From the sequence record NC_047979.1: a stretch of 64,000 nt of DNA. The stretch is one strand, 5' to 3'. A program made the translations under genes and the position numbers. Source of the stretch: Escherichia phage Gostya9. The notes under the pieces were generated by a model. The model did not search any database. It had not been told where the DNA came from and saw nothing but the letters and a program-made list of their open reading frames with translations. How positions within the stretch are numbered: the first letter of the stretch is position 1; every line of letters begins with the position of its first letter. Shown here piece by piece: positions 1 through 64,000 of the stretch.

Positions 1-215
1 GTATAGATAACACTTGGTCTATTATCCTTTTTAACGGACCAACGTAGAGCTTCTACAATAGCCGTGAGTTCCATCTCATTATTTGTAGTTTTAGGATTAT
101 AACCAGATTTAGAGCCTAAACGATCGTCATTATCATCATAGACAATAAAACCCCAAGCACCCGGGCCAGGGTTGGACTTACAAGCACCATCTGTGTAAAT
201 GTGGAAAACCGACAT
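1..215 (-). CDS. rnh: Ribonuclease H, N-terminal part (gene runs off the window start)
   Basis: Minus-strand translation from ATG at 215 gives [28 protein letters not shown]...[13 protein letters not shown], the RNase HI TDG(A/S)C..NPGPG..MEL signature. Not in the ORF track because it is truncated by the window edge. Confidence 0.6.
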
Positions 216-217
216 TA

Positions 218-727
218 TTATTCCCCTTCGTAGGTATCTTCAGGCCAATGTGATGGTTCACTATCTGCTGGTTTATACATTCTAGGTAGTGCTAATAGTG
301 AGAGAAAAGCTGGCTCACTAAAGTAGTGAGTATATTCTTTAAACTCTGAGAACCACTCAGTTACCTCTTGAATATCCTCTTCACAAGGTGAGAGAGTTTC
401 TATGGAACAGGTTGCACCCCTCTTAGGTTTGGTTTTATAATAGTCATCTAGTACTCTTTGAACCTTCTGTGCTGTTTCCTCAGCAGTTAAAGATTCATCA
501 CACTCTATACTATCTATCTCCTCTGCTAGATAGTCCGGCCATTCCTCTCCCTGACCTACTCCATCATAACGAATGACTGGCTGGCAGTCCTCATCACTAT
601 TTAGTGCATGTAGTTCCATATAATGGAACGTTTGGGCTATTACATCTAGCAGCAACTTTAGTTGCTCTTTTGAGGCTGTCCCTTCTTTGTACTTAATATA
701 GGCATTAGCTACTTTTGGATTAATCAT
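218..727 (-). CDS. Hypothetical early protein (169 aa), acidic
   Basis: Intact ORF with its own upstream promoter-like element and RBS (aaggat); no motif recognised. Confidence 0.5.
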
Positions 728-761
728 ATTCGTATTTATCCTTTGTTTATTAATTGAGTAT

Positions 762-790
762 ATTATATTTAAATTTCACTAAATAAGCAA
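762..790 (-). promoter_or_regulatory. Sigma70-type early promoter, TTGCTT-17-TATAAT on minus strand
   Basis: Reverse complement reads aaatttcatTTGCTTatttagtgaaatttaaaTATAATat; same family as the other early promoters in this window. Confidence 0.45.
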
Positions 791-828
791 ATGAAATTTA
801 AGTATAATAGCCCCGAAGGCTATTTAAA

Positions 829-1602
829 TTATACAAACTCATACGCCGGGAACTTAGGTGAACGAACTCTATTACCTATAGTCGCTGTGGAACACCCCAA
901 TGCTCTAGCTGCTGCACTCATACTAACGTATTCCACACCATCCACACGTACTGCCTTAAAGTGAGTAGGAATGGGTGTCTTTCCCTCTCTAATACTTTCT
1001 TGGTACTGCTTAGAAGCCTGAGACATCTTGCTCAGAGCCTCTTCAGTGTGCTTCTTCCCATAAAAGGAGTTATTCTCACCTGTTCGATCCCTACAACTAT
1101 TACAGTACTCCCCATTAGTGTTATTAAGGGCTAGTAGGGAACCACAATCAATACATGTTTTTGAGCGAGTAGATACTCCTCCCTTCCAGTTATAGTTTAG
1201 CTCGCCTGGTCTACTCCACCGGGCTTTTCTTTCTTCTTTAGATAAGGACGCTATATGCTTTCTAACACTCTCACTAATTCTCTTAATAATCTCCTCTCTT
1301 CGAGGATTATTTGTGAGATTATCCCCGCCACCGTAGCTACCTATGTTGAACTCTGCTCCCAGCTCCTTAGCCCACTCTTCTTCTAGTAAGAACTGCTGAT
1401 CTACTTCTTCAGTAGTATCTAAGATGTCAAATACAAAGTCTTGCTTTCCGGTTTTATCATAAGCTCTCTGTAGAAAAGCGTTATGGTGGTTCCCCTTACT
1501 TAGTGAGTAAAAATGTTTACGCTTTCTAGCCTCAATATCCTTAGTCGATCCAACGTACTGTCTTCCCGTAGATAGCTGAGTTATACTATAGATGTAAATC
1601 AT
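829..1602 (-). CDS. GIY-YIG homing endonuclease (free-standing, Seg/I-TevI-like)
   Basis: N-terminal IYIYSI...YVGST GIY-YIG block; C-terminal Cys cluster CIDCG..CNSC and a helix-turn-helix-like tail typical of phage GIY-YIG endonuclease DNA-binding modules. Start overlaps the thyA stop. Confidence 0.8.
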   Translation of the reverse strand: MIYIYSITQLSTGRQYVGSTKDIEARKRKHFYSLSKGNHHNAFLQRAYDKTGKQDFVFDILDTTEEVDQQFLLEEEWAKELGAEFNIGSYGGGDNLTNNPRREEIIKRISESVRKHIASLSKEERKARWSRPGELNYNWKGGVSTRSKTCIDCGSLLALNNTNGEYCNSCRDRTGENNSFYGKKHTEEALSKMSQASKQYQESIREGKTPIPTHFKAVRVDGVEYVSMSAAARALGCSTATIGNRVRSPKFPAYEFV

Positions 1603-2432
1603 GCTGCCATTTTACCAGTTAATTTAGGGTGATGTTTATATTCTTCCAGGATAAAGTCTTTGGGTGTTAGGGCCAGAAGATCTTCTAAGGAAGAGAAGTT
1701 TGGCAGTACTAGTCTAGGTAGCTCCAGGGGTTCTCTAGTTACTTGCTCCTTTACTTGGTCTAGGTGATTTAAGTAAATATGAGTGTCCACAAGATGTCCT
1801 GTTACTGACCCAGGTTTCTTTCCTGTGAGTGCAGCTAAAATATGACAGAGTAAGGCATAGCTAGCTATATTAAATGGTAATCCTAGAAATACATCACAAC
1901 TAACCTGGTACCATGTTAAGTGTAGGTGTCCATCTCTTTGGTTTACAGAGAACATTACGTGGCAGGGAGAAAGCACAACGTCGTCAAGTTTTGCAGGATT
2001 CCATGCTGAGACTACCATTTTTCTATTATGAAAAATATCGGATTTGATATCCTCGATTAGTTTCATAATCTGGTCTGTACCGAAGAAGTCTCTCCAGTTT
2101 TTCCCATAAATATATCCCAGATAACCTTCAGTGTAGCCTTTTTCGACCCCTTGTTTTTCATAATTAGGATGCCAGATAGTACGCTTCTCTCCTCTAGTCC
2201 CATGAGTATACTCTTCTAGATCATACAAGTTAGTAGATCCTGAGAGGAACCACAACAACTCCCCTACCACGGATTTCCACGCTAGTGCTTTTGTTGTTAC
2301 TGCTGGAAACCCTTTAGTAAGGTCAAAAGAGACAATATTATTTAGGGAAGAGATAGTACCTACACCTGTCCGGTCAGACACGTGGGTTCCCTCAGATAAA
2401 ACTTTATTAATTAAATCAATATACTGTTTCAT
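1599..2432 (-). CDS. thyA: Thymidylate synthase
   Basis: Catalytic LSPCHVMF motif plus GLPFNIASYALL block; length typical of ThyA. Confidence 0.9.
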   Translation of the reverse strand: MKQYIDLINKVLSEGTHVSDRTGVGTISSLNNIVSFDLTKGFPAVTTKALAWKSVVGELLWFLSGSTNLYDLEEYTHGTRGEKRTIWHPNYEKQGVEKGYTEGYLGYIYGKNWRDFFGTDQIMKLIEDIKSDIFHNRKMVVSAWNPAKLDDVVLSPCHVMFSVNQRDGHLHLTWYQVSCDVFLGLPFNIASYALLCHILAALTGKKPGSVTGHLVDTHIYLNHLDQVKEQVTREPLELPRLVLPNFSSLEDLLALTPKDFILEEYKHHPKLTGKMAA

Positions 2433-2965
2433 TAATAAGTAACCAATTCCTGTACAAATCGCAGGCTGTTATCACTGTTTGCGCCAACTGCATAGACTAA
2501 TCTAGTGGATTCATAGTTATAATCCAGTATCATACTATCTAGGTATGTATCTGCCTCTAGCTTCTGTTCGCTAAAGATTGTAGATACAAAAGCACTTTCT
2601 ATATGCCCATGTTGGTACATTTCTAGAAGAAGATTAGCTCCGCCTAGAACTACTGTTTGCTGATCTTTTAGAAAAGTAGGTAATGTATCACCTATCATTG
2701 ATATGGGAGTGTAAATATCATGTGTAATATCGTCTGGCAGTGGACGATCAGCACGAATAAATAGGTCAGAAGTTCCAATCATACGTTCCCTAACGGCGTA
2801 TGGAAGAGCTAAATAAGTACCTGCCCCAATAATAATATTATCAGGATTTAGTACATCTAATTGTGAATAAAAAGCATCTAGTTCTTCTTTAAAAGAACCC
2901 CAGGGAAGCTTACCTCGGAGGCCGAACTCCCCATTCGGCCCAACTGCATACATTGCACTAATCAT
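2432..2965 (-). CDS. frd: Dihydrofolate reductase
   Basis: N-terminus MISAMYAVGPNGEFGLRGKLPW resembles DHFR; 177 aa; sits immediately downstream of thyA as in phage thy-frd modules. Confidence 0.75.
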   Translation of the reverse strand: MISAMYAVGPNGEFGLRGKLPWGSFKEELDAFYSQLDVLNPDNIIIGAGTYLALPYAVRERMIGTSDLFIRADRPLPDDITHDIYTPISMIGDTLPTFLKDQQTVVLGGANLLLEMYQHGHIESAFVSTIFSEQKLEADTYLDSMILDYNYESTRLVYAVGANSDNSLRFVQELVTY

Positions 2966-4107
2966 AGGAAATCTCCAAATTCATTGCCCAGATCTTTTAG
3001 AGTATCAGTAGAAGTCTCAGTTACCTGACCTACACGATAGGCTGCACCAATCTGGATTTCTTGTGGAGCAGGCTGTAGAGAAGTAGTATCCAACCAGTTC
3101 ATGATCCACGGAATAGGGTTTTTAGTGATTACTGGTAAGTGACTAGGCCATTCTACGCCAATGTGCATAAACGCGTTACGTCCCACAAAGTACAGGTACT
3201 CTTCTAGCAGTTCTGCATTCAGACCAATCAGACTGCGACCTTTGAAAATGAAATGACCCCATTCAATTTCAGTTTTCAGAGTTTTCAGGAGCTGTGCTGG
3301 TGCTTTAGCCACTGCCTCATCTACCAGATCTTTGTCAAACTGCTGGAACATAATCTGGATGATTGTTTTAGACATCTGGGTGTGCAGAGCTTCATCTTTA
3401 GCGATCAATTGCAGATTTTTAGCGATACCTTGCAGAATATCGTTCTCTGCTAACGCAAAGGTGCACGCAAAGGATGCGTAGAATTGCATTGCTTCCAGAC
3501 CGTAGATTGCAAAATAAGCATCTAACAGTTTAGCCTGAGTTTCACGCTTAACTTCAGGGAACTCAGTTTCTGGGTACGTATTGTCACCACGATGATCACG
3601 TACTGCGATGAAATACTGACCTAACTGGTACAGTTCATCGAACAGCTCAACAGAATCTGCGATACGTGCAAATGCTTCTTGGTTTTTAGTTACAGAATCA
3701 ATAAATTCTGCCGGATCAGTCAGCACATTACGAATAATGTTACTATAAGCACGGCTATGCAGGTCTTCAAAGTAGCTCCACTGCTTGAGCATACCTTCTA
3801 GTTCTGGACGGCTTACCAGCGGCATAATAGCTGCTTCAGGCGCTCGACTGATAAAGGAATCAGTTTGAGTCTGCCATGCTAAGTTCAGGAGTGTGATTTC
3901 CTGAATTTCACGTGGGAGATTGGGCCATTGTTTCTTATCGGCTTCTAAACTGATTTCTGTCTCAGTCCAAAATTGCGAGCGTTGCAGAAGTGCCAGACGC
4001 TCTAATTCTGGGTGTGCTACGCGTACATAATCTGCGATACCTAGAGAATCGCCCAGGAAAAGATCAGCGTTAGTATGATCCCAATTCAGGTTTAGTAAAG
4101 TAGTCAT
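2962..4107 (-). CDS. nrdB: Ribonucleotide reductase class Ia beta subunit
   Basis: 381-aa ORF with ferritin-like diiron architecture (EALH ligand block); adjacent to nrdA. Confidence 0.85.
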   Translation of the reverse strand: MTTLLNLNWDHTNADLFLGDSLGIADYVRVAHPELERLALLQRSQFWTETEISLEADKKQWPNLPREIQEITLLNLAWQTQTDSFISRAPEAAIMPLVSRPELEGMLKQWSYFEDLHSRAYSNIIRNVLTDPAEFIDSVTKNQEAFARIADSVELFDELYQLGQYFIAVRDHRGDNTYPETEFPEVKRETQAKLLDAYFAIYGLEAMQFYASFACTFALAENDILQGIAKNLQLIAKDEALHTQMSKTIIQIMFQQFDKDLVDEAVAKAPAQLLKTLKTEIEWGHFIFKGRSLIGLNAELLEEYLYFVGRNAFMHIGVEWPSHLPVITKNPIPWIMNWLDTTSLQPAPQEIQIGAAYRVGQVTETSTDTLKDLGNEFGDFL

Positions 4108-4138
4108 TGATTTTCCTCTTTCTCACTATTTCAGGAAT

Positions 4139-4167
4139 ATTATAGCAAATCAGATAGCGATTAGCAA
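4139..4167 (-). promoter_or_regulatory. Early promoter TTGCTA-17-TGcTATAAT on minus strand, upstream of nrdB
   Basis: Reverse complement reads aaattttacTTGCTAatcgctatctgattTGCTATAAT; extended -10 and conserved A/T-rich -35 flank. Confidence 0.5.
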
Positions 4168-4180
4168 GTAAAATTTCAAA

Positions 4181-4212
4181 GAAAAAGGAGACCCGAAGAT
4201 CTCCTTATTTTT
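4181..4212 (-). terminator. Hairpin terminator between nrdA and nrdB
   Basis: aaggaga-cccgaaga-tctcctt stem-loop flanked by A/T runs on both sides. Confidence 0.45.
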
Positions 4213-4213
4213 A

Positions 4214-6544
4214 TTAGATAGTACAACCACCAGAAGCACAGCCCGCTGCTTCTTCACCAGCCCCACCACCATTTGCAGTGTTGAAGTTAGCATAATACCA
4301 AGTCTTCCAACCATATTTAACAGCAGTCATGAAATCACGAACTACTACTGGGCCAGGAATAATTTCATTCTCAAACTTGGTGTAGTCATAGTACATATTC
4401 GTACTGATAGACTGACTGAAGAATTTCTGCATAGTTGCTACCCATTTGATCCATTCAATACGATCCACATCATAAGCCAGTTTATAGCTCATGAGAGTAT
4501 CCCAATCAGTTGCACCTGGAGCGATTGCAATTACTTTATTCACTGCACTACCCTTGATAGATACAATCTTACGAGGTGGTTCAATAGAGTTAGTAACCCC
4601 CAACAGAACGGAAGAACTTTCTCCAGGCATCTGCGCAGTCAGAACAGAGTTACGCATACCGTATTTCAGAATATCTGCACGCAGAGATTCCCAATCCATT
4701 TCTAGACCTACGGATACCAGCTCATCAACAGTTTTCTTATACGTGTCGATTACCAGTGTTCCTTTAGATGGTTTAGTACGATTAAACCATTCACACGCAC
4801 CTTGCTCTTTGGCTAGACGTACAGAGGCTTTATGCAGGAAGTAAGACAGTTTTTCAGCTTCACGATGAATCCAGTTACGTGCTTCAACGCCTTCATAAGC
4901 CAAACCTTCCGCCGCCATTGCACCTGCTGCGTTCATCAGACCAATACCAACGTTACGACGTTTCTTAGCTGTATATTCCATAGTTGGGAACGGGTAATCC
5001 TGAATTTCAATGATGGTATCAACGAATTTCAGAAGAATATAGCAAGTTTTTTCCCACTCAGCCAGAGATTCCATGCGTCCAAGTACAACACCACCTAAGT
5101 TACACAGAGATACTTCCCCAATATCCTCCGGCTTCATTTGATCAAGTTGTTCTTTTGTTTTATACAGCTCTGTAATGTGGTGGAATGGGCGTGTAGGCTG
5201 AGTAATTTCAAGGCATAAGTTACTCATACGGATCGGATCAAGGAAGTTACCGTGACGATTAGATTCCCCGATGTGGTGCGCATACATACGTCCTGTTTCC
5301 ATTCGGATACGTAGCCAAGTATCTAGGATTTCTTTTGCAGAGACTTTAGGAGCTGCTGGAACTGTTTTTCCTTCGTGGTCGATCTTTGTAAGAGATGCCA
5401 CACGTTTCTCCGCTGCCGCATAGATTTCTTCAAATTTAGCCTCGTCATCACTATAAAACGCTTCATGAACTTCTGGAGCATAGAAGTATGACATTAGCGT
5501 AATATCTTCATTTTTCAGATAACGTTTTAACAAAAGATTATTAAAGTTCAGAGAATAATCCATCTTATCGATTTTATTCTCGTCTGTAGCACGTTGTTGC
5601 TTAACCTGCATCAACTGAATGATTTCAGGGTCAAAGTAAGGATAGGATACAGTAGCAGAACCACCACGAGTTTGCTGAGTATTAGCCTTTACTGATCGGT
5701 CAATGTGTCGATAATATGGCAGTTTTCCGGAATGCGGGAATGCCCCGTTTCGCACCGGATCAGCAATTGATCGGCTTTCAAGATGATACCCGATTCCCGC
5801 TCTGGCTGCAACCATTTTGAAGACGATGTGTTCGGCTGTGTCGATTGAATCCAATGTGTCAGTGGAATCAACGAGGCAACAACTAGCAAATCCACGGTCA
5901 CTAGAGCGCAAGCCAACCAATGGCGGCGTAGGAACGTTGATCTTGTGGAGTGACATTGCATTGTAGAGATCGATTGCATCTAGAATTGTCCAGTTAGGTT
6001 GAGATAGCATCGCCATTGCCATGCCCATATAGGCAAACTGCGGGGTTTCGTAAATTTCGCCAGTTGCGATATTACGACGGGAATACTTATCAAAGAATTG
6101 TTTCAGTCCTCCACTAGTGAAAAGACGGTCGCGATCATGGTCGATAACCTGATTCAGAGCCTCAAACTGCTCATCGGTAATCCATGCACTCATGTCTTCC
6201 CATGCACCTACACTAACCATATGATCGTGGAAGAAGCGTAGAGAAGGCGGTTCGAAGGAATCATAAAGGCGTTTACGCATCTGCGCAAGACGTAATTCCT
6301 TTGCTGGCACGTCGTATGCTGGGTTATCTTTGATAAGACTTTCAGCAGCTTTAATTAACGCATCCATCAGAGTATCGGAATCTACAACCCCTTTAGGTAG
6401 AGTTTTTTGAGCAGCCATAGTAATGGCTGACCAACTTACATCAACTGTTTTGCAACCATACTCTGCCCAACCATTGAGTTTTTCAGGAGCAAAGTCTTCT
6501 ACAGTACCGTCACGTTTAATTACTTTTTCAATGCGATGGCTCAT
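4214..6544 (-). CDS. nrdA: Ribonucleotide reductase class Ia alpha subunit
   Basis: ATP-cone N-terminus (MSHRIEKVIKRDGTVEDF), large catalytic body, C-terminal Cys pair (CASGGCTI). Start moved to the ATG at 6544, which has an aaggaaaa RBS; the track ORF extends to 6649. Confidence 0.9.
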   Translation of the reverse strand: MSHRIEKVIKRDGTVEDFAPEKLNGWAEYGCKTVDVSWSAITMAAQKTLPKGVVDSDTLMDALIKAAESLIKDNPAYDVPAKELRLAQMRKRLYDSFEPPSLRFFHDHMVSVGAWEDMSAWITDEQFEALNQVIDHDRDRLFTSGGLKQFFDKYSRRNIATGEIYETPQFAYMGMAMAMLSQPNWTILDAIDLYNAMSLHKINVPTPPLVGLRSSDRGFASCCLVDSTDTLDSIDTAEHIVFKMVAARAGIGYHLESRSIADPVRNGAFPHSGKLPYYRHIDRSVKANTQQTRGGSATVSYPYFDPEIIQLMQVKQQRATDENKIDKMDYSLNFNNLLLKRYLKNEDITLMSYFYAPEVHEAFYSDDEAKFEEIYAAAEKRVASLTKIDHEGKTVPAAPKVSAKEILDTWLRIRMETGRMYAHHIGESNRHGNFLDPIRMSNLCLEITQPTRPFHHITELYKTKEQLDQMKPEDIGEVSLCNLGGVVLGRMESLAEWEKTCYILLKFVDTIIEIQDYPFPTMEYTAKKRRNVGIGLMNAAGAMAAEGLAYEGVEARNWIHREAEKLSYFLHKASVRLAKEQGACEWFNRTKPSKGTLVIDTYKKTVDELVSVGLEMDWESLRADILKYGMRNSVLTAQMPGESSSVLLGVTNSIEPPRKIVSIKGSAVNKVIAIAPGATDWDTLMSYKLAYDVDRIEWIKWVATMQKFFSQSISTNMYYDYTKFENEIIPGPVVVRDFMTAVKYGWKTWYYANFNTANGGGAGEEAAGCASGGCTI

Positions 6545-6625
6545 TTGGTTTTCCTTTTTATGGTTATCAGAATTTAGGAAATAGTTTACTTTATTCTCAG
6601 TCATTTGGCAAATAAAATTTTCTGA

Positions 6626-6660
6626 TAGAAAAGGCCCGGGTATTTTCATACCCAGGCCTT
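6626..6660 (-). terminator. Hairpin terminator upstream of nrdA
   Basis: 12-bp stem aaggcccgggta / tacccaggcctt with a 6-nt loop, followed on the minus strand by a T-run. Confidence 0.5.
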
Positions 6661-6688
6661 CTGTGTTGTCAGTCTAGTTTTTGGCCAC

Positions 6689-6886
6689 TTAAGTTCTCAG
6701 CAGAATATCTATTGAGGTACTTAGTTCATTATAATTGAAGGGCCGATTTGGATTTGAGGTTACAATTTTCCACGCTAGGGTAGTCTTAGGACTATCTTCC
6801 CCTTCCTTACGTGTAATCATATTAGCAGCGCTCAATGAGGTATGATGAATTTTAGTTTTTCGGCGTAGATGTACAACGTTTCCCAT
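6689..6886 (-). CDS. Small basic hypothetical protein (about 65 aa)
   Basis: ATG at 6886 lies 1 nt after the phoH stop with a ggggaagg RBS; followed by a terminator. The track ORF 6689-6955 overlaps phoH and is probably over-extended. Confidence 0.3.
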   Translation of the reverse strand: MGNVVHLRRKTKIHHTSLSAANMITRKEGEDSPKTTLAWKIVTSNPNRPFNYNELSTSIDILLRT

Positions 6887-6887
6887 A

Positions 6888-7649
6888 CTACACCTTCCCC
6901 ATGTCTTTAAAAATATCGTAGAATGCTTTAGACTCAGCAGAACGAACGTTATCAATCAATTCGATCATTGAGAATGGGGCATTTTCATACTTCTCATAAA
7001 CTTCCATAAGAAGTGCTAGACCTGAGTCACCTTTAATGTCTTTTTGGGCTATATCTCCACAGATAATTAAACGGCAGTCTTGTCCTACACGAGTTAGGAG
7101 ACAAACCATTGCCTCAACGGAAATATTCTGAGCTTCATCGACAATTACATAGGAGTTGTTGAAAGTTCTGCCACGAGCATGTTCTATAGCCAAAAATTTA
7201 ATTTTCTGACGTTCGACATATCCCTTATAGGCGTGATCACCGATGGCCCATTTCATACCATCAGCTATTGGCTCCAACCAAGGCTCTAGCTTTTCTGCTA
7301 GATCACCAGGAAGCATACCAAGAGACTTACCTAGAGGTTCATTAGGACGGACGAGAATCACTTGCTCAATATCTGAGTGAGTGTCTACGAGTTCCTGAGC
7401 TGCAAGAACGGACGGGATAAAGGTTTTACCAGTACCTGGCTCACCGATACCCACAGTCACTGTGTTGTTCTTGATCATATTGATATATGATTTTTGCTCG
7501 CGGTTTTTACCTACTAGGGATTTAGCAACTGGGTTGACGTAATCATTAGAAAAATCAGCCTGAATTACGTTACTCTCATATTTGTTGCCACGCTTTCTTG
7601 AACCATTGCGGTTCTCTCTTTTTTGACGTGCTTTTCCCATAAATAACAC
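6888..7649 (-). CDS. phoH: PhoH-like ATPase
   Basis: Walker A GIGEPGTGKTF and Walker B IVDEAQN; typical PhoH length. Confidence 0.9.
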   Translation of the reverse strand: MLFMGKARQKRENRNGSRKRGNKYESNVIQADFSNDYVNPVAKSLVGKNREQKSYINMIKNNTVTVGIGEPGTGKTFIPSVLAAQELVDTHSDIEQVILVRPNEPLGKSLGMLPGDLAEKLEPWLEPIADGMKWAIGDHAYKGYVERQKIKFLAIEHARGRTFNNSYVIVDEAQNISVEAMVCLLTRVGQDCRLIICGDIAQKDIKGDSGLALLMEVYEKYENAPFSMIELIDNVRSAESKAFYDIFKDMGKV

Positions 7650-7716
7650 TCCTATAGTGTACTTCGCTTCTAACAGAGGATCAACAAAAAGATCTTGTTT
7701 ATCAACTTACAAATAT

Positions 7717-7745
7717 ATTATACCAGTATATATAGTAAAAAGCAA
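7717..7745 (-). promoter_or_regulatory. Early promoter with extended -10 on minus strand, upstream of phoH
   Basis: Reverse complement reads aaaattgtagTTGCTTtttactatatatacTGGTATAAT. Confidence 0.5.
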
Positions 7746-7882
7746 CTACAATTTTAAATAAGCCTATGATATTGCATTTAAATAAAAAATTTGCTTGCTT
7801 ATAAAGGTAGAAATATGATACTAGATAATCATTTATTTATACGCGAAATATTACAGTATTAGATGGCGAAAGAAAAATTTAA

Positions 7883-7911
7883 TTGACATAGTGGGTAATA
7901 TTTAGTATAAT
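7883..7911 (+). promoter_or_regulatory. Consensus sigma70 promoter TTGACA-17-TATAAT upstream of nrdD
   Basis: Exact consensus hexamers with 17-bp spacer, followed by a ~130-nt leader before the nrdD ATG at 8045. Confidence 0.6.
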
Positions 7912-8044
7912 AAGTGTAAAAATTCTGAGGAGAAAACTAACCCACAGTAACTACTGTAAAGAGTAGAACTGTCAGTACAGAAGTTTTAACGGGGTATAGA
8001 GGTCCTCGGTACTGTAGCTACAAAATTTATAGAGGAAATAATTA

Positions 8045-9871
8045 ATGACAGAGAATGAATTAATTGAGAATTGCAAAGGTCTGCTCACTCTAACTGCGGA
8101 TAAAGACTTACAACATAATAATGCTAATAAGCCTAGTGAGATGTTCCATACTCAAAGAGACTTATTGGCCGGAGAAATCAACAAGTATTTAGTATCGCAG
8201 GAATTACCCAAACATCTATTAGACGCCCATAATCTAGGTAAGATACACATTCATGATATGGATTACAGAGCGCAGGGGTACACTAACTGTTGCTTAGTAG
8301 ACCTTGGTGGCATGCTGAAGAATGGTACTAAAATTGGTAATGCAAATATTGAAACTCCTAAATCCATAACTACTGCATGTGCAATCACTGCCCAGATTAT
8401 TGCACAAGTATCTGGTGCTCAGTATGGTGGCACCTCTATTGATCGTATCGACGAGGTTCTAGCCCCGTATGTCAGAAAGTCTTACAATAAACATCTGGGT
8501 CGTGGTCTACGTTGGCTCAAGGATGAAAGAAAAGCTGCCGTGTACGCTACTGAGCTTACTGAAAAAGAGTGTTATGATGCATTCCAAGCTCTAGAGTATG
8601 AAACTAATTCATTATTTAACTCTAACGGGCAGACTCCTTTTGTTACGCTTGGCTTTGGGCTAGGACAGGGGTGGGAGGAAAGGATGATTCAGAAAGCCAT
8701 CCTCCAAAATCGTATTAAAGGTTTAGGTGCTGCTGAGTCAACCCCTATCTTCCCTAAACTAGTATTCTCAGTTAAAGAAGGATTAAATAAAAATCCAGGG
8801 GATCCTAACTACGATATAAAACAGCTAGCACTTGAGTGTTCTGCTACTCGTATGTATCCAGACTATTTAAGTTACGAGAAAGTTGTAGCTGTTACTGGTG
8901 ATTTTAAAGCCCCTATGGGTTGTCGTAGTTTTTTATCTGCTATCCCCTCTGGAGAAATTGCAGGGCGTAATAATTTAGGTGTAGTGTCTATCAATCTACC
9001 TATGGTTGCTGCTGAGGCAGATGGAGTTTTTGAAGATTTCTGGGATATTCTAGACAAATATGTGGATGAGGCTTTTGAAGCGCATGACTTCTTCTTAAAC
9101 AGACTGAAGAAAGTTAAGGCTAAACAAGCCCCTATTCTTTATATGCACGGCGGTTTTGGTGTACGTTTAGATGGGGAAGAATATGTATGGCCTATTTTTG
9201 AAGGTAGATCTTCTGTATCTCTTGGGTACATTGGGGTCTATGAGATGTGTCAAATAATGTTTAGTTTACCACAGACTCATAGGGACTGTATTGAGTTTAC
9301 AGAGGAAGTTCTCACTCACCTAAAAAATCGTTGCGAAGTTAAAGCTAACGAGACTAATCTTGGGTTTAGCTTGTATGCAACTCCTAGTGAGTCTCTATGT
9401 AATCGCTTTAATAAACTACTGGAACGTAGATTCCCAGAGTATTCTTGGCTAACAGATAAAGGCTATCTCACTAATAGTCACCATTTGGACGTAAGAGAGA
9501 AGGTAGCTCCGGATACTAAATTTGAGTATGAAGCTCATTTCACCAAAATAGCTAATGGTGGTAATATATCGTTTGTGGAACTACCACAAATGAAAAAGTT
9601 CCATAAAGCTCTTGAATACGTAGTAGATAAGGGATTAGAATGTAGCCATTATATTGGTGTTAATATACCAATTGATGAGTGCTTCAACTGTGGGTATATG
9701 GGTGAATCTGTTGCCTCTGAACGTGGGTTTGTATGTCCGAGTTGTGGATCTGAAGAAATAGAGGTTACACGTAGGGTTTGTGGGTACCTGGGATCCCCGG
9801 GCAGTAGGCCTTTCAATTCTGGGAAACAAAAAGAAGTGCTTGGTAGAGTAAAACACTTAAATCTTAAGTAA
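8045..9871 (+). CDS. nrdD: Anaerobic ribonucleoside-triphosphate reductase
   Basis: C-terminal Zn ribbon (CFNCG...CPSCG) followed by the glycyl-radical motif RVCGYLG. Confidence 0.9.
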   Translation: MTENELIENCKGLLTLTADKDLQHNNANKPSEMFHTQRDLLAGEINKYLVSQELPKHLLDAHNLGKIHIHDMDYRAQGYTNCCLVDLGGMLKNGTKIGNANIETPKSITTACAITAQIIAQVSGAQYGGTSIDRIDEVLAPYVRKSYNKHLGRGLRWLKDERKAAVYATELTEKECYDAFQALEYETNSLFNSNGQTPFVTLGFGLGQGWEERMIQKAILQNRIKGLGAAESTPIFPKLVFSVKEGLNKNPGDPNYDIKQLALECSATRMYPDYLSYEKVVAVTGDFKAPMGCRSFLSAIPSGEIAGRNNLGVVSINLPMVAAEADGVFEDFWDILDKYVDEAFEAHDFFLNRLKKVKAKQAPILYMHGGFGVRLDGEEYVWPIFEGRSSVSLGYIGVYEMCQIMFSLPQTHRDCIEFTEEVLTHLKNRCEVKANETNLGFSLYATPSESLCNRFNKLLERRFPEYSWLTDKGYLTNSHHLDVREKVAPDTKFEYEAHFTKIANGGNISFVELPQMKKFHKALEYVVDKGLECSHYIGVNIPIDECFNCGYMGESVASERGFVCPSCGSEEIEVTRRVCGYLGSPGSRPFNSGKQKEVLGRVKHLNLK

Positions 9872-9878
9872 GCTAATC

Positions 9879-9912
9879 AGCCAGGTTGCTAGTCGACCTG
9901 GCTTTTATTTTA
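9879..9912 (+). terminator. Rho-independent terminator after nrdD
   Basis: agccaggt / acctggct stem followed by tttatttt. Confidence 0.6.
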
Positions 9913-9913
9913 T

Positions 9914-9942
9914 TTGCTTTCAGCTAAAAATATATGTATAAT
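9914..9942 (+). promoter_or_regulatory. Early promoter TTGCTT-17-TATAAT
   Basis: Followed by the conserved ATAGATTTATAAATTTGAGGAGG initial transcribed region and RBS. Confidence 0.55.
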
Positions 9943-9971
9943 AGATTTATAAATTTGAGGAGGTAGGAATT

Positions 9972-10352
9972 ATGGCTTTAAAACCGTATATAGTGGAGTC
10001 TACGTGTGGTGGTTTCCACCTGGGTGTGGATGATATTGCTGAGGCTGTCTTTGCTGCCACAGGTGATTACTCTCATATAGAGGGTGCTGGATACCCCACC
10101 GTTATTGGTGATTGGGTGGAAACAAATCTAGATGTATCGCCTTATAACCCGTATTGCTTGTTTGATGAAGACAGAGATGAAGTAAAATGTAATCTTGAAT
10201 TTGTGTATAATAGAGTGTTAAAAGTATACCAACGTAGTCCCGAGGGATACGAAGATATTACTTGGAGTATTAAACAGTATCTTAAAGATGTATACTCTAG
10301 TTTTTCTGACGAAGGCCTAGAAACAGTTGCAGTGGAGTTTAATAATGACTAA
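9972..10352 (+). CDS. Hypothetical early protein (126 aa)
   Basis: ATG with strong gaggagg RBS immediately downstream of the promoter. Confidence 0.6.
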   Translation: MALKPYIVESTCGGFHLGVDDIAEAVFAATGDYSHIEGAGYPTVIGDWVETNLDVSPYNPYCLFDEDRDEVKCNLEFVYNRVLKVYQRSPEGYEDITWSIKQYLKDVYSSFSDEGLETVAVEFNND

Positions 10353-10578
10353 GAATGTGAAACACCTTAAATATCGTTTAATCTATAACGGACGTATGGA
10401 AACTGAAGAGCTAGCTCAATTAGCTATTAACTCTAATGAGGTTATGGTGCGTGCGCTAGCAATTGAAAAGTTGCGGGCTTCTTATGAAAGTCGTATTATG
10501 GAACTAGAGGAGAAACTTTATGGACTTCTCGAAGCCGAAGCTAGAAGCAATTCAGAGGACAGGCCTACTAAGCAATAG
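10345..10578 (+). CDS. Hypothetical early protein (about 77 aa)
   Basis: ATG at 10345 with a ggag RBS, overlapping the upstream stop; the track start at 10327 lacks an RBS. Confidence 0.4.
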   Translation: MTKNVKHLKYRLIYNGRMETEELAQLAINSNEVMVRALAIEKLRASYESRIMELEEKLYGLLEAEARSNSEDRPTKQ

Positions 10579-10646
10579 AAGGTATGTATATAGGGAGTAA
10601 TTTTACCTCAAAACATTATTGAAGGATTTAAGAGAGGGATTGTACA

Positions 10647-11474
10647 GTGCGTAGATTAATTATTATTAGCGGTGCAGGTTTGAGTGTTGAAAGTGGTGTA
10701 CGAGCCTTCCGTACTGATACTGCTAGTGGTAAAGCATTGTGGGATGATTATGATCTAGAAGAAGTATGTAATATTCATGCCTTTCGTGGTAATTTTTATC
10801 ATAAAACTCATATGTTTTACAACAAGCGTCGTGAAGAGTTAGAAACTGTTGAACCCAATCTTGCACACTTGCGTATTGGTGAATGGCATAAGAAATACCA
10901 GGGTCAAGTAGTAAACTTGACTACCAACGTTGATGACCTTATTGAGCGTGCTGGCGTTCCACATAGTGACATTCTGCACATTCATGGGTATTTAAAAGAG
11001 GTTGTTGTAGCTGATAGCTACAATAGTAGCAATAAACGAGTTATTGATGTTGGGTATAGCTCTATTGACCCAGAGGATTATAAATGGGTTAAACCTAATG
11101 TAGTCTTCTTTGGTGAGCATGCTCCAGCGTACGCAGAAATGTACAATATTTTTGATGGTATTACCAGTCAAGATATGATTATTGTGGTTGGTTGCTCTAA
11201 CCAAGTAATTAACTTCTACTGGGAATTATTCCCTGTTCTTAACCGTACTGCTGCGAAACTTATGGTGGTTAACTACTACGATATTACCCTCGCGGCAGAA
11301 CCAGGCTATCAAGGTATGACTCGTAGTGAGATGTACCAACTGGAAGAACGGGGTATTCCTTACTGGGGTAAAGGTGCGGTAGATGCTTTCAGTGACCCTG
11401 ATTTTATTGCTCGTGTGGAAGCCCATTTAGAGGGTAGACCTTATATGCCGGGGAACAAATATGTCCATAGTTAA
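10647..11474 (+). CDS. Sirtuin (SIR2)-family NAD-dependent protein, no zinc ribbon
   Basis: GAGLSVESGVRAFR (sirtuin GAGIS..SGIP.FR), TTNVDDLIERAGVP..ILHIHG (catalytic His block) and VVFFGE; no CxxC...CxxC zinc module. GTG start with gagaggg RBS. Confidence 0.75.
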   Translation: MRRLIIISGAGLSVESGVRAFRTDTASGKALWDDYDLEEVCNIHAFRGNFYHKTHMFYNKRREELETVEPNLAHLRIGEWHKKYQGQVVNLTTNVDDLIERAGVPHSDILHIHGYLKEVVVADSYNSSNKRVIDVGYSSIDPEDYKWVKPNVVFFGEHAPAYAEMYNIFDGITSQDMIIVVGCSNQVINFYWELFPVLNRTAAKLMVVNYYDITLAAEPGYQGMTRSEMYQLEERGIPYWGKGAVDAFSDPDFIARVEAHLEGRPYMPGNKYVHS

Positions 11475-11643
11475 ATCTGTATGTACACATCCCGATGATA
11501 TATTTGTATGGGCGGATGGTAGTTGGTGTTATCGATGTGAGCTATGGGAAATGGACTATAAATCCGATGACTATGGTGTCATATATGTTGATACGGTTGA
11601 GTATGATACGTTCTTAGAAAGGAACAAAAATGGAAATAAGTAA
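11461..11643 (+). CDS. Hypothetical small Cys-rich protein (60 aa)
   Basis: ORF overlapping the upstream stop; Cys/His/Trp-rich (C..H.....W..C..C). Confidence 0.35.
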   Translation: MSIVKSVCTHPDDIFVWADGSWCYRCELWEMDYKSDDYGVIYVDTVEYDTFLERNKNGNK

Positions 11644-12016
11644 TACTCCAATTATTTTTCTAGACATTGATGGGGTGCTTAATTCGAGCATCTCCCATCA
11701 CCATGCACCTGATGATGAAAAGGTTTTCTTTGGAAGTGACTGGGTTTTTAAACCGCTTCTCAAGGTTTTTCAGGACTTTATTCGTCCTTCTCCAATAATG
11801 ATTGTTGGGGTATCCTCATGGTTCTCTGTCAGGAATGAGATGGAGAACGTTCAGATTATGACCGGATTAGGTCTTATCGATCGTTTTCTTGGTATAACGG
11901 GTTTTACTGGTGGTGGGCTATCTAGAGGTAATTCTGTTCTTCACTTCGTTGAAAAGCATAAGCTCAAACATTGGTGCTATGATGTATCAGTATCCAACGG
12001 TTATAGTCAACGGTAG
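11630..12016 (+). CDS. HAD-superfamily hydrolase-like protein (possible nucleotidase), possibly frameshifted
   Basis: N-terminal IIFLDIDGVLNS matches HAD motif I (DxDGV/T); aaaggaac RBS. Only 128 aa, with a second ORF (11910-12116) continuing in another frame. Confidence 0.4.
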   Translation: MEISNTPIIFLDIDGVLNSSISHHHAPDDEKVFFGSDWVFKPLLKVFQDFIRPSPIMIVGVSSWFSVRNEMENVQIMTGLGLIDRFLGITGFTGGGLSRGNSVLHFVEKHKLKHWCYDVSVSNGYSQR

Positions 12017-12118
12017 AACTGGAATAAATCTTCAAGATTTAAGAGCTGTTAGCTATATGCTAGAATTTAGTCCAGATCTTGAAATGTGTAAAGCTCTACA
12101 ACAATTTAAGGTGTAAAT

Positions 12119-12547
12119 ATGTTCAATAATGTATTCTCTAAAGAAGCTAACCCAATATTGGTTAATTTTTGGCGTACTCTTCCAGCCAACCTGTACAATG
12201 AGGCTATTAATGCTCTGAAAATATGGTGTGAGAATAATGAAATCTCCTTTGCTTTTAAGGATGAGATTGAAGAAGCTCCCTGTATTGGTTTAATTGTGCA
12301 GGTAGAGGATGGCTTTGAAGAGATTGTCGGCTGGAAAGAGTTGGATGAAATGGGATTGGTTTTTGCATTAAACTATAAGCTGTTTATGCCTAATAAACAC
12401 CGTATTGTTGTTAATTATAAAACCAGTGAATCTCCTGGTTTTCAAGTTAATGAACATTACGGTTGGTCTTACTCACCGGAAGAAGTAAATGATGGTATCC
12501 AAAGACTTCGTCGTTTTGGTTATCAAATTCCGGGTTTAACTGCCTAA
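12119..12547 (+). CDS. Hypothetical protein, paralog A of a tandem pair
   Basis: Shares with the next ORF PC(I/V)G...(W)xEL..MGL(V/I)xAL(N/D)..LF.P and a C-terminal G(Y/I)(Q/Y)(I/V)PGL block. Confidence 0.55.
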   Translation: MFNNVFSKEANPILVNFWRTLPANLYNEAINALKIWCENNEISFAFKDEIEEAPCIGLIVQVEDGFEEIVGWKELDEMGLVFALNYKLFMPNKHRIVVNYKTSESPGFQVNEHYGWSYSPEEVNDGIQRLRRFGYQIPGLTA

Positions 12548-12556
12548 GGGGGCACA

Positions 12557-12949
12557 ATGGAACAAGTATATTGGCGTCAGATTGATCCTAGTTTGGTGAA
12601 GAGTGCGGAGAAGCTGCTACAACGTTGGTTGGGGGTAAGACAAGCCTCCTTCACTTTTCCGGAGCAGCAAATAGACGATCCCTGTGTTGGTGTTTTCCTA
12701 TCAGGCTACGCTAGGGAAGTGGAATTGGATTGGAATGAATTGTCTGCTATGGGTTTAATTGTTGCACTAGATTTCTCTTTGTTCCATCCAAGTGGTTTGG
12801 CAATATGTCGTGTGCCTGATGACGGTTGTTCGCCCCATCTTTTACAGGTGGAAGATAATATTTGGGAGTACCCTCCAGATATTCTCAAAGAAGCTAAAGA
12901 ACAATTAAATCGTGTTGGGATTTATGTTCCAGGCCTGAATGATGAATGA
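12557..12949 (+). CDS. Hypothetical protein, paralog B of a tandem pair
   Basis: See paralog A; gggggc RBS before the ATG. Confidence 0.55.
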   Translation: MEQVYWRQIDPSLVKSAEKLLQRWLGVRQASFTFPEQQIDDPCVGVFLSGYAREVELDWNELSAMGLIVALDFSLFHPSGLAICRVPDDGCSPHLLQVEDNIWEYPPDILKEAKEQLNRVGIYVPGLNDE

Positions 12950-12972
12950 TTTTTATTAGCTGAACTCTGATT

Positions 12973-13000
12973 ACCGAGTCATTTTGGCTCGGTTTTCTCT
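12973..13000 (+). terminator. Rho-independent terminator
   Basis: accgag / ctcggt stem followed by tttctct. Confidence 0.45.
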
Positions 13001-13040
13001 ATGCTCAAAGACACTGGTAGCAGCATCCGGAAAATTTTAC

Positions 13041-13069
13041 TTGCATGATGCCCAAAATCTTGATATAAT
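13041..13069 (+). promoter_or_regulatory. Early promoter TTGCAT-17-TGaTATAAT with no ORF behind it for about 600 nt
   Basis: aaaattttacTTGCATgatgcccaaaatctTGATATAATatttatattgaattgagagac; downstream 13070-13666 has no ORF of 60 aa or more on either strand. Confidence 0.5.
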
Positions 13070-13666
13070 ATTTATATTGAATTGAGAGACATTAGTAAAA
13101 ATTGATTTTGCTAATTTTTCTTAGTGAAGCTGACAAGGGATTTACGGCGAGAGGAATCGATGACCCGTAAATAGCTGCATAAGGTACGTTGCTAGAGCTT
13201 TACGAAAAAGTTTTTTCTTGTTTACAATCCGCGATACGGAACAGTTAGGCTGCCCCATTAAGGGTTGTTTTAACTGTTACGTGTTAGTTTTTAAACAACT
13301 AATTAATAGAATACTTAGCGATCTGCGTCCCATAGGAACCCTGGTAAGGCCTCGAAGCAACCTAGTATGAGGTGGTTGTGAAGTGAGATGGGAGGAGTGA
13401 AAAACTACCGAGACGTGATTCTGTAAGTTATATTGCATCTAGTATGAGCTAGTATATGAAGCATTAGGTGAGCAAATCTGGCTTAGCGGCCATCCTCAAG
13501 GATTTGTGCGGTATAATGAGGCAGCAGCGCAGCGTGAAAGTGGAAGTTGCCACCCCACTTCAGTATTTGCAATTAATTTGTTGAGAAATTGACAGTAACA
13601 GTTGTTCTATTCTTTCTGAATAGTCCTAAAGAAAACTTATTTCATTTCCAACACAGGAGTATTGTT

Positions 13667-16456
13667 GTGTTTTCAATCCTACAAGGTCATGCAGGATTTC
13701 ATCGCGATTTAGCCACGGGCAATTGGCGAGAAGTTAAAGCAGAAGATTATCTTTTTGCTAAAAGATTTTCCTCAAAGCATCCTGAAGGTAAACCAGCTTC
13801 AATGCCCTTCAAGTTTGATGTAATTGACGAAGTTGATCCTCAAACCCTAGTAGAAATGCTCCCTCTTATGAGACGTTTAACGTCTGACCCTCATATCGTT
13901 GCGGTACGAGGTCGATGTCTTGCACCTAAAAATAATGTGCGGCGTAAGAAGGGCAACTTTAATGTATCTAATCCTAGTAATATTATTGCTATGGACGTGG
14001 ATGGTATTGTAGATACAGGTGGTTGTAACAAGTTTGATCTTGTTGGCATGGCTCGACATATTATTAGGATGTTAAATAGTATTAGTGAGGATATGTTTCC
14101 TCTTGATGCAGGGTTTATTGCTCATGCATCGTCTTCGGCTGGGCTAAAACCAGGTATCCGAATGCACTTAATACTAGAATCTAATGTTAAAGTAACTCAG
14201 GGTCAAATCAAGTTCTTATTTACATCTATCAACGAAAGTAGTAGACAAAAGTATGGCTTTGATATTGCCGACTTAGCTTATTACTCTTCCGTACAGCTCC
14301 ATTATTTTGCAGATCCTCTATTTATTGATGGTATAGTTGATCCGTTTAAAGCGGAGGGTGCTTCACGTCTGGTATTTGTTAAGGGTTCTAAAGTAAATTT
14401 ACCTAATAATCTAGTTGACTATGAAACAACTAGAGGAGAGTTTAAAGAGGAATTCTACTCTTTACTCGATCAAATTAAAGGTAAAAAAGCTGCCTCTGAT
14501 AAAGTAGAGGAAACTATCAGTGAGCTAGAAGAGGCTGATGATGGGGTATACTTACGTATTATTCCAAAGCTATATCACCGAGCGTTAGAGGATGGGGTAG
14601 ATTTTGGTTGGCTAGAAAAAGAAATCCGCCCAGCTTTATCAGAATATATTGCAACTAAAGATAATAGCCGTAATATTCAAGACTACTTTAACAACGGTCG
14701 AAAACAGGCTCTGAAAGCATTTGTTAATAATTCTAAACGTGATATACCCGATGTTTTAAAAGGTATTCCGCTTAAAAAGCTAGAAACTAATTCACTAGAG
14801 ACCGACAACTTCTTGAAATTAAATACTGTACCACCAGAAGGCTATATGACTTTTGTAAAAGCAAGTCTAGGTACAGGTAAAACCACGGCGGTTGTGCGTT
14901 GGCTGGATTCAGGAGTTATTAAAGGTAATTTCTTAGCAGTTACCAACACTAGAGCACTGGTATCTTCAAATGCTAAGAAATTTAGTGCAGGACAATACGA
15001 TAAGTCTGTAGATATGCTTAATTTTAAGCGTGGTGCTATTGACCGTATGTCCACAACCATTCACTCTTTGCATAAGTTTAAGAGTTTTATTGGTCAAATT
15101 GATGCAATCTTTATAGATGAATGTGATGCAGTAATGAATGACCTATTATTCGCCCCGGTTGTTAAGCAACGTCGTGAGTGTATTCAGGTTCTTCGTGATA
15201 TTCTTGCAACTGCAAAAATCATTATACTATCCGATGGTGATATTAGTGCCGAGACGATTGAAGCATATGGTTCTTTGATTGAGTTCGATAAACCAGTTGC
15301 ATTCTATAATCATCACCGTAAGATGCTGTCAAAAGCTCATGCTTATGAGTTCCCTGATGAGTCCAGTATTTGGGTTGCACTTCAGACTTCTCTAGAGATG
15401 GGTGAGAAATCTATTCTAGTATCTGATTGTGGCCCTGATGAGCTGAATGAGAAGGGTATGGCACTACGTCGTAATACTGGTGCATTAGTTAAAGAAATCC
15501 ATTCAAACTCCACTTCAGATGTGGATATTCGACGTATTCTGGATTATACAACTAATGAGCTAATTGATCAACAAATTGATTGCTTATTATGTAGTCCATC
15601 CGTAACGAGTGGTGTTGACTTTAACTATTTCGATAATGTATTTGTTATTACTAGAACCAGTAATCAGGCGCCAAACATGCGTTTTCAAGCAATCAGGCGC
15701 GACCGTGGTGCTCAGAATATCTATTATTTTATTGATAAATCCACTAGTGGATTCTCTGCGGGTTCTGAACAATATAATATCGATGAAGGTTGGCTGGAGT
15801 TAGCACAGCAATTATATGCACGTCGCAGGGAGCTGGAGTCTAGGAACTATACTAGTACTTTACGTTATTACTTGCTTGATCAGGGTGCAACTATTGATAT
15901 TTTCAGTGAAAGCTGGGGAACTATTGAAGGTGCTGGTAAAGAATACACAGAAGAGCGAATCAAAGCTATTCTACATTCAACTCCTGATTATTGTGCTCCA
16001 CGTCATGCGGATGCGTATGAGGCTAAACTACTTATTGTTCGCTATTATCATCTTGAGTCTATTAAAGATGTAACAGTTGAGCATGTTGAACAATATATCA
16101 AAGATAAGCCGAATGATCGAGCTGCATTCTTCCATAAGATGCACGAGATGTTCTGGGAAGATATTAAGAAGTGTTCAAATGTGACCATTAAACCATTCAT
16201 AGAAGCTCTGAAAGGTAAGAAGAAAGATTTCTTCCTTAAAACAGGTCAGAGTGCTAACCCAAAATATGCTAGAATGTATCTTGGTATGATGGGTATTGGT
16301 AAAGATATGAACACGGAGAATATCGTAGACTGGTATAGAACCTACTGCAAAATCGAATGTATGCCAATTCCTTTCAAATTCATGACAGAAGAAGAGAAAG
16401 CTATGGCAGAAGAAGCAATGTCAGAGCTAGGTGCTAGAAATGACAGTGAAGAATAA
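13667..16456 (+). CDS. Large replication ATPase, origin-binding-helicase-like
   Basis: Walker A KASLGTGKTTAVV and Walker B IFIDECDAV in the middle of a roughly 930-aa protein. Start placed at GTG 13667 (aggag RBS 7 nt upstream); the track begins at TTG 13589, so the start is uncertain. Confidence 0.6.
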   Translation: MFSILQGHAGFHRDLATGNWREVKAEDYLFAKRFSSKHPEGKPASMPFKFDVIDEVDPQTLVEMLPLMRRLTSDPHIVAVRGRCLAPKNNVRRKKGNFNVSNPSNIIAMDVDGIVDTGGCNKFDLVGMARHIIRMLNSISEDMFPLDAGFIAHASSSAGLKPGIRMHLILESNVKVTQGQIKFLFTSINESSRQKYGFDIADLAYYSSVQLHYFADPLFIDGIVDPFKAEGASRLVFVKGSKVNLPNNLVDYETTRGEFKEEFYSLLDQIKGKKAASDKVEETISELEEADDGVYLRIIPKLYHRALEDGVDFGWLEKEIRPALSEYIATKDNSRNIQDYFNNGRKQALKAFVNNSKRDIPDVLKGIPLKKLETNSLETDNFLKLNTVPPEGYMTFVKASLGTGKTTAVVRWLDSGVIKGNFLAVTNTRALVSSNAKKFSAGQYDKSVDMLNFKRGAIDRMSTTIHSLHKFKSFIGQIDAIFIDECDAVMNDLLFAPVVKQRRECIQVLRDILATAKIIILSDGDISAETIEAYGSLIEFDKPVAFYNHHRKMLSKAHAYEFPDESSIWVALQTSLEMGEKSILVSDCGPDELNEKGMALRRNTGALVKEIHSNSTSDVDIRRILDYTTNELIDQQIDCLLCSPSVTSGVDFNYFDNVFVITRTSNQAPNMRFQAIRRDRGAQNIYYFIDKSTSGFSAGSEQYNIDEGWLELAQQLYARRRELESRNYTSTLRYYLLDQGATIDIFSESWGTIEGAGKEYTEERIKAILHSTPDYCAPRHADAYEAKLLIVRYYHLESIKDVTVEHVEQYIKDKPNDRAAFFHKMHEMFWEDIKKCSNVTIKPFIEALKGKKKDFFLKTGQSANPKYARMYLGMMGIGKDMNTENIVDWYRTYCKIECMPIPFKFMTEEEKAMAEEAMSELGARNDSEE

Positions 16457-16673
16457 AAAATGGGAAACAAGGAAGTTTCCAGTAAAAGAACGTAAAGTTC
16501 CCATTTATGATACTTCGGAGAAGCTATGTAGGGTGGTACCGCACAGATTAGCTGGCATCCCTAACATATCCGAGTGGCTACTTAAACAACGGAGGACTAG
16601 CGTATCCCTTCGCATAGGGTTTGAGTTAGATAAAGTATATGCTGAACTTTCTTCTTTGCTCAAAGAATCATAA
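16431..16673 (+). CDS. Hypothetical small protein (80 aa)
   Basis: ORF overlapping the 3' end of the upstream gene; no clear RBS. Confidence 0.25.
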   Translation: MLEMTVKNKKWETRKFPVKERKVPIYDTSEKLCRVVPHRLAGIPNISEWLLKQRRTSVSLRIGFELDKVYAELSSLLKES

Positions 16674-16682
16674 AAAATTTAT

Positions 16683-16711
16683 TTGCATAGTTCAAAAAAT
16701 TTCTGTATAAT
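16683..16711 (+). promoter_or_regulatory. Strong early promoter, T5 PN25-like
   Basis: tcataaaaaatttaTTTGCATagttcaaaaaatttcTGTATAATagattcataaatttgagagaggagtt; from TTTCTGTATAAT onward this matches the T5 PN25 promoter as I recall it. Confidence 0.65.
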
Positions 16712-16742
16712 AGATTCATAAATTTGAGAGAGGAGTTTAAAT

Positions 16743-17447
16743 ATGGCTGGTTCTCGCAGAAAGAAACATATCCATGAAATCCCGGATGAAGTCTTTAAAA
16801 AGGTTATAGAGCATCTGGAGAACGGCGGTACTAAGAAAGCAGCATGTGAAATGCTCGGCGTATCATCCAACCCAACTATGGAAAGGATGATAGAAGAGTG
16901 GCAAGATCGCCAAATTCAAGTTGCCGAGATGAAGAAAAAGAAACGTGGTACACTCATTGAAGGCATCGAGTTAGCTAACGTTATTGAACAGTATTTATCT
17001 GGTGATTCTTTTGAAGAGATTGCCGATCGTAATTACCGCTCTGTAGCAATGGTTAAATCTGTTCTGGAACGATATGGTGCTCTACTTCGTTTGAACGATA
17101 TTGTAGATCCATTGAATCCACCAATTATTCCTGACGATGCTGTAGCAGAAGAATTTGAGGTAGGTGAGCTTGTTTGGGTTCCTGGATACCAGTGTATCGG
17201 TGAAATCAAAAAAGCAATGGATAATCCTGTTGGTTGTTACCGTGTATGGCTTCTATCAGAAGGCAAACAACAGAACGTTCATTATATGAATTACGAGCTG
17301 GCTTCTGTTAAACATCTGGAAAAGCTAGGGGTTGACGTAAAATCTCTGGGGTATAAATGGTCTCGGGAAGAAGTTATCACACTGATTAACGAAGCTGTTA
17401 AGGCCGCCCTGAAACTTGATAAAGAAAAAGGAAAACGCCGTGAGTAA
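16743..17447 (+). CDS. Hypothetical early protein with N-terminal HTH-like segment
   Basis: First gene behind the PN25-like promoter; GGTKKAACEMLGVSSNPTMERM resembles a helix-turn-helix. Confidence 0.55.
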   Translation: MAGSRRKKHIHEIPDEVFKKVIEHLENGGTKKAACEMLGVSSNPTMERMIEEWQDRQIQVAEMKKKKRGTLIEGIELANVIEQYLSGDSFEEIADRNYRSVAMVKSVLERYGALLRLNDIVDPLNPPIIPDDAVAEEFEVGELVWVPGYQCIGEIKKAMDNPVGCYRVWLLSEGKQQNVHYMNYELASVKHLEKLGVDVKSLGYKWSREEVITLINEAVKAALKLDKEKGKRRE

Positions 17448-17691
17448 ACTAACTGATTTACTTAAAGATGGGGAAGTAAAAACACTATATCGTAGAAGCT
17501 GGGGTAACGATAATAACGGCTTAGTGTTACTAACTTTAGATGCTGACTCGGATGTAGCTACTCAACATACCTGGGTAGCGGGCAACTATCCATATAGCGA
17601 GGTTGTTTCATTAACAGTATGCGAAGCTGTTGCAGACGATTGGGAGATTGCCAGCATTGATGATATGCTCGCTGTTGGCCTAGTGGAGTAA
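17440..17691 (+). CDS. Hypothetical small protein
   Basis: GTG at 17440 preceded by an aaaggaaaa RBS; the track start at 17416 is TTG. Confidence 0.35.
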   Translation: MSKLTDLLKDGEVKTLYRRSWGNDNNGLVLLTLDADSDVATQHTWVAGNYPYSEVVSLTVCEAVADDWEIASIDDMLAVGLVE

Positions 17692-17708
17692 CTACTTAAA
17701 AATTTCAG

Positions 17709-17737
17709 TTGCTTAATCCTACAATTCTTGATATAAT
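17709..17737 (+). promoter_or_regulatory. Early promoter TTGCTT-17-TGaTATAAT
   Basis: aatttcagTTGCTTaatcctacaattctTGATATAAT. Confidence 0.5.
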
Positions 17738-17794
17738 ATTCTCATAGTTTGAAAGAACTATTCTGTTTAATTCTTAATTAAGGAAATATAAAAT

Positions 17795-18205
17795 ATGACT
17801 ACTCCAACTCAGTGGACTGATGAACTGTTTGAAAAAATGTCTTCCGAATACGTTGCTCGTATGGAGCAATTCCCAGAGGATGAACGTCCGAGTGTTAGCA
17901 TGGAAATTGTTAGTGAAATTGCCCAGGAAAATGGTGTAACTCCGAACGGTTTTCGTATGAAGCTGACTAAAGCAGGTTTGTATATCAAGAAAGCTGCTGG
18001 CTCCGCTTCTAAATCTAGTGCATCTACTGGAGAAAAAGCTTCCGGTGGTTCTCGTACCTCCAAAGCCCAGGCCCATGCGGATCTTCGTTCAGCATTCTCT
18101 GATGCTGGCTTAGCACCAGATTTTCTGGATGATGCAATTATCGACAAACTGACTGGTAAAGCGGCTGCTCATCTGGCTGAAGCAATCCGAGCTATCACTA
18201 AGTAA
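17795..18205 (+). CDS. Hypothetical early protein (136 aa), optimal-codon rich
   Basis: aaggaaatataaaatATG RBS and start; codon usage resembles highly expressed E. coli genes. Confidence 0.6.
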   Translation: MTTPTQWTDELFEKMSSEYVARMEQFPEDERPSVSMEIVSEIAQENGVTPNGFRMKLTKAGLYIKKAAGSASKSSASTGEKASGGSRTSKAQAHADLRSAFSDAGLAPDFLDDAIIDKLTGKAAAHLAEAIRAITK

Positions 18206-18219
18206 TAGGGAGATTATAC

Positions 18220-18507
18220 ATGAATAAACAAGAAATTATCTCCGCATGTGAAGCCCATAATGAGTTCTACCTTCATTATGAGAAACTACGCCAAAAGGGT
18301 ACTACATACCTTCAGGGTACTATGGATTTTTCTGATAAGTACCTAAGTAAACGTTTTGCTCAGGAGCGTATCCGTCAACCAAAAGATGACGAAATTCTAG
18401 TGTTTAGTCGCACTAATGACAGCTTCCGTTTCATTCCTGTTGCGAAAGTTCGTCGCATTACGAGCCTTCAGTCAGAGTTAGATCGTGCTTCTCCAGTAGG
18501 CCGATAA
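18220..18507 (+). CDS. Hypothetical protein (95 aa)
   Basis: gggagattatacATG start, followed by a terminator. Confidence 0.5.
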   Translation: MNKQEIISACEAHNEFYLHYEKLRQKGTTYLQGTMDFSDKYLSKRFAQERIRQPKDDEILVFSRTNDSFRFIPVAKVRRITSLQSELDRASPVGR

Positions 18508-18517
18508 GATAGCAATT

Positions 18518-18541
18518 AAGCCCCTATATGGGGCTTTTTGT
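18518..18541 (+). terminator. Rho-independent terminator
   Basis: agcccc-tatat-ggggct followed by ttttg. Confidence 0.55.
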
Positions 18542-18558
18542 GTATTTGAGAAACGTAA

Positions 18559-18867
18559 ATGAGCGATCAGGTAAACCAAAACTATGAAGGACACGTTGAT
18601 GATCAGTCAATCCTTCTATGGGAAAAAGAAGGGGAACAAATAAGATTGACAGTATCTGAATTTCGTGGGAATCTATACATGGGAATTAGGTATTGGCTCC
18701 AGGATATTACTGGAGAATGGTTTCCAACGAAATCCGGCTTCTCTTTTCCGTACACTCTAGAAACTACTTCGCAGCTATTCTATGCTTTTACGCAAATCCT
18801 TAGTGAATCTGAGGTTCTTGCCGAAGTACAGAAACGAGCTGAAGAACTCAAAGCCAAGAATGCCTAG
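18559..18867 (+). CDS. Hypothetical protein (102 aa)
   Basis: ORF followed by a terminator hairpin. Confidence 0.45.
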   Translation: MSDQVNQNYEGHVDDQSILLWEKEGEQIRLTVSEFRGNLYMGIRYWLQDITGEWFPTKSGFSFPYTLETTSQLFYAFTQILSESEVLAEVQKRAEELKAKNA

Positions 18868-18883
18868 TTCTTGGCTTTTTCTT
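18853..18883 (+). terminator. Rho-independent terminator
   Basis: gccaagaa-tgcctag-ttcttggc followed by tttttc. Confidence 0.6.
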
Positions 18884-18894
18884 TATAAATGTAT

Positions 18895-18923
18895 TTGCTT
18901 TCAACTCAGTTTTGTTATATAAT
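18895..18923 (+). promoter_or_regulatory. Early promoter TTGCTT-17-TATAAT
   Basis: gtatTTGCTTtcaactcagttttgttaTATAATatttatataaatt. Confidence 0.5.
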
Positions 18924-18954
18924 ATTTATATAAATTAATGAGAGATATAAATAA

Positions 18955-19926
18955 ATGACTAATGTAAAAGAATTTATTAAACGCTGTCAAGAAGCATATT
19001 ATCAGGGCATGTCTTTAATCTCTGATGAGGAGTATGATCGCCTGGTAAAACGCTTCCCGTTAGAGGAAGAGATCGGGCCTAAGGGTGATATTCCACACCT
19101 ATATCGTATGTATTCTTTACAGAAAGTTTATTATAATCGTGGAGATAAACCCCCATTTGACCCGTTAGGTCAAGTAGAAACTGATAAGTTAGATGGTTGT
19201 GCGATTTCCCTGCTATATATTAACGGTGAATTTGTTCAAGCACTAACTCGTGGTAATGGTATTCTGGGAAATGATGTCACAAGCAACGTAAGATTGCTGA
19301 ACATCCCTAAAAAGATTTCCCAAAAAGTACCTACTCAAATCACTGGTGAAGTTCTAATTACAAAAGAAGTAGAAAATAAACGTAACTTTGCCTCTGGTGC
19401 TATTAACCTCAAAGATAGTGATGATTTCATGCAACGTATCGGGGAAGGTGGTTTAATCTTCGTTGCATACGGTATCCAGTGTTCTGCTGAATCTGTAGGT
19501 ATTACAGAAGCGTATTTAAAAGATATGCTTTGGCTAGAGAATGAGAACTTCTTAACAGTTGTTAATGTGCGTTCCTTCTTTAAATGGATTCCGACGGACG
19601 GTAAAGTTGTTCGTATTAATGACAATAACAAATTCTTCCGTGAAGGTTGGACTAATAAATTTCCTCGTGGGGCATTCGCTATTAAAGAGGATGAAGAAGG
19701 CGAGATTACAACTCTTACTAAAGTTGAATGGCAGGTAGGGGCTTCTGGTAAAGTAACTCCAGTCGGTTATTTTGAACCAGTAATTATTGATGATGCTACA
19801 ATTGTTAAAGCGACTCTTAATAATGTTGATTATATTAACTCTCTCGATCTAGAGATCGGTTGCCAGATTCGAGTGATTCGTGCTGGTGGTGTAATCCCGT
19901 GCATAGTAGAGCGAGTTTATGATTAA
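18955..19926 (+). CDS. NAD-dependent DNA ligase, adenylation-domain subunit (LigA-like N-terminal half)
   Basis: Adenylation-site KxDG motif (ETDKLDGCAISL); ends after the OB-like region, with the remaining ligase domains in the next ORF. Confidence 0.75.
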   Translation: MTNVKEFIKRCQEAYYQGMSLISDEEYDRLVKRFPLEEEIGPKGDIPHLYRMYSLQKVYYNRGDKPPFDPLGQVETDKLDGCAISLLYINGEFVQALTRGNGILGNDVTSNVRLLNIPKKISQKVPTQITGEVLITKEVENKRNFASGAINLKDSDDFMQRIGEGGLIFVAYGIQCSAESVGITEAYLKDMLWLENENFLTVVNVRSFFKWIPTDGKVVRINDNNKFFREGWTNKFPRGAFAIKEDEEGEITTLTKVEWQVGASGKVTPVGYFEPVIIDDATIVKATLNNVDYINSLDLEIGCQIRVIRAGGVIPCIVERVYD

Positions 19927-19976
19927 TACATAACCCTTTGCTACCCCTCTACCATATCGGAATTATAAAGTGGTTA

Positions 19977-20005
19977 TTGACATTTTCGCCGCTTAGGTAT
20001 ATACT
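19977..20005 (+). promoter_or_regulatory. Promoter TTGACA-17-TATACT inside the ligase split
   Basis: TTGACAttttcgccgcttaggtaTATACT. Confidence 0.4.
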
Positions 20006-20069
20006 ATTATCATTCAGTTGAGGGATAGAAAGTTATGGCGAGGGTAAGCAAAGTTAGTTAAAATTGTAG

Positions 20070-20098
20070 TTGCTAAATGCTTAAATACTTGCTATAAT
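20070..20098 (+). promoter_or_regulatory. Early promoter TTGCTA-17-TATAAT inside the ligase split
   Basis: aaaattgtagTTGCTAaatgcttaaatacttgcTATAATatttatataaattgataaggaag. Confidence 0.5.
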
Positions 20099-20125
20099 AT
20101 TTATATAAATTGATAAGGAAGAAAT

Positions 20126-20908
20126 TTGATGAAAATCGAAATTCCAACACAATGTCCCTCTTGTGGTTCTAAGCTAGATCTTGTCAACGGACAATTATTC
20201 TGTCGTAATAAGTCCAACTGTCCAGCGCAATCAAGTAAGTTAATTGAGAACTTCTGTACAAAAATGAAGTTAAAGGGCTTTGGCCCGAAAACTATTGAGA
20301 AGCTGGAGCTGACGAAGATTTCAGAACTATTTTACCTAACCGAAGAAGATTTGGTTAGAGCCGTGGGTAGCAAGGTTGCCGCTAAGTTAATTAGCGAATT
20401 AAATACTAAAGTTCGCGGAGACATTGACTTTGGTTCAGTTCTCGGTTCTTTAGGAATCCCTCTAATTGGAGAGGTTGCAGCAAAGAAATTATCCCAAAAT
20501 TGCACTAGCTTCCACGATGTGAAGGCTGACGGCAGGGCTGGAGAAAACTATAAAGCCTGGCTAAATTCCCCACAAGGCAAGGATGTTATCGAATTACCGT
20601 GGAAATTCACAACCGGTATTAAAGGTGCTAAAGCTGAGGTCAGCATTACTGATGGTCTAGTAGCCCAACCAAATGGAATCACGGTGTGTATTACCGGATC
20701 TTTGCAAGATTTTGCAAATAGAACGGATGCAACAAACTATCTAGAAGGTCTAGGGTATACTGTTAAAAAATCAGTTACCAAAGACGTTAAATACCTCATC
20801 TGTGAGGATGAATCTAAGCGTTCTTCCTCATCTTATAAGAAAGCCGAAACGAATGGGATAGAAATCCTGTCGATTAAAGAACTATTGGAGAAAAATAATA
20901 ATGTCTAA
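20126..20908 (+). CDS. NAD-dependent DNA ligase, Zn-finger/HhH/BRCT subunit (LigA-like C-terminal half)
   Basis: Zn finger CPSCGSKLDLVNGQLFCRNKSNC, HhH-like segments, C-terminal BRCT-like region; own aaggaag RBS. Confidence 0.7.
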   Translation: MMKIEIPTQCPSCGSKLDLVNGQLFCRNKSNCPAQSSKLIENFCTKMKLKGFGPKTIEKLELTKISELFYLTEEDLVRAVGSKVAAKLISELNTKVRGDIDFGSVLGSLGIPLIGEVAAKKLSQNCTSFHDVKADGRAGENYKAWLNSPQGKDVIELPWKFTTGIKGAKAEVSITDGLVAQPNGITVCITGSLQDFANRTDATNYLEGLGYTVKKSVTKDVKYLICEDESKRSSSSYKKAETNGIEILSIKELLEKNNNV

Positions 20909-21668
20909 ACTGAACTGGAACGTAGAAGGTGTAACCGAGTCTCTGAAAGCAAAAGCCACTGCTCTGGGTGTTGCTGTAATCTCTCAAGAACAAGTAGCTG
21001 CTATCGCTGCTGAACTGGCTGCTGAAACTGGCAAAGACGTTACCGCTCGCTCTGTTGGCTCTAAGCTGCGTAAAGAAGGTTTCGAAGTACAGAAAGCTAA
21101 CGAAGTACAGAAATCCCCGTGGACTCCTGAGCAGGAAGCTGAACTGGTTGATTTCCTGAACTCTCATGCTGGTCAGTATACTTATGCTGAAATCGCTGCT
21201 GCTGTAGCTGGTGGTCAATTTGGTGCTAAGCAGGTACAGGGTAAGATCCTGAGTCTGGAAATGACCGCTTCTGTTAAACCAACTGAAAAAGCTGCTGCTG
21301 TTCGTTCCTTCACTCCTGATGAAGAAACTGATTTTGTTAATCAGGTTGTTGCTGGTGCTACTATTGAAGCTATTGCTGCTCACTTCGGTCGTAATATCAA
21401 GCAGATCCGTGGTAAAGCTCTGAGTCTGCTTCGTGAAGGTCGTATCGCTGCTATGCCGGTACAGGAAACTTCAAGTGCTAAAACTCGTGAAGATCTGCTA
21501 GAAGGTCTGGATCTGGCTAACATGACTGTTGCTGAGATCGCTGAGAAAACTGGTAAGTCTGAGCGCGGTGTTAAATCTATGCTGTCTCGTCGTGGTCTGG
21601 TTGCTAAGGACTATGATGGTGCCGCTAAGCGTGCTAAACTGGATGCAAAAGCTGCGGCTGCTGAATAA
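20901..21668 (+). CDS. Hypothetical protein with four tandem about 45-aa HTH-like repeats, optimal-codon rich
   Basis: Repeats of T.(A/E)EIA....G.....(V/I).(G/S)K.LSL...G; E. coli-optimal codons (ctg, cgt, gct, ggt); followed by a strong terminator. Confidence 0.6.
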   Translation: MSKLNWNVEGVTESLKAKATALGVAVISQEQVAAIAAELAAETGKDVTARSVGSKLRKEGFEVQKANEVQKSPWTPEQEAELVDFLNSHAGQYTYAEIAAAVAGGQFGAKQVQGKILSLEMTASVKPTEKAAAVRSFTPDEETDFVNQVVAGATIEAIAAHFGRNIKQIRGKALSLLREGRIAAMPVQETSSAKTREDLLEGLDLANMTVAEIAEKTGKSERGVKSMLSRRGLVAKDYDGAAKRAKLDAKAAAAE

Positions 21669-21685
21669 TCTGGTAAATTAAACCT

Positions 21686-21717
21686 AAGGGGTGGGGGCTA
21701 TGCCTCTACCCCTTTTT
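21686..21717 (+). terminator. Rho-independent terminator
   Basis: aaggggtgg / ctacccctt stem followed by ttttt. Confidence 0.55.
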
Positions 21718-21750
21718 GCATTTAGAAGGCACGAAAGCGTGCAAAGGAGA

Positions 21751-23223
21751 ATGACCTTGTTTAACGTGCAAGCTGTAGTGTTGAAGATGCTTCTAGCTTC
21801 CGAACAGAAGCAAATAGCATTGGAAACATTCTCAAAACTGCATAAAGATCATTTTAATGACGCTTTCTCCTCAATTTACCAAGCCGTCCAGAATTATTAT
21901 AAAAAATATAACACAATGCCGTCCATTGACGCACTGATGCTTGAGGCTAATAGGAACGCCCGCCTTTCTCAAGCTCTAGTCGTTTTAGCTAACACTCAAA
22001 TTCCAGAAGTTAGCATGGAACAGGCACTTGAAGTCCTAGAGGCCGAGTATACACAGGATTTATTCCTGAAGCTTCTAGAAACAGACGTGCTTCAAGATTT
22101 AACAATGCTGGATCAGGGAGAAATTCTTAACCGAGTTGCCTCCCTTCACTTAAAATTAGAAGAGAAAGTAACGAATACTGGAAAAGTATTCAACGCAGAT
22201 AACATGCGTATTTTCCAGAGAGAAGAAGATACCAAACTGAACTTAATCGCTCTTGGTATTTGTAATGAGTTCGACGCTCAAATTGGTTTAGCTCGCACAG
22301 AAACGTTACTGCTTGGTGGTTGGCGTGGTACTGGTAAATCCATTATCTGTTCAAACATACAGGTTCAGCAATATTTGAATGGAGATATTGCTCCATACTT
22401 CTCAATTGAGATGAAAGAACATGAAGTATTTAGACGTAATCTAGCTATGTTAGCTGGTGTATCAGCACTAGCAATGCGTAATAATACTCTAGAAGGTGCA
22501 GCTCTGTTGAGATTAGCCAGAACTAGAGCTAGGATGTTTAACGGTGGTGAAGAGCTTTTCGATAACTTCGTTAAACAGTACACAATGGCTAAGATGAGTG
22601 ATTTCTACGATATGGAAAGTAAGCTAATAGAAGGATATGAGCTACATACTCCTATGATTATTGTTTATGATCCTGAGCTGTCTATTACAACAGTTGACGT
22701 AGAATTAAATAAATTAGTTGCTAGATATGGGGATAAAGTTACAGTAGCTTTACTAGACTATATTAACCAAACCCGACTTCCAGACTCTAAAACCATTGAT
22801 ATGTATGACTGGAAAGAACAGATGGTTGTTAGCTCGTCTTTCAAATCTATCTGCCAGAAACATAACGTGGCTGGTGTAGCTCCTTACCAGATCGATCAAG
22901 ATGGTAGAACACGTATGTCGAAGGGGATTCTTGATTCCGCAGACATGGCTGCTAATCTTAATGCTGCAAAAGCTGATAATGGTCAAGGTGCTATTATGTT
23001 TGACTTCGTTAAGACTCGGTCTTCTGATAGCGTGAAGTTTATGCCTAAAATGAACTGGGAAACCCTGCGGATGGATAACACTACCAACCTAGCAATGGAA
23101 GATATATCTCAAATGGAAGCTGAGTTCGTTATCCCTATTGAGAAGGATAAGCCGACTCAATCTAAACGTGCTAAGAAAGACAAAGCTGAAAATTCAACAG
23201 GTGAACAGGCCAGCGATATATGA
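21751..23223 (+). CDS. DnaB-like replicative helicase
   Basis: RecA-like core with Walker A GGWRGTGKS. Start moved to ATG 21751 (aaaggaga RBS) because the track start lies inside the upstream terminator; start uncertain. Confidence 0.6.
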   Translation: MTLFNVQAVVLKMLLASEQKQIALETFSKLHKDHFNDAFSSIYQAVQNYYKKYNTMPSIDALMLEANRNARLSQALVVLANTQIPEVSMEQALEVLEAEYTQDLFLKLLETDVLQDLTMLDQGEILNRVASLHLKLEEKVTNTGKVFNADNMRIFQREEDTKLNLIALGICNEFDAQIGLARTETLLLGGWRGTGKSIICSNIQVQQYLNGDIAPYFSIEMKEHEVFRRNLAMLAGVSALAMRNNTLEGAALLRLARTRARMFNGGEELFDNFVKQYTMAKMSDFYDMESKLIEGYELHTPMIIVYDPELSITTVDVELNKLVARYGDKVTVALLDYINQTRLPDSKTIDMYDWKEQMVVSSSFKSICQKHNVAGVAPYQIDQDGRTRMSKGILDSADMAANLNAAKADNGQGAIMFDFVKTRSSDSVKFMPKMNWETLRMDNTTNLAMEDISQMEAEFVIPIEKDKPTQSKRAKKDKAENSTGEQASDI

Positions 23224-23753
23224 TAACACAGGAAAGGCTAAAAGAGTTATTTGATTACTCCCCAGTTTCTGGGGAGTTTACTAGAAAAGTATCTAGAGGT
23301 AATCAGAAAGCTGGTAGTATAATAACCAGAAAAGACTCTAACGGTTATATAATTATTGGTATAGATGGCAAGGATTACAAAGCCCATCGGATGGCTTTTC
23401 TATTTATGGAAAATACATTGCCGGAAAAAGTAGACCATGTAAACAGAATACCTTTTGATAATAGGTGGTGTAATCTAAGAGACGCCACAGCTCAGGAAAA
23501 TAGTAGAAATAAAACCGCATGTAGTAAGTCTGGATATTTGGGAGTTGCTTGGGATATCGAAAAACAAAGATGGAGAGTTCAAGTAAGAGACTCTAATAGC
23601 ACTCTTAAAAATGGTGGCAGATTTAAGTATGAAGAGCTAGAGCTAGCTGTAAATTCAGCAAATATATTAAGGACTAAGTTACATGGAGAACGTGCTGTTA
23701 TAGAAATTTTTGATACATCTAATTATCCTTCACTGGAGGAGTTAAATTCATGA
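23220..23753 (+). CDS. HNH homing endonuclease with AP2-like DNA-binding domain
   Basis: HNH core VDHVNRIPFDNRWCNLR...ENSRN and AP2-like YLGVAWDIEKQRWRVQV; ATGA start/stop overlap with the helicase. Confidence 0.7.
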   Translation: MITQERLKELFDYSPVSGEFTRKVSRGNQKAGSIITRKDSNGYIIIGIDGKDYKAHRMAFLFMENTLPEKVDHVNRIPFDNRWCNLRDATAQENSRNKTACSKSGYLGVAWDIEKQRWRVQVRDSNSTLKNGGRFKYEELELAVNSANILRTKLHGERAVIEIFDTSNYPSLEELNS

Positions 23754-24640
23754 GTCGAATAACAGAATTACTTGATCTTAAGGGAATTGAGTATAAAGAT
23801 ACTGGTGGAGATATTTTAATCTGTTGTCTAAATCCAGATCATGATGATAAACACCCAAGTTTGCGTATTGACCCTGAAACAGGTATTATGCACTGCTTGA
23901 GTTGTGGCTTCGGTAAAGGTATACCGAGCATTTACCATTATTTTAATGAGACTCAGTACCGACAGTCCCCAAGACTATCCCAAGTACGTAAAAAGATTTC
24001 AGAGATTAGAAATGGATCTACAAATCTTGCAATCCCAGAATCTGCTTTTCTTTTTGAAGGTGATTTCCGAGGTATCAGTTCTAAGACCTTAAAGAAATAT
24101 TTTGCTTTCCAACACCAAGAGGACTGGGAGGGCAGAATTGTATTCCCAATCACAGATGCTGTTGGACGCAATATCCTATTTTTGGGTCGTTCTATAAACA
24201 GTTCTGCCCCTCCTAAATACTTAGTAAAACCAAAACAAGTTTCACCACCAATTTTCCCTGTACGATATAATACTCCAGTTCTTATTCTAGTTGAAGGCAT
24301 CTTTGATATGCTGAAGCTAGAGGATAATGGTATAGACTATGCTTCCTGCTGTTTTGGTACACATCAGTTTACTTCCGATAACATTGCAGATAAGTTCAGT
24401 CCTTATATTATTGCCGGTGTAAAAGTTGTTGTTATCTTACTAGATAATGATGCTTCTGGTAATAAAGCTGCCCAGTCTCTAGCGAAGTTAATTCGTACAA
24501 AAACGCGTTTAACACCTGTAGTTGCTAACTTTCTTCTGCCTGAAGGTAAAGACCCTGGTGACTTAAATAAAGAAGAAGTCGATACGTTAGCAAAACGTAT
24601 TGAAATTTTAGTTGCTGAATCGCTTAAAGATTTGGTATAA
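23750..24640 (+). CDS. DNA primase (DnaG-like, Zn finger plus Toprim)
   Basis: CHC2 zinc finger CLNPDHDDKHPSLRIDPETGIMHCLSCG; Toprim acidic motifs (VEGIFDML, LLDNDASG). Confidence 0.8.
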   Translation: MSRITELLDLKGIEYKDTGGDILICCLNPDHDDKHPSLRIDPETGIMHCLSCGFGKGIPSIYHYFNETQYRQSPRLSQVRKKISEIRNGSTNLAIPESAFLFEGDFRGISSKTLKKYFAFQHQEDWEGRIVFPITDAVGRNILFLGRSINSSAPPKYLVKPKQVSPPIFPVRYNTPVLILVEGIFDMLKLEDNGIDYASCCFGTHQFTSDNIADKFSPYIIAGVKVVVILLDNDASGNKAAQSLAKLIRTKTRLTPVVANFLLPEGKDPGDLNKEEVDTLAKRIEILVAESLKDLV

Positions 24641-24641
24641 T
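24612..24641 (+). promoter_or_regulatory. Early promoter TTGCTG-18-TATAAT inside the 3' end of the primase gene
   Basis: aaattttagTTGCTGaatcgcttaaagatttggTATAATatattgg. Confidence 0.45.
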
Positions 24642-24702
24642 ATATTGGTAAGTTAGAGAAGAAACACTGAAGTTATACTTACTTACCAAGAGGAGATTAA
24701 AT

Positions 24703-27700
24703 TTGAAAATTGCAGTAGTTGATAAAGCTCTAAACAACACTCGTTATGATAAACATTTCCAGCTATACGGCGAGGAAGTTGATGTATTCCATATGTGTAA
24801 CGAGAAGTTATCCGGTCGTTTGCTCAAAAAGCATATTACTATCGGGACCCCGGAAAACCCATTTGACCCGAATGATTATGATTTTGTTATACTGGTAGGT
24901 GCCGAACCTTTCCTGTACTTTGCGGGTAAGAAAGGTATTGGTGATTATACTGGTAAACGTGTAGAGTATAATGGATATGCTAACTGGATTGCTAGTATCA
25001 GCCCAGCCCAGTTACACTTTAAACCTGAAATGAAACCAGTTTTTGATGCAACAGTAGAGAGTATCCACGATATTATCAATGGTCGTGAGAAGATTGCAAA
25101 AGCTGGTGATTACCGTCCTATTACTGACCCTGATGAGGCAGAAGAATATATCAAGATGGTGTATAATATGGTTATCGGACCTGTCGCATTCGACTCCGAA
25201 ACCTCAGCACTATACTGTCGAGATGGTTATCTGCTTGGTGTTTCTATTTCTCACCAAGAGTATCAGGGTGTATATATCGATTCTGATTGTCTCACAGAGG
25301 TTGCAGTATATTATCTCCAGAAAATTCTGGATAGTGAAAACCACATTATTGTTTTTCACAACTTGAAGTTTGATATGCACTTTTATAAGTACCATCTGGG
25401 ACTTACTTTTGATAAAGCACATAAAGAACGCAGGCTCCATGATACCATGTTGCAGCACTATGTTCTAGATGAACGTCGTGGTACTCATGGCTTGAAATCT
25501 CTAGCAATGAAGTATACCGATATGGGTGACTATGACTTCGAACTAGATAAGTTCAAAGATGATTACTGCAAAGCACATAAAATCAAGAAAGAAGATTTCA
25601 CCTATGATCTGATTCCGTTTGATATTATGTGGCCATATGCATGTCTTACTCACGATTCCCAAGTTCGGATGGCTTCAGGGAATTGGAAGACTATTGGGGA
25701 ACTTGTTCGCACCAAATCTACAGAAGCTGTAGTATCATTCAACGAGTCAACTGGGCAATTTGAGAACAAACCGATTACTGGATGGTATAAAAATGAACAT
25801 AAATCCAAGCAATGGAAGAAGTTAATAGTTAAATCTCAGCAAAGAAACTCTAAGGGTACTATTAATGGGCCAGTATTTACACCAGATCATAGGGTATTAA
25901 CTCAGAATGGATACATAGAAGTCCAAGATATTATTCCAGGACAGGATAAAATCCTAACTGAAGAACTTGCTTTACCATCTGATAGTAAGCAAGTATTAAT
26001 GGCATCCCTATTTGGGGATGGTGCTCTGGTATCTAGAAATAATTGGGGCGCGGGTCTACAACTGACACAGTCAGAAGCGCATAAAGAGTATCTAGATTTT
26101 AAGGCAGCCTCTCAAGTAGAAACACCAACTCTTAGTTCCTCTACAAAAGGAGATAAAAAAGCATATACGTATAGTTTCCCCTATACCTCGGAGTATTCTG
26201 ACTTATTCTCTACCTTAGAGGTACGAGATAATACTACAAAATATAAGTTAAAAATTACTAAGAAAAATCTAGAAGGGTTAGATGAAAAAGCACTAGCTAT
26301 TTGGTATCAAGATGATGGTAACCTGCCACAAGGAAACGCACGCATTTGGTCTAGAACAGTTGCTGATTGTAAAGAAGAGCAGCAAAATTTCATAGAATGG
26401 TGTAAAAATCTAGGCATTACAGCACGCTACCATAACGATGGAGAAAATAACCAGTTCTTTGTATTAGATAATGAAGAACTATTCCCTTTGATTGCTCCAT
26501 ATATGCATAGCTCTATGGCTTACAAGGTGCCAGAAAGATTCAAGCACTTAGTAGGAACAGGAACTTGGGATTTTTCAACATCTAAGTACTACTATGCAGA
26601 AGTGTATGGGGTTGAGGATTGGGTAGTTCCAGCCTCTAGAAGAGGTTACTCTACCAGTTGGTGTATAGATGTAAAAGATAACCATAACTTTGTAACTAAA
26701 GTTGGTGTAGTTCACAACTGTAAAGATACAGATGCTACCATACGTTTGCACAACTTCTTCTTACCAAAAATTGAGAAGAATGAAAAACTTTGCAGTCTAT
26801 ATTACGATGTTCTAATGCCTGGTTGTGTATTCCTACAGCGTGTCGAAGATCGTGGTGTACCTATCTCTATTGATCGTTTGAAAGAAGCTCAGTATCAATT
26901 GACTCATAATTTGAATAAAGCCCGTGAGAAACTGTATACTTATCCAGAAGTTAAACAGCTAGAACAAGATCAGAATGAAGCATTTAACCCGAACTCTGTT
27001 AAGCAGCTGCGTGTTCTTCTGTTCGATTATGTTGGTTTGACTCCAACTGGTAAGTTAACGGATACTGGTGCAGATTCTACGGATGCAGAAGCTCTGAATG
27101 AACTGGCTACGCAGCATCCAATTGCTAAAACTCTACTAGAGATTCGTAAGCTGACTAAGCTGATCTCTACTTATGTTGAGAAGATTCTTCTGAGTATTGA
27201 TGCAGATGGTTGCATTCGTACTGGTTTCCATGAACATATGACTACTTCTGGTCGTCTGAGTTCTTCTGGTAAACTGAACCTGCAACAGCTACCTCGTGAT
27301 GAATCTATCATTAAGGGTTGTGTAGTTGCACCACCTGGATACCGTGTAATCGCATGGGACTTAACAACTGCGGAAGTTTATTATGCTGCTGTTCTATCTG
27401 GTGATAGAAATATGCAACAAGTATTTATCAACATGAGAAATGAACCCGATAAATACCCTGACTTCCACTCTAACATCGCCCACATGGTATTTAAATTGCA
27501 ATGTGAACCTCGTGATGTTAAAAAGTTATTCCCAGCTCTGCGTCAAGCAGCTAAGGCAATTACCTTTGGTATTTTGTACGGTTCTGGCCCGGCTAAAGTA
27601 GCACATTCTGTTAACGAAGCATTGCTAGAACAAGCAGCCAAAACTGGGGAACCATTTGTTGAATGTACTGTTGCAGATGCTAAAGAGTACATTGAGACTT

Positions 27701-28347
27701 ACTTTGGTCAATTCCCACAGCTTAAGCGTTGGATTGATAAGTGCCACGATCAAATCAAGAATCATGGGTTTATCTATAGTCACTTTGGTCGTAAACGTCG
27801 TCTACATAATATCCACTCTGAAGACCGTGGCGTTCAGGGTGAAGAAATTCGTTCTGGGTTTAACGCAATCATTCAGTCTGCTTCTTCTGATAGTCTCCTT
27901 TTAGGTGCTGTAGATGCAGATAATGAGATCATTTCTCTTGGCCTAGAACAAGAGATGAAGATTGTTATGCTGGTTCATGACTCCGTAGTTGCTATTGTTC
28001 GTGAAGACTTGATTGATCAATACAATGAAATTCTGATTCGTAATATTCAGAAAGACCGTGGTATCAGTATTCCTGGCTGTCCGATTGGTATTGATTCAGA
28101 TTCTGAAGCTGGAGGTTCTCGTGACTATTCTTGTGGTAAGATGAAGAAACAGCACCCATCAATCGCTTGTATTGATGATGACGAATATACTCGTTACGTT
28201 AAAGAAATGCTTCTTGATTCTGAATTCGAGTATAAGAAATTAGCTGCAATGGATAAAGAGCATCCAGATCATAGCAAATACAAGGATGATAAGTTTATTG
28301 CTGTATGTAAGGATCTGGATAACGTGAAAAGGGTTCTCGGTGCTTAA
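24703..28347 (+). CDS. Family A DNA polymerase with 3'-5' exonuclease domain, interrupted in-frame by an intein
   Basis: Exo I VAFDSETSALY; pol motif B RQAAKAITFGILYGSG; motif C LVHDSVV. 1214 aa in total; 855 aa once the 359-aa intein is removed. TTG start with aagaggaga RBS. Confidence 0.9.
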   Translation: MKIAVVDKALNNTRYDKHFQLYGEEVDVFHMCNEKLSGRLLKKHITIGTPENPFDPNDYDFVILVGAEPFLYFAGKKGIGDYTGKRVEYNGYANWIASISPAQLHFKPEMKPVFDATVESIHDIINGREKIAKAGDYRPITDPDEAEEYIKMVYNMVIGPVAFDSETSALYCRDGYLLGVSISHQEYQGVYIDSDCLTEVAVYYLQKILDSENHIIVFHNLKFDMHFYKYHLGLTFDKAHKERRLHDTMLQHYVLDERRGTHGLKSLAMKYTDMGDYDFELDKFKDDYCKAHKIKKEDFTYDLIPFDIMWPYACLTHDSQVRMASGNWKTIGELVRTKSTEAVVSFNESTGQFENKPITGWYKNEHKSKQWKKLIVKSQQRNSKGTINGPVFTPDHRVLTQNGYIEVQDIIPGQDKILTEELALPSDSKQVLMASLFGDGALVSRNNWGAGLQLTQSEAHKEYLDFKAASQVETPTLSSSTKGDKKAYTYSFPYTSEYSDLFSTLEVRDNTTKYKLKITKKNLEGLDEKALAIWYQDDGNLPQGNARIWSRTVADCKEEQQNFIEWCKNLGITARYHNDGENNQFFVLDNEELFPLIAPYMHSSMAYKVPERFKHLVGTGTWDFSTSKYYYAEVYGVEDWVVPASRRGYSTSWCIDVKDNHNFVTKVGVVHNCKDTDATIRLHNFFLPKIEKNEKLCSLYYDVLMPGCVFLQRVEDRGVPISIDRLKEAQYQLTHNLNKAREKLYTYPEVKQLEQDQNEAFNPNSVKQLRVLLFDYVGLTPTGKLTDTGADSTDAEALNELATQHPIAKTLLEIRKLTKLISTYVEKILLSIDADGCIRTGFHEHMTTSGRLSSSGKLNLQQLPRDESIIKGCVVAPPGYRVIAWDLTTAEVYYAAVLSGDRNMQQVFINMRNEPDKYPDFHSNIAHMVFKLQCEPRDVKKLFPALRQAAKAITFGILYGSGPAKVAHSVNEALLEQAAKTGEPFVECTVADAKEYIETYFGQFPQLKRWIDKCHDQIKNHGFIYSHFGRKRRLHNIHSEDRGVQGEEIRSGFNAIIQSASSDSLLLGAVDADNEIISLGLEQEMKIVMLVHDSVVAIVREDLIDQYNEILIRNIQKDRGISIPGCPIGIDSDSEAGGSRDYSCGKMKKQHPSIACIDDDEYTRYVKEMLLDSEFEYKKLAAMDKEHPDHSKYKDDKFIAVCKDLDNVKRVLGA
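25642..26718 (+). mobile_element. Intein with LAGLIDADG homing endonuclease inside the DNA polymerase
   Basis: Block A CLTHDSQVRMASG begins at Cys; block B FTPDHRVL; two LAGLIDADG motifs (LMASLFGDGAL, LAIWYQDDGNL); blocks F/G VKDNHNFVTKVGVVHN followed by +1 Cys (CKDTDA). Confidence 0.85.
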
Positions 28348-28837
28348 TTTCAAATTGCCCGTCTATGCGTTACGGGCGTTTGTATCAATTGAGCAAGAAG
28401 GTGATTATTCCGTAATTACAACAAGATATAATAAATATGTGCTAGATAACAGGAAGTTGCCTGGCACGTTTTCTCAACGTAGGCTTATTCTATTTGAGAA
28501 ACGGAAAGAATTACCATATAAGCTCTATCCTATTAGAGGTAGAATATCAATGTTGTCTCAATTAGTTGGGTCAAAGCGTAACCAATTTATAGATTCTGAT
28601 GGAAATCTTATTAATTGGAAGAAAACAACGTTCTACGATGTTGTCACCTCTAAAGTTTTGCATTCAGCTAGAATTTACAATGGAAAATACCAATGCTACG
28701 TGGCTAAAGTCCCTTATCCATTTGTATTATCCTATGTTCCAGCTTATATAAGCTATATTCTGGTAAATAATAGCCCTGTTATTTATCAAGTCCATCAAGA
28801 GGAGCCTGAAATTCCTAGACTTAGAATAAAATTATGA
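28340..28837 (+). CDS. Hypothetical protein (about 165 aa), AT-rich
   Basis: GTG start with aaaaggg RBS overlapping the polymerase stop; composition is more AT-rich than the flanking replication genes. Confidence 0.4.
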   Translation: MLNFKLPVYALRAFVSIEQEGDYSVITTRYNKYVLDNRKLPGTFSQRRLILFEKRKELPYKLYPIRGRISMLSQLVGSKRNQFIDSDGNLINWKKTTFYDVVTSKVLHSARIYNGKYQCYVAKVPYPFVLSYVPAYISYILVNNSPVIYQVHQEEPEIPRLRIKL

Positions 28838-30186
28838 AGGTTGTTATATCTAATAAAGCCTATTTCAAGCCCGATGATGAACTTTGGGATTATTGTAGTA
28901 AGCAAACCACTTACCACATAGAGACAATGACTAGTAAATACCCTATTATGTATAAGAATAGTGGTGTTGTTGCCAAAGAGATTAAGTGGATTCCTATTAC
29001 GCGTCTGGATTTACTAGATGCTAAAGGAATAAAATACGAATTAGTTGATAAACGCACGTTAGCTCCGGTAGATATACCAAAACCGTCGTTTAAACTGCGT
29101 GAAGAAGATCAGCTTCCAATATACGAAGAGTGCGATGATACCTGCATTATTAATGGTAAGCCTGGATTTGGTAAAACTATCCTAGCACTTGCACTTGCGT
29201 ATAAATTTGGCCAGAAAACTTTGGTAATCTGTACGAATACATCCATTCGTGAAATGTGGGCGGCGGAAGTTCGTAAATGGTTTGGGTTTGAACCGGGCAT
29301 CATAGGTTCTGGGAAATACAATATCGATCCACCAATTGTAGTCAGTAATATTCAAACAGTGAATAAGCATGCGAATAATCTTTCTAAAGTATTCGGTACT
29401 GTTATAGTTGATGAAGTTCACCATTGTGTAGCTACAACTTTCACTAACTTCCTAGAAATATCATGTGCTCGCTATAAAATTGGACTATCCGGCACACTAA
29501 AACGTAAGGATGGCTTGCAAGTTATGTTCAAAGATTTCTTTGGATATAAAATCTTTAGTCCTCCAGTTAATAATACTGTTGCTCCTACAATCCACAGGTA
29601 CTCCGTACCAGTTGAATTGTCTGGAAACCAAAACGTACCGTGGGCATTACGTGCTAACGATGTGTATAACCATCCTGAATATCGAGGGGCTATTATAAAC
29701 CTAGCACATTTATATGTGAATATGGGGCATAAAGTACTCATTGTAAGTGATAGAACAGAGTTAATCCAAACAGTACTAGAAGCTCTTACGCAGCGGGGTG
29801 TCACAACCTATGAAATTATAGGGGCAACCCACTTAGATGACCGATTAAAAATTCAGGAAGATATAGCAAAAGGTGGGCCTTGTGTACTTGCAGCAGCTCA
29901 AAGTATCTTCTCTGAAGGTATTTCCCTTAATGAGCTATCTTGTTTAATAATGGGAAGCCTCATTAATAATGAATCTCTCATTGAACAGCTTGCAGGCCGT
30001 GTTCAACGTATTGTCGATGGTAAACTCGACCCTATTGTTGTAGATCTAATTATGAAAGGTGGCACTGGACTAAGACAGGCTTCTGGACGTATGGCAGTAT
30101 ACCGTAACAATGGGTGGAAAACTATTACTATGACTCCTGAGAAAGCAGTTCAATTAGCCAAAATTGCATTTGGCAACAGCTCATAA
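28834..30186 (+). CDS. DEAH-box DNA helicase (superfamily 2)
   Basis: Walker A NGKPGFGKTILA; DEAH box VIVDEVHH; helicase C-terminal domain. Confidence 0.8.
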   Translation: MKVVISNKAYFKPDDELWDYCSKQTTYHIETMTSKYPIMYKNSGVVAKEIKWIPITRLDLLDAKGIKYELVDKRTLAPVDIPKPSFKLREEDQLPIYEECDDTCIINGKPGFGKTILALALAYKFGQKTLVICTNTSIREMWAAEVRKWFGFEPGIIGSGKYNIDPPIVVSNIQTVNKHANNLSKVFGTVIVDEVHHCVATTFTNFLEISCARYKIGLSGTLKRKDGLQVMFKDFFGYKIFSPPVNNTVAPTIHRYSVPVELSGNQNVPWALRANDVYNHPEYRGAIINLAHLYVNMGHKVLIVSDRTELIQTVLEALTQRGVTTYEIIGATHLDDRLKIQEDIAKGGPCVLAAAQSIFSEGISLNELSCLIMGSLINNESLIEQLAGRVQRIVDGKLDPIVVDLIMKGGTGLRQASGRMAVYRNNGWKTITMTPEKAVQLAKIAFGNSS

Positions 30187-30198
30187 ATGATGTATAAT
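30170..30198 (+). promoter_or_regulatory. Early promoter TTGGCA-17-TGTATAAT (first copy of a tandem pair)
   Basis: tgTATAATatatacataaatttgagagagaaag, followed by a hairpin (ttcgga...tccgaa). Confidence 0.45.
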
Positions 30199-30269
30199 AT
30201 ATACATAAATTTGAGAGAGAAAGTTTCGGATTGATAAGAAAGTCCGAAGCAGAAAAATAAAAATTTTAG

Positions 30270-30299
30270 TTGCTAAATTCTCTTGAAATCTAGTATAAT
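30270..30299 (+). promoter_or_regulatory. Early promoter TTGCTA-18-TATAAT (second copy)
   Basis: aaaattttagTTGCTAaattctcttgaaatctagTATAATatatacataaattcgaggag. Confidence 0.5.
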
Positions 30300-30406
30300 A
30301 TATACATAAATTCGAGGAGAAAACAAAAATTAAATTCTTCGATTATGAAAGGCTATATTTACTAGCTAGAGGAAATTCCGACCTAATTATTAAGCTATTC
30401 AAAAGA

Positions 30407-30691
30407 ATGCTTACAGAGCCTGATGCTCACCAATTATTGGTCGGTTCCTCATTCATTTTGAATGAATCAACAATAGTTGATAATCCAAATAAATTGTCTA
30501 ATAGACAACTGGCAGAATATCTAGGAATTTTAAGTCTACGAAATTATGCCGAATACAAGTTTACAAACGATCCTAGTTTGGACATACAATATGTTCCAGT
30601 ATGGATACCACGTTTAGTAATCGACACTAACCCACTAATCGCAATTAACAAATCGAAATTAATCTTTAAAGAGGAAATAAAATATGGCTAA
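30407..30691 (+). CDS. Hypothetical protein (94 aa)
   Basis: ORF downstream of the tandem promoters; no RBS or motif recognised. Confidence 0.35.
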   Translation: MLTEPDAHQLLVGSSFILNESTIVDNPNKLSNRQLAEYLGILSLRNYAEYKFTNDPSLDIQYVPVWIPRLVIDTNPLIAINKSKLIFKEEIKYG

Positions 30692-31457
30692 GTCTTGGGG
30701 CGAAACTACTGGCGGTTCTAACGATAAAATCGAATTCCTGAAGTTCAATAACGGTATCACTCGTGTTCGTATCGTTTCTGGTGTTCTTCCACGTTATGTT
30801 TATTGGCTGACTAATAAAGAAGGTGGCGTAGCTCCTTTCGAATGTCTCCGTTTTAACCGTGACAAAGAGAGCTTTGTTCGTGGTAAAGCTGATCCGGTTC
30901 ATGAGATGGGCTTCTTTGAGAAAGAGCTGGATAAAGATGGTAATCGCGTTCCACTGAAACCGAAGAAAAACTATATCGCTTTTGTTATCGACCGTTCTGA
31001 TAACAAACTGAAAGTAATGGAAGTCAAAGCTACTATTCTGAAAGGCATCCAGTCTATCATGAAACAGTTGAATCTGGCAACTCCGTTTGATATTGATATT
31101 TCTATCGAGAAAAAAGGCAAAGGTTTCGATACTGAGTATGATGTACAGCAGATTGCTGCTATGCAGTTCCAGATTAAGCTACAAGATCCTAACAGTGCAG
31201 AATCTAAGCAATATGCTGCAGATGTAGATCTGATTGGTGAAGCTATGTGTGATGAAGATGGCGACATCATTAAGTTCGAGAAAGTTCCTTCTCTGGAACA
31301 AACCTATCCGGTTCCTACCTATGAAGAGCAGAAAGAAGCAATTCAAGCCTTCATGGAAGGTCGTGAGAATAAAGATGATGATGCCAAGTCTGGTAATAGC
31401 AATGCTGGTTCCCAGAAAGGTATTGACCAAGAAGCTGCAAGCGATCTGGACGACTAA
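30684..31457 (+). CDS. Highly expressed early protein with acidic C-terminal tail, possible ssDNA-binding protein
   Basis: gaggaaataaaatATG RBS; optimal-codon bias; C-terminus ...SGNSNAGSQKGIDQEAASDLDD is acidic like SSB tails; followed by a terminator. Confidence 0.4.
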   Translation: MAKSWGETTGGSNDKIEFLKFNNGITRVRIVSGVLPRYVYWLTNKEGGVAPFECLRFNRDKESFVRGKADPVHEMGFFEKELDKDGNRVPLKPKKNYIAFVIDRSDNKLKVMEVKATILKGIQSIMKQLNLATPFDIDISIEKKGKGFDTEYDVQQIAAMQFQIKLQDPNSAESKQYAADVDLIGEAMCDEDGDIIKFEKVPSLEQTYPVPTYEEQKEAIQAFMEGRENKDDDAKSGNSNAGSQKGIDQEAASDLDD

Positions 31458-31463
31458 TAAATA

Positions 31464-31488
31464 GAGGGGCTTCGGCCCCTTTCTTTTT
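31464..31488 (+). terminator. Rho-independent terminator
   Basis: ggggc-ttcg-gcccc followed by tttcttttt. Confidence 0.65.
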
Positions 31489-31493
31489 AACTT

Positions 31494-32471
31494 ATGAGAA
31501 TATTATTTAGTGCTGATCATCATATTAAGCTGGGCCAAGATAAGATACCCAAAGAATGGCAGAAGCGTCGCTTCCTGATGCTAGGGGAACGGTTAAATGA
31601 TATATTCCATAATCATAACTGTGATCTTCATATTATTGGTGGTGATTTATTTGATCATTCCGACCCGTCGTCGGAAGAAGTAGAACTTCTAGAAAAATTT
31701 ATGTCTAGGCTAGATCATATAGGAATGGTATTTACAGGTAATCATGAATTAATAACTAAAACCATTTCATGTCTATACCATTATGCGGGAGTTATTAATA
31801 AAGTAACTAGTGGAAAGTGGGAAGTAATTACCAAACCATATCGTTCCCCTGAATTTGATATTGTTCCGTATGATGAGATTCATAAACCCAAGTGGAAACC
31901 TGCTGAATCAAAACTATGTTTCACGCATGTTCGTGGCGAAATCCCTCCACATGTAAAACCAGAAATTGATCTAACTAAGTACAACTGTTATGATACTGTA
32001 ATTGCTGGCGATCTACATTCTTATACTAATAGCCAGACTATCGGATCTACCAGACTTCTCTACCCAGGGTCTCCATTAACTACATCGTTCCATAGAGAAC
32101 GCACAAAAGGTACGAATGGTTGCTTTATCATTGATACCGACACATTAAAAGTAGAATGGATTGAACTAGGTGATTTACCACAACTGATTCGTAAAACAAT
32201 CGGAGCTGGTGAAGAAATGGAACCTAGTGATTATGATCGTGTAGTCTACGAAGTTACTGGTGACGTTGTTCAATTAAAGTCTATCAAAGACTCTGATTTA
32301 TTAGATAAGAAGATTAACCATCGAGTTACTAAAGACGCTAAGTTAAATCTTGTTGATCTTGATATGTTAGGTGAACTTGAACTTTACTTCCGTGAAGTTG
32401 AGAAGCTACCTCAAGGCGACATTGATAGAATCTTGGCTAGAGCTGCGAAATATGTCAAAGATTACAATTAA
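31494..32471 (+). CDS. SbcD/Mre11-like nuclease (calcineurin-like phosphoesterase)
   Basis: Metallophosphatase motifs ILFSADHH, GGDLFDH, GNHE. Confidence 0.8.
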   Translation: MRILFSADHHIKLGQDKIPKEWQKRRFLMLGERLNDIFHNHNCDLHIIGGDLFDHSDPSSEEVELLEKFMSRLDHIGMVFTGNHELITKTISCLYHYAGVINKVTSGKWEVITKPYRSPEFDIVPYDEIHKPKWKPAESKLCFTHVRGEIPPHVKPEIDLTKYNCYDTVIAGDLHSYTNSQTIGSTRLLYPGSPLTTSFHRERTKGTNGCFIIDTDTLKVEWIELGDLPQLIRKTIGAGEEMEPSDYDRVVYEVTGDVVQLKSIKDSDLLDKKINHRVTKDAKLNLVDLDMLGELELYFREVEKLPQGDIDRILARAAKYVKDYN

Positions 32472-34290
32472 GACACTAAAATTTAGTAACGTTATGTCTT
32501 ACGGTAAGGACATCGTAATTCATTTCGATAAGAATCCAGTTACTCAACTAATTGGCGGCAATGGGCTAGGGAAATCCACTATCGCCACTGTTATAGAAGA
32601 GCTATTCTATAATAAAAATTCTCGCGGTATCAAGAAGGATGCATTGTTCTCTTGGAATGCCCCTAAGAAAGAATACGATATGCACGCTTATTTCTCGAAA
32701 GATGATGATGAGTATGAGCTGCATAAAGTTGTCAAGTCAACTGCTAAGGTTACACTCATTAAGAATGGGGAAGATATTAGTGGACATACGGCAACCCAAA
32801 CATATAAGATGATTGAGGAGATTATGGGTGGTGACTTTCAAACATTCACCAAACTGATTTATCAATCAGTGGGTTCCAACCTAGACTTTCTAAAAGCAAC
32901 GGATGCAACACGTAAAGCGTTTCTTGTTAATTTGTTCAATCAAGAGCAATACAAAGAAATGTCGGAAACTATTAAGGCTGACCGTAAAGAAATAGCAAAT
33001 ACCTTAAATAATTTGCAGGGCCAAATGGCTGTAATTACGAAAATCCTTAATGGAAAAAATAATCTAGGAACTTTGCAGGAACCTGTAGAAGTACCGGAGT
33101 TTAATGAAGAGCCATTAGCACAAGAACTTACTGAATCGAAAATTAAGGCGGCATTAGCCAAGTCTCAAGAGGCTAATATTACTAAGTTGCGTAATTTGGA
33201 CAAAGCTGTACAAGTTGCCGAACAATCTTTCGAACCTTTCAAAAATTTGCCCGCGCCCACCGACCAAAATGAAGAGATCTCAAGTGTTACGCGTGACCTA
33301 ACGATTGTGACCTCACGTGCGAGCGAAGTTAAGAAACGTTATCAGAAGTTCAAGCAAGAGGCTTCAAATACTGAATGCCCTACTTGCGGTACTCATCTGG
33401 ATACAACTGCTGCTCAAAAAGCAATGGATATGGCTAGAACAGAATATGATCCTCTGTTCAAAGAGAAGCAGTCTCTTGAAGCTAAGCTAGAACAGTTGAA
33501 GAAAGAACAACTTGAGTACGTTGCGTATACTAGAGCAAAAGATGCTTTGGATAAAGCAGTGGCAGCTAGAGACGAGTTCAAAAATTCAATGAGTGATGCT
33601 TCTTTTGAAGAACTCAATGTGCAAATCCTACAGGTGCAAATCCGACAATTAGAACAGGAAATCGCTGATGGCCGCTCTAAAGTTGCGATTGCCAAAGAGC
33701 ATAATGCAAATGTCGAATTAGCTAATGCAAAATATAAAGCGAAACTAGAACAGATTGAGAAAGCTGAAGCAGAAATGACTGAGATTACTTCCAAACTTGA
33801 TGGAGTAGCCGAAGCTGTAGCTGATCTTGATATTCTAATTGCTGCTTTGAAAAATCTGGTAGGATATAAACTAGAGCATAGTGTGAAAGTATTTGAAGAA
33901 CTAATTAATAAATACCTTTCCATTATGACTGGTGGTAAATTCGCACTTGGATTTGAGCTTGATGAAACGAAATTACAAGTAGTAATCTTCAATGATGGAA
34001 ACCGTACCAGTATGGAGAACTGCTCTACTGGTCAGCAAAGTCGAATTAATCTAGCAACCCTGCTAGCTATTCGGATGCTGTTAACATCTATTAGTAAAGT
34101 TAATATTAATCTTCTATTCCTTGATGAGGTAATTAGCTTTATTGATACGAAAGGACTTGATACTCTCGTTGAACTATTAAATGAGGAAGAAAGTCTAAAT
34201 TCTATCATTGTTTCTCACGGGCATACGCATCCATTGGCTCATAAGATTACTGTCAAGAAAGATGCAGAAGGATTTTCCTACTTAGAATAA
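32452..34290 (+). CDS. SbcC/Rad50-like ATPase
   Basis: N-terminal Walker A GGNGLGKSTI; long coiled-coil middle with a CPTCG zinc hook-like motif; C-terminal Walker B LLFLDEV. Start taken at ATG 32452; the track start is further upstream. Confidence 0.75.
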   Translation: MSKITIKTLKFSNVMSYGKDIVIHFDKNPVTQLIGGNGLGKSTIATVIEELFYNKNSRGIKKDALFSWNAPKKEYDMHAYFSKDDDEYELHKVVKSTAKVTLIKNGEDISGHTATQTYKMIEEIMGGDFQTFTKLIYQSVGSNLDFLKATDATRKAFLVNLFNQEQYKEMSETIKADRKEIANTLNNLQGQMAVITKILNGKNNLGTLQEPVEVPEFNEEPLAQELTESKIKAALAKSQEANITKLRNLDKAVQVAEQSFEPFKNLPAPTDQNEEISSVTRDLTIVTSRASEVKKRYQKFKQEASNTECPTCGTHLDTTAAQKAMDMARTEYDPLFKEKQSLEAKLEQLKKEQLEYVAYTRAKDALDKAVAARDEFKNSMSDASFEELNVQILQVQIRQLEQEIADGRSKVAIAKEHNANVELANAKYKAKLEQIEKAEAEMTEITSKLDGVAEAVADLDILIAALKNLVGYKLEHSVKVFEELINKYLSIMTGGKFALGFELDETKLQVVIFNDGNRTSMENCSTGQQSRINLATLLAIRMLLTSISKVNINLLFLDEVISFIDTKGLDTLVELLNEEESLNSIIVSHGHTHPLAHKITVKKDAEGFSYLE

Positions 34291-34293
34291 AAC

Positions 34294-34776
34294 ATGGCCG
34301 TAGATAGTAGAGAGAAAGGCAAACGTGGTGAATATCAGGTAAGAGATATTCTACGTGAGCGTACTGGTCTTGAGTGGGAACGTGTTCCAGGCTCTGGTGC
34401 TTTTGGCCAGAGCCACGGACTGAAAGGTGACATTTACCTTCCCCCACAAAGTGGACATATTAGTAAATACTGCTTCGAAGTTAAGTGGTATAAAGACGAC
34501 GCATTATCAAGTAATTTATTTAATGTTGGTGAATCCACTCTAGAGAAGTGGTGGCAGCAGTGCTCACGTGAAGGTGAGCAGATGAACTCCAAACCTGCAT
34601 TAATATTCAAAAAAGACAGAGGACAGTGGTTAATAGCTTTGGATAGCTCAGACCCGATGGTTGACAACTTAATGAGTCGTACCCATATGGTGTTAAATAA
34701 GAAAGATATGGAAATTGTAATAGGGTTGTTTGAACCGTGGCTACATCATGCATCTGTTGAGGACTTAATTAAATAA
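34294..34776 (+). CDS. Putative PD-(D/E)xK-type nuclease (160 aa)
   Basis: GDIYLP...FEVKWYK resembles a D...E.K restriction-fold core; lies between the SbcCD-like genes and the flap endonuclease. Confidence 0.35.
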   Translation: MAVDSREKGKRGEYQVRDILRERTGLEWERVPGSGAFGQSHGLKGDIYLPPQSGHISKYCFEVKWYKDDALSSNLFNVGESTLEKWWQQCSREGEQMNSKPALIFKKDRGQWLIALDSSDPMVDNLMSRTHMVLNKKDMEIVIGLFEPWLHHASVEDLIK

Positions 34777-35651
34777 TGAGTAAATCCTGGGGAAAATTTA
34801 TTGAAGAAGAGGAAGCTGAAATGGCTTCCCGTCGCAACCTAATGATTGTCGATGGAACTAACTTAGGCTTTCGCTTCAAACATAATAATAGTAAGAAACC
34901 ATTTGCCTCAAGTTATGTTTCCACTATTCAGTCTCTGGCAAAGTCTTATTCTGCTAGAACTACAATAGTTTTAGGGGATAAGGGGAAATCTGTATTTCGT
35001 CTAGAACATCTACCAGAGTATAAAGGTAATCGTGATGAAAAGTACGCACAACGTACGGAAGAGGAGAAAGCATTAGATGAGCAGTTCTTTGAGTATTTGA
35101 AAGATGCTTTCGAGTTGTGTGAAACTACATTCCCAACTTTTACCATTCGTGGCGTAGAAGCAGATGATATGGCAGCTTATATTGTTAAACTCATCGGGCA
35201 TTTATATGATCACGTTTGGTTGATTTCTACTGACGGTGACTGGGATACCTTATTAACTGATAAAGTTTCTCGTTTCTCTTTCACAACACGTCGTGAATAC
35301 CACCTTCGTGATATGTATGAGCACCATAATGTTGACGATGTAGAGCAGTTTATCTCTCTAAAAGCAATTATGGGTGATCTAGGGGATAATATTCGTGGTG
35401 TTGAAGGTATTGGGGCAAAACGCGGGTATAACATTATTCGTGAATTCGGTAACGTTCTGGATATTATTGATCAGCTTCCACTGCCTGGAAAACAGAAATA
35501 TATACAGAATTTAAATGCTTCGGAAGAATTGCTCTATCGAAACTTAATTCTGGTTGATTTACCAACCTACTGTGTAGACGCTATTGCTGCTGTAGGTCAA
35601 GACGTATTAGATAAGTTTACAAAAGATATTTTGGAGATTGCAGAACAATGA
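34776..35651 (+). CDS. Flap endonuclease / 5'-3' exonuclease
   Basis: N-terminal MIVDGTNLGFRF and acidic metal-binding clusters of the FEN/5'-nuclease family; 291 aa. Confidence 0.8.
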   Translation: MSKSWGKFIEEEEAEMASRRNLMIVDGTNLGFRFKHNNSKKPFASSYVSTIQSLAKSYSARTTIVLGDKGKSVFRLEHLPEYKGNRDEKYAQRTEEEKALDEQFFEYLKDAFELCETTFPTFTIRGVEADDMAAYIVKLIGHLYDHVWLISTDGDWDTLLTDKVSRFSFTTRREYHLRDMYEHHNVDDVEQFISLKAIMGDLGDNIRGVEGIGAKRGYNIIREFGNVLDIIDQLPLPGKQKYIQNLNASEELLYRNLILVDLPTYCVDAIAAVGQDVLDKFTKDILEIAEQ

Positions 35652-36094
35652 TTAAAATTAAGTTAACTCATCCAGATTGTATGCCTAAGATTGGTTCCGA
35701 AGATGCCGCAGGTATGGATCTGCGAGCATTCTTTGGTACTAACCCTGCAGCGGATTTACGTGCTATTGCACCAGGCAAATCCCTAATGATTGACACCGGT
35801 GTCGCGGTAGAAATTCCGCGAGGTTGGTTCGGTTTGGTGGTTCCGCGTAGTTCTTTAGGAAAGCGCCATTTGATGATCGCAAACACCGCAGGAGTGATCG
35901 ACTCAGACTATCGTGGTACTATTAAGATGAACCTTTATAACTACGGTTCTGAAATTCAAACTCTGGAGAATTTTGAAAGACTTTGCCAACTAGTGGTACT
36001 ACCACATTACTCAACTCATAACTTTAAAATCGTTGACGAACTAGGGGAGACTAATCGTGGGGAAGGCGGATTTGGAAGTTCAGGAAGTAAATAA
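35648..36094 (+). CDS. dut: dUTPase
   Basis: dUTPase motifs AGMDLRA and GVIDSDYRG; 148 aa. Confidence 0.85.
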   Translation: MIKIKLTHPDCMPKIGSEDAAGMDLRAFFGTNPAADLRAIAPGKSLMIDTGVAVEIPRGWFGLVVPRSSLGKRHLMIANTAGVIDSDYRGTIKMNLYNYGSEIQTLENFERLCQLVVLPHYSTHNFKIVDELGETNRGEGGFGSSGSK

Positions 36095-36320
36095 TTTTAC
36101 TGATCCTAATATGGTAGGTATTGATACTAATGTGTCAACTTATCAGACTAAAACTACTGAACCAGAAACATTTATACTAAAAACAGACAAAGAAGGTAAT
36201 GTTACTTTCTGGGATCCTGAAGGTTTTGTAGAGCTTTGTACTAATACAGATAATGAGCAGTTAAAATTACTACTAACTATTTATAATCTTGGTATTATAG
36301 AAGGTTGTAGAAGAGAATAA
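36057..36320 (+). CDS. Hypothetical small protein
   Basis: ORF overlapping the dut 3' end (alternative start); last plus-strand ORF before the convergent terminator. Confidence 0.3.
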   Translation: MGKADLEVQEVNNFTDPNMVGIDTNVSTYQTKTTEPETFILKTDKEGNVTFWDPEGFVELCTNTDNEQLKLLLTIYNLGIIEGCRRE

Positions 36321-36323
36321 TAG

Positions 36324-36358
36324 AAAACCCCAGTGGACAAAATCCACTGGGGTTTTAT
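36324..36358. terminator. Bidirectional terminator where the early (plus) and late (minus) blocks converge
   Basis: 14-bp perfect stem aaaaccccagtgga / tccactggggtttt with loop caaaa; A-run on one side and T-run on the other. Confidence 0.7.
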
Positions 36359-36377
36359 TGTACTTAGCATCATAAAA

Positions 36378-36575
36378 CTATGCTAAGTTCTCTATATTAA
36401 CAAGTTTATTTACAAAGGCTTTAAGTTCTTCAGCGAAGTTACCGCGACCACCCAAACCGTTACCGATCCAGGAACCAATTAAACCACCGATCGCACCACC
36501 GATACCAGCCGCACCAGCTTCACCGCCGAAACCGTCGCCACCGAGATTAGTAGGTAAAAGAGTCGTGTCAGACAT
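36378..36575 (-). CDS. Small glycine-rich protein (about 65 aa)
   Basis: ATG at 36575 with a ggag RBS 8 nt upstream: MSDTTLLPTNLGGDGFGGEAGAAGIGGAIGGLIGSWIGNGLGGRGNFAEELKAFVNKLVNIENLA. The track ORF extends upstream to 36698 without an RBS. Confidence 0.45.
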   Translation of the reverse strand: MSDTTLLPTNLGGDGFGGEAGAAGIGGAIGGLIGSWIGNGLGGRGNFAEELKAFVNKLVNIENLA

Positions 36576-36796
36576 AGGAAAATCTCCATATATGGATTTG
36601 TTAAGCGGATGTAACCAACTGGTTACGCTGGTAAGTATACTCGTTAACATATTATTTACCATGATATGCGTGTAAATAAATTGTAAATAGTTTGGCATTG
36701 GTACTCTTATAATGCAATGGACGTCACGACTTGAACAAAATGAGGAAGCTATGTTTAAACGCGGTGCGGTCGCAGGTAAGGTGAGAAAGTAACAAC

Positions 36797-36820
36797 TAAA
36801 AAAGGAGCCAAACGGCTCCT
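36797..36820 (-). terminator. Rho-independent terminator after the tail-fibre gene
   Basis: On the minus strand: aaggagcc-gttt-ggctcctt followed by ttttttag. Confidence 0.6.
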
Positions 36821-36832
36821 TAATTATTGTGG

Positions 36833-39502
36833 TTATGGCAGATCGTTGTTAACCACATTGCCCTTCAACGCAGCTATCTCCGCTTTCAAACTATCAATTT
36901 CTGCTTTGAGCGCTTGAGTGGCACCCATCAAGTCCATAATAATAGGGTTAGTATCAATTGAAGGTCTGTCTCGGGTCTTCTGTGAAACAATTTTCTTCTC
37001 GACTTCACGACGAATAAATTTATGTTCAATGCGTTGTTCTTTGATTTGTTCTGTAATACCAGTCTCGGGGTCGGTATGATCTACAGTAACCTCTACAGGT
37101 ACATCCTCATATATATCCTTATAAACATCCTCGTATACATCCTCATAAATCTCTTCATTGTGCTTCACATATTGTGGGGTGACTTTCTCCGATTCTTCTG
37201 CAATAATACCAAATCTTATTCTTTCTTGTTCATCGTCCTTATAAATAAAAGTGACCATGCGTTGTGCCATGATGCGGTTTAAAGCATCAATAGGATTACC
37301 GTCATTGATCTCCTTTTTATATGCTAAGCCCGATGTTCCTTGCAGTGCAAGGGTTCCGGCAGCACTCGGAAGTCTAATCCAATGCTCAGGCGAACCTGCT
37401 ACGGTATATGTTTGAAATCCATAGCTCCCTACAGTTTCGCTAAACCCCACACGGTTTCGAATAACTCCATTTGCTGCTAAGTTACAAACATAAGACGCTG
37501 CACCATTGGATTTAAACGTTGCAGCGTCGGTTCCTGCGTCCCCGCCACCCGCTGTAATTCGCCCGGTAATATTGGTAGAGAACGCAATTGCAATCCCAGT
37601 ACCCGCACCCCCAATGGCTAACGGAGTAGAATGATACGAGCCATCCTCATTGTAGTAGTAGAATGCGTAGCCCCCGCTGATAGCAAGCCCTGATCGCCAT
37701 CTTACAGTAGATGGACTGGAAGGTCCGGTATAAGCTGTGTAAGCCGAACCCGGTCCCGTCGCTCTAATTAATACGCTGTCTTGACTATAACCCCCAGTTG
37801 TCCTGAGCTGACCAACTTCCCCAAATGAACTAGTCTTGTGAGCTGGTAGCGTGACTGTTTTAGCTGAAGCGCTGTAGTTAAAGACAACATTAGTGTTACC
37901 AGTATCGTTCTCCTGGAGTCGTATGTTACCGCCATCCATAACCATAACATAGCCAGTTACATCATCTGGGGCGCCAACTTCTTCAAATTTAATTGCTGGG
38001 TTAACACTCTTGATTAAAAGAGGATTACCAGCGTTCGCCCCAAATTCTGCATTAAGGTTAAACTTCTGCTTTTTGGTAAAAGTATTTTCAGCATCAAGTT
38101 TAGCTAGGCTGGAGGGGTCCAGTGAATCCGCATACCCTTTCGCGCGGTTAGCTTCCTCTGTTGCTAGGGTGGCTTTCTGCCCTGCGGTTGCAGCGCTGCC
38201 TGCGGCTGCTGTAGCTTGTTCCACCGCTTCGGTTGCACTAGCACCAGCTTGAGCTGCAGAAGCTGCGGCAGCGTCTTTTAGCGGGGTTATTGTATTAATT
38301 GCTTCCGTCTTAGCGGTGTTGACCGCAGCAACACCCGATGTTTTAACTGTATTAACTTCTTCGACTGCGTCGGCTTTAGCTATTGCGACTTCAGTCAACG
38401 CGGAGTCTTTAATTGCTTGAGTATCTGTTTTTAACTGAGTAACGTCAGCTTTAAGCTGGGTAACTGTAGTTACAGCAGCACTAGCTGTGCTAGCAGATCC
38501 CGCCGCGTCAGCTTGTGCTTGGCTAGCAGCGTCTTCACTAGCTTTTGCGTTAGTTTCTGAAGTTTTTGCAGCAGTTTCTGAGTTTTTTGCTGATTCAGCA
38601 TCAGCAGCAGCTTGTGTAGCGAATATTTCTGCCTCATCCCTAAATCCTTTAGAGTCAGAAGCAGCACTAGCACTATTAGCAGCATTAATCTCAGAAGTTT
38701 TAGCCGCAGAAGCAGATGCAGCAGCATTAGTTTCTGAGATGTTTGCTGCGGAGGCCGCGGCAGCTGCAGTAGTTTCGCTAGCGTTTGCATTAGTTTCTGA
38801 AGTTTTAGCTGCCAGTTCACTAGCCTTTGCATTGGTTTCTGAAGTTTTAGCTGCGGTTTCACTATTAGCAGCCGCAGTAGCAGAAGAAGCAGACTGAGTT
38901 GCAGATTGCTGAGAAGATGCTGCAGAGATTTCCGCTTCATTTTCAGAGTCCTTAGCATTTAGCTCTGACTGCTTAGCATTAGTTTCTGATGTTTTAGCTG
39001 CTGAAGCAGAAGCAGCCGCAGCAGTTTTACTACTATTAGCGTTGGTCTCAGAAGTTCTAGCTGCGGTTTCACTAGCTTTTGCGTTAGTTTCTGAAGTTTT
39101 AGCTGCGGTTTCACTAGCTTTTGCGTTAGTTTCTGAAGTTTTAGCTGCGATTTCACTAGCTTTTGCATTAGTTTCTGAAGTTTTAGCAGCGGTTTTACTA
39201 TTGGCAGAAGCAGTAGCAGAAGAAGCAGACTGAGCTGCGGATTGCTGAGAAGATGCCGCAGAAATTTCTGCGGCATCTTCCGAATCTTTAGCATTTAGCT
39301 CTGACTGTTTTGCATTAATTTCAGATTGCTTAGCTGCTGCAGCAGATGCTCTAGAAGACCCTATTGCAGAGGTTAGCTCTCCTGCAGTAATAGAGCTAAT
39401 TGTGTTTCCCAGAACTACGGTATACTTAGGGTATTTACTTGCAGTTATACTATTCTGGTCCATAGTGACCATTTGTTGTAGAATTATTTTAGTTATAGCC
39501 AT
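36833..39502 (-). CDS. Tail fibre protein with repeat-rich shaft and C-terminal intramolecular-chaperone-like domain
   Basis: N-terminal third made of 14-aa repeats (AAKTSETNAKASE-like); beta-rich Gly/Ser/Thr middle; C-terminal about 150 aa resembles the self-cleaving chaperone domain of phage fibres; final coiled coil ALKAEIDSLKAEIAALK. Confidence 0.75.
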   Translation of the reverse strand: MAITKIILQQMVTMDQNSITASKYPKYTVVLGNTISSITAGELTSAIGSSRASAAAAKQSEINAKQSELNAKDSEDAAEISAASSQQSAAQSASSATASANSKTAAKTSETNAKASEIAAKTSETNAKASETAAKTSETNAKASETAARTSETNANSSKTAAAASASAAKTSETNAKQSELNAKDSENEAEISAASSQQSATQSASSATAAANSETAAKTSETNAKASELAAKTSETNANASETTAAAAASAANISETNAAASASAAKTSEINAANSASAASDSKGFRDEAEIFATQAAADAESAKNSETAAKTSETNAKASEDAASQAQADAAGSASTASAAVTTVTQLKADVTQLKTDTQAIKDSALTEVAIAKADAVEEVNTVKTSGVAAVNTAKTEAINTITPLKDAAAASAAQAGASATEAVEQATAAAGSAATAGQKATLATEEANRAKGYADSLDPSSLAKLDAENTFTKKQKFNLNAEFGANAGNPLLIKSVNPAIKFEEVGAPDDVTGYVMVMDGGNIRLQENDTGNTNVVFNYSASAKTVTLPAHKTSSFGEVGQLRTTGGYSQDSVLIRATGPGSAYTAYTGPSSPSTVRWRSGLAISGGYAFYYYNEDGSYHSTPLAIGGAGTGIAIAFSTNITGRITAGGGDAGTDAATFKSNGAASYVCNLAANGVIRNRVGFSETVGSYGFQTYTVAGSPEHWIRLPSAAGTLALQGTSGLAYKKEINDGNPIDALNRIMAQRMVTFIYKDDEQERIRFGIIAEESEKVTPQYVKHNEEIYEDVYEDVYKDIYEDVPVEVTVDHTDPETGITEQIKEQRIEHKFIRREVEKKIVSQKTRDRPSIDTNPIIMDLMGATQALKAEIDSLKAEIAALKGNVVNNDLP
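39059..39184 (-). repeat. Three tandem 42-nt repeats inside the tail-fibre gene
   Basis: Plus-strand unit agctgcggtttcactagcttttgcgttagtttctgaagtttt repeated 3 times with 1-3 substitutions; a larger degenerate duplication spans about 38470-39350. Confidence 0.85.
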
Positions 39503-39924
39503 TATTGAGTCACCCCATCGCTAATATAAATTTTGCCTTCCATAATACGGAAAGAACTAGCAGCATTACCAACAGCTGTTCTAGTAATAATTACATCATA
39601 GTACCCAGCTAATCTCTGTCTGGGGTTATATCTATCTCTTTCTTTGGATGCTTTGGAAGCAATAGTAGCTACAGCACTAACAGGTAGACTTATAGAGGCT
39701 ACCCCCTGTGCAGCATCAACAATAGATGTAGTAAAAGATGCTAAAGTTTCAGCCCCATCTTCAAAGCTACTTTTAATACTTCCTCTAAGAGAAAAGCCAG
39801 TAAGGTCTACTGGTGTAGATGTAGGGGGATAAACACTATCATCTACATCCATAAATTGCATAAGTAAACCATAAGGTACGTTCTCATCTACTACTAAATC
39901 AATAACTCTATTTTCTGTACTCAT
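39502..39924 (-). CDS. Small tail/collar-associated structural protein (140 aa)
   Basis: Position between the baseplate-protein gene and the tail-fibre gene; stop overlaps the fibre start. Confidence 0.5.
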
Positions 39925-39928
39925 TATT

Positions 39929-42013
39929 TTACCTTATATGGATATACCCGTTTTGCAGGTCTATCTTCATTTTGTAAGATCCCTCTGGGTTAGAGGATAG
40001 TGCTGCTGCACGATCATATATAATATTTACACCTATTTGTGATAAGAAAGCATTATTAGCAACAATTTTACTAGCAGTTACCGTACCATTAACTATCATA
40101 TCACCATGTAAAACCATTGCAGGGCTAGCCCATGCTGAACCATTCCACTGCCTAGTAAACGCTGTTCCAGGTGCATCACTTTTATACTCAGTCAATACAT
40201 CATACTTAACAGGGCCACTACCGAAGTTAGATGTAAAAAACGAATTGGCTTGAGAATCATTCCATGCCGTTAAATTAGTAATAGCAACGGAGTACATACC
40301 GGGACCACGTTGTCCATTAGCACCTGGACTACCATTGGCCCCTGGCCTACCATCAACCCCTTCTGTACCACTCCATTGAACTACATCTGACCAACTGGTT
40401 CCAGATACTAACTGATTAGTAACAGGGTCTAAAGTACCAGTAGAACAATAAATATTCTGAGTATTAGATGTTCTATTCGGTGGAGTTTTAGACCAACCTG
40501 AAGGTGGGTATGCAGGACTTGTTGGTTTAGCAGGCAATGAAGTACCTAGAATATAGATAAATACTGTCTGCTTACCTTGTATACCTGTTGCTATATCGAT
40601 GTCACCGTTAGGTGTACCAATTACAACCCCACTAGAGATTCTTAACGTATCCCCATCATAACGAATGTACTGTGTAGCATTACCAATGTCCAGTTTTGGT
40701 TTAGCAGTAGCGTTATCCATGCCCATCCAAATGCCGGATTTTGTGTCTCCCCAAGTTTTGCCTTGAGTATAGATTGCTGGGTTGTCTTGACCAGTTAAGT
40801 TAGTCATTACAAAGTTCGCAGCATTAATGGTTTTAGTTATTACACTTCCATCAACGTTAACTATCTTTTTAATAGGGTCAAAAGATATTGGTGCTTTTCC
40901 TTCTGCATCTAGAAGACCTATATTAATAGCACCGGTGGCAGCATCTATTAAGAAGGTTTGTTTCCAGGTCGATCCATCTTTAATTTTACCCTTAATGTGC
41001 GCGTAATTTACTTCGATACCAGTTTCATTAACAAAACTATTATCTAGTGGAGTACTCTCATTTAATATAAATGTCTGTACTGCGGAATCAGTAACATCTT
41101 GGGCATCTGGTCCCCAGGCAATAGATGACACTTTAAATTTATGTTCTACTTTCCACGGGAATGAGATAATTGTTGCAGCTTGAGCAGCACCAACGTTAAT
41201 CTTTTGAGCTTTAGTCCAACCACTACGTGCGAACTCTGCTGAGTCTATATAAGAAACAACAAACTCTCTAACGTTAGCACCAGCACCACGTTCCCAGTCC
41301 CATTCTACTCTAACATCATATCGTTCCTTACCATCTGCAATTCGTGCAGCTTTAAACACGATATTAACAGGAGCTGTAGGAGGCACAAAGTTATATTTAA
41401 CTTCAAAGACGGTAGGATACTCAAAATACCCTGAGGAATCAACTGTTACCCCGTCAGGTAGGGTTACTTGTCCTGAGATCCTTACTTTATAGAATCCAAT
41501 AGGTACTCCACCAAACATAATAGTTGGCATCAAAGCACCCACGTAATATTTAATCCAAGGACTATCTGCACTAGAATTATCTTTTAACTCTATAGTACAA
41601 TAATCGGCCTCCCCGGTAGTATCTATATAAACTATTGGAGAACCAACACCAACGTCCACCGGTTCTGACTCGCATCGAGCACCCGTGATTCTAGGTGCTG
41701 ATTTCATTCTAAAAGTTTGTTTGTCAGATAAATTAATACCTATCTGAGCATTAAGTAGTTCAGAGTCTATTATAGAATCATAAAATGCACCCTGAACTTC
41801 ATAAGTTGTCGTAGGTTTTAAGTTATTAATAGTTACAGAGAATGTATCAACACCAGTAAAATCCCTACGAGTGATGTTGTTACCTTCTTTAAGCCAGAAG
41901 GATCTACCAATAACGTCGTAATCCGAGTAAATGGAGTGCTGGATATACGCTAAGGTATATCCAGTCAGTACGCTATTTAAGACCATCTTGGCTGGTGCAT
42001 TATTTGAAATCAT
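39929..42013 (-). CDS. Baseplate/tail-tip structural protein (pb4-like position)
   Basis: 694 aa from ATG 42013 (TAATG overlap with the upstream stop, ggag RBS); beta-rich; position downstream of the pb3-like gene. Confidence 0.6.
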
Positions 42014-44862
42014 TAAATGGATGCCCACTCCACAGACTGTTCTCCATCATCTCCTTCAGCTCTAATACGAAAATACAATTTTCTATTTATACCTAGAGCA
42101 CCGCTGTTCTGGAGAGCAAAGTCTGCCTTATTATATATTAATAAATAGTCATAAGTATACTGATTTTCAATACGTACACTTCTTAACATCCTATTTTGCG
42201 AATCGTGTATTTCAAGTGTATAAAATATACTATCTATTATATCTTCTTCAGGTATTCTATCCCAAGCTAGTTTCACATCTGGGCCAACAAACTCAGTTAC
42301 ATCTCCAGAAGCAGTATTAGTTACCCTAAAATTAGATACTACACTAAGGTTTTTAGCAGAATTAAGTTCTATAGACAGAGTCACCGGGGAACTTCTTCTA
42401 CCATTAATATCTACTGCCCTTATCTCAAATATAGCCAGACCTGCTGGTTCCCCAATTATCTCTTGGATCATACGTTCGTTAGGATTATTCTCTAACTGTT
42501 GTACTATGTAAGGTTCAGCATGACCGGAATGCACGATAGAGTAATAAACTACGTTATTAGTTAAGCTTGGAAGCCAGGATAATTCACCATTTTTTCCTAT
42601 AGAACCAACTAAACCACCAGGTGTAGGAGTATACTTAAAATCTCTAGGTGGAAGGACATTGTTACTAATATCTGGTATATCATTACCACTATTATCTACT
42701 TGATCAGAGTTGATGAATACATCTTCTCCATACTCCTGTAGAGTAACATTTATCTTACCTTCTCTAGAGTTTTCCACTTCGTCTACTAGGAAGTACTTCC
42801 TATCCCACCCATAACGGCCATATGTGAATGCAATAGCATCGTTAGGTTCAATACCAATGAATTGATACGGCAATGAGAAAGAAAGTGTTCTTGAGTATCT
42901 GGATTTCTTAAGTTCTCTATCAGCAAAACTTCTTGCAGTATAGTAATTAGTAATATTAGCAAAAGATAGTTGTAATTTTTTATCTAGGTTCTTGTCCTGT
43001 TCCTTATACTGGGAGTTATAGAATGTAATGGAATTAGTTTTCCAGCTAAGGGCTGGATCTACGATAGATGCTTGAACTGAGTTGAATTTATTTCTACCAG
43101 TAGTATCTGATAGCTCCAAATCACCGTAAGTATCTAGAAAATTAATCTCTAACGGAGTATTAGAGTATTTTTCTACAGTAACCCTGTACTGGCCAGATAA
43201 GTTGTTAATAGCCCCACCAAAGGATTCTAATATACCTTGAACGTTTTTAAATACTGATTCAGAAGTGTCTAGTATGGTGTTTAGTTGAACTATTTGACGA
43301 TGCTCGGAGTAAGAATCTTCCCAACCAACGTAGCGCCAGTAGGGTTGCCAGCCAACTTGGTAAGATTCATCAATTATATCTAGAATCTTAGCTTCGGCGA
43401 TTACCTGCTGCAGCGGGAACTGATCAATGGTGATATTAGCCCCGTAACGTTCGGAAGTCAAATAATCCATTAACTGCCAGATACCGTTTAAGCTAGTTTT
43501 GTTGGCCACTACAGAACCGTCAGAATGGTAGACTTTTACTTTTTTACCTTGAATTTCAGCACTAACTTCAGGAATATCAGTTCTGTTTTCATTAATAGTA
43601 AAACGCACTACGGCATAAGCGGTATCTAGTAGCTTATATCTGGCGTCCCAGTACTCCGGTCCATTGCCATTCATATTCTGAAGGTAGAACCCACGTTCTC
43701 TAGCTATATCTACTAGTACTTCAGAAGCCGTTTGATTAGACTTTCCGTGGTAAGTCCAAATCCTTATATCACCATTTCCATCATTATACCTATACTCTTG
43801 ACCATGAACGGATGGACTACTAGAGGAAATTCCAGATGCTATCCTCTGCATGGTATCTCCTACTATTTTTTTAGTACCGAAGCAGGTTCTAGCGGAGCTA
43901 TCATTATCGTCTACACAAATCATAGGGTTATCACCAAAGGAGAAATCAAGAAAACCATCAATCTCTCCCTCAGCAAAGGCGTATACGACATAAACTATGT
44001 TGGGATTGTGTAGTTCTGTATCAGCAAAAATAGGTATCCCCGGTATTTTCTGTACACCATAAACTACTGGTATATATTTAGCAGCAAGGTTAAAATCTAT
44101 ATCTACTTCCTTAGTAACAGTTTCATAGTATTTTTTAAGGCTGTAGCTTCTAGATAAACCAAATAATTTTTTCTTTGATTTTAGCTTGTATCTTTCTTCC
44201 TGTACTTGGTACTTTGCCAGTATAGATATACTTTTATTAGCATGAAAGAACCCATAGTCTTCTTGGTACTCAGGTCTTTTAGCACCGTTAGATGGTACTA
44301 GCTGTCCAGCTACAACTTCAAGCCCCCTATGAGAAGCATCATCAGTATATCTGCCATTAACCCTATCAAAGTCATAGAATTGGTTAGAACAATTCCAGGT
44401 AATTGTAGAAGTTCCTACTCCAGAGGTACTAATGTTATCTTTAATGCCTCCTCCAGTAATCCTTCCCCTAAAGTACAGTAAAGGACCATTTGTATCTGGG
44501 TCTACTGGCAGAATAGAACCATCTTCAGTAATAATTGCTTGATGAATTGATACGGTTCTATCTAAGAAGGACACGCCATTTTGTACTAGTTTTAGCACTT
44601 CATCCTGTGCTGTGCCAGTAATGGTAAAAGATAGACTTCCAATAGATAAATCTCTGTTTTGTTTGTGTGGGCTAATAGACTTAACTTTACCCGCTTGGTA
44701 TAGGATGCCATTATATATTACATCTCTAAAATAATCAGTTAAATAAATAAAAGCAGTACTAGTACCAGTAGAGCCAGGTAACTCTAGAGAAATTAGACTA
44801 GCAGTTTTTATTCTGCTATTATTTTTTAAGTAGTTTCTAGCACTATCTAGTATTTTTTTCAT
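42013..44862 (-). CDS. Baseplate hub / tail-tip protein (pb3-like)
   Basis: 949-aa structural protein between the Dit-like and pb4-like genes; size and position match the T5 baseplate hub as I recall it. Confidence 0.65.
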   Translation of the reverse strand: MKKILDSARNYLKNNSRIKTASLISLELPGSTGTSTAFIYLTDYFRDVIYNGILYQAGKVKSISPHKQNRDLSIGSLSFTITGTAQDEVLKLVQNGVSFLDRTVSIHQAIITEDGSILPVDPDTNGPLLYFRGRITGGGIKDNISTSGVGTSTITWNCSNQFYDFDRVNGRYTDDASHRGLEVVAGQLVPSNGAKRPEYQEDYGFFHANKSISILAKYQVQEERYKLKSKKKLFGLSRSYSLKKYYETVTKEVDIDFNLAAKYIPVVYGVQKIPGIPIFADTELHNPNIVYVVYAFAEGEIDGFLDFSFGDNPMICVDDNDSSARTCFGTKKIVGDTMQRIASGISSSSPSVHGQEYRYNDGNGDIRIWTYHGKSNQTASEVLVDIARERGFYLQNMNGNGPEYWDARYKLLDTAYAVVRFTINENRTDIPEVSAEIQGKKVKVYHSDGSVVANKTSLNGIWQLMDYLTSERYGANITIDQFPLQQVIAEAKILDIIDESYQVGWQPYWRYVGWEDSYSEHRQIVQLNTILDTSESVFKNVQGILESFGGAINNLSGQYRVTVEKYSNTPLEINFLDTYGDLELSDTTGRNKFNSVQASIVDPALSWKTNSITFYNSQYKEQDKNLDKKLQLSFANITNYYTARSFADRELKKSRYSRTLSFSLPYQFIGIEPNDAIAFTYGRYGWDRKYFLVDEVENSREGKINVTLQEYGEDVFINSDQVDNSGNDIPDISNNVLPPRDFKYTPTPGGLVGSIGKNGELSWLPSLTNNVVYYSIVHSGHAEPYIVQQLENNPNERMIQEIIGEPAGLAIFEIRAVDINGRRSSPVTLSIELNSAKNLSVVSNFRVTNTASGDVTEFVGPDVKLAWDRIPEEDIIDSIFYTLEIHDSQNRMLRSVRIENQYTYDYLLIYNKADFALQNSGALGINRKLYFRIRAEGDDGEQSVEWASI

Positions 44863-45473
44863 AAACTTTCCCGTAAATTTAATGAGATGCCGGAATATGT
44901 TCCGTTATTATTTAATGTAGATCCGAAAGCATCACCATTCATGAGTTTTGTTCTAAACAGTATCCCATTAAATACTGGTTTTTCAGCTCCAGTGGTGGTT
45001 ATAAATAGGTCAGGGTATACGTTAATAGACCATGAATTGCCAGATCTATTAAATGATGTTATTTTATAAACTTTTGGGTGATTGGATAATTTAAATAAAT
45101 CACCTGGTTTAGGGATACCAGTAAGAACACCTCCTGTATTCATAGTAATATTGGAACCTCTTTGTCCTGCTGGTATATTTACTAAGTTAGTATTGCCCCT
45201 AACCCTAAAAGCTTCATACTGAGGTAATATAACATCTATATAGCCACCGGTCCTTTTGTACTCTAGAATAAAAGCATCTAGAACACTATATTCATCTGGA
45301 AATAATTCTGGATAAGAAATATTTATACCCCAGTATTGAGCAGATACCTTAACTTCGTTAACTTTACCATTTGGTAACTCATCACGAATTACTGGGTCAT
45401 TATCAATCAGGTTAACACTTTCGAATCCTAAGCCTGAAAGTTCTGGATTCGTGTATGGGTCTGGTAATCTCAT
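44859..45473 (-). CDS. Distal tail protein (Dit, pb9-like)
   Basis: 204-aa ORF immediately downstream of the tape-measure gene, the canonical Dit position. Confidence 0.65.
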   Translation of the reverse strand: MRLPDPYTNPELSGLGFESVNLIDNDPVIRDELPNGKVNEVKVSAQYWGINISYPELFPDEYSVLDAFILEYKRTGGYIDVILPQYEAFRVRGNTNLVNIPAGQRGSNITMNTGGVLTGIPKPGDLFKLSNHPKVYKITSFNRSGNSWSINVYPDLFITTTGAEKPVFNGILFRTKLMNGDAFGSTLNNNGTYSGISLNLRESL

Positions 45474-45551
45474 AGTTAATTTCTCCTCTTTAATAACAAT
45501 ATTATAATAGTATTAGAAAATTTTATCAAGAAATTTTTATTTTTCCATAAA

Positions 45552-45577
45552 GAAAAGGAGGACTCAAAGTCCTCCTC
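45552..45577 (-). terminator. Hairpin between the tape-measure and Dit genes
   Basis: aggaggact-caa-agtcctcct stem-loop with flanking A/T runs. Confidence 0.4.
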
Positions 45578-45582
45578 CAGTT

Positions 45583-48500
45583 TTAAGAATTTCCTAGTGT
45601 TTTTAGGCTAGCACCATTCTCATTCAGAGCTAATTCTACTGCATCCCTCAGAGCACCGCTATTACTAGAGGCGAACTCTCTAAAACTAGCAGCATCCATA
45701 GCACTAATATTCAGGATGATAGGTCTTCCTGAAGCTGAATTAGAGGAATTTTTTAACTCATCATTAGGTGTAGCTTTCATAGGAACCATAGGAGTAATTA
45801 CTTCTGTACCGTGTTCTCCCATCTGGTAGCTAACCCCTGGGTACATATTACCACCTTCGGCACGCGGCACAAATGAGTTGGCATTACCAATACCTTTCTC
45901 ACCCCGTACATAAGATAGTTCTCCAGCATTAGCAGACATAGATACATCAATGCTCTTCTGACGCTCTCCAAGAGTTAAATAACTAGTGGTATTTGCTCCA
46001 GAATCCACAGAGGGCATAGAGGATGCATTAGAAGCAGCGGCTAAGGATAGTGCGCCTGCAGCAGCCGCAGTGGCCATCATCGTTAACCCTAATGGTAAGA
46101 ACGGTTGGGTAGCTGCAGCGTTCATCATAGCTACGGCTGTAGATATGATTATTTGCTTTTTAGCTTCTCGCTGCTGTATCTTAGTCTTTTCTGCCTCCAA
46201 CTTCTTGATTTTAGCTTTAGATTCCTCAGATTTACCATCACGCTTCTGTTCTGCTGCAATAGCCTGGTCTATTGCACTTATTTGCTGGTTAGCAGAATAT
46301 GCCATCATCTGTCCCACCATCTGCATACCTGCAGATATGGTTGTTATGCTATCCAAGCTATCTTGTGCATTAGCCACCACTGCTAAGGAGAAATTACCTA
46401 TGCTGTTAGCCAATGCTGTAGAAGCAGAATCCACTTCTGACATCTTAGCTATAGCCTGATCATACATAGACATTCTATTCTCAAAATCAGCAAACTCTTT
46501 ATCAGCACCAGATAATCCATTGGTAGGAGTGAATGTACCCCCTAGTGAGGATACGACTGATTTGTACGTTTGATCCTCTCTTTGCTTTTTAAGCTGTTCT
46601 AGGGCCGCTGAAGTTTTATAAATCTCATTACGATACCTGATCTCTTCCTCGGTATTGCCCTTAGATAGTTCCAGCTGTTGCTGCAGAATGGATAGTCTTT
46701 CCGTAAGAATTTGGGATTGGCCAGTAACATTTCTCTGTGTTTGGCTAACCTCTAATGCATCCATGAGGGCTGATACATGTGAGGCAGTTGCCTGATTTTC
46801 TGCTTCCCATAGCTCTCTACTTATTTGTGCCTGAGCGCGCCTTGACTGTTCTACCTTAGCTTGACCATCCGCTTGTTTAGAGTATAATTCCGTTTTTTCC
46901 TGCTCTAACTGCAGCTCTAGTCTTAACTGCTCCAAACGATACTGAGTACTCGTCATAGTGCGGTCATTAAGAAGAGCTATTTCTCTATCAATACCAAGAA
47001 TCTTATCTGTGTAATCCTTGACCTTCTTCTGAGCTTCCATTCCCTGGTTAGTGAGTTTAATTTTCTCCAGCTGAATTTTTTCAATTTCTCTCTCAACAGC
47101 TTTGTTCCCCTGGTTTGTTTGAAGAACACGGCGTAAAGCAGCTTCTTGCTCTTCTAACTGTTGGAGTTCTAAACGCCTACCAGCTTCCTGTGCCTTTTCT
47201 TTATCCTTAGTTTGATTATATACATCAGCTATCTTCTGTTGAACTGCTAACTGATTTTTAGTTTCATTACCAGTTAGTTTAACGTACTCAGATAGAGCCT
47301 GGGATGCAGTTTTCATTTCAGACAGGGTGTTATAACCCAGGTTAAGGTTTTTAACGTACTCATCTGCACTTTTACCAGTACCTTGAGATAGTGATTCTAT
47401 ATTTTTTATAGCATCTGCTAGTGTAGCACTAGTTTTAGCGGCGGTATCTGTACTCTGAGCAACGTTCTGTATATCATTAGCTAGGTCACTAGCAGTTTTC
47501 TTAGTTTGATTATATGCTTTCTGTTGTTCAGTTAGTCCTTTTAGTACTGTAGAGTTAAAGTCATATACAGCACCAGGATCAGTAGTATCCCTATGTAGAT
47601 TAATCTGTTTCTGGAACTCTGGGTTAGCTTTTGCAGCAGCCGCACCCGCAGCTTGATAGGCTGACTTCCAAGCATTAAGGTTTTCAGTAGAATCCTCTAC
47701 TTCCTTATCTAGTCTGGCTACTTGTAGACCCATAGCCGCTGTTTCTTCTACAAACTTTTTATTAGCTTCGGAAGAACCTATGCGCATCCCTCCTACTTCA
47801 AATCCCCCAGCAGCTAACCCAACGGGCATTCCCTCGCCCACCAACCTAATAGCGGCGGCAGTACTAGCGTCTGCTTGCTCCATTCGTTTATCGAACTCAG
47901 ATTTTAGCTTATTACGCTTATCCAGGGATTCCCTATACATATCTAGAGCTTTATTATACCCCTCTTCAGAGGCAGATAGACTTAAAGCAACAGCACCAAC
48001 GTTGGTAGGATCTATCTGTCTATTAGTTTTTTCTTGAGCTCTAGCTGCTTCAGCAGATACAGAAGCCTGAGAAGTATAAAATACTGTGTTGATAGCATCA
48101 ATTACTGGTCCTAAGTACTTAGCAGCAGCTTGTTGTATTGTTCTTAGTGCAGCATCTGCGTTAGCAGCAAACTGCTCCCACGGAGTAGCACGTAAAACTT
48201 CATCTAAGTAACCAAAACGTTTAGTAGACTCTGCTATAACAGCATTAGCATACGCTTGCTGTTTCTGGAAAGTAGTGAGACTATTAATATTATAAGTTAT
48301 ACCCGTGTTAGCAGCATTTAGCTGTTTAACATAGTCAGCATATGCGTCATTAAGACGAATAGTAACACCAAGTTCATCCAGAAGTTCGATTTCCTGTTTT
48401 GATACACCCTTAATTACACGGTTAAGTGCATCAGTCATATCAACACCAAGAACAGCAGCAGCACGACGGGCTACTAGACCAAATTTATTAAGTTGCTCGG

Positions 48501-49290
48501 CATCAAATCCGTATGCAGAAGCAGAGGATGCTTGTCTCATAGCTTCTTCAAAGGAAATAGCGTACCCGGCTGCTTCTTGTAGTGATCTAGCAAGAGACTG
48601 AACAGGAGTACCTGTCTGAGTACCCACTATAACACCAAATTCTTCTAGACGATTTAGCTGGTCACCTAGTTTAAGTTGTTCGAGTGCAGATTGCAGAACG
48701 AAGATGTTAGAAGCAATAGCAGCGTACAGAAGAGGTAAACCACCACCAACTTTAGCCATTGCCGCAAAGTTACGAGTAGCTCCGCGTGCTGAACCAGAAG
48801 TATTACCAATAGCTCTAGAAGCTCTACCAGCGGCACCAGCAGTATCATTAAAACCTCTAGCTGTACCGCCTAAAACTCTATTGGTGTCGTACAATCTATC
48901 TTGAACTTTCTCTGTTGCAGCTGCAACATCATTACCCATTGCTTTAACAGACCTAGATACTCCATCAAATCCAGCCTCTAGTTTGTCTGCTACTTCAATC
49001 ATTGCAATAGATAGATCATCCAGCTTAGCACCTATACTATCAATAGATTTAGTGATACCAGCCATACCCCTACTAGCTTGCATTTTAGTAAGACTTTTCG
49101 CTGCTCTGTCTGCCGCCCTCTCAATGGAGTATAGAGTTTTGGGCATTTTACCTAACTGTTCATTTGTCAGTTCGGAAGCAGCAGCAGCATTTTCTAATGC
49201 ATCAGATACGTTTTCGATAGACTTTGCAGTACGGGTTGCCCCCTTCTGTTTAACGTCTATTAGTAATTCTCGTATTAGCTTATCAGTCAT
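45583..49290 (-). CDS. Tape measure protein (pb2-like)
   Basis: 1235 aa; long Ala/Gln/Glu-rich predicted coiled coil; hydrophobic Ala/Met-rich segment near the C-terminus; canonical position upstream of Dit. Confidence 0.85.
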   Translation of the reverse strand: MTDKLIRELLIDVKQKGATRTAKSIENVSDALENAAAASELTNEQLGKMPKTLYSIERAADRAAKSLTKMQASRGMAGITKSIDSIGAKLDDLSIAMIEVADKLEAGFDGVSRSVKAMGNDVAAATEKVQDRLYDTNRVLGGTARGFNDTAGAAGRASRAIGNTSGSARGATRNFAAMAKVGGGLPLLYAAIASNIFVLQSALEQLKLGDQLNRLEEFGVIVGTQTGTPVQSLARSLQEAAGYAISFEEAMRQASSASAYGFDAEQLNKFGLVARRAAAVLGVDMTDALNRVIKGVSKQEIELLDELGVTIRLNDAYADYVKQLNAANTGITYNINSLTTFQKQQAYANAVIAESTKRFGYLDEVLRATPWEQFAANADAALRTIQQAAAKYLGPVIDAINTVFYTSQASVSAEAARAQEKTNRQIDPTNVGAVALSLSASEEGYNKALDMYRESLDKRNKLKSEFDKRMEQADASTAAAIRLVGEGMPVGLAAGGFEVGGMRIGSSEANKKFVEETAAMGLQVARLDKEVEDSTENLNAWKSAYQAAGAAAAKANPEFQKQINLHRDTTDPGAVYDFNSTVLKGLTEQQKAYNQTKKTASDLANDIQNVAQSTDTAAKTSATLADAIKNIESLSQGTGKSADEYVKNLNLGYNTLSEMKTASQALSEYVKLTGNETKNQLAVQQKIADVYNQTKDKEKAQEAGRRLELQQLEEQEAALRRVLQTNQGNKAVEREIEKIQLEKIKLTNQGMEAQKKVKDYTDKILGIDREIALLNDRTMTSTQYRLEQLRLELQLEQEKTELYSKQADGQAKVEQSRRAQAQISRELWEAENQATASHVSALMDALEVSQTQRNVTGQSQILTERLSILQQQLELSKGNTEEEIRYRNEIYKTSAALEQLKKQREDQTYKSVVSSLGGTFTPTNGLSGADKEFADFENRMSMYDQAIAKMSEVDSASTALANSIGNFSLAVVANAQDSLDSITTISAGMQMVGQMMAYSANQQISAIDQAIAAEQKRDGKSEESKAKIKKLEAEKTKIQQREAKKQIIISTAVAMMNAAATQPFLPLGLTMMATAAAAGALSLAAASNASSMPSVDSGANTTSYLTLGERQKSIDVSMSANAGELSYVRGEKGIGNANSFVPRAEGGNMYPGVSYQMGEHGTEVITPMVPMKATPNDELKNSSNSASGRPIILNISAMDAASFREFASSNSGALRDAVELALNENGASLKTLGNS

Positions 49291-49305
49291 AATTTATTTT
49301 TCCCA

Positions 49306-49338
49306 ATAAAAAAGGCTCTGGGCAAATCACCCAGAGCC
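49306..49338 (-). terminator. Hairpin terminator upstream of the tape-measure gene
   Basis: On the minus strand: ggctctggg-tgatttg-cccagagcc followed by ttttttatt. Confidence 0.5.
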
Positions 49339-49373
49339 AAGCCTCATCGTGGAACGCCCATTGGAGGAAACTT

Positions 49374-49865
49374 TTACCGTGCTCGAGATTTGGCATGTGG
49401 CTTAACGTTAGGTATTCTACCGTTTTGCGGTTTATGCTTCTCAGCACGTTTACGTGCAGCGTCTACAGCTTTAGCATCAAATATATTGATAATGTGTAGA
49501 ACAAATTCTTTTTCTATAGGATCGGTAATCCCATAAATATCGAATAAGACACCTAAAGCAGCTTTGTCTTTGCCTATAAATATAGGAAAGTCACCCGGTA
49601 TGAAACAGTCAACTAGACTGTTATAGATATTCATACTAATAGCTACAATAGGTGGAAAGTCTTCAAGTTCAACAGGCATAGCCTTAGGATCAGGTTCTAT
49701 ACCCATTGACTCACAAAGTATTAAGTATTGTTGTTTAGTCATTTTAGATGCTGAGCTTTTAATACACTTATCTGCAAAATCAGCAACAGCATCTAGTAGT
49801 TCTTTACGCTTTTGAGCTACGAAAAGTGTCGAGGTGGAACACTGTCTGGTTGATCCAAGAATCAA
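49374..49865 (-). CDS. Candidate tail assembly chaperone, downstream frame
   Basis: Overlaps the upstream ORF by 62 nt in another frame; track start is TTG; first ATG (49742) has no clear RBS. Confidence 0.4.
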   Translation of the reverse strand: MILGSTRQCSTSTLFVAQKRKELLDAVADFADKCIKSSASKMTKQQYLILCESMGIEPDPKAMPVELEDFPPIVAISMNIYNSLVDCFIPGDFPIFIGKDKAALGVLFDIYGITDPIEKEFVLHIINIFDAKAVDAARKRAEKHKPQNGRIPNVKPHAKSRAR

Positions 49866-50208
49866 ACGCAGCAGAGTTCTGCATAAGCATTACAGCATTA
49901 TCACGACTAAATGGAACTTCAGTAGTAGGATCAGCATCTGTTTCAATCAGCATCAGCTTTTCAACGTCGCCTACAGTCAAACCAGTCCAACCTTTAATTG
50001 CAGCATCAACGAAAGCTTCAATAAACTTATCGTCATCCTGTACTTGAATTAGGGTACCATTAACCCATTCATCGCGTTTGGCAGAAGAGATAACACGTTT
50101 AGAAGTAGCACGAGACATATAATTAAGCTCTAGCTTAAAGTTTGGCATACCTGGGTATGAAAGAGTAATAGTACGGGTATCAAGAGTAATATCTTTTAAG
50201 TTAATCAT
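49804..50208 (-). CDS. Candidate tail assembly chaperone, upstream frame
   Basis: 134-aa ORF immediately upstream of the tape-measure gene, the usual chaperone position. Confidence 0.45.
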   Translation of the reverse strand: MINLKDITLDTRTITLSYPGMPNFKLELNYMSRATSKRVISSAKRDEWVNGTLIQVQDDDKFIEAFVDAAIKGWTGLTVGDVEKLMLIETDADPTTEVPFSRDNAVMLMQNSAAFDSWINQTVFHLDTFRSSKA

Positions 50209-51104
50209 TATTTTCTTTCTCCAAAGAAGTTTATTTCTACAGGGTCTGAATCAGCAGTAGGGATTACATCATACTCTACCTGATACAAATCTGAGAAGTT
50301 TAGGCGTTTTGAAATACGTGCTAAAGGGAATGTTATAGAAACATATTTATTTTTAATAATTAGTGGAGTTCTTGTTTCAGGATCTAGATTCAAGAACTTA
50401 TCTCCTACCAATCTCTTAACATAATAGAAAGCTAGCGTTGCGGAAGCATTCATCTCATTGACATAAGCTCGTTTATTAGTATAAACTTTGTTTATATCAA
50501 ATATACTTCTATCCTCTCTCCAAGAACATTGTTGCTGGAAGGACATAGATGCTGAAACTAATGCAGGCAATGGTGCGCTATTGGTATACACAGCCGGAGG
50601 ACTATATGGGAGTACCTCACCTTGTGTAATTGTATATCCATCACGGAAAGTAGATACTTCAGAGAATTTTCCAGACTCAATACCAACATTTAGAATCGGT
50701 ATACTCTTATCTAGAGAAAAGTCAACTGTTGATACATAACAGTTTTCAAAATAAATACAGCTATTATTATGATTAATAATATACATATTGAACATAATAG
50801 GTTCAATATTGGGAGTATTTCTTGGCAAAAATAAAGAATTTCCCTCACGCGTGAATCCCATCCAGTCAAAGAAATTAGACTCAATAAGCGTAGTACTGAA
50901 ATTTATTGCCAATGAAATAGATGAAGGATCTTGAGCATTAATAATAGAGTCTGCATAGTTAGTACGATTATGGATAGTACGCCTAAGGGTTTTAAACTCC
51001 TGAAAAGACGTACTAGCATCATAGTTAGAGAGGGCATCGAAATGATACCCTCTACCGTCATACTCAATAACTATTTTAGACTCTCGCATGAGAGAATAAA
51101 ACAT
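50208..51104 (-). CDS. Tail-associated structural protein (298 aa)
   Basis: Position between the tail tube gene and the chaperone pair. Confidence 0.45.
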   Translation of the reverse strand: MFYSLMRESKIVIEYDGRGYHFDALSNYDASTSFQEFKTLRRTIHNRTNYADSIINAQDPSSISLAINFSTTLIESNFFDWMGFTREGNSLFLPRNTPNIEPIMFNMYIINHNNSCIYFENCYVSTVDFSLDKSIPILNVGIESGKFSEVSTFRDGYTITQGEVLPYSPPAVYTNSAPLPALVSASMSFQQQCSWREDRSIFDINKVYTNKRAYVNEMNASATLAFYYVKRLVGDKFLNLDPETRTPLIIKNKYVSITFPLARISKRLNFSDLYQVEYDVIPTADSDPVEINFFGERK

Positions 51105-51108
51105 TTAA

Positions 51109-52503
51109 TTAACCACCTGCTGTTACAGTAATCTGCTTAGTGCCTTTAACTCCAGAACCATCTTTAGCAGTAGCTTCTATGGTTACTACACCAGTTTTAC
51201 TAGCATCTGCTGTTAACAGTCCTGCTGCACTGATAGTAGCTGCGTCACCAGCAGTGATAGCCCAAGTAACTTCCTTATTCTGTGCAGAAGAAGGAGTAAC
51301 TTCAACACTCATTTGGAGAGTAGCCGAGTTGTTTACTGTAGTAACATCACCAGCAGATTTAACAGTAATTGCGGTTACAGCATCAGTAGACCCATCACCA
51401 TTAACAATCAAGTTATTAATAGTTGTTTTAGTATACTTGTTAGAAAATCCAAGATAACCTTCGTCACCAGTATCCAAATCTGTAGGAATAGCCTTAAATT
51501 CCACTGAGGTACCAAGTACATCATCAGTTTCAATAGTAGGAATATTAACGTGCGCCTGTTTAGCTACTAGAATAGCTGCAGGACGTTCTTCGTCATATTC
51601 ACCACCAAGTACCAGAGCGATTTCGAAGCGGTTAACTACTTTCAGAGTTTTGATAAGATCTTTATACAGTTCCATAGAACCAAGAGATTTATCATTCAGA
51701 TAAGCAGTTAATGAACCCGTTAACTCAAACGCACCAGTAAATGAACCGATAGGAATATTTACACGGGACATAATATTTGGGGTTAGATATGTGATGTTGT
51801 TATTAACGGTAAAAGTACCACCAGTAATAGGTATGTCATATGCCTTACCAGAATCCATATCCTTAATTTTCAGGATAGTTAACTTGTTCTTAATGTAAGA
51901 ACTCTGAATAGTCATATAAGTTTCATCATCAATACCTAGCGCATCTGGATCAAATGGTTGCTCATCCAGTGGGATTAGCTGATTACCATTACCAGACCAA
52001 GTTACACGACCAATATCTTCAATATCAACGTTAACTTCTGCCTGGTTGATCTGGCAAGAGTCAATGTAACTCCACGCATTGTCAGTCAGAATGTAAATAT
52101 GCAGCATAGCCAGTTCGTGATATGCGTTATCTTTGAAGTTAACCATGAAGTTAGTAGCATTATTATGTGCTCCAGTATCTCCATCAAGGTCAATAGCTTT
52201 ACCACTAGAAAGTGCATGCCATAACATATAGTCAGGAACAATTTGTTTACCAGTAGTTGTATCCTCGTATGGTAGGATATAGGTGGAAAAGCTCCACTCA
52301 GCCGCGTTCAAGGAATCGTTAAAACGTTTAGAACCACGAGTAGGACGCGGACCAGCTTCGTTAACAGTAATATCTGTTGAGTTACTGTCCTGACCCCAAG
52401 AAATATCATCCTGAACTAGAATCTCTTGCGTGTTGGTCGTATCATGACCAGTCTTAACCGTAGACACGAAGATTCGAGTATTACGTAATAGTTGTAAAGA
52501 CAT
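51109..52503 (-). CDS. Tail tube protein with C-terminal Ig-like domain (pb6-like)
   Basis: 464 aa; optimal-codon rich; C-terminal about 80 aa is Ig-like (TVEVTPSSAQNKEVTWAITAGDAATISAAGLLTA...GVVTIEATAKDGSG). Confidence 0.75.
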   Translation of the reverse strand: MSLQLLRNTRIFVSTVKTGHDTTNTQEILVQDDISWGQDSNSTDITVNEAGPRPTRGSKRFNDSLNAAEWSFSTYILPYEDTTTGKQIVPDYMLWHALSSGKAIDLDGDTGAHNNATNFMVNFKDNAYHELAMLHIYILTDNAWSYIDSCQINQAEVNVDIEDIGRVTWSGNGNQLIPLDEQPFDPDALGIDDETYMTIQSSYIKNKLTILKIKDMDSGKAYDIPITGGTFTVNNNITYLTPNIMSRVNIPIGSFTGAFELTGSLTAYLNDKSLGSMELYKDLIKTLKVVNRFEIALVLGGEYDEERPAAILVAKQAHVNIPTIETDDVLGTSVEFKAIPTDLDTGDEGYLGFSNKYTKTTINNLIVNGDGSTDAVTAITVKSAGDVTTVNNSATLQMSVEVTPSSAQNKEVTWAITAGDAATISAAGLLTADASKTGVVTIEATAKDGSGVKGTKQITVTAGG

Positions 52504-52529
52504 TTAATTATTTTCTCCTAATCTGTAAC

Positions 52530-53015
52530 TTATCTGCGAAGTGACCTACGTGGAGGCTGATACCTCACTGTTACATTTATTTCTGCTAAACCATATGGGG
52601 CCAGTAGACCCTCATCTGTACTAACTGATGTAATGCTCATATCAGTCGCCTCACATGGGACGGTCGATCCATTAGGTTTACTAACAGTATATTCTAAATT
52701 TCCACCTGTGTCAATAACGGTTTTTATATCCGCCACGAGTTTTTCAAGCTGCTCTTGAATGTCTGTTTTCTCTTTATCATAGACCAGAATTGGAAGTTCT
52801 AAAAACATCCACTGTTGACCTGAAGGAAGATACTGCCCAGTTTCAGTTCCGATATGAACTGCAACATAAGGAAACTCTCGTATCTCCTCAAACTTATAAG
52901 TTTGACGTGAGACGTTTCCATACAAGTTATTAAAATATTCATCTGGTTGAGAGCCATCCATTTGTGTAGCTATTCGGTCAACCAGAGCTTGTGCTATACT
53001 TGTTCTGTGATCCAT
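52530..53015 (-). CDS. Head-tail joining / tail completion protein (161 aa)
   Basis: Position between the capsid and tail tube genes. Confidence 0.4.
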   Translation of the reverse strand: MDHRTSIAQALVDRIATQMDGSQPDEYFNNLYGNVSRQTYKFEEIREFPYVAVHIGTETGQYLPSGQQWMFLELPILVYDKEKTDIQEQLEKLVADIKTVIDTGGNLEYTVSKPNGSTVPCEATDMSITSVSTDEGLLAPYGLAEINVTVRYQPPRRSLRR

Positions 53016-53018
53016 TTA

Positions 53019-53786
53019 TTAGGTCCCTTGATTAACCTTAATTTTGTATCTGGAGTGAATTAAGTCTCTTGCAGCTTTAGCTATCGCCTCTCCAATTAGT
53101 CTTTGAGGGTTTCTAGCACCAGGGTAGGGTCGTAATGATAATCTTCGATATGTAGATACTGCAGGATTAAATACTGAATATGGACGTACCATATAATTAT
53201 ATGTAACATTTAATTCAGGAGCACCTTTGCTAGTCCCAGCATCTCTAAGCATAACATCTTTAACTTTTAGAGAATTTGCAAAACGACCTGTTCTAAATTT
53301 AAGTGGAGCTCCTGCTTTTTTCATATCCTTTATTAAGTATTCTTTGGCAACCAACTCCAGAATAACCTTCATATTACTATTTGATACAAAACGACCAGAA
53401 GCCCCTGTTACTGCACCTGAGTATCCATCCTCAACATCACTAGGGTCCCCAAAGTTTACCTCTACTCTACCAGTAGAGCGTTTTTTACCTACAGAAGATT
53501 TCTTACCGGCGGTTGCTTGAATAAGGCTTTCTAAGGCCCCTAGATCTCCAGTTAGGTCTAAGCTAGAAGAAACTGCTTTTAGAATAGAGGCTGTCCTAAC
53601 ACTAAGGAGATCCTGAGATACCGGTTTTGAGAATTTAAAAGATACTTGAGCAACAGTACCATCTCTAGTAGGATCCTTTAATCCTGTTTCAACAGAATAT
53701 ACAACAGTATTCTTATTGTTCTCGGAACGCCCAACATTATCTAGCTGCTCTTTAATAATTCGTGTAGCTAAATCAGAAAGAGACAT
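53019..53786 (-). CDS. Head-tail joining protein (255 aa)
   Basis: Position in the neck module. Confidence 0.4.
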   Translation of the reverse strand: MSLSDLATRIIKEQLDNVGRSENNKNTVVYSVETGLKDPTRDGTVAQVSFKFSKPVSQDLLSVRTASILKAVSSSLDLTGDLGALESLIQATAGKKSSVGKKRSTGRVEVNFGDPSDVEDGYSGAVTGASGRFVSNSNMKVILELVAKEYLIKDMKKAGAPLKFRTGRFANSLKVKDVMLRDAGTSKGAPELNVTYNYMVRPYSVFNPAVSTYRRLSLRPYPGARNPQRLIGEAIAKAARDLIHSRYKIKVNQGT

Positions 53787-54298
53787 TATACTCTCCTGTA
53801 AACTTCAATAATAGTACGAATATGCTCTGGAATACCAGACTTAGTATTATTAAAAGTAACTGTTTCACCCCCAATAGTCTTGGCTTGACGATAATCTTGT
53901 TTATGCCAGTGATCTACTAATAGACATGCTGCAAGTTTGAGATCTTCAGGGATTGGGTTAAATCCACCTTGTGTGTACTCTACATCCATATAACCTTCTG
54001 GGGGATTAAATTTAAGAAGTATAACCCCATCAGAGTATAATCTGTATTGCTCGGGGTCTATCTCCTTATCATTAATAGTCATTTTGGTTACTGAAGTAGC
54101 TGAGGGAGAACTTAAAAAGTATTTTTTACGAGTAGGTTTTGTATTGATTAACTGGTCTACCGCGTCAGCATCATCCATACCTAAAAGGCTAGTAATCAGC
54201 GCATTGGCAGCAGTAATCATCATCTCTACTCCAGATTCTAGTTCAGGTCGTTTTAAACCACCGTATAATCTATAGTCTTCAGCTGTGATGATTTGCAT
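53786..54298 (-). CDS. Head completion / connector protein (170 aa)
   Basis: First gene after the capsid terminator; neck module position. Confidence 0.4.
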   Translation of the reverse strand: MQIITAEDYRLYGGLKRPELESGVEMMITAANALITSLLGMDDADAVDQLINTKPTRKKYFLSSPSATSVTKMTINDKEIDPEQYRLYSDGVILLKFNPPEGYMDVEYTQGGFNPIPEDLKLAACLLVDHWHKQDYRQAKTIGGETVTFNNTKSGIPEHIRTIIEVYRRV

Positions 54299-54312
54299 TT
54301 ATTTTTCCTAAT

Positions 54313-54341
54313 AATAAAAAAGGAGAGCCGAAGCTCTCCTT
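54313..54341 (-). terminator. Rho-independent terminator after the major capsid gene
   Basis: On the minus strand: ggagagc-ttcg-gctctcc followed by ttttttatta. Confidence 0.65.
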
Positions 54342-54360
54342 ATCGGCTGAAAAGCCTGTA

Positions 54361-55737
54361 TTAAGATGCAGCGTAAGCACCGGATACAACGCCGTTCTCG
54401 AAGTAACGTTGCAGGTTAACACGCTGAGTAACGTAGTATGCGTCACGCTGTTTGCCAGCTTGGCGCTCACGTTCAACAGTAACAGCACGCTGACGTGGCA
54501 TCACGAAGTTATCTTTATAAACAATAACCGCGAACTCTTTACCAGCTGCTTTAGCTGGGAAGTACTCAGAAACTACAACCGGCAGACCATAAATACGACC
54601 AACCTGACCCTGCAGTTTAACAGCATCATTACCAACCTGAGCAACATCCTGCCATTCTTCGTCTTCCAGCAGATCGTAGTAAGCATCCATAGATACAATC
54701 AGTACCAGTTTGGACAGTTTCAGACCATGACGGCCCAGCTTACGACGCAGTTTAGAGATAGTTTTAGCAGTTACCAGAACAGAACCATCAGCTTTAGCTT
54801 CGGTAGTAACTTTAGCACTATCTTCACTAGCAAGAGTCAGCAGACCTTTCGGCTTACCGGAACCATCACCAGTCATGAAGGCTTCTTCAATAGAAACAGC
54901 GTGTGCTTCAATTAGACGCTTACGAAGCAGTGGCAGCAGGGAGAAGATTGCATCTTCTTCAGTTTCATCAGTAATGAAGGATTTAGCAGCCAGTTTGTAA
55001 GTACTGAAGTGGATTTCTGTAAGAGCGCCTGTAACTTCGCTACCAGTAGTATTGTCACTACCATAAGCAGAAGCAGCAACCCAAGTAGCTCTACCAGCAT
55101 CCGGTTCAACCAACATAGTAAGAATCTTACTGGACATCGGCAGTTCTTCGAACAGTGCGCCAACTACCAGCTCTTTCTGCAGGTCACGGATAATACGCTG
55201 AGAGAAAATAGTTTCATAGCTTTCACTAGAAACTTCTACAGAAGAGGACTGATTCACTGCTTTCAGGTGTTTTTGACCGTGTTCGGTTTCAAATACGCCT
55301 TTTTCCATTACATAGGACAACAGAACCAGTTTTTCTACTTCGTCTTCAAAGTTTTCCTGAGTACCATACAGTGCTTTAGCAACACTATTACCAACGAAGG
55401 AACGACCTTCACGAGCTGTTAGCAGGGATTTAATTTCGTCCTGAAGACCAACAATAGTTTCCTGTTGTTTTTCTACAGTTTGTGCAAACAGTTCTGCACT
55501 CTTCTTAGATTTTTCATCCAGGGACTTAACCAGTTCCAGAGCTTGTTCCAGTTTCTGACGATCTTCGCCAACTGCTTTAGAAACCAGGGCATTCATACGA
55601 GCCAGTTCTTTTTCTTCCTGCTCTTTACGCATACGTTCAGCTTCCTGAGCTTTCTGAGCAGCGGTCAGACCTTCCAGAGATTTAGCCAGATCACCCAGAC
55701 CAAGTTCTTCTTTCAGCTTATTAATATCAATAGTCAT
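54361..55737 (-). CDS. Major capsid protein (HK97-fold, pb8-like)
   Basis: 458 aa directly downstream of the prohead protease; strong optimal-codon bias; followed by a terminator. Confidence 0.8.
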   Translation of the reverse strand: MTIDINKLKEELGLGDLAKSLEGLTAAQKAQEAERMRKEQEEKELARMNALVSKAVGEDRQKLEQALELVKSLDEKSKKSAELFAQTVEKQQETIVGLQDEIKSLLTAREGRSFVGNSVAKALYGTQENFEDEVEKLVLLSYVMEKGVFETEHGQKHLKAVNQSSSVEVSSESYETIFSQRIIRDLQKELVVGALFEELPMSSKILTMLVEPDAGRATWVAASAYGSDNTTGSEVTGALTEIHFSTYKLAAKSFITDETEEDAIFSLLPLLRKRLIEAHAVSIEEAFMTGDGSGKPKGLLTLASEDSAKVTTEAKADGSVLVTAKTISKLRRKLGRHGLKLSKLVLIVSMDAYYDLLEDEEWQDVAQVGNDAVKLQGQVGRIYGLPVVVSEYFPAKAAGKEFAVIVYKDNFVMPRQRAVTVERERQAGKQRDAYYVTQRVNLQRYFENGVVSGAYAAS

Positions 55738-55754
55738 TTTTAAATAATTCTCCG

Positions 55755-56387
55755 TTATTCTTTAACGTAGCCTAAAGCTATCGCAAGTTTTTCTAGTTCA
55801 GAAAGATTACGTTCTTGAGCTGGGACAGCTTTAGAACTTATTGCAGTAAAAGATTTACGCCATTCAGTATAATCATGACCATTCATACTCTTAGCGAGAT
55901 TGAATGTTGAGTCCTGATTACAAGGTACAGAAACTACCGAAACTTCGTATAGTTCTAAATCTTTAATAATAAATATATCAGTAGCTTCATCCCATTCTGC
56001 ATCTAGGCAGCGGAATCCGATACTAAAAGTTTTCAGTACACCGTTTTTAATTAGTGAAAAGATAGCTGGGTCAGAACTTTCATAGATCTCACATTCAATT
56101 TCGAGACCCATTTCAGTAGGGTTAAGATCAATACACTTACCGATTGGACGACGATGATCGTGTCCGAAAAGAATAATCGGGTTTTTCATGTAGTTAGTAA
56201 GTGCATTAGACGTTTTCCACGCAGAAGCAGGAATTACATCACCAGCGCGATCTTTACTAATTGTATTAGCGAATCCACGGATTTTTACAACGCCCTCTTT
56301 GGATTCGCTATCAATAGATTTAATATAAGCATCTAAATGAACGGGTGCTGATTTTAACTTGTTATAGTCAATAGCAGCTTGTGTCAT
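55755..56387 (-). CDS. Prohead protease (HK97 / S78 family)
   Basis: 210 aa; N-terminal block KIRGFANTISKDRAGDVIPASAWK resembles the S78 signature; sits between portal and capsid genes. Confidence 0.7.
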   Translation of the reverse strand: MTQAAIDYNKLKSAPVHLDAYIKSIDSESKEGVVKIRGFANTISKDRAGDVIPASAWKTSNALTNYMKNPIILFGHDHRRPIGKCIDLNPTEMGLEIECEIYESSDPAIFSLIKNGVLKTFSIGFRCLDAEWDEATDIFIIKDLELYEVSVVSVPCNQDSTFNLAKSMNGHDYTEWRKSFTAISSKAVPAQERNLSELEKLAIALGYVKE

Positions 56388-56390
56388 TTA

Positions 56391-57128
56391 TTAGTCTCCA
56401 GGAACAACAGGATTAACTGTCACAGCACATATAGTAGAGTCCTTGCTTACTTGCTTACTATCTGTTACAGTTACTTTATAAGAGCCGGCATCCTCAGCTG
56501 CTGCTGCAGGCTTAGTATAGGTAGCTTCTGAAGCATCCGGAATAGGAGAACCATCTTTAGTCCATGCATAAGTATATGGACCAGTACCACCAGTTGCAGT
56601 AACAGAAAGTGTTAATGCTGCTCCCTCTTCGACTGACATGCTAGCAGCTAAATCTGTAGAAAGAGTTAATGGTGGAATAACTGTAGTCACACACTCAACA
56701 GACGTTATACTAGCTTGTTTACTATCAGTAACTACTACTTTATAAGTACCAGCGTCTTCCGCAGCTGCTGTAGCTTTAGTAAAGTTAGGTCCTGATGCTT
56801 CTAGAGGAGAACCATCCTTAGTCCAAGCATACGTATATGGAGCTGTACCGCCACTAACTGTTACGCTTAGATTAATTGCCTCTCCAGTATCAACTTCCAA
56901 AGTGCTATCTAGATCCTTAGTAAAAGCCAGAGGAGGAAATGCTTTATCATAAGCCTCTACAAATTTCTTCCATACTTTACGGTTAGTATGCGCAGATGAA
57001 AGTCCTAGTTCTCTACGCAGAAAAGCATAGCTAGGAACATATTCATGCGCAGCGACCGTAGCAAAGAAGATATGAGATTCTGGCAGGTTTTCACCAAAAA
57101 TGGTCTTTAGACCATTATAATCAATCAT
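56391..57128 (-). CDS. Capsid decoration-like protein with two tandem Ig-like domains
   Basis: Two about 55-aa repeats (SVTVSGGTAPYTYAWTKDGSPLE... and SVTATGGTGPYTYAWTKDGSPIP...). Confidence 0.6.
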   Translation of the reverse strand: MIDYNGLKTIFGENLPESHIFFATVAAHEYVPSYAFLRRELGLSSAHTNRKVWKKFVEAYDKAFPPLAFTKDLDSTLEVDTGEAINLSVTVSGGTAPYTYAWTKDGSPLEASGPNFTKATAAAEDAGTYKVVVTDSKQASITSVECVTTVIPPLTLSTDLAASMSVEEGAALTLSVTATGGTGPYTYAWTKDGSPIPDASEATYTKPAAAAEDAGSYKVTVTDSKQVSKDSTICAVTVNPVVPGD

Positions 57129-58342
57129 TCTTTATCTCCCTCGGTGGAACCTTGAGGTCTACCACCTTCTTGACCAGATACACCTGTTGCAGAACCAGCA
57201 ACGTTAGCAGGAATACGAATCCTATTCATCTGCTCATCATCTAAAGGTTCAAGGTTCAGCTCTAAACGAGCTTCGTTACCAGTCATAATACCATTATTAA
57301 CCAATGAGGTTAAATGTTTAGCCTCAGCTTCTTTATCTGGTGTTAATGCAGCTACCTCCTTAGTATTAGGGGTAATCCTATAACCAAAAAAGAAAGTAAG
57401 AGAACTAGTCAGTTTGTTCAGCATAGGAATGATAGTCATATAATAGAACAATTCGATGTTTGGTCGAATATTCGCATTATTACCACCATCAATCAGTACT
57501 TGCGGAACACCAAAGGCTAGACAGATAGATTTATTAAATCCTGCGATGTCTTCCTTAAAGTCTAGATCTTTAAAAGAGGATATTTGGGAGTACGGTTTAG
57601 CTTTCATACCACCATCTAGAATCAGGACAGAAGACTGACCCGTACTAGGATTATAATCGAGTTGTAATTCTTCTTGTTTACGCTCACGCAATTTCTTGTT
57701 CAGGATTTCATCCGTTTCAAGAATAAGACCAATCACGGTTCCGTTATCTAGGAACTTCTCTTTAAAGTTAAGCATTTTAGAACGCTTCTCAAGAGAATCA
57801 ATAACAGTAGCAACACGAGATTGTCCAGAAATTTGAGAATTTGTGCCACACACGTAACTGTTATCCTTTATAAAGATAATCTCATCTACGCGATAGTTTA
57901 TCTGATTATTAAATATAAATTTTTTGATAAACTTATTGGCATCTGCCTCGACCTGCATAAGAGCGGCCGGGACGTGGTAAAGCGATGTGCCATCCCAATA
58001 GATGTATGCACAACCCTCAAAAAGTAGGTCAGTGACTACAAGTCTACGGAATGTGCTTATATCCATGAATGGATTAGGTCGTACATTTAAGAGAGTGTCT
58101 AGAGTCTTTGTTTTGACGCCATTAGCGTACGTAACAATATTATATTTATCTCCGACAGTATAAGAACACTCCGCCGCACTATCTATAACCATATTGGCAG
58201 TTCGATTGAGAATCTCAATCTTGCTATAGGCTTGTCCAGTGGTAAAAGGCTTACGGTTAGTGCGATGACTAACTGGTTCCATGTCTCTTATAATACGTTG
58301 ACCCGGATTTAGCTTTTCAGTAATCCAGCTTTTAAAACCCAT
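57125..58342 (-). CDS. Portal protein
   Basis: 405 aa directly downstream of terminase/HNH and upstream of the protease. Confidence 0.7.
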   Translation of the reverse strand: MGFKSWITEKLNPGQRIIRDMEPVSHRTNRKPFTTGQAYSKIEILNRTANMVIDSAAECSYTVGDKYNIVTYANGVKTKTLDTLLNVRPNPFMDISTFRRLVVTDLLFEGCAYIYWDGTSLYHVPAALMQVEADANKFIKKFIFNNQINYRVDEIIFIKDNSYVCGTNSQISGQSRVATVIDSLEKRSKMLNFKEKFLDNGTVIGLILETDEILNKKLRERKQEELQLDYNPSTGQSSVLILDGGMKAKPYSQISSFKDLDFKEDIAGFNKSICLAFGVPQVLIDGGNNANIRPNIELFYYMTIIPMLNKLTSSLTFFFGYRITPNTKEVAALTPDKEAEAKHLTSLVNNGIMTGNEARLELNLEPLDDEQMNRIRIPANVAGSATGVSGQEGGRPQGSTEGDKE

Positions 58343-58794
58343 TATAAGAACCTTGCGAATCCTGATTTTGTTTCAGTCTTGACTTGTGTCTTTTCTTGAG
58401 GATTCTGTAATTTGTCTTTCTGCTTTTGAACCCATGCTTTCTGTTTATCAGCAGAAAATAATGGAGGTTCTTTCGTGTAAACCTTATGTAGTAATTGGTG
58501 ATGGTGCTGGCACAATGTTACCACGTCCCTAACTAACTCATGCTCATATTTCTTGTAGAATGCTTCCCTATTTGAAAGGACGATATTCTCATCAGTGAAA
58601 TCCAGCTGGAGTTCTTTAGCAAATTTTTTTATTAGCTGAGATATAGTATGATAATGGTGAAGTTCTAGGTCTTCACTACTACCACATATAGCACAGCAAC
58701 CATCCTTACTATACCTAGATTTTATACCATCCCTCATTATAGAAATGGCATCACGTTTGTACTTAGTATTAGTGGCCATAATCCTCCAATCCAA
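58342..58794 (-). CDS. HNH endonuclease, terminase-associated
   Basis: CAICGSSEDLELHHYH...LCQHHHQLLH HNH/Zn motifs; 150 aa; between terminase and portal. Confidence 0.75.
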   Translation of the reverse strand: MDWRIMATNTKYKRDAISIMRDGIKSRYSKDGCCAICGSSEDLELHHYHTISQLIKKFAKELQLDFTDENIVLSNREAFYKKYEHELVRDVVTLCQHHHQLLHKVYTKEPPLFSADKQKAWVQKQKDKLQNPQEKTQVKTETKSGFARFL

Positions 58795-59297
58795 AGCTAC
58801 TTAGAAAGATTACTATATCCTCTAGGGCAACATTGAGATTCCATCTAATGTGGTATAGCATATATGACCCTTATTGTGTTATAGATGTAGTTTTTATTAG
58901 TATAGTTATTTGATAGCACATACCCTATTCTGAGTATTTTGGCTTTAATAGCTACATCTAGTGATATAGTGTAGAGGTGTAATGTGGTGTTGCTTCCCAA
59001 ACGTGTGCTCTCTGGCATTTAAATACTGTTTTTGTACGTTGGTTTACATATTCACCGACAATTTGGATTCCACGATCAGCTAATCTAATATTTATATCTT
59101 TTATTGTTAGCTTTTGTCGACCCGTAGAATCTCCTACACCTCATGTAGAGCATTAATTTTTTCTTGTTTACGTTCTATTATGGGAGAAGTTCTCCCGATC
59201 AATGAATATAGTATACATAATCGTATCGAATTTGTAAAGGGGATTTTAAAATACAGGAATGGGATACCAACTGAGTAGTATCCCATCCTATACTTAT

Positions 59298-60614
59298 TTA
59301 TTTACCACGGGAAATAGAGTAAATTCCATAGCGGAGCGCATCACAAAGGTGAGAGTTAGCATCATGACGTGGCCTTTCACGTGATAATTTCTCTTCACCT
59401 TCTTGGAAGTCCCACTTATAGTTCTGCAATGCATGAATTAAGGAGGAACATGAGGCATCCACAATAATTTTCCCTTGCTGGAATAGTGCTTGCAAGCATG
59501 CTAGGCCATCTAGGACAGATTTTTTAGCCGGAGCCGACGCGATTTCATGCTCATACGCTAAGTCCTGGCGGAACTGAGCTGCTGCAGAGTCAACAAAAAT
59601 ACGATCAACTTTATAACGATCTATACAGTGCTGAATATAAGCAGCATGCTGAGCTGTAGTTTTCTCCGCCTGCTGGTATTCTTCTAACACATAGTAGGTA
59701 TCTGTATCGTAATGATACTTAATAGTAAGAACTGCTGTAGGATCACGATAACCAACGTCAATACCAAGCAACGTTTCGAATGCTTCATCATCTTTAAAGA
59801 AGTGACGCATACCTTTGAGGTCTTTAACATGATCGATAGCATTAAAGGTATCAAATATCTGTCCTTCGAATACAGAGAAGTCAGCCTCGTATTCCTGGCG
59901 GAAATAGTTTTTACTAACTGTACGACGTGCTTCCTCAATGTCATGCAAGTCAGCACGTGGGTTATCACGATATGTACCATGAATAGATACCCAGTTAGGC
60001 AACGTATCATCAAATCCGTAGGCGTAAAACTCTTTAAACCAGTTACCTCCACGAGGAGTGGAAATAAATAGAGCCTTAGAATTAGGTTTATCTAGAGTAG
60101 GACGCAGCTGAACCCTGAAGGCATCACCGCCCACGTCGGAAATTGCAGCCTCGTCAAAGATGATAAAATCATATGAACGTCCAACTGCGGAGTCAGCCTG
60201 AGCCGCGGAAGCTAGTTTAAATAGAGAACCATTAGCTAACTCAATCTCTTTATCTTTGGCGTTTTCACGTTCGGTTTGTAGGCCATACTTCTTAATAAGA
60301 CCACGAATCTGAGACCATCCGATATTAGCTAGTGAATAGTTAGGAGCAACTACTAGTACCTTCACATTAGGTTCCAGCAATTTTAGGAACCCTAGTGTGT
60401 ATGCTATAAAGGACTTGCCCACACGGCGTGATACACACGCCGTTACAAAACGATGTCTAGGGTCTTCTAGCGCATTGATAATCGCTATTTGAGGGCCATT
60501 AGGTGTAATACCCTCTTGTGCTAATATTCCTGAAACAGGTAGACGAAAGAAACGTTTGTCTACCCCGAAATCAATAACATCTACTGTGTTAACGTAGGGT
60601 CTTGATACTTCCAT
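59298..60614 (-). CDS. Terminase large subunit
   Basis: N-terminal ATPase with Walker A-like CVSRRVGKSF and Walker B-like IIFDEAA; C-terminal nuclease region; 438 aa. Confidence 0.85.
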   Translation of the reverse strand: MEVSRPYVNTVDVIDFGVDKRFFRLPVSGILAQEGITPNGPQIAIINALEDPRHRFVTACVSRRVGKSFIAYTLGFLKLLEPNVKVLVVAPNYSLANIGWSQIRGLIKKYGLQTERENAKDKEIELANGSLFKLASAAQADSAVGRSYDFIIFDEAAISDVGGDAFRVQLRPTLDKPNSKALFISTPRGGNWFKEFYAYGFDDTLPNWVSIHGTYRDNPRADLHDIEEARRTVSKNYFRQEYEADFSVFEGQIFDTFNAIDHVKDLKGMRHFFKDDEAFETLLGIDVGYRDPTAVLTIKYHYDTDTYYVLEEYQQAEKTTAQHAAYIQHCIDRYKVDRIFVDSAAAQFRQDLAYEHEIASAPAKKSVLDGLACLQALFQQGKIIVDASCSSLIHALQNYKWDFQEGEEKLSRERPRHDANSHLCDALRYGIYSISRGK

Positions 60615-61096
60615 TACTTCTTACCTCCAGTAGCTAGGGAAGTAATTAAGTCCATGTAGTTTTGATCCCCAGCTCCAGCAATAATGTTATTCTGGATATT
60701 GGTCTGGTTAGCAGGAGCTCGAACGGCGGCTTTAGCTTTCTCTAGCTCTACCATCATCTTCATTTCTTCCATCTTCATTTTGTGTGCCTTCCAGAGAATA
60801 TCCATAATATCCTGGTCAGAGCCCATGCCAGTTTCTTCCAGTTCCTCTAGTTTACGCTTAATAACTTCGTCTAGAACCCCAAACAAACGATCCCTATTAC
60901 GGAATCCACTCTCCATAAAAATATCGTTTAAGTAGTTCTTAACTTCACTACGATTCATAATATCTCGAAAAGCAATTTCAGACATTCCAAGACTACGTGC
61001 GGCAGAAGGCACATCACTGCCGCACTGTAAATAAGCTTCAATCACATCCATCCCTTCAGGGGACATAAGATCTGGTACTAATACATCATTTGCCAT
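60614..61096 (-). CDS. Putative terminase small subunit
   Basis: 160 aa immediately upstream of terminase large with overlapping stop/start; HTH-like [17 protein letters not shown]. Confidence 0.5.
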
Positions 61097-63033
61097 TATG
61101 TTAACCTCTGTATATTTAATCTTAGCTTAGGAAATTGGATGTACGGCGGTTTGCCTGTGGAAACTCCACCAACCGTTAGAGGAGTAGCACGAGAAGTTCC
61201 CCAGAACTCCAGATTACCAGTACTGCCATTCTTCCTTATATAGTATTGGAACCTGCTCTTTGGTTTACCACCACTAGAGCTAGAAGCCCCTGAGTAGCTA
61301 AAAGCATTTTCCACATAGATAGGAACGTAGACGTTAGGGTTTAAAACTATTATTTGGTGAGATACAGCATCACCTTTATCATAGTCAAATTTGGTTAATC
61401 TTTTGCTAACCCCTGCCGGACTGTATATAGAGCTATTTAAACTCCAGAGATAACCCATTGAAGGATCTCCATTAGGGGAGCATAGGTCATTTCCCATCCA
61501 TTCTATGCTCATAAGCACTACTGTAGTACCAGATGCCGGTAATCCCATCCCAACACTACTAATCATTTTTGTACCACCAGTGGCTATCTCGTGTAGCCAC
61601 TCGTTATCTCCTATAATTACATTACTAGCCTTATTACCAGTAAAGAGCTGTAGAGGCCTAACTGTAGGACTCCAAATATCTACATTATTTATAGAGATTT
61701 TAGGACCCGAGCTATTAATAGCAATACTGCTATTGGTGGGGAATTTGTAAAGCCCAATATTCCATTGTGTTGTAGAACCTATGGAAGTTTCAACGTTTGA
61801 AGCTGCCCAGCTACCTGAACCTCCGGATCCGGTAGTACCATAAAACCTGAAAGCGCCCCCATCCGGTAACGCAGTGGCAGAAGATGCCTGAGTATTACTG
61901 CAAAAGTAGGTATTGCTTATACTAGGAGTACCTGTACTAACCGCTGATAACATTTCATAGGATGTGCTGCGCAAATTGACACCTTTTATATTAAAGTCAG
62001 TCCTACTAACTTTTATATCACTACCCGTAAAAAGGTTTTGAGCTGTATATCCACCAGTATTACTGAATGTTACGTTTAGAACTAGGTATTCCATACGTAC
62101 AGGGGTCATCCCAGCGTAGGTAGCTTCAGTAAACCCAGAAATTAATCCATTCCTAACATGGCGTTCAATCCCAGCACGAACAAATTTAGACATAGGTACA
62201 GAAGCATATAAATCTGGAATACTATTAGCGTAATAATCTATATTCCTAACAGATGAGGCTGTAGTACCTGCATATGTATTTTTTATCCCTGTTAGATTTC
62301 TGGCCCCACCTGCCCTAACGAATACAGTATCATAGGTGCTACTAGATGGGCCTAGGGGATACATATAATCTGGGTTTATCAGAAAGTTTTTTTCCATATC
62401 ACGAATATTTCCTGTGTATGGATTACTGCCTCTAGGAAGCCAATTCCTATTAGGTGTCCTTTTATACGGGTATTGAGACCATACACCAGTAATAGTAGCC
62501 CCCGAAGCTATATCAAAAGCATACGCTGGGTCATAATCCTCTCCAGCCTCAACATTAAATATAGTATAGCCACCAGTACCTGCCACACCAATTCTATCTG
62601 CTACAGTAACTCCCGAAGCAGCCGTATAGTACCCCCATTCTAAGTTGAGATCAAAGGATAAAGACCCACCATATAGACAGGACACACCTATTAAATCTAA
62701 GTCATGCCAAAGGTAGCTAGAAGCTCTGGCCATCCCAAACATCTGATGGTAATATTCAGTACCACCGCTGTTCTTACATACTAAAACAGGAATAACAACG
62801 TTGGCTCTATTGGCCAGGATAGTACGTAGTTCGGTTGGAAGTGTACCAATGAAGTAACCATCACCACCAGCACCTAAGTTTACCGTATAACGTGTCTTCA
62901 CGAAAAGATGTGGCATGTCTGAGTGAAATATAGTATTCCCGTTTGGCGTGTTATGTATGTTAACATCTCCCCCAGAAGCCGTATTGAGGGAAAGGACAGT
63001 TTTCGTTCCTATTCTTCCGGCAAAGAAGCTCAT
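61096..63033 (-). CDS. Putative receptor-binding tail protein (pb5-like position)
   Basis: 645-aa Gly/Ser/Thr/Asn-rich beta-type protein at the head of the late block; size and position match the T5 receptor-binding protein as I recall it. No sequence comparison was possible. Confidence 0.5.
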
Positions 63034-63194
63034 AAAACCTCAAAATTTCACTTGTCAACAAGTCTTTATTTTTGTATACTATAAGTATAAATTAAAAAGG
63101 TATCCAAGTAAACTAAATTTTTTATTTCTTGGACGGTATACTGGCAGAAACCACTATGTAAGAAAAGTAGAAGTCCTTCTAGGAGTCCACAATC

Positions 63195-63386
63195 ATGGTC
63201 GGTTATGCACAAATTATAAAATACTTTAAATATCACATTTATAGGAGCATGAAAGATATGTCAAACAAGAGAAAAAGTAGACGCGGAGAAGTGTATGAGA
63301 GTTGGGTTAATAGTTTTGGACTTGGGACTATCCTATTTTTTATTTTCGTAGGTTTTTGGTTGGCAGCTATGGCGGGGTGGATTTAA
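63195..63386 (+). CDS. Small membrane protein (C-terminal transmembrane helix)
   Basis: aggag RBS 9 nt before the ATG; C-terminal GLGTILFFIFVGFWLAAMAGWI; stop overlaps the next start (TAATG). Confidence 0.45.
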   Translation: MVGYAQIIKYFKYHIYRSMKDMSNKRKSRRGEVYESWVNSFGLGTILFFIFVGFWLAAMAGWI

Positions 63387-63487
63387 TGGAATGGGTAATT
63401 GTTACATTGCTAGGGATTGTGATTATTGGGCAATGTATTAATCACTTAGCTAGAATTGAAACTTTATTACTGGAGAAACGTAAATGA
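63386..63487 (+). CDS. Tiny membrane peptide (33 aa)
   Basis: MEWVIVTLLGIVIIGQCINHLARIETLLLEKRK; translationally coupled on both sides (TAATG and ATGA overlaps). Below the track length cut-off. Confidence 0.35.
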   Translation: MEWVIVTLLGIVIIGQCINHLARIETLLLEKRK

Positions 63488-63678
63488 TGGAAGTAGTAGC
63501 TACACTAATAGTAGTACAAGTCTGGGCAACTTTCATTGTTTCTTATAACGCGTATGTTCGCCTAAAAACTCTAGAAGCTCAAGTAAAACAACAACAAGTT
63601 ACTCTAGAAAAGCTAGTACTACTGCAACGTTGTGATAGTACCCGCATTTTGCAAATTGAGAGGGAATTAGATGTTTAG
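63484..63678 (+). CDS. Small membrane protein (N-terminal transmembrane helix)
   Basis: MMEVVATLIVVQVWATFIVSY... then a coiled-coil-like tail; coupled to its neighbours. Confidence 0.4.
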   Translation: MMEVVATLIVVQVWATFIVSYNAYVRLKTLEAQVKQQQVTLEKLVLLQRCDSTRILQIERELDV

Positions 63679-63916
63679 TATTATACTTGCTTTTATTATC
63701 GGGGTGCTTGCTGGAATTTTCGGAATGACTGCGGCTATTAACAAGCATCGCAAATATATTGCGGGAGTATCGCGGGAGATTGCGGAAAGGGAGCGGAAGT
63801 TTGACGAGAAACGTGCGGAGTTTGAGCGGGAGTGGAGTGATGGTTCTCGGGCGTCGCGGAAGAGATTTCGTGAGTTTAAACCTGAACATCGGTTTGATGA
63901 CCATTCTATGCGCTAA
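63671..63916 (+). CDS. Small membrane protein (N-terminal transmembrane helix, charged tail)
   Basis: MFSIILAFIIGVLAGIFGMTAAI... followed by an Arg/Glu-rich tail; 8-nt overlap with the upstream ORF. Confidence 0.4.
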   Translation: MFSIILAFIIGVLAGIFGMTAAINKHRKYIAGVSREIAERERKFDEKRAEFEREWSDGSRASRKRFREFKPEHRFDDHSMR

Positions 63917-64000
63917 TTGGGAAATCTCGAAATTTCATAAGATTACACATGGAGGTGTGCTCACTGCCGGAGGCGAAAATACTTAGTCTGCTAACCGCCA

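Follow-up and report, generated by a model that had tools for sequence, protein, structure and literature searches.

A pb5-family receptor-binding protein in Escherichia phage Gostya9: a sister lineage of the H8 protein on an exchanged cassette that lacks an Llp-type lipoprotein gene

The receptor-binding proteins (RBPs) of phage T5 and its relatives recognize different outer-membrane receptors: pb5 of T5 binds FhuA, and the RBPs of DT57C and BF23 bind BtuB. H8 binds FepA (PMC6499177; PMC8594841). In the Markadamsvirinae, membership of an RBP cluster has so far predicted the receptor, and the RBP gene is located immediately upstream of terS and terL (PMC8594841). In T5 pb5, residues 1-37, 333-352, 365-371 and 427-455 form the apex segments (bioRxiv 10.1101/2022.09.22.509047), and loop L4 inserts into FhuA. 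Gostya9 uses a receptor other than that of T5, DT57C or 9g (PMC7862636), and thus neither FhuA nor BtuB. Both the divergent pb5 of Gostya9 and its different receptor are already published and are not new here. The phage itself is said to have been published in 2019 by Golomidova et al. The RBP and four other proteins encoded in the DNA analysed here, these four being absent from every other phage, match the proteins of Escherichia phage Gostya9 (MH203051) exactly. RBP cassettes are of interest because they decide which outer-membrane protein is needed, and with it host range, routes to resistance and the combinations that can be used in cocktails.

Our analysis covers a 64-kb stretch of the Gostya9 genome (the window), in which the RBP gene and its immediate surroundings are as follows:

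61096..63033, minus strand: RBP gene (pb5-family, 645 aa), an ORF with an ATG start, identical to Gostya9 AWN08791.1 / YP_009802301.1
63038..63041, minus strand: ribosome-binding site GAGG, separated by 4 nt from the RBP start codon, by sequence inspection
60614..61096, minus strand: terS, the small terminase subunit and left anchor of the cassette, from PF26823 on relatives

The 645-aa ORF is the first gene of the late block and lies exactly at the coordinates given for it in an earlier note on this DNA. The block runs leftward on the minus strand in the order RBP-terS-terL-portal, with the RBP gene most upstream, and at about position 63000 the GC skew switches together with the coding strand. 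The sequence TAATG combines the RBP stop codon with the overlapping start codon of terS, and the gene fits the synteny of the Markadamsvirinae, with terS and then terL directly downstream. The richness in Gly, Asn, Ser and Thr that had been noticed is also real, these residues making up 38.3% of the protein as against 24.6% in five neighbouring late proteins pooled.

Gene order, the predicted fold and matches at both sequence and profile level all identify the product as a pb5-family receptor-binding protein, and a pb5 homologue occupies the position of the T5 RBP, as that note had proposed. In phmmer searches of the PDB it matches the T5 pb5 structures 8a8c_B/8b14_B at E=8e-26, and the 650-position profile phrog_4815 matches residues 1-645 at E=5e-127. 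The AlphaFold2 (AF2) model has a pTM of 0.84, and in a Foldseek search against the PDB pb5 alone was matched (8b14_B, 8a8c_B; E=6e-27, TM 0.69 on target length). Our copy of Pfam-A gave no family for the protein in hmmscan, although PF26860 (Phage_T5_RBP5) is recorded on all relatives; since this family was seen only as a precomputed match on relatives, its model may be missing from the copy used. By homology with T5 pb5, the protein would bind an outer-membrane receptor and trigger DNA ejection; a published statement that Gostya9 has a secondary receptor of its own (PMC7862636) lends this indirect support.

Within the family, the Gostya9 RBP is 23-24% identical to T5 pb5, 27-28% to the BtuB types DT57C and BF23, 35-36% to the RBPs of Klebsiella Sugarlandvirus and 53-55% to H8, Shivani and S124, the H8 and Shivani proteins being essentially identical to each other. 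The earlier note had proposed alignment to T5, BF23 and H8 and regarded the gene as likely diverged from the FhuA-binding T5 protein, a view that high full-length identity to T5 would have contradicted; the identity found is only about 24%. The strong divergence is thus upheld, but descent from a T5 allele is not, since the protein belongs to a separate lineage nearest the FepA-binding H8 RBP. In a neighbour-joining tree, Gostya9 together with P0001-P0007 forms the sister group of H8 and lies outside the H8 group itself. The best match in INPHARED 2025, a collection that does not contain Gostya9, is 53% identical, and scans of IMG/VR and JGI metagenomes found no closer relatives. Gostya9 is the only cultured carrier that we found of its RBP subclade, which makes it a convenient system in which to identify the receptor and to study how phages of the H8 superclade cope without Llp, the receptor blocker carried by all BtuB and FhuA types. 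The gene is under strong purifying selection: compared with a metagenomic relative that is 92% identical, dS is 1.2, dN 0.053 and omega 0.044, and in the distal segments alone omega is 0.06.

The surroundings of the gene are mosaic, and the features that define the exchange are the following:

61097..63080, strand not applicable: exchanged host-range cassette of 1,984 nt, comprising the RBP gene and its upstream control stretch, by blastn
63052..63080, plus strand: sigma-70-like promoter candidate TTGTCA-17-TATACT, by consensus scan (10/12 matches)
63081..63257, strand not applicable: conserved non-coding region that follows llp in DT57C and here abuts the RBP cassette
63258..63386, plus strand: 42-aa ORF (phrog_8596) for a single-pass membrane protein, first of the divergent genes, identical to Gostya9 AWN08792.1

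By blastn, the backbone is 97.7% identical to DT57C up to 61096 and 96.4% identical from 63081 onwards, with no match between, and the cassette at 61097-63080 replaces the rbp and llp genes of DT57C (KM979354 96975-99096). The whole distance from the RBP ATG to the DT57C-homologous region is 47 nt. The promoter candidate lies inside this cassette-specific stretch and faces rightwards to the early genes; its sequence is common to H8, with which DNA homology extends over 62740-63184. These observations suggest that the cassette entered a DT57C-like backbone in which it replaced a BtuB-specific rbp and llp module; the probable route is recombination within terS and the early-promoter region, the two conserved flanks.

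The T5 segments map onto the Gostya9 RBP gene as follows:

62923..63033, minus strand: N-terminal part of the apex, codons 1-37, predicted pb4-fibre docking, mapped from T5 residues
62404..62553, minus strand: main hypervariable distal loop, codons 161-210, aligned to T5 L2 (T5 166-192)
62149..62313, minus strand: second variable distal region, codons 241-295, aligned to T5 at about 242-268
61258..61311, minus strand: codons 575-592, counterpart of T5 loop L4 (570-590) by alignment

The remaining apex segments map from T5 to residues 336-355, 367-372 and 431-459. Apex identity is 46-50% to T5 and DT57C (50% to DT57C), and the IFHSDMP motif of the apex is invariant; identity in the distal segments is 11-14% to the same two proteins (11% to DT57C), and in the distal loops it is 12-14% to T5. 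Relative to H8, the scaffold is 63% and the docking apex 68% identical, while the distal segments reach 34% and the loops of low pLDDT 29%, with indels present. The main hypervariable loop, which aligns to T5 L2 with the G166 oad site and F170, is 15-40% identical to H8 in sliding windows, and residues 164-189 and 200-209 fall below a pLDDT of 50 in the AF2 model. In general, the segments that combine low pLDDT with low identity to H8 align to T5 L1, L2 (G166, F170) and L4. Thus, divergence from H8 is concentrated in loops that correspond by alignment to those contacting the receptor in T5, and the same alignment suggests that the variable loops cluster at one tip. By homology with T5 pb5, a single copy of the RBP would cap the central pb4 fibre, anchored to it through a conserved apical beta-helix subdomain (1-37, 336-355, 367-372, 431-459), and the variable distal loops would enter the extracellular lumen of an outer-membrane beta-barrel, leading to DNA ejection.

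That the receptor differs from that of T5, as had been suspected from the sequence, is borne out by the literature (PMC7862636). It is probably a TonB-dependent transporter, and among these we favour FepA or a close catecholate-siderophore receptor; FepA itself we put at slightly below an even chance. The published distinction from 9g is compatible with FepA, since we found no statement of the 9g receptor in the accessible literature. However, specificity for FepA is not assured, because conservation of the distal loops with H8, a proven FepA binder, falls below that of a calibration pair of E. coli BtuB binders (distal segments, 34% against 50%; low-pLDDT loops, 29% against 41%).

The closest competitor is a pb5-family RBP that uses a fourth receptor, neither FhuA, BtuB nor FepA; candidates include the TonB-dependent CirA, Fiu, FecA, FhuE, YncD and IroN, or some other outer-membrane protein. 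We regard this as a serious though tentative proposal. It draws on the indels and the shortfall in loop identity just described and on the wording of the literature, which goes no further than to call the receptor "distinct" from the T5, DT57C and 9g receptors (PMC7862636). Moreover, eight H8-type isolates are each 52-53% identical to the Gostya9 RBP, and these include H8, an Escherichia phage according to its record, as well as isolates from Salmonella, which are all the remaining ones; variation in FepA alone seems not to demand such divergence, since the isolates are equally distant across hosts. Members of the Gostya9 subclade also differ from one another mainly in the distal loops, P0002 showing 64% identity in the distal segments and 87% in the scaffold. 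Against a fourth receptor, the nearest characterised relative binds FepA and the RBP cluster predicts the receptor (PMC8594841), the 34% distal identity to H8 is well above the 11-18% seen in pairs with different receptors, and residues of the loop framework are conserved (for example, the GEDY motif, NW.PR, and G164 in the place of T5 G166).

The Gostya9 module also lacks an Llp-type receptor-blocking lipoprotein in the 64-kb window, as do all the H8-superclade members checked. Llp is present in 27 of 27 BtuB-type and FhuA-type loci, 79-85 nt from the RBP gene and divergently transcribed. A lipobox scan in which the h-region window was relaxed, and which recovered DT57C-type and T5-type Llps as positive controls, found no lipoprotein ORF near the Gostya9 RBP gene and no Llp-type lipoprotein gene in the window or in 10 H8-superclade lineages. 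In tblastn searches of the window with DT57C Llp, ORF108 of H8 and S124 and other neighbour ORFs as queries (T5 Llp was not among them), nothing was matched, ORF108 giving chance matches only (E >3). The conserved region at 63081..63257 directly adjoins the RBP cassette and so leaves no space for llp, and the Gostya9 protein accessions are consecutive from the RBP (AWN08791) to the 42-aa ORF (AWN08792). The divergent plus-strand neighbours are small membrane-type ORFs at 63258-63916 (phrog_8596, 6369, 5851 and 6447), none of them a lipoprotein. The impression in the earlier note that these neighbours are not lipoprotein-like is therefore confirmed and its hint of a different exclusion arrangement supported, DT57C llp being precisely what is missing at this locus.

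Elsewhere in the window, lipobox matches at 23475, 47780, 52633 and 41305 were set aside as chance, being short ORFs without a typical signal peptide, tens of kb away. Most of these four ORFs have non-ATG starts. H8, Shivani, S124 and the P0007 contig have ORF108 (phrog_16810), an acidic ORF of 104-113 aa, in the interval that separates the RBP gene from the small early ORFs. Its role as a receptor-specific blocker is doubtful, since it is nearly constant beside the H8 and P0007 RBPs, which are only 55% identical.

An exclusion gene might instead reside elsewhere, in a non-canonical place, outside the window or in a non-lipoprotein form such as the small membrane ORFs at 63258-63916. Disabling the receptor is characteristic of virulent phages that target porins (PMC11990801), the window covers 64 kb whereas the genome measures ~102 kb plus terminal repeats, and four small membrane-type ORFs do follow the promoter region. 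These ORFs are, however, kept in T5, DT57C and H8 alike and so are not receptor-specific; the first of them, the non-lipoprotein 42-aa ORF, is also present in DT57C and T5 and constant across receptor types. The fixed location of Llp in all 27 loci and the negative tblastn searches likewise count against this explanation. In addition, in contigs of relatives that are 92%, 63%, 57%, 56% and 41% identical, no lipobox ORF was found within up to 4 kb upstream of the RBP gene, apart from one GTG-start ORF in L008 and one in L045; these lie at a good distance from the RBP start, and we take them for chance matches. We therefore consider an exclusion gene elsewhere improbable. If Llp is indeed dispensed with throughout the H8 superclade, irreversible binding or ejection may require an energised, TonB-coupled receptor, in which case debris of lysed cells would not inactivate progeny; this may be how its members cope.

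Could the RBP still recognize BtuB, the receptor of its backbone, or FhuA? The backbone is 96-98% DT57C-like, and S131 has been proposed to use FhuA at only ~31% identity to T5 (PMC12980165), but by the published account the receptor is neither that of T5 nor that of DT57C (PMC7862636), distal-loop identity to DT57C and T5 is 10-14% and the BtuB-type llp has been lost; we reject this reading on the literature and the loop divergence and leave it a very small probability. The reading as a decaying or non-functional remnant, or as an ORF that arose by chance, has a negligible probability, for it can appeal only to the missing Pfam match and is effectively excluded by the omega of 0.04 at dS 1.2, full-length homology and fold, with an intact ribosome-binding site, translational coupling to terS and a viable isolate used in several studies also against it.

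Taken together, Gostya9 probably carries a pb5-family RBP of an H8-sister lineage on an exchanged cassette, directed at a receptor other than FhuA and BtuB (with a FepA-like one leading) and unaccompanied by Llp. The stronger combination, in which the Gostya9 subclade uses a fourth receptor and the H8 superclade infects without an Llp-type blocker, is rather unlikely.

Among known systems, the RBPs of H8, S124 and Shivani resemble that of Gostya9 most: they are of the pb5 family and the closest lineage, and they share the terS overlap, a homologous upstream promoter stretch and the absence of an adjacent Llp. They differ in the distal receptor-contact segments (29-34% identity, with indels) and carry an ORF108-type ORF of 104-108 aa (phrog_16810) that Gostya9 lacks; H8 and Shivani also have an HNH endonuclease between the RBP gene and the small early ORFs, which is likewise absent from Gostya9. 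The Klebsiella Sugarlandvirus RBPs (for example, vB_KpnS-VAC51), for which a literature search yielded no receptor, belong to the same superclade (35-36%) and lack an upstream lipoprotein gene; their genus and host are different, and the upstream genes encode unrelated membrane proteins of 74 and 153 aa. T5 pb5 (oad) shares the fold (TM 0.69), the docking apex, the genomic position and a variable distal half of low pLDDT, but T5 binds FhuA, its RBP is only 23-24% identical, and at 79 nt upstream of that gene's start it encodes an Llp precursor of 77 aa. The Hrs RBP of DT57C and BF23, with an apex that is 50% identical, would dock on a pb4 fibre of the same type, and the backbone is 96-98% identical on either side of the cassette. 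In contrast, this RBP is a BtuB binder of 586 aa with 27% overall and 11% distal identity, and DT57C encodes an Llp lipoprotein of 88 aa (KM979354 98831-99097), which has no counterpart in the Gostya9 window. Gostya9 is thus a clean natural swap of an RBP module into a DT57C backbone.

[quoted passage not shown] The relevant features are:

61096..63033, minus strand: RBP open reading frame, 645 residues, ATG start
4 nt 5' of this ATG, minus strand: GAGG ribosome-binding site, from the sequence
3' of the RBP gene, same strand: 160-residue small terminase subunit (terS), large terminase subunit (terL; PF03237/PF17289), portal and further late genes

The earlier note had described a Gly/Asn/Ser/Thr-rich ORF at the head of the late block, and both its coordinates and its position prove exact; the combined content of these four residues is 38.3%, versus 24.6% in five neighbouring late proteins. 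The RBP stop codon overlaps the start codon of the next gene (TAATG). Further downstream, an apparently non-coding, low-GC (0.34-0.37) stretch of ~500 nt (window 58795-59297) separates terL from a nicking-endonuclease-like ORF (58342-58794); DT57C has a comparable gap at 94658-95175.

Several searches place the protein in the pb5 family. T5 pb5 is its sole match among all PDB chains (8a8c_B and 8b14_B, E=8e-26, phmmer), and the PHROGs family phrog_4815, 'receptor binding tail protein', matches it over the full length (E=5e-127). An AlphaFold2 model (alignment of 31 sequences, pTM 0.84) matches pb5 alone among solved structures (8b14_B, E=6e-27, TM 0.69 on target length). PF26860 (Phage_T5_RBP5) is present on all relatives in a 5.8-billion-protein database, and a scan of the RBP itself against one Pfam copy returned zero families. 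By exact-sequence look-up it is annotated 'receptor binding tail protein [Escherichia phage Gostya9]' (AWN08791.1/YP_009802301.1). The protein is 23-24% identical to T5 pb5 (FhuA) and 27-28% to DT57C and BF23 (BtuB); for the RBPs of Klebsiella Sugarlandvirus the figure is 35%, and for the H8/Shivani/S124 group, of which H8 is an established FepA binder (PMC8594841, PMC6499177), it is 53-55%. The proposal of a receptor-binding protein divergent from that of T5 is therefore supported. In a neighbour-joining tree, the protein and seven metagenome-derived relatives (92% down to 57% identity) form a sister subclade of H8, and this subclade, H8 and the Sugarlandvirus RBPs form a superclade remote from the BtuB and FhuA clusters. 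A phage collection without Gostya9 records contained nothing above 54% identity, and IMG/VR and JGI metagenome scans gave no closer RBP relatives.

In T5 pb5, the apex that docks on pb4 comprises residues 1-37, 333-352, 365-371 and 427-455, and the distal half is variable, poorly predicted and receptor-contacting (Degroux et al., bioRxiv 10.1101/2022.09.22.509047); the FhuA-inserting loops are L1 (Q115), L2 (F170) and L4 (570-590) (van den Berg et al.). Mapped from T5, the apex of the window protein spans residues 1-37, 336-355, 367-372 and 431-459. Identity to the replaced DT57C RBP is 50% in the apex, 27% in the scaffold and 11% in the distal segments, a gradient that fits two RBPs using the same pb4 fibre as their docking site. 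The low-confidence segments of the model (164-189, 200-209, 255-280, 528-546, 582-589) coincide with those most divergent from H8, and align to T5 100-125, 166-192, 242-268, 517-534 and 581-585, which are FhuA-contact elements. Relative to the 92% relative, dS is 1.2, dN 0.053 and omega 0.044; in the distal segments omega is 0.06 and protein identity 96-98%. These ratios indicate a functional gene with a conserved binding surface.

Distal identity also bears on the receptor. The same-receptor pair DT57C/HildyBeyeler, both E. coli BtuB binders, is 50% identical distally and 74% across the scaffold, whereas the distal figure for different-receptor pairs is 11-18%. The window protein and H8, at 34% (scaffold 63%), fall between these references, which makes FepA or a close relative the leading candidate, and a different receptor, not FepA, a serious rival. 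No paper in the literature covered names the receptor.

The RBP gene lies in a cassette (61097-63080) with zero DNA homology to DT57C. On the terS side, up to window 61096 in the start codon of that gene, identity to DT57C is 97.7%; from 63081 on it is 96.4%. Homology restarts at the final base of llp, the receptor-blocking lipoprotein gene, so in the window just 47 nt separate the RBP start codon from the conserved non-coding region:

DT57C 96985-98745: rbp
DT57C 98831-99097: llp lipoprotein gene
Inside the 47 nt of the window, rightward: putative sigma-70-like promoter by consensus match, TTGTCA-17-TATACT

This promoter stretch is homologous in H8. Over both junctions the window is collinear with the contigs that encode the 92% relative; the arrangement is thus no assembly artefact. 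The RBP gene of one such contig (L004 4001-5938) is 95-99% identical in nucleotides to window 61096-63033 over the ~45-50 codons at either end and 70-87% in the interior (scaffold dS ~2.2; ~88% overall across a 4.3-kb region containing the gene, blastn), which suggests that old alleles are exchanged between backbones via recombination inside conserved gene ends. Two of these Logan contigs (L004 6420-7735, L007 2510-3825) have terL broken into 56- and 374-residue ORFs, perhaps a frameshift variant, perhaps an artefact of assembly; terL is whole (438 residues) in L005 and L006 from the same series of runs.

Lipoprotein partners were sought with a lipobox and signal-peptide scan that recovered the DT57C/BF23-type and T5-type Llp controls. 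In 27/27 fetched BtuB- and FhuA-cluster loci, a lipoprotein ORF lies upstream of the RBP at a distance of 79-85 nt. The scan found none near the RBP in the window, in line with the earlier note, which saw nothing lipoprotein-like in the divergent neighbouring genes, and none in ten lineages of the H8 superclade whose upstream sequence was long enough (H8, S124, Shivani, a 'Corynebacterium' record, the contigs of metagenomic relatives P0001, P0003, P0006, P0007 and P0009, and VAC51). With DT57C Llp, H8 ORF108 and other neighbour ORFs as tblastn queries, there was no match in the 64 kb. The RBP (AWN08791) is followed by membrane-type proteins of 42 (AWN08792), 33, 64 and 81 residues, all kept in T5, DT57C and H8 regardless of receptor. 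The terL and 42-residue sequences match Gostya9 exactly and are shared by DT57C, and those of the portal, head-decoration protein and 64-residue ORF were found in Gostya9 alone (exact-sequence look-up). The 81-residue ORF (phrog_6447; 63671-63916, plus strand) has a weak, sub-threshold match to the LapA domain (PF06305, E=3.4e-4, 20.9 bits versus a 28-bit cutoff). Unlike its neighbours, which are identical to Gostya9 proteins, it has no exact counterpart in the protein collection.

An acidic non-lipoprotein ORF of 104-113 residues (phrog_16810), with neither signal peptide nor lipobox, occupies the llp position in H8, Shivani, S124 and the P0007 contig; this type is absent from the window as well:

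S124 orf155: L013 2219-2530
PQ773600: L002 6206-6544
H8: L010 3733-4059
Shivani: L003 4233-4559

The S124 and PQ773600 records label it 'receptor blocking protein' or T5 Llp-like, apparently from position alone. It is nearly constant beside the RBPs of H8 and the P0007 contig (L046), which share just 55% identity. PQ773600.1 ('Corynebacterium phage CPphiVTCCBPA_418', 41,325 nt) itself has an H8-type pb5 RBP and T5-type terS/terL, portal and prohead protease, and is 72-85% identical to window DNA (terminase region ~85%); it looks like a Tequintavirus fragment, and a Corynebacterium host is implausible. Citrobacter phage Cit2 (OP745948.1) was published as 96.9% identical to T5 and inferred to use FhuA (PMC12980165). 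This is contradicted by its 585-residue RBP, which is closer to that of DT57C (73% identity) than to T5 pb5 (30%), and by the BtuB-type Llp upstream.

Thus, across 27 loci versus the window and ten lineages, the BtuB and FhuA clusters always have Llp and the H8-related superclade never does. Rabsch et al. 2007 (cited in PMC12980165) call H8 TonB-dependent in their title. A need for an energised receptor is, speculatively, one reason why the superclade needs no Llp. T1, however, is also TonB-dependent. It nonetheless encodes Cor (PMC11990801).

Gostya9 (MH203051; Golomidova et al. 2019, Arch Virol 164:879) was isolated from horse faeces and is closely related to DT57C. This phage is published and its RBP feature already known, and the overall interpretation in the earlier note is supported. 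The 2019 abstract of Golomidova et al. reportedly names a divergent pb5 and absent llp among the features setting Gostya9 apart from DT57C. To these, our analysis adds the sequence-based placement as a sister subclade to the FepA binders of the H8 group, the exact borders of the cassette, the Llp dichotomy, the strong purifying selection and the loop-level mapping onto T5 contact elements.

Follow-up and report, generated by a model that had tools for sequence, protein, structure and literature searches.

A conserved operon of four overlapping genes for single-helix membrane proteins beside the receptor-binding protein gene of phage Gostya9 and other T5-like phages

In phages T5 and BF23, the receptor-binding protein gene (rbp) is accompanied by llp. 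The llp product, Llp, is a receptor-blocking lipoprotein, made early and not needed under laboratory conditions; some RefSeq records name it 'Cor superinfection exclusion protein'. In T5, llp is followed on its own strand by four small genes, orf1 to orf4, with no terminator-like site detected in between; the neighbourhood suggests that they belong to a common 'lytic conversion' transcription unit. These four genes are already known, being present in the T5 llp-region record X75922 (orf1–4) and its successors, including T5 NC_005859 (T5.159–T5.162), BF23 DQ097178 (Orf1–4) and DT57C (DT57C_000130–133). Each of T5.159–T5.162 bears the note 'contains single transmembrane domain' in NC_005859; no mention of T5.159–162 or T5p157/158 by name was found in the literature searched. 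All four T5 genes were scored 'Not Fit' in a CRISPRi-ART screen, their knockdown having no fitness effect (PMC11879866). This is weak evidence that they are dispensable for the laboratory growth of T5, because the authors of the screen warn of reduced precision outside the pre-early region (PMC11879866).

Small exclusion proteins of the inner membrane that act after adsorption, and independently of the receptor, are found in T4 (Imm) and P22 (SieA), and they provide a working analogy for orf1–4. Imm reportedly prevents DNA ejection at the inner membrane in T4. Unlike the four coupled micro-proteins described here, Imm and SieA are single gene products, and no sequence similarity between the two sets was detected, so the likeness is functional speculation.

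We analysed a window of 64,000 nt from Escherichia phage Gostya9 (NC_047979.1), in which four plus-strand ORFs are chained head to tail at 63195–63916, pointing away from rbp (Table 1). Their coordinates bear out the layout proposed in a first-pass annotation of this DNA, with rbp divergent on the minus strand: the stop and start codons of ORF1 and ORF2 share 1 nt (TAATG), ORF2 and ORF3 have 4 nt in common (ATGA), and ORF3 and ORF4 overlap by 8 nt. Each ORF is preceded by its own Shine-Dalgarno sequence. An Rfam scan of positions 62800–64000 found no RNA element.

Table 1. Features of the rbp–operon region of Gostya9, in window coordinates
Feature	Coordinates	Strand	Remarks
ORF1	63258..63386	+	42 aa from the most probable start; T5.159 / orf1 orthologue; mechanical ORF from 63195, 63 aa
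ORF2	63386..63487	+	33 aa; T5.160 / orf2 orthologue
ORF3	63484..63678	+	64 aa; T5.161 / orf3 orthologue
ORF4	63671..63916	+	81 aa; T5.162 / orf4 orthologue
Receptor-binding protein gene, pb5 family	61096..63033	-	645 aa; divergent; context, outside the operon
Best candidate sigma-70-like promoter of the rightward operon	63052..63080	+	Consensus scan, 10/12 matches
Conserved segment of ~70 nt	63098..63165	+	Four-way alignment; apparent crossover site of rbp(+llp) cassette exchange
ORF0, decayed remnant	63146..63257	+	Comparison with S124, Sepoy, KookSpook and T5

The sizes first given for the products (63, 33, 64 and 81 aa) hold for ORF2 to ORF4 but not for ORF1. Translation of ORF1 most probably begins at ATG 63258 and not at 63195, because an AGGAG motif lies 9 nt upstream of the former, the matching PHROG profile has 42 positions and the orthologues T5.159 and DT57C_000130 are both annotated at 42 aa. 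Comparison with related phages identifies the 21 extra codons of the longer reading as what is evidently the 3' end of a decayed upstream gene, ORF0. Epseptimavirus, KookSpook and H8-type phages have an intact copy of this acidic gene of ~104 aa; in Gostya9 it carries a TAA directly after the ATG, plus an internal deletion. NCBIfam and PADLOC scans with the ORF0 product of Sepoy gave no informative match.

The four ORFs are real protein-coding genes under purifying selection. Across 12 Tequintavirus genomes, pN/pS was 0.18, 0.19, 0.38 and 0.28 for ORF1 to ORF4, respectively; most of the variation fell at third codon positions of the plus frames, indels were in frame, and the junctions, overlaps and Shine-Dalgarno sequences were almost invariant. 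ORF2 itself carries a 6-nt in-frame deletion, removing two residues, relative to all 11 aligned relatives. The ORFs are very short, and their annotation varies by record, with one or two of the ORFs omitted in some entries and the name tail fiber or tail assembly protein given in others, as might be expected of chance ORFs or of non-coding leader sequence beside the terminal repeat. Nevertheless, the third-position bias and the pN/pS values in the plus frames, together with the in-frame indels and the near invariance of the ribosome-binding sites and overlaps, leave that reading a negligible probability, as does the hydrophobicity of the products: all four contain a hydrophobic helix, against a background of 11% of 182 small six-frame ORFs in the window with a 19-aa hydropathy mean reaching 2.0.

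The earlier claim of one transmembrane helix per product agrees with the hydropathy profiles, which show a single hydrophobic stretch in each protein (best 19-aa Kyte-Doolittle means of 2.17, 2.06, 2.05 and 2.53 for ORF1 to ORF4). Transmembrane helices were called from hydropathy, and topology was assigned by applying the positive-inside rule by hand to the flanking charges. ORF1 has a basic N-terminal tail (MSNKRKSRRGEVYESW) followed by a C-terminal transmembrane helix and is predicted to be tail-anchored with its N-terminus inside. In the other three proteins the helix is N-terminal. It is followed in ORF2 by a short basic C-tail and in ORF3 by a 39-aa heptad-repeat (coiled-coil) tail, with L, I or V at 8 of the 11 a/d positions. 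In ORF4 it runs on into a long and highly charged helix (18 K/R, 13 D/E) with a disordered C-terminal end; an AlphaFold2 model of this protein consists of one helix spanning residues 2–68 (mean pLDDT 74). From the charge distribution, the soluble segments of all four proteins are predicted to be cytoplasmic, leaving practically none of their residues in the periplasm. A repeat scan yielded a single find, a 33-nt spaced internal repeat within ORF3.

Each product matches a PHROG family over the full length of the profile: ORF1, phrog_8596 (E = 8.3e-32, 42 of 42 positions); ORF2, phrog_6369 (E = 9.3e-20); ORF3, phrog_5851 (E = 2.4e-33); and ORF4, phrog_6447 (E = 1e-47), which is categorised under 'moron, auxiliary metabolic gene and host takeover'. 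Three of the four products match Gostya9 GenBank entries exactly, namely ORF1 (AWN08792.1, identical also to DT57C_000130), ORF2 (HOT33_gp052) and ORF3 (HOT33_gp051, 100% identity). Searches of Pfam, NCBIfam and PADLOC gave no informative family match for any of the four, and PDB sequence searches with ORF3 and ORF4 returned weak coiled-coil matches or nothing. No homology to known exclusion, holin, spanin or defence proteins was detected in PHROGs, Pfam, NCBIfam, PADLOC or the PDB.

Judged by sequence and gene order, ORF1–4 of Gostya9 are the orthologues of the T5 orf1–orf4 operon (T5.159–T5.162). Searches with the cluster by tblastn and blastn found matches in T5, BF23 and DT57C, whose products show amino acid identities to those of Gostya9 of about 77–98% for ORF3 and 86–98% for ORF4. 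The T5 operon agrees with that of Gostya9 in gene order, lengths and overlaps, in its position before the right terminal repeat and in the single transmembrane helix of each product; the Gostya9 operon differs in having no llp upstream, in an ORF2 two residues shorter and in a flank of the H8/S124 type instead of the T5/BF23 type. We compared synteny in the annotated genomes of DT57C, BF23, T5, Shivani, SP3, phiLLS, STP-SP2 and mar004NP2, as well as in the alignment, and found the same order, strand, and overlapping starts and stops, with the rbp(/llp) locus on one side of the cluster and the right terminal repeat on the other. Overall, the cluster was found in 442–444 records of T5-like phages, whatever the receptor. 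When ORF4, ORF3 and ORF1 were searched against a word index of 5.8 billion proteins, nothing beyond T5-like phage sequences was found, and an exhaustive comparison of an ORF4 profile HMM with 1.84 billion representatives found T5-like phage proteins plus one marginal charged-helix match (E = 6e-4). By these searches, nearly all T5-like phages that infect E. coli or Salmonella have retained the operon, which is restricted to that group.

As the first-pass annotation had stated, T5 has a receptor-blocking lipoprotein gene, llp, at this position. In Gostya9, llp is missing between rbp and the cluster. A lipobox scan of all ORFs of at least 40 aa in the 64-kb window found none in the four products, as had been noted, and no credible candidate elsewhere, and tblastn of the T5, DT57C and Sepoy Llp sequences against the same window gave nothing better than E = 2.2; the terminal repeats and the left third of the genome lie outside the window. 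The phage is reported to lack llp and to have a divergent pb5. The Gostya9 RBP is an exact match to the receptor binding tail protein AWN08791.1, and its best match in other phages is at 53% amino acid identity, to H8/S124-type proteins.

In the flanking DNA, homology to S124 spans 62909–63184, and homology to DT57C begins at 63081, directly after the putative promoter of the rightward operon (TTGTCA-17-TATACT), which is inside the divergent region common to H8/S124-type phages and has an identical sequence in S124. The ~70-nt conserved segment adjoins rbp in S124/H8-type phages and lies downstream of llp in DT57C and BF23. The rbp/llp cassette has been swapped wholesale among FhuA-, BtuB- and FepA-type phages, and the cluster does not covary with the type of RBP: it occurs with T5-type (FhuA), BF23-type (BtuB), H8-type (FepA) and Gostya9-type RBPs, and its nucleotide identity is 72–97% across phages with RBPs reported to use FhuA, BtuB or FepA. 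It is found immediately downstream of llp in T5, BF23, DT57C, Sepoy and KookSpook, and without llp in Shivani, RUS_R2, S124 and the Gostya9 window.

These patterns bear on the earlier suggestion that the operon is an alternative receptor-masking module. A substitute for Llp would suit a locus from which llp is missing, in a window with no lipobox ORF or Llp homologue. However, we consider it very unlikely, because the four genes coexist with llp in the five phages listed above and their soluble parts are placed in the cytoplasm, with no periplasmic exposure predicted, which should keep them out of reach of a receptor in the outer membrane. Moreover, the cluster of DT57C, which uses BtuB, shares 97% nucleotide identity with that of Gostya9, although the RBP genes of the two phages are unrelated at the nucleotide level. 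The four products share with Llp a locus and a strand but differ from it in having no lipobox, no Llp homology, a predicted inner-membrane and cytoplasmic topology, and conservation irrespective of the receptor.

A holin-like lysis module had also been proposed. Small single-helix proteins with charged C-terminal tails, as encoded here, are superficially holin-like, and the N-terminal transmembrane helix and coiled coil of ORF3 recall the i-spanin of the lambda Rz/Rz1 pair, so that holin, antiholin or lysis-regulator proteins tuning the moment of membrane permeabilisation might be envisaged. Nevertheless, a core lysis role is unlikely, because a full holin/endolysin/i-spanin/o-spanin cassette has been described elsewhere in T5-like genomes (PMC4342426) and knockdown of T5.159–T5.162 had no fitness effect (PMC11879866). 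The cluster has no adjacent endolysin, its neighbours being rbp and the terminal repeat; no o-spanin lipoprotein partner was found in the window, and no holin or spanin family was matched in Pfam, PHROGs or NCBIfam. In contrast to an i-spanin, ORF3 has a C-terminus predicted to be inside and a tail of only 39 aa; the predicted topology provides no periplasmic domain, and 64 aa would be too short to cross the periplasm. The promoter slot is, in addition, that of the early gene llp in T5.

The earlier proposal of superinfection exclusion is possible if its site is moved to the inner membrane. The operon would be transcribed early, using the rightward promoter slot from which T5 expresses llp, and coupled translation would fix the stoichiometry of the four products. 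To judge from the overlap of the genes, the four helices could form one small inner-membrane complex. Its cytoplasmic face would comprise the basic N-tail of ORF1 and the short tail of ORF2, as well as the ORF3 coiled coil and the charged ORF4 helix. On our best reading, such a dispensable, stoichiometric complex may serve in receptor-independent exclusion or act on a host membrane target. We tentatively propose, as the likeliest role but one still well short of probable, that the operon adds to the 'lytic conversion' unit a second layer that does not depend on the receptor. It would act in the infected cell at the inner membrane, where it might, for example, block genome entry of superinfecting T5-like phages, instead of masking the receptor at the outer membrane. 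The locus of llp-less Gostya9 would then have no other exclusion function at the level of the envelope. The independence of the cluster from receptor type, its adjacency to llp, on the same strand, in T5, the predicted membrane topology and the accessory nature of the T5 genes favour exclusion. Against it, no homology to a known exclusion protein was detected in the databases searched, the link of orf1–4 to llp is positional only, and orf1–4 are strongly conserved, without the signs of an arms race that rbp and llp show.

The narrower version, in which the four proteins form a dedicated device for receptor-independent superinfection exclusion among T5-like phages, we regard as rather improbable; its target could be the channel formed by the tape-measure protein of any incoming T5-like phage, or the two-step transfer of that phage's DNA, either of which it might block. 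If true, it would explain how Gostya9 and lineages of the H8/Shivani type manage without Llp, and would extend the textbook account of 'lytic conversion' by T5 with a second layer. The llp-less Gostya9 offers a natural background in which any exclusion activity that the operon has could be assayed free of effects of Llp.

The complex might instead bind and modulate a host inner-membrane protein, in host takeover or counter-defence, with no part in phage–phage exclusion. Candidate targets would include a protease, the TonB-ExbBD or Tol energising systems, the division machinery or a membrane-acting abortive-infection effector, and a host membrane protein as target would make the operon a new host-takeover factor. 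The predicted inner-membrane location with cytoplasmic tails, the accessory nature of the T5 orthologues and the PHROG category of ORF4, which includes 'host takeover', are consistent with this alternative, and a conserved host target would suit the strong conservation of the genes. ORF4 also gave a match to the LapA domain (PF06305; E = 3.4e-4), the sole near-hit of the family searches, but it is below the curated threshold (20.9 bits against the 28-bit Pfam gathering cut-off) and spans the transmembrane helix and the basic helix, a hydrophobic, compositionally biased stretch. PADLOC and NCBIfam provided no match in its favour, and T5-like phages of Klebsiella have non-homologous proteins in the same slot, although the inner-membrane proteins of their hosts are very similar. 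On balance, we consider a host target a doubtful, though admissible, explanation.

The Klebsiella phages concerned belong to Sugarlandvirus. In vB_KpnS-VAC51, for example, the interval from rbp to the terminal-repeat gene dmp contains UEP19490 (74 aa) and UEP19489 (153 aa), which point away from rbp, and no llp; in both products an N-terminal transmembrane helix leads into a coiled-coil or charged tail. The slot is thus filled by two genes instead of four, and BLASTP gave no alignment with the Gostya9 products at E <= 100; these proteins may be analogues of the T5-type operon, or may have diverged from it past recognition.

Database comparisons indicated that the four overlapping plus-strand genes (ORF1–ORF4) are known genes with existing annotations: exact Gostya9 entries in GenBank exist for three of their products (ORF1, AWN08792.1; ORF2, AWN08793.1, HOT33_gp052; ORF3, HOT33_gp051), and the record for the region around the receptor-blocking lipoprotein gene llp of T5 (X75922) already includes the operon. 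The 645-aa product of the adjacent receptor-binding protein gene (rbp, pb5 family; 61096-63033, minus strand) was likewise an exact match to Gostya9 AWN08791.1/YP_009802301.1, and the T5-like relatives nearest to the window are DT57C and DT571/2. ORF1–ORF4 correspond to PHROGs 8596, 6369, 5851 and 6447 (E-values 9e-20 to 1e-47) and have orthologues as orf1–orf4 in X75922, as Orf1–4 in BF23 record DQ097178 and as T5.159–T5.162 in the T5 RefSeq genome, where all four entries are annotated 'contains single transmembrane domain'. The cluster occurs in about 442–444 phage-collection records, by our arithmetic nearly all of the 532 with a pb5 homologue minus 82 Klebsiella phages, and homologues from searches of 5.8-billion proteins and 1.84-billion representatives were T5-like phage sequences throughout. 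This is a near-universal micro-protein operon of the T5 family, and its remaining interest lies in its function. The label given to orthologues of ORF2, ORF3 and ORF4 in phiLLS, ESCO30, JLBYU40, OSYSP and UniRef entries is 'tail fiber protein' or 'tail assembly protein', and the phiLLS rbp is named 'super-infection exclusion protein'; these names look like propagated misannotations.

The first-pass annotation described ORFs of 63, 33, 64 and 81 aa, joined by TAATG (1 nt), ATGA (4 nt) and 8-nt overlaps. The overlaps were exactly recovered in the window sequence, with a Shine-Dalgarno-like purine run for each downstream gene within the 3' end of the preceding one. The coordinates also stood, except that ORF1 probably starts at ATG 63258 and encodes 42 aa: an AGGAG lies 9 nt upstream of this ATG, the PHROG profile has 42 positions, and 42 aa is the annotated length in T5 and DT57C. 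The N-terminal extension in the longer reading is spurious, and is supplied by a 3' fragment of ORF0, an upstream gene that is decayed in the window.

Coordinates and properties of the features discussed (positions in the window or in the locus of the relative named)
Feature	Location	Strand	Length	Description
ORF1	window 63195..63386	+	63 aa as called	as 42 aa: basic N-terminal tail (5 K/R, 2 D/E), hydrophobic helix up to C-terminus
ORF2	window 63386..63487	+	33 aa	1-2 N-terminal residues, helix, short basic tail
ORF3	window 63484..63678	+	64 aa	3 N-terminal residues, helix, 39-aa tail
ORF4	window 63671..63916	+	81 aa	1 N-terminal residue, helix, long charged tail
Direct repeat in ORF3	window 63568-63628		28 nt	imperfect, 33-nt spacing
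Antisense ORF	window 63599..63904	-	101 aa
Intact ORF0	L010 2766-3080; L015 (KookSpook) 831-1169; L003 2036-2347; L006 (Shivani) 2219-2545		~80-112 aa	acidic, non-secreted, overlaps ORF1 start
ORF2-like paralogue	L015 (KookSpook) 1245-1400		51 aa	between ORF1 and ORF2
ORF4 next to an HNH endonuclease gene	L011 (SP3) 3546-3713; L006 (Shivani) 3409-3627; L004 (RUS_R2) 3366-3584			HNH gene inserted after ORF4
VAC51 proteins	L017 2185-2873		74 aa, 153 aa	between rbp and dmp
Cys/His-rich ORF	window 58342-58794	-	150 aa	CCAICG...HHYH...CQHHH
Neighbour of Cys/His-rich ORF	window 57125-58342		405 aa
Neighbour of Cys/His-rich ORF	window 59298-60614		438 aa	corresponds to large terminase subunit of relatives

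In an alignment of the cluster from 12 Tequintavirus genomes, variable columns were biased to third codon positions (20, 15 and 48 at positions 1, 2 and 3 of ORF4), no indel broke the reading frame, and the three gene junctions were nearly invariant. Pooled Nei-Gojobori pN/pS, restricted to the non-overlapping parts of the genes, was 0.18, 0.19, 0.38 and 0.28 for ORF1 to ORF4. ORF1–ORF4 are real genes under purifying selection, and the original four-ORF observation is correct, well beyond chance. The codon-position pattern gave no support to the antisense ORF.

Each product contains one strongly hydrophobic stretch, in agreement with the single transmembrane helix originally predicted; the best 19-residue Kyte-Doolittle means were 2.17, 2.06, 2.05 and 2.53 for ORF1 to ORF4, and only 11% of the window's 182 small ATG-initiated six-frame ORFs scored 2.0 or more. 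A net positive segment directly follows the helix in ORF2, ORF3 and ORF4 and, by the positive-inside rule, the soluble segments of all four would be cytoplasmic, with almost no periplasmic exposure. A heptad pattern runs through the ORF3 tail, where L, I or V fills 8 of 11 a/d positions. No heptad pattern was found in the ORF4 tail (18 K/R, 13 D/E), and the AlphaFold2 model of ORF4 is a single continuous helix over residues 2–68 (mean pLDDT 74). The direct repeat in ORF3 produces an 11-residue repeat inside the coiled-coil tail (TLEAQVKQQQ/TLEKLVLLQ). ORF2 has 33 instead of 35 aa through a 6-nt in-frame deletion, absent from all 11 aligned relatives, that removes LD after ...GQCI; at 90% identity, its protein cluster is a singleton.

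Comparison of the rbp locus with T5-family genomes, a check proposed in the first-pass annotation, indicated that the four genes are conserved, in the same order and rightward. The order rbp (leftward), llp, four genes (rightward) and right terminal repeat was found in T5, BF23, DT57C, chee24, phiLLS, STP-SP2, mar004NP2 and SP3; in the annotated T5 locus llp does adjoin rbp, as stated in the first-pass annotation, lying between it and the four genes. An intact ORF0 occurs in Epseptimavirus, KookSpook and H8-type phages: Epseptimavirus Sepoy and KookSpook carry it between llp and ORF1 as an acidic gene of about 104–112 aa, and the H8-type phages S124, Shivani and RUS_R2 carry it and lack the lipoprotein; the absence of llp from Shivani is stated in its genome announcement (PMC4342426). 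Neither a lipobox nor a family match was found for ORF0, and the label 'receptor blocking protein; T5 Llp-like' in the S124 record apparently rests on position only.

Between rbp and the operon (63034-63257), both llp and an intact ORF0 are absent. None of the four products has a lipobox, as first noted, and the full 64 kb of the window yielded neither a lipobox ORF nor a T5-type or BF23-type Llp homologue. Golomidova et al. reportedly already described Gostya9 in 2019 as lacking llp and having a divergent pb5. ORF0 is reduced to an ATG directly followed by TAA at 63146 and the 3' fragment. Homology to DT57C begins at 63081, which corresponds to the base after the DT57C llp stop codon, and 62909-63184 is a stretch shared with S124 and H8, comprising the rbp 5' end and the divergent promoter region of these phages. 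In a four-way alignment, the window tracks S124 up to about 63098 and, from about 63165 on, DT57C and BF23; the intervening ~70 nt (about 63098 to 63165) occur in all four sequences, H8-type and BF23/DT57C-type loci alike, and look like the site of crossover in an exchange of rbp(+llp) cassettes. The best phage-collection matches of the rbp product were H8/S124-type (FepA) proteins, at 53% aa identity, and nucleotide likeness to these phages is confined to the initial ~40 codons and the sequence upstream of them. A related Logan-derived cluster representative was present on 11 contigs.

The overall reading in the first-pass annotation is only partly right. Receptor masking, for which the operon had been proposed as an alternative module, is very unlikely, because the cluster coexists with llp in most relatives, stays 72–97% nucleotide-identical while rbp and llp are exchanged as FhuA-, BtuB- and FepA-type cassettes, and encodes proteins that their predicted cytoplasmic topology keeps away from the outer membrane. 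A core role in lysis, suggested in the form of a holin-like module, is unlikely, since T5-like phages are reported to contain a complete holin/endolysin/i-spanin/o-spanin cassette elsewhere in the genome (PMC4342426), no endolysin or lipoprotein partner was found at the locus and none of the four products matched a holin or spanin family. Genome-wide CRISPRi-ART knockdown also scored all four of T5.159–T5.162 as 'Not Fit' (PMC11879866 supplement), which is weak evidence because the authors state reduced precision for T5 (PMC11879866).

The data fit a dispensable, stoichiometric inner-membrane complex of ORF1–ORF4. In T5, where no terminator-like site was found between llp and orf1–orf4, the complex would be expressed from the rightward transcription unit that also contains llp, an early gene. 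Guilt by association with llp leads us to favour, tentatively, receptor-independent exclusion or envelope protection at the inner membrane, with T4 Imm, described as blocking DNA ejection at that membrane, as an analogue for exclusion. Host takeover or counter-defence, acting on an inner-membrane target, is a doubtful alternative, nearly as likely as exclusion. Gostya9, which lacks llp, is a convenient background for a functional test of the operon.

The C-terminal end of ORF4 is dispensable, because in SP3, Shivani and RUS_R2 an HNH endonuclease gene inserted behind ORF4 replaces the last ~14 residues to give a 72-aa version; in SP3, part of the hydrophobic helix of ORF4 and the basic segment next to it are lost as well, through a 51-nt in-frame deletion. 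The extra paralogue in KookSpook results in five coupled micro-protein genes. Klebsiella phage vB_KpnS-VAC51 (Sugarlandvirus) has no llp, and its two proteins in this slot are non-homologous to those of the cluster, each with an N-terminal transmembrane helix and then a coiled-coil or charged/Ser-rich tail. This suggests that architecture rather than sequence is kept, and the two proteins may be ORF3 and ORF4 analogues. Elsewhere in the window, the Cys/His clusters of the 150-aa ORF make it look like a candidate HNH homing endonuclease.
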